Part shown: in pieces, positions 1-9,561 of the stretch | Layout: each line of letters starts with the position of its first letter | Numbering within the stretch: the stretch's first letter is position 1 | NCBI RefSeq assembly: GCF_006345805.1 | Contig: NW_021827928.1 | Location: 1-9,561 of the forward strand | DNA length: 9,561 bases | Direction: 5' to 3' | DNA from: Octopus sinensis | Taxonomy: Eukaryota | Notes under the pieces: generated by a model | Seen by the model: the letters and a program-made list of their open reading frames with translations, nothing else | Database searches by the model: none | Told to the model about the DNA's origin: nothing | Translations under genes and position numbers: made by a program

Positions 1-204
1 TCCCGGACTGATCAGTTTCTACCTCTTTCTAGCAAAACAGACAGAATATGTTTGCCAAGGCAGGGTTCGTCAGCGGACGCCTTCCTAATTCTAGATGCAC
101 AGAGCGTTAGACCATGTGTTGATCTAAACGATTTGTAAATTTTAACTTTTCAAACCCCTGCGCAGGCCACTGGTAATAATAATCTATGTTTTACCCTTTT
201 TGAT

Positions 205-261
205 TATATATATATATATATATATAATATATATATATATATAATATATATATATATATAT
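205..261. repeat. (TA)n microsatellite, left flank of the 263-887 element
   Basis: Direct reading; imperfect TA run with two TAA interruptions. Confidence 0.95.
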
Positions 262-262
262 G

Positions 263-887
263 ATAGAAATATTAAAATAACTAAGTCTCTCTAAAAGAGA
301 ACAGCGGCAGCGTTCCCGGAAAATAATAGTTATCGCCATACTAATATGGCGTCTGTAGCTGCCGGTCAAGTAGTGTGGAGCGACTGACCTCCCTTGTTCG
401 AAGGTTATATGGATACAGTTTGTGTATCAAATAGCTAACTTAAGGCGATGGCCTCATGGAGCTAATAAGCGGACAGCTTTTTTCTTATTTTTATAAGAAT
501 GCCTATTAGTATGGCGATAACTATTATTTTCCGGGAACGCTGCCGCTGTTCTCTTTTAGAGAGACTTAGTTATTTTAAATTTCTATTATTGAAAACAAGT
601 GGATGTATTCCACCGAAACTAGGTAAATAAAACCATCGAACAGAGATTGTCGGAAGCGACACCTACTGGCTGGCTACGCTGCATTGAAAAGGGGCAATAC
701 CCCGAACGCGTCTGTAGCTGCCGGTCAAGTAGTGTGGAGCGACTGACCTCCCTTGTTCGAAGGTTATATGGATACAGTTTGTGTATCAAATAGCTAACTT
801 AAGGCGATGGCCTCATGGAGCTAATAAGCGGACAGCTTTTTTCTTATTTTTATAAGAATGCCATATTAGTATGGCGATAACTATTAT
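263..887 (+). mobile_element. Non-coding Penelope-like pseudo-LTR / retrozyme-like element: inverted arm (263-350) plus ~1.5 tandem copies of a 359-nt unit containing a hammerhead motif
   Basis: 349-527 matches 708-887 apart from one 1-nt indel (period 359). 263-350 is the reverse complement of 501-586 apart from two 1-nt indels. Hammerhead fold at 663-732. (TA)n on both flanks. Family assignment is inferred from the known association of minimal type-I hammerheads with tandem/inverted pLTRs of Penelope-like elements. Confidence 0.65.
663..732 (+). ncRNA. Type-I hammerhead ribozyme motif (variant core; this copy lacks one A of GAAA)
   Basis: Stem I GCUGCA(678-683)/UGUAGC(713-718), extended by 663-674/720-732. 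Core UUGAAAA (684-690). Stem II GGGG-caaua-CCCC (691-703). GAA (704-706). Minimal stem III C-GC-G followed by UC, giving a GUC triplet at 710-712. Confidence 0.65.
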
Positions 888-896
888 ATATATATG

Positions 897-948
<52 letters not shown>
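897..948. repeat. (GATA)13 microsatellite
   Basis: Direct reading, perfect tetranucleotide run. Confidence 0.97.
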
Positions 949-963
949 TGTATGTATATATAA

Positions 964-1190
964 GCGCGAGTGTGGCTCTCTGGTAACTAGCTTGGTTTCC
1001 AACCACATGGTTCCAGGTTCATTGAATACCGTCGAGTACATTTGCGCGTGAGTTTGTGCTTATGTTCGTTACACCTGCCCAACAATTGCCAATCGGTGTT
1101 AGTTTGTTTACGTCCCTGTAAATTAGCATTTTGTGGAGGGGGATCTATGGGACAGTGACTAGAATTTGACTTTAAAATCTTAAGTTCTGA
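964..1190 (+). mobile_element. Diverged, internally deleted copy of the tRNA-derived SINE
   Basis: 964-1021 (gcgcgagtgtggctctctggtaactagcttggtttccaaccacatggttccaggttca) aligns with the SINE head seen at 7296 and 8980 on the minus strand. ~1085-1130 (ttgccaatcggtgttagtttgtttacgtccctgtaaattagc) aligns with the SINE tail. The CORE segment is absent and the right boundary is approximate. Confidence 0.65.
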
Positions 1191-1286
1191 TGTCTATTTG
1201 TCCCTATAAAATACTTTTCAAGATGATTACCTATCGTGGCCGCAGTACTGTGAAAAAAACACATTAAAGAATAACGATATGTCCAT

Positions 1287-1319
1287 CTGACGAGCGTAAA
1301 GCTCTACTTTGCACGAAAC
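1287..1319 (+). ncRNA. Hammerhead ribozyme core remnant (CUGACGA - stem II - GAAAC)
   Basis: CTGACGA 1287-1293. Stem II 1294-1301/1307-1314: 8 positions with one C.A mismatch and one wobble. GAAAC 1315-1319. Stems I and III cannot be completed cleanly. Confidence 0.45.
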
Positions 1320-1482
1320 TGGCAAGCTTGTCCATCGTTTGTTATTATAATCTACATAAAATTATAACTCTATATATGTGTGCGTGTTCGAGTGAGTTAG
1401 TGTACGTGTGTGCGTGTATTTATACATTTTTTTAGATGAAAAGTTAGTTATTAAAAGATATACTATAACTGTTCCTCTATAG

Positions 1483-1699
1483 GTCGCCATTGGTTTCATG
1501 TAAGGAATATTCATTAAATGAAGAAACAGGAAACTTACAATCGTCAGACGACGGAGATAGCGACGAAATAAGAACCTCTTTAGAAAGATTAGAAGTCATG
1601 CCAAAGATATTACAAAATCGGAGTACGTCCGTCGGGGCAACGAGGACGATAAAGCCATTCTTAAGAATGACTGACAAATTGCGAGGTGACCTTGTTTAA
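1483..1699 (+). CDS. Candidate terminal coding exon of an unidentified host gene (...SPLVSCKEYSLNEETGNLQSSDDGDSDEI...RGDLV*)
   Basis: Open frame of non-repetitive composition directly after a pyrimidine-rich TAG acceptor (ctgttcctctatag|g, 1482/1483). An in-frame stop lies just upstream (1466-1468). No homology recognised. Confidence 0.3.
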
Positions 1700-2295
1700 A
1701 GTTGTGCCCCATCAACCACACTTTGACTAGCTTTAATCCAATGGCAGGGCTAAACAAGGATGACTGGGGATGGAGATAGATGCAGTGAGGTGCCTTGCCT
1801 CATCGTACTCTCCGCATTCCACAATGCGTTGCTGCAACTGTCTTCCTTTCCGATGAACAACGAAGATTTCTTCCAGTGTGTCCCCTTGACACAGTCTTCA
1901 CGTGCATTGAAAGACAAACCCTAATATTCTAATTGACCCACAAATAGGGGTCTGATAGCTGCTAATATCCAGGACAGTGTAGATCCGGAAACAATAGAGT
2001 TTATTAGGTGACTCCATATTCCTTAAAGCCCAGCAATTCCCGAACCGAGATCCCACATAACCAGGACATACAGCCATGTTAAATAACCCCATGCTAGAGT
2101 GCTTACAGGTGCTGCACTCTGGGCTAAGAGGTGCTTCGGTGGTTCCACACTCCTTAAAGCCTTGGAATCTCGAACCGGAACCCACCTACTGGATGCAGTT
2201 TAAATTCATGGTCATCCTCCATGACGAAGGGGGTTAGTGGAGGAAAGGTAACCCGGTTCAAATTACATTTGCAGAATGATTAATAGATCGATAAT

Positions 2296-2500
2296 AAAAA
2301 GGGAGATAGATGTGGGAGGGGGAAAATAGATAAGGGGAAGGGGAGAGAATGTAGAAGAAGAAGAGGGTGGAGAAGAAGAAAAGAAAAAGATGAAGGAGAA
2401 AAGCGGAAGAAGGAAAATGAGGGGGTAAGAAGAAGACGGGGGGAAATGAAGATGTACGAGGATAAGAAGTGTGCAGAGGAGGAAGAAGAAAAAGAGTAAA
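2296..2500. repeat. Polypurine (GA-rich) low-complexity tract
   Basis: ~200 nt made almost entirely of A and G on the + strand. Confidence 0.9.
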
Positions 2501-2510
2501 CAGCAATAAG

Positions 2511-4150
2511 AGAACCACCACCACCACCACCACTACCACCACCACCTTCATCATCATCATCACCACCACCATCACCCCACGACCACTACCACAAATACTA
2601 CCACTAACACCGTCACCACCACCACCACCACTACCACCACCACTACCACCACCACTACCACCACCACTACCACCACCACCACCACCACCACCACTACCAC
2701 CACCACTACCACCACCACTACCACCACCACCACCACCACCACTACCACCACCACTACCACCACCACAACCACCACCACTACCACCACCACCACCACCACC
2801 ACTACCACCACCACCACAACCACCACAACCACCACCACTACCACCACCACCACCACCACCAACCACCACTACCACCACCACTACCACCACCACCACCACT
2901 ACCACCACCACCACCACCACTACCACACCACTACCACCACACAACCACCACCACTACCACCACCACCACCACCACCACTACCACCACCACTACCACCACC
3001 ACACCACTACACCAACCACTACCACCACCACAACCACCACCACTACCACCACCACCCACCACCACCACTACCACCCAACCACTACCACCACCACTCACCA
3101 CCACCACCACCACCACCACCACCACCACTACCACCACCGCACACCACCACCACTACCACCACCACCACCACCACCACCACCACCACCACTACCACCACCA
3201 ACACCACTACCACCACTACTACCACCACCACAACCACCACCACTACCACCACCACCACCACCACTACTACCACACCAACAAACACCACCACTACCACCAC
3301 CACTACCACCACTACTACCACACACCCACACCACCACTACCAACCCCCACAACCACAACCACTACACCACCACCACCACCACTACTACCACCACCACCAC
3401 CACTACACACCACTACCACCACTACTACCACCACCACAACCACCACCACTACCACCACCACCACCACTACCACCACTACTACCACCACCACAACCACCAC
3501 CACTACCACCACCACTACCACCACCACTACCACCACCACCACCACTACCACCACCACTACCACCACCACCACCACCACCACTTCCACCACCACGACGACC
3601 ACTACCACCAATACTACCACTAACACCGCCACCACCACCACCTTCATCATCATCATCACCACCACCATCACCAGCACTAACACTACCACCACCATCACCA
3701 CCACTACCACTACCACCACCATCACCACCACCACCACTACCACCACTTCTACCACTATCACTACCACCACCACCATCACCACCGCCACCTTCACCACCAC
3801 GACCACTACCACCAATACTACCACTAACACCGCCACCTTCATCATCACCACCACCACCACTACAACCACCACCAATACCACAACCACCACTAACACCACT
3901 ACCACCATCACCATCACCGCCACAACCACAACAGCAACAACAATCACCACCACCACCACCACCACCACCACCACCACACCATCACCACCACCACCGCCAA
4001 CACCATCACCACCACCATCAAAACACCACAACCACCACAGTAAAAACAATCACTACAACCATCACAACAACCTCAAACACAATCACCACTACCACCACCA
4101 CCACCACCACCACCACCACCAACTACCACTACCGCCGCCACCGTCGCCGC
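2511..4150. repeat. Long imperfect trinucleotide array (CAC)n with TAC/CAT/AAC variants
   Basis: Direct reading; it accounts for all poly-Pro/Thr/His and poly-Val/Gly ORFs in the track. Confidence 0.97.
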
Positions 4151-4299
4151 CATGGCAACGCTGACCATCGTTGGCAGTTCTGAGGCTGGCCTTTGCTGCT
4201 CGCACCAGAATTCTTTGTCCAAGATTTATGACAAGCCACAATCAATTCTTCATATTTACACAAGACACACTCGCCAATGTTCCGGTCTCTCTCTCTGCG

Positions 4300-5512
4300 C
4301 CTCTACCTGTGTATATACGTGTGTATATACGTGTGAGTGTGTGTGTGTGTGTGCGTGTGTATGTATGTATGTCTGTATATTTGTATATATGTATGTGTGT
4401 GTGAAATATGTATATATATATATATATATATATGTATGGTAAACATCTATAGATAAGAGTATATTATTTGTATATGTATATGTATATACGTGTGAGTGTG
4501 TGTGTTGTGTGCGTGTGTATGTATGTTGTATGATATTTGTATATATGTAGTGTGTGGTATGAATATGTATATGATATATATACTATAGATGTAAACATCT
4601 ATAGATAAGAGTATATTATTTGTATATGTATATGTATATACGTGTGAGTGTGTGTGTGTGTGTGTTCATGTATGAATATATGTGCGTGTGTATGTATGTA
4701 TGAATATGTATATATATATGTAAACATCTATAGATAAGTGTATATTATTTGTATATGTATATGCATAAATGCATGTATATATGTAAATCAATACGTACAT
4801 GTGTATATATATATATATAGCTGTGTGTATATATGTATATGTGCGTGTGTATGTATGTATATCTGTATATATGTATGTGTGTGTATGAATGTGTATATAT
4901 ATGTTTTTGTATGCATGTATGTGTATATAGATATGAATATGTTTATATATGAATATACATATATTTATATACGCGTGAGTGTGTGTGTGTGTATGCGTGT
5001 GTATGTATGTATATCTGTATATATGTATGTATCTGTATGAATGTGTATATATATATGTAAACATCTATAGATAAGTGTATATTATTTATATATGTATACG
5101 CATAAATGCATGTATATATATAAATAGATACGTACATATGTAGATATATAGCTGTATATATATATATATGCATATATGCATATATTTATATAAGTATGTA
5201 TATGTATTTATGTATATATATATGTTTTTGTATGCATGTAAGTGTATACAGATATGAATATTTTTGCATATGAATATACATATATGTCTATATGTATATA
5301 TATATGTGTGTGTGTATCTCAATATACGCCTGTATATGTATGTATATATGTATGTATATGTGTATGCGTGCGTGTATGCATATGCATATACATATTCATG
5401 TATATGTTTATATATATATATGTATGTGTATATATATATGTATATACGAGTGAGACTCTCTGTCCGTGTTTATATGTGCGTTTTGCTGGCACTAGACGAT
5501 GTTTGCCAAGAG

Positions 5513-5548
<36 letters not shown>

Positions 5549-5600
5549 CTACACATATATACAACGCTGCGTAGAAGTGTGTGCATGGACTGTGTAGTGT
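4300..5600. repeat. (TA)/(TG)-rich low-complexity field with higher-order tandem duplications
   Basis: Marker taaacatctatagataag recurs at 4440, 4592, 4721 and 5058. 4721-5057 is partly duplicated from 5058 onward. Confidence 0.9.
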
Positions 5601-5683
5601 ATGTGTGTTTATAACTAACCTAAAATGTCCTTTTCGCTTTGCAGCTCTTTAAAGAAGAAATGTTCTTACTATTCCGGTCAATA

Positions 5684-5913
5684 CACACACACACAACAAC
5701 ACATACACAAACTCTGTACACACACACCACTCACACACACACATACATATACATATATACATACATACAGAAGCGGATTTCTGGCGTTTCATGACGAATA
5801 TTCTATTGTTTGATCAACGAAATGACTTTCTTTTGAAGGAACATATAAGTGGCTGAGTACACCACAGTCACATATAACTGATATATACATATATATATAT
5901 GTGTGTGTGTATA

Positions 5914-5944
<31 letters not shown>

Positions 5945-5945
5945 G
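5684..5945. repeat. (CA)n, (TA)n and (TG)n microsatellite patches
   Basis: Direct reading (5684-5768 and 5880-5945, with a short unique spacer between them). Confidence 0.85.
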
Positions 5946-6360
5946 TATAAAAATTATATATAAAAATACACAATGGGACAAGAACGCAAAACACACAAAG
6001 AGACGACACAAAAAACGGACGGGTTATTCGAAGCCCCTAATCTTCAGCCAGGAACCGATCCTGATATCGCTCCGATCCGGCCAGCCCCAAGGAAAAACTA
6101 AGCTGCGGGCATTAGATTTCTTGGAAAAAGGAACGAATGTATACGAAACAGGGACAGAAAAACGGACGATGCCACAAATATAAATACAAAAAACAAAAAT
6201 AAAATTAAAAACAAGAATAGTAATAACAGGACAAAAACAGCGGGTGTCTTACGACTTTAGACAATTTAACTTATCTTAGCTGGCGTATTTTGAAATAAAT
6301 GCCTTTGCGGCAGACGAAGAAAAAAAACGGTGTTGTCACTGCAGCGGTCAACGGCGGAAG

Positions 6361-6568
6361 TACGAGGGCGTACTGAGCTGATCCTGGTTCTAAGGGTACC
6401 GTGAAACGACTGTCTGGTGGCCTGACATTTCGAGTTAGAAAACCTAAAGAAACACCGCAATATTTGTGTGAATTTTAGATGGGAATACCTTTAATAAAAT
6501 CACAAGTACATGAGCCTCTTCTATTTTCTTTTACCCAAAGCCAGGGACTTTCAGCGGCCCACCGTGTA
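6361..6568 (+). mobile_element. ~200-bp mariner-derived non-autonomous element (MITE-like), diverged
   Basis: TA at both ends. Left end TACGAGGGCGTACTGAGCTGATCCTGG is an imperfect inverted repeat of the right end CCAGGGACTTTCAGCGGCCCACCGTGTA. 6435-6494 encodes LENLKKHRNICVNFRWEYL*, which resembles a mariner transposase C-terminus (L..RW.KCV...GEYVE). Confidence 0.65.
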
Positions 6569-6875
6569 TATATGTGTGTGAGTAATTGTATATATATATA
6601 TCTTTTGCAGGAAGGATTGTTTTGGCCGGGTCGTGTTCTGCCCTTACCTTCGAAACATGCATTGAGTCGAAGCAGGGGCAGCTGATGAAGGGCAATTTTC
6701 TTTGTATTGTTTGTCCTGTACTCTGTTTTTTCGTTGTTAAGAAAAGTTCGTTTCCTTGTTTGATTTTATGTTTTCGTTTCTCGTTGTGTTCTATGTTTAT
6801 TTGTGATGTCCTGTACTCATATATGCATGTATATATACATATAGATGTAAGTATGTATATACATGTATGTATATA

Positions 6876-7100
6876 TACTCTTATACTCTTACTCTTATAC
6901 TTGTTTCAGTCATTTGACTGCGGCCATGCTGGAGCACCACCTTTAATCGAGCAACTCGACCCCCAGGACTTGTTCTTTTGTAAGCCCAGTACTTATTCTA
7001 TCGGTCTCTTTTGCCGAACCGCTAAGTAACGGGGACATAAACACACCAGCATCGGTTGTCAAGCAATGTTGGGGGCACAAACACAGACACACAAACACGC

Positions 7101-7131
<31 letters not shown>

Positions 7132-7296
7132 TACGACGGGCTTCTTTCAGTTTCCGTCTACCAAATCCACTCACAAGGCTTTGGTCTGCCCGAGGCTATA
7201 GTAGAAGACACTTGCCCAAGGTGCCACGCAGTGGGTCTGAACCTGGAACCATGTGGTTGGTAAAGAAGCCTCTTACCACACAGCCACTCCTGCGCC
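6876..7296 (-). mobile_element. Full-length tRNA-derived CORE-type SINE (octopus-like)
   Basis: Sense strand: tRNA-like head with A box TGGCTGTGTGG (7276-7286) and B-box-like GGTTCAGACCC (7233-7243), then CORE-like CCTTGGGCAAGT, an internal (TA)/(TG) run and a 3' tail ending in (AAGAGTA)-type repeats. Near-identical to 8566-8980. Confidence 0.9.
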
Positions 7297-7357
7297 TATG
7301 CATATGCATATGTTTTATTTATTATATTGTTATTACATATATATATATATATACACG

Positions 7358-8180
7358 TATGTTGGGTCATCCCATAAATAATGCGGTTTTTTTCAATTGC
7401 ATGCACTAAATGTCGGAGGGGGATAGGATAAACTACCTGCATCAACTTACTATAAAACAGATAGTAATTTTATCATGTGCATATTCTAGGTGCAAGTTTT
7501 GAAAAGTGCAGTTCGATTTTAACATTTATTTTTTCAAAGCTTTAAGGGAAGTGACAAAGGAGTATATTCGCTACATTTTGCTTTATATGTTCAATAAAGG
7601 CAACAACGAAAAGGAAAGTGCTAGGAATATTAATGCGGTATATGGGGATCGGACAATAAGCGTAAGCTAGTGACAAGGATGGTTCCAGAAATTCCAAACC
7701 GGAAAGAACAGCCTAGAAGACAAGACTCGTCCTAGAAGATCTGTAGAACTCGACGAGGATGTCCAGCAAACCCTGGTGGAACAAAATCCCATCGTAACTG
7801 TTGAGGAATTAGCAGAGAAGCTCGGATTTGGTCATTCAACCAGTCAGTGCTTGAAGAGAAACGACCATCTTTGGTTTCAAGACAAAAGGTGTTCTTCCAT
7901 CAGGATAATGCTCAATCACATACTGCAAGGATGGCTTCCAAAGACTGGAGTAGTTTGAATGGGAAACGATGTCTCACCCACCATATTCCCCAGACATTAC
8001 CCCATCTGATTATCATTTATTCCGCAGTCTTCAAAGTCATTTGGACGGAAAAATATTTTGAATTCTATGGGCGAGGTCAGAAGAGTACTAGAAGAGAATT
8101 CTGGAAATAGATGGAAGAGCATTGCAGAAAATGAGAGTATATTTTAGATGAATAAAGAACTTTGTTCATCTTAATTTTGA
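7358..8180 (+). mobile_element. Decayed mariner transposon A (left TIR present, right TIR lost)
   Basis: Starts TA-tgttgggtcatcccataaataatgcggtttttttcaa, a mariner-type terminal sequence, and is followed by a transposase pseudogene. No inverted copy is found after 8180. Confidence 0.8.
7545..8155 (+). pseudogene. Mariner (DD34D) transposase pseudogene with internal deletions
   Basis: N-terminal HTH region (KEYIRYILLYMF...ARNINAVYG...WFQKF...LED...LVEQNP...TVEELAEKLG), FFHQDNA, and HPPYSPDITPSDYHLFRSLQ. Stops TAG TGA at 7668-7673, probable ATG>AGG at 7545, and frameshifts. The WVPHEL region and first catalytic Asp are missing at the ~7843 junction. Confidence 0.92.
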
Positions 8181-8565
8181 GCTATCAGAGGATGTGCAGA
8201 ATAGTTATGGTTTAGTCCAGGCCATTATCACTCGGGTTTCAGTTGCACAAGATCACCTTGATTGTGTCGAGAACAATGAAAGCATCTTGAAAAATTTACA
8301 TAAACATTTGAGCAGCTATCGCAAAGCTTTTGGCAAAATTTAAAGCAAATTCTCTGCTCAACTTCCTCTCTCATTGTCAATGCGAAGATCACACGCTACA
8401 CACCTTCCTTCCAAGCACTGCTGTACACAGCTGAAGTGAGCTAAAACGTTAAAACTTAGTGCATTTGCACAGCAGAGCTCACAGTTAATTTGTGCCAAGC
8501 GACTTTACTCTCCATGCTTTAGTTACTGTAGCAGCCGTCCGGATACTTATTGATCAGACCACTTA
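8181..8565 (-). mobile_element. 5' fragment of a second, different mariner-family element (B)
   Basis: The minus strand starts TA-agtggtctgatcaataagtatccggac (TIR-like). An ATG at 8374 opens MREEVEQRICFKFCQKL, resembling the mariner N-terminal EQR.CIKFC.KLG motif. The left boundary is approximate. Confidence 0.65.
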
Positions 8566-8980
8566 TACTCTTTTACTCTTTACTCATTTACTTGTTTCAG
8601 TCATTTGACTGCGGCCATGCTGGAGCACCGCCTTTAATCTAGCAACTCGACCCCGGGACTTATTCTTTTTGTAAGCCCAATACTTATTCTATCGGTCTCT
8701 TTTGCCGAACCGATAATTGACGGGGACGTAGACACACCAGCATCGGTTGTCAAGCAATGCTAGGGGGACAAACACAGACACACAAACACACACACGCATA
8801 TATATATATATATATATCGACGGGCTTCTTTCAGTTTCCGTCTACCAAATCCACTCACAAGGCTTTGGTCGGCCTGAGGCTATAGTAGAAGACACTTGCC
8901 CAAGGTGCCACGCAGTGGGACTGAACCCGGATCCATGTGGTTGGTAAGCAAGCTACTTACCACACAGCCACTCCTGCGCC
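8566..8980 (-). mobile_element. Full-length tRNA-derived CORE-type SINE
   Basis: Same organisation as 6876-7296 and highly similar in sequence. Confidence 0.9.
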
Positions 8981-8988
8981 TATACAAT

Positions 8989-9150
8989 GGGCTTCTTTCA
9001 TGTTTCCGTCTACCAAATCCACTCACAAGGCTTTGGTCGGGCCGGGGCTATAGCAGAAGACACTTGCCCAAGTGCCACGCTCAGTGGGACTGAACCCGGA
9101 ACCATGTGGTTGGTAAGCAAGCTACTACCAACAGCACTCCCTCCTGCGCC
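8989..9150 (-). mobile_element. SINE head+CORE module, tandem copy without tail
   Basis: Aligns with 8822-8980 and carries several 1-2 nt indels. Confidence 0.85.
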
Positions 9151-9165
9151 TATATAATATATGAT

Positions 9166-9320
9166 GGGCTTCTTTCAGTTTCCATCTACCAAATCCACTC
9201 CAAGGCATTGTTGGCCTGAGGCTATAGTAGAAGACACTTGCCCAAGGTGCCACGCAGTGGACTGAACCCAAACTATGTGGTTTATTAGCAAGCTACTTAC
9301 CACCCAGCCACTCCTGCGCC
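9166..9320 (-). mobile_element. SINE head+CORE module, tandem copy without tail
   Basis: Aligns with 8822-8980. Confidence 0.85.
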
Positions 9321-9370
9321 TGTATAATATATATGTATTATATATATATAACATATATATGTATGTATAT

Positions 9371-9527
9371 ACAGATGTGGCTGTGAGTTAAGAAGCTTGC
9401 TTCCCAATCGCATGGTTCTGGGTTCAGTCCCACTGCGTGGCACCTTGAGCAAGCATCTTCTACTATAGCCTTGACCCGGCTAAATCCTTGTGAATGGATT
9501 TGGTAGATGGAAACTGAAAGAAGCCCG
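9371..9527 (+). mobile_element. SINE head+CORE module in inverted orientation
   Basis: gtggctgtgagttaagaagcttgc...ggttcagtcccactgcgtggcaccttgagcaag...aaactgaaagaagcccg is the sense strand of the same module, somewhat more diverged. Confidence 0.85.
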
Positions 9528-9561
9528 TTAATGTATGTAAATGAATGATATATTTATATGG

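Follow-up and report, generated by a model that had tools for sequence, protein, structure and literature searches.

The window analysed here is the entire 9.6-kb unplaced contig NW_021827928.1 of Octopus sinensis (9,561 nucleotides; assembly GCF_006345805.1), and the genome searched comprised 2.72 Gb. Nucleotides 263–887 of the window were found to contain a short repeat in two orientations. The left flank is a (TA)n microsatellite at 205–261, found in a repeat scan, followed by an inverted and 5'-truncated arm of the repeat at 263–349 on the minus strand, which corresponds to about nucleotides 146–239 of the unit. The arm was recognized by its exact inverted repeat, by blastn and by direct reading: nucleotides 272–346 were the exact reverse complement of 504–578, and blastn of the unit against the window matched 260–346 (minus strand) to unit nucleotides 151–236. 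The 3' end of this arm bears a tail of about 60 nucleotides and adjoins the (TA)n tract. A full repeat unit of 359 nucleotides, from one predicted cleavage site to the next, was present at 354–712 on the plus strand (unit 1–359, 100% identity in blastn), followed by a partial second unit at 713–887 on the plus strand (unit 1–174 in blastn), ending with AACTATTAT. Nucleotides 349–503 were identical to nucleotides 708–862, at a spacing of 359. The partial unit makes up the short 3' end of the insertion and runs into an (AT)n(ATAG)n microsatellite at 886–948. In most of the paralogues the unit was 360–362 nucleotides long, and a hammerhead ribozyme motif occupied its last 50 or so nucleotides. 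No open reading frame longer than 63 amino acids was found in the unit.

The window also contained other repeats. A 1.6-kb imperfect (ACC)n microsatellite with 543 copies was present at 2514–4142, with a GC skew near −1 and a GC content of 58%, whereas the rest of the window ranged from 25 to 47% GC. A complex TG/TA-rich microsatellite of about 1.1 kb was found at 4300–5450, with embedded repeats of 129 and about 330 nucleotides. A SINE-like repeat (GTTTCCGTCTACCAAATCCACTCACAAGGC...CAGTGGGACTGAACCCGGAACCATGTGGTTGG) of about 170–400 bp was present in five or more copies or fragments, which shared 61–97% identity and were located at 6889–7302, 8580–8986, 9002–9304, 9342–9542 (inverted) and 955–1021 (an inverted fragment). 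ARAGORN found no tRNA in the SINE-like repeats.

The hammerhead motif lies at 663–732 on the plus strand and was studied by direct reading, folding, paralogue counts, covariation and cofolding. Its extended stem I, read directly from the sequence, pairs 663–683 with 713–732. The outer part of stem I contained CUACU (663–667) paired with AGUAG (728–732), with A727 bulged, followed by the distal part GGCUGGC (668–674) paired with GCCGGUC (720–726), an internal loop of UAC (675–677) against U719, and the proximal part GCUGCA (678–683) paired with UGUAGC (713–718). The core contained U684-U685-G686-A687-A688-A689-A690 (UUGAAAA, 684–690), which represent positions 3–9 and hence include U3 and A8. 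Stem II (691–703) contained GGGG (691–694) and CCCC (700–703) around the loop CAAUA (695–699), followed by the 3' box G704-A705-A706, again by direct reading. The palindrome of stem III runs from 706/707 to 711, and the string CGCGUC consists of C707, G708, C709, G710, U711, and C712. The self-cleavage site GUC/U is predicted between 712 (C17) and 713 from its position relative to the core and the hammerhead rules; this position was conserved in every family representative of the alignment. The original prediction had placed stems I–III around UUGAAAA...GAA at 663–732, which direct reading found to be correct to the base, and its cleavage site between 712 and 713 agrees with the position of the core. 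Comparison of structures across families showed stem I to be open and stems II and III to be closed, which is the type-I layout. The RNA of nucleotides 655–740 folded with −40.6 kcal/mol (z = −4.5), and none of 200 shuffled sequences was equally stable. Positions 3 and 8 were Watson-Crick paired in the window copy, although the letters differ from those of the CUGANGA consensus, and the N-U-H cleavage triplet was present as GUC.

The window copy reads GAACGCGUC, whereas the full form GAAACGCGUC contains one more A, so that the shortage of one A noticed earlier was confirmed. The missing A falls between 704 and 707 and leaves the core incomplete. In place of G12-A13-A14 followed by the pair A15.1:U16.1, the window copy contains GAA-CGCG-UC, in which A14 or A15.1 is absent; due to this loss, the GAA box and helix III would not be able to form together. 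A genome search with nucleotides 579–760 found dozens of matches with 98–100% identity, most of them 183 nucleotides long against the 182-nucleotide query. The great majority of the paralogues read GAAACGCGTC, as had been predicted for them, and all of them contained TTGAAAA. The 29-mer TGAAAAGGGGCAATACCCCGAAACGCGTC, which includes GAAACGCGUC and thus the complete 3' box in the form GAAAC-GC-GUC, was found in 1167 exact copies genome-wide (0 for the reversed control) and in 1735 copies within one mismatch, whereas the A-short 28-mer was found in 38 exact copies, the window copy among them. The copies of the family (family A) were 97–100% identical to one another, and one of its intact arrays comprises the units at G000:C1:104185558–104186310.

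The A-short copies were scattered singletons, several of them inside arrays with otherwise intact units, and a propagating A-short subfamily was therefore rejected. The same scatter would suit an assembly or homopolymer error, in which case the real locus carries an intact GAAACGCGUC hammerhead; the position of the window on an unplaced contig and the existence of other homopolymer-length variants of the motif point the same way. However, 38 copies are only about twice the mean number of single substitutions per position (568 copies over 29 positions), so that their number needs no special explanation and ordinary decay fits equally well. We consider an error to be rather unlikely, although it deserves to be kept in mind. 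The counts suggest that the family has a complete U3:A8 hammerhead, of which the window copy would be a decayed or mis-assembled member, and the locus itself appears to be a dead copy with a single damaged hammerhead. The window locus is in this respect an ordinary one, a decayed and recently inserted copy of an abundant repeat.

The architecture of the insertions was studied by comparing one unit with 30 genomic loci by blastn, which gave about 21 independent two-armed insertions. The insertions were found to be head-to-head arrays with 0.3 to several units per arm, and some arrays reached at least eight units. The inner (5') junctions were variable, whereas one arm ended at unit nucleotides 171–178 and the other at 221–236 in all of the approximately 21 insertions. 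Both ends of the insertions adjoined TA-rich microsatellites. In the window and in loci L002–L030 the arm ends were located at about 174 (...AACUAUUAU) and about 236 (...UUUCUAU), each at a CUAUUAU string beside (TA)n. Unit nucleotides 150–260, where both kinds of end are located, are the most strongly conserved part of the unit. The arms with more than one unit kept uncut GUC/U junctions, which argues for a multimeric or circular template rather than a cleaved linear monomer. Such a template fits the rolling-circle idea for retrozymes, but is no proof of it. The window locus contained a single complete hammerhead, since the inverted arm comprises only unit nucleotides 146–239 and the second direct unit ends at 174; it therefore could not release a unit in cis even if the A were present.

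Craig et al. (2021, PMC8557442) describe insertions of Penelope-like elements (PLEs) in which partial tandem copies are accompanied by an inverted copy with a truncated 5' end, only one of the two ends has an extension, and (TA)n is favoured as the site. The insertion in the window showed the same pattern: a partial tandem is joined to an inverted 5'-truncated copy, a single end bears a tail, and the insertion lies in a microsatellite; the (TA)n tract at 205–261 is, in view of the bias described for PLEs, the likely target sequence. The tail of about 60 nucleotides exceeds the 30–40 bp described for PLEs. Short tandem units with a type-I hammerhead have been named non-LTR retrozymes (Cervera and de la Pena, 2020, PMC7229834), and a preprint argues that these are PLE derivatives of a non-autonomous kind (Li et al., 2026, 10.64898/2026.07.22.740005). 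Non-LTR retrozymes consist of non-coding tandem units of about 170–400 bp with one type-I hammerhead each, and the present units of 359–362 bp agree with this. Since the insertion pattern matches that of PLEs and the tandem hammerhead units match those of retrozymes, nucleotides 263–887 very probably represent one insertion of a small non-coding hammerhead retrotransposon, namely a dead copy of a non-LTR retrozyme with a U3:A8 core, from the class of hammerhead-bearing repeats that PLEs mobilize.

The genome was found to contain at least 149 matches to the GIY-YIG domain, with open frames of up to 883 amino acids and several of 781 amino acids. One open reading frame of 765 amino acids was examined and contained RVT_1 followed by a C-terminal GIY-YIG domain. 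Judged by these frames, PLEs with a reverse transcriptase and a GIY-YIG endonuclease are present and look intact. Among about ten PLE copies sampled, no sequence shared with the unit, such as a common 3' end or pLTR, was found. Two families of seemingly intact PLEs with a reverse transcriptase and GIY-YIG (L068:4141–4175, L070, L071, and L075; L073, L077, and L072) carry a U3:A8 hammerhead-like motif on the sense strand, UUGAUAA-GGUUC...GAAC(U/C)-GAAAC-AU-GU(U/A), located about 90 nucleotides before the 3' end of the PLE and the flanking (TA)n. The closing pair of stem II in this motif varied (G·U, G-C or A-U), and its stem I would be AU-rich and weak. A family-D hammerhead near the PLE of L077 was found to belong to a retrozyme insertion of its own, which shares the (TA)n tract with that PLE.

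Two loci with 5.3 kb between copies of the unit (L031 and L032) were considered as candidates for an autonomous element flanked by the unit. The insert was found to be a LINE and not a PLE, and the candidate was rejected. The same 5.3-kb LINE is nested in the retrozyme unit at L031:1343–6685 and L032:1602–6948, two places on one chromosome-scale contig separated by 47 Mb; the LINE contained a zinc-knuckle ORF1, an APE endonuclease, a reverse transcriptase and zf-RVT, and unit nucleotides 291–315 were repeated on either side of it. The pair reflects either the duplication of a composite or the movement of one.

The state of the 3:8 pair was examined genome-wide with the pattern frame xTGANyA-N{9,22}-CGAAAC-N{2,4}-GTC, in which the core letters were fixed and no stem was required. 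The pattern with C3 and G8 gave 1552 matches (165 for the reversed-pattern control) and that with U3 and A8 gave 3089 (246), whereas the patterns with C3 and A8 and with U3 and G8 gave 237 (150) and 291 (186), respectively. The unpaired C..A and the U..G counts were near the control levels and the paired combinations were favoured, with U..A outnumbering the canonical C..G about 2:1 among the pattern matches. The U..A matches spanned many families, which varied in N7, stem II (GGGG/CCCC, GAGG/CCUC, and GAGA/UCUC), loop 2, and loop 3 (GC, CG, UA, UGCA, and CGCG).

For the study of covariation, 23 representatives of about 10 retrozyme lineages were fetched with their flanks and aligned. As the copies of one young family are near-identical by descent, conservation within a family is uninformative. 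The core letters were preset by the search patterns, so that the independent evidence is limited to the stems, the palindrome and the combination at 3:8. Standard pairs were found in 97.6% of the cells, compared with 82.5% in shuffles and 31–53% with slid partners. Compensatory double changes were present in all six proximal pairs of stem I and in three of the four pairs of stem II, the two pairs of helix III were invariant, and the palindrome of loop 3 was kept in 100% of the cells. The 3:8 pair was U-A in 14 representatives, followed by C-G in four, U·G in three and C·A in two. In the sister family A2, which is 84% identical, the core was kept and the distal part of stem I was compensated. 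The proposal that the paralogues would conserve the core and the stems thus held, with the stem pairs compensated across families, and the comparison suggests that the hammerhead structure is under selection. Pattern counts and family comparison also lend support to the view, already put forward in the original prediction, that the U3:A8 pair is a compensated equivalent of C3:G8.

When the flanks were compared with the hammerhead excluded, the lineages fell into three clusters. The first cluster contained A, A2, D, and E, all of them with U-A. The second contained C1 and C2 (C-G), CA1 (C·A, 96% identical to C2), F (U-A), and UG1 (U·G), and the third contained B (C-G), G1, G2, and G4 (U-A), and UG2 (U·G). 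From these sequences, the exchange between C-G and U-A appears to be present in two or more clusters, and relatives with U·G or C·A accompany it in each of them. Families A, B, and C had several modules of the unit in common, namely a hairpin 25–45 nucleotides past the cleavage site, CUGGRGCUAA near 105 and GCCAUAU...AUGGC near 150, and are thus diverged relatives. The U·G cores of L085 and L087 (UUGACGA...) and the C·A core of L086 (CUGACAA...) belong to small retrozyme families, several of which are in tandem or inverted arrays. Being close relatives of C-G and U-A families, these cores are plausible intermediates of the compensatory switch. It is possible, and we propose it tentatively, that the sister lineages represent a natural stepwise series of C3-G8, U3·G8, C3·A8, and U3-A8, with the switch in at least two clusters, U3-A8 as the prevailing state (about 3,000 matches, compared with about 1,500) and a U3:A8 hammerhead-like motif in two PLE families.

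A second hammerhead-like string at 589–625 (UUGAAAA...GAAACUAGGUA) was rejected, since a CAA/C junction replaces the pair G10.1-C11.1 and families B and C contained only a plain hairpin at this place. The string, UUGAAAA-CAA-GUGGAUGUAUUCCAC-C-GAAAC-UAG-GUA, is part of the stretch that is best conserved between A and A2, directly past the end of the long arm, and is probably a coincidence inside a conserved 3'-end module.

Stem III had been described beforehand as minimal and near-palindromic, and it was found as AC-GC-GU, which forms a 6-bp intermolecular helix in silico. Two 71-nucleotide A-containing hammerheads cofolded with −67.7 kcal/mol, compared with 2 × −30.8 kcal/mol for the separate molecules. 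In the cofolded dimer the 7-nucleotide core and GAA were free, stem II was formed, ACGCGU made up the 6-bp intermolecular helix III, and C17 was unpaired, so that the modelled dimer would be a textbook double hammerhead. With the same intermolecular helix, only GA was left free in the window copy and the core was incomplete. Published work on retrozymes and PLEs makes a cycle of four steps likely. The tandem copies of the unit would be transcribed, and neighbouring hammerheads may join through the palindromic ACGCGU into a stable helix III, upon which each would cut after GUC. The resulting RNA of unit length, probably circularized by a host ligase, would be copied by the reverse transcriptase of a PLE. 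The GIY-YIG endonuclease would then open (TA)n, and two-sided priming would give head-to-head arrays of which one end bears a tail. Our analysis shows the anatomy of the sequence, the copy numbers, the architecture of the insertions, the covariation and the presence of PLEs in the genome; for the present family we infer the cleavage, the use of the dimer, the circular RNA and the partner PLE.

Cleavage may be dispensable for the spread of such elements, since the minimal hammerheads of PLEs are described as weak cleavers in vitro (PMC4209133) and PLE clades that lack canonical hammerheads spread nonetheless (PMC8557442). The hammerhead shape could accordingly be conserved for a different role, for example in being recognized by the reverse transcriptase or in stabilizing the RNA, with U3:A8 forms that no longer cleave; small families in which 3:8 is a C·A mismatch or a U·G wobble still build tandem arrays. 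On the other hand, U4, G5, A6, A9, G12-A14, A15.1, and C15.2 were invariant in the 23 representatives, the flanks of which were about 10–30% different, though the search patterns required these bases. The covariation of positions 3 and 8 is the signature that a catalytic fold, as opposed to a generic hairpin, would be expected to leave, and activity of U3-A8 cores in vitro has been reported (PMC3088659, citing Przybilski and Hammann, 2007). We therefore regard loss of cleavage with retention of the shape as improbable, and a hammerhead that is able to cleave remains the preferred reading for the family.

Rfam gave no hammerhead match for the window copy, neither at the gathering threshold nor at E ≤ 10, and none for one A-containing paralogue at E ≤ 10 or, in a further scan, at E ≤ 1. 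The expectation that standard searches would miss the motif was thus borne out. The sister family B, which contains the canonical core, reached 32.2 bits on Hammerhead_1 (RF00163, clan CL00010), for which the threshold is 34, and family C, also with a canonical core, gave no hammerhead match in the same scan. As B was below the threshold and neither C nor the A-containing paralogue was matched, the Rfam hammerhead model is weak for the whole retrozyme group. The missing Rfam match could also suggest a chance likeness within an unrelated satellite repeat, but this reading is in our view already refuted by the sequence comparisons, as the pattern counts were 9–13 times those of the reversed controls, covariation was strong in stems not demanded by the search patterns, and canonical sister families in the genome, including the one at 32.2 bits, had the same unit modules. 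With the stability of its fold and the counts of the 29-mer and of the U3..A8 pattern against their reversed controls, the motif at 663–732 is a genuine type-I hammerhead motif, far beyond chance. The head-to-head junctions (L010:1325–1598 and similar) gave Rfam matches to plant and animal microRNA precursors of up to 131 bits, below the gathering threshold; a microRNA identity was rejected as spurious, because these matches are caused by the long perfect hairpins of the inverted arms.

About two thirds of the pattern matches were U3:A8, and searches based on CUGANGA together with the Rfam models overlook the majority of the hammerheads of this genome. Ribozyme and retrozyme censuses for invertebrates are therefore probably too low. 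The sister families with C-G, U·G, C·A, and U-A offer a natural panel for studying the evolution of the core pair and the cost of each state in cleavage and ligation. If the U-A core is slower or more prone to ligation, selection for regulated cleavage or circularization, rather than mere tolerance, could account for its success.

Natural covariation to U3/A8 was reported in "several" examples by Perreault et al. (2011, PMC3088659), who cite the in vitro activity of U3-A8 cores from the exchange study of Przybilski and Hammann (2007). Cervera and de la Pena (2014, PMC4209133) described the U3-A8 variant in the Cercyon PLEs of Schistosoma mansoni, with about 1,300 genome matches. The U3:A8 hammerhead is thus already known, in nature since 2011 and in PLEs since 2014. 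Our literature search found no paper that ties cephalopods or the present family to U3:A8 hammerheads. Possibly new are U3:A8 as the majority state in a genome, its context in a classical type-I retrozyme rather than in "min-HHRs," and the intermediates in sister families.

Loop 2 and the helix I bulge of the present motif presumably resemble those of the hammerheads in amphibian satellite 2, in Sm-alpha of Schistosoma and in pDo500 of cave crickets, which are classical metazoan type-I hammerheads with activity as dimers. The latter are likewise in tandem repeats, of about 330–500 bp, with a weak helix III and a palindromic loop, but contain the canonical CUGANGA core. They are described as being processed through double hammerheads (Forster, 1988, cited in PMC4209133).

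The metazoan non-LTR retrozymes, as described in PMC7229834 and 10.64898/2026.07.22.740005, share with the present family the non-coding, low-GC tandem units of about 300–400 bp, the high copy number and the association with PLEs. Their type-I hammerheads are also alike, with 6 bp in helix I, 4 bp in helix II, 1–2 bp in helix III and a small palindromic loop. The core is UUGAAAA in the Octopus family and CUGANGA in theirs. The head-to-head arrangement with a single tail is documented in more detail for the present family than in the parts of those two reports considered here. The covariants of Perreault et al. (2011, PMC3088659) show the same change from C3:G8 to U3:A8 with the pair kept, in cores reported as active, whereas in our study U3:A8 prevailed in several transposon lineages of a single animal genome, in which U·G and C·A relatives were also found. 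The variant in the Cercyon PLEs (PMC4209133) shares the core covariation, the association with PLEs and the palindromic helix III, and a dimer was proposed as its active form as well. However, the Cercyon motifs are described as "min-HHRs" in which helix II is long and a base is bulged behind A9, mostly in single heterogeneous copies, whereas the present motif is a classical type-I hammerhead, in which helix II has 4 bp and helix I contains a UAC/U internal loop; it is found in tandem units of a retrozyme, and its core exceeds the canonical one about 2:1 in number.
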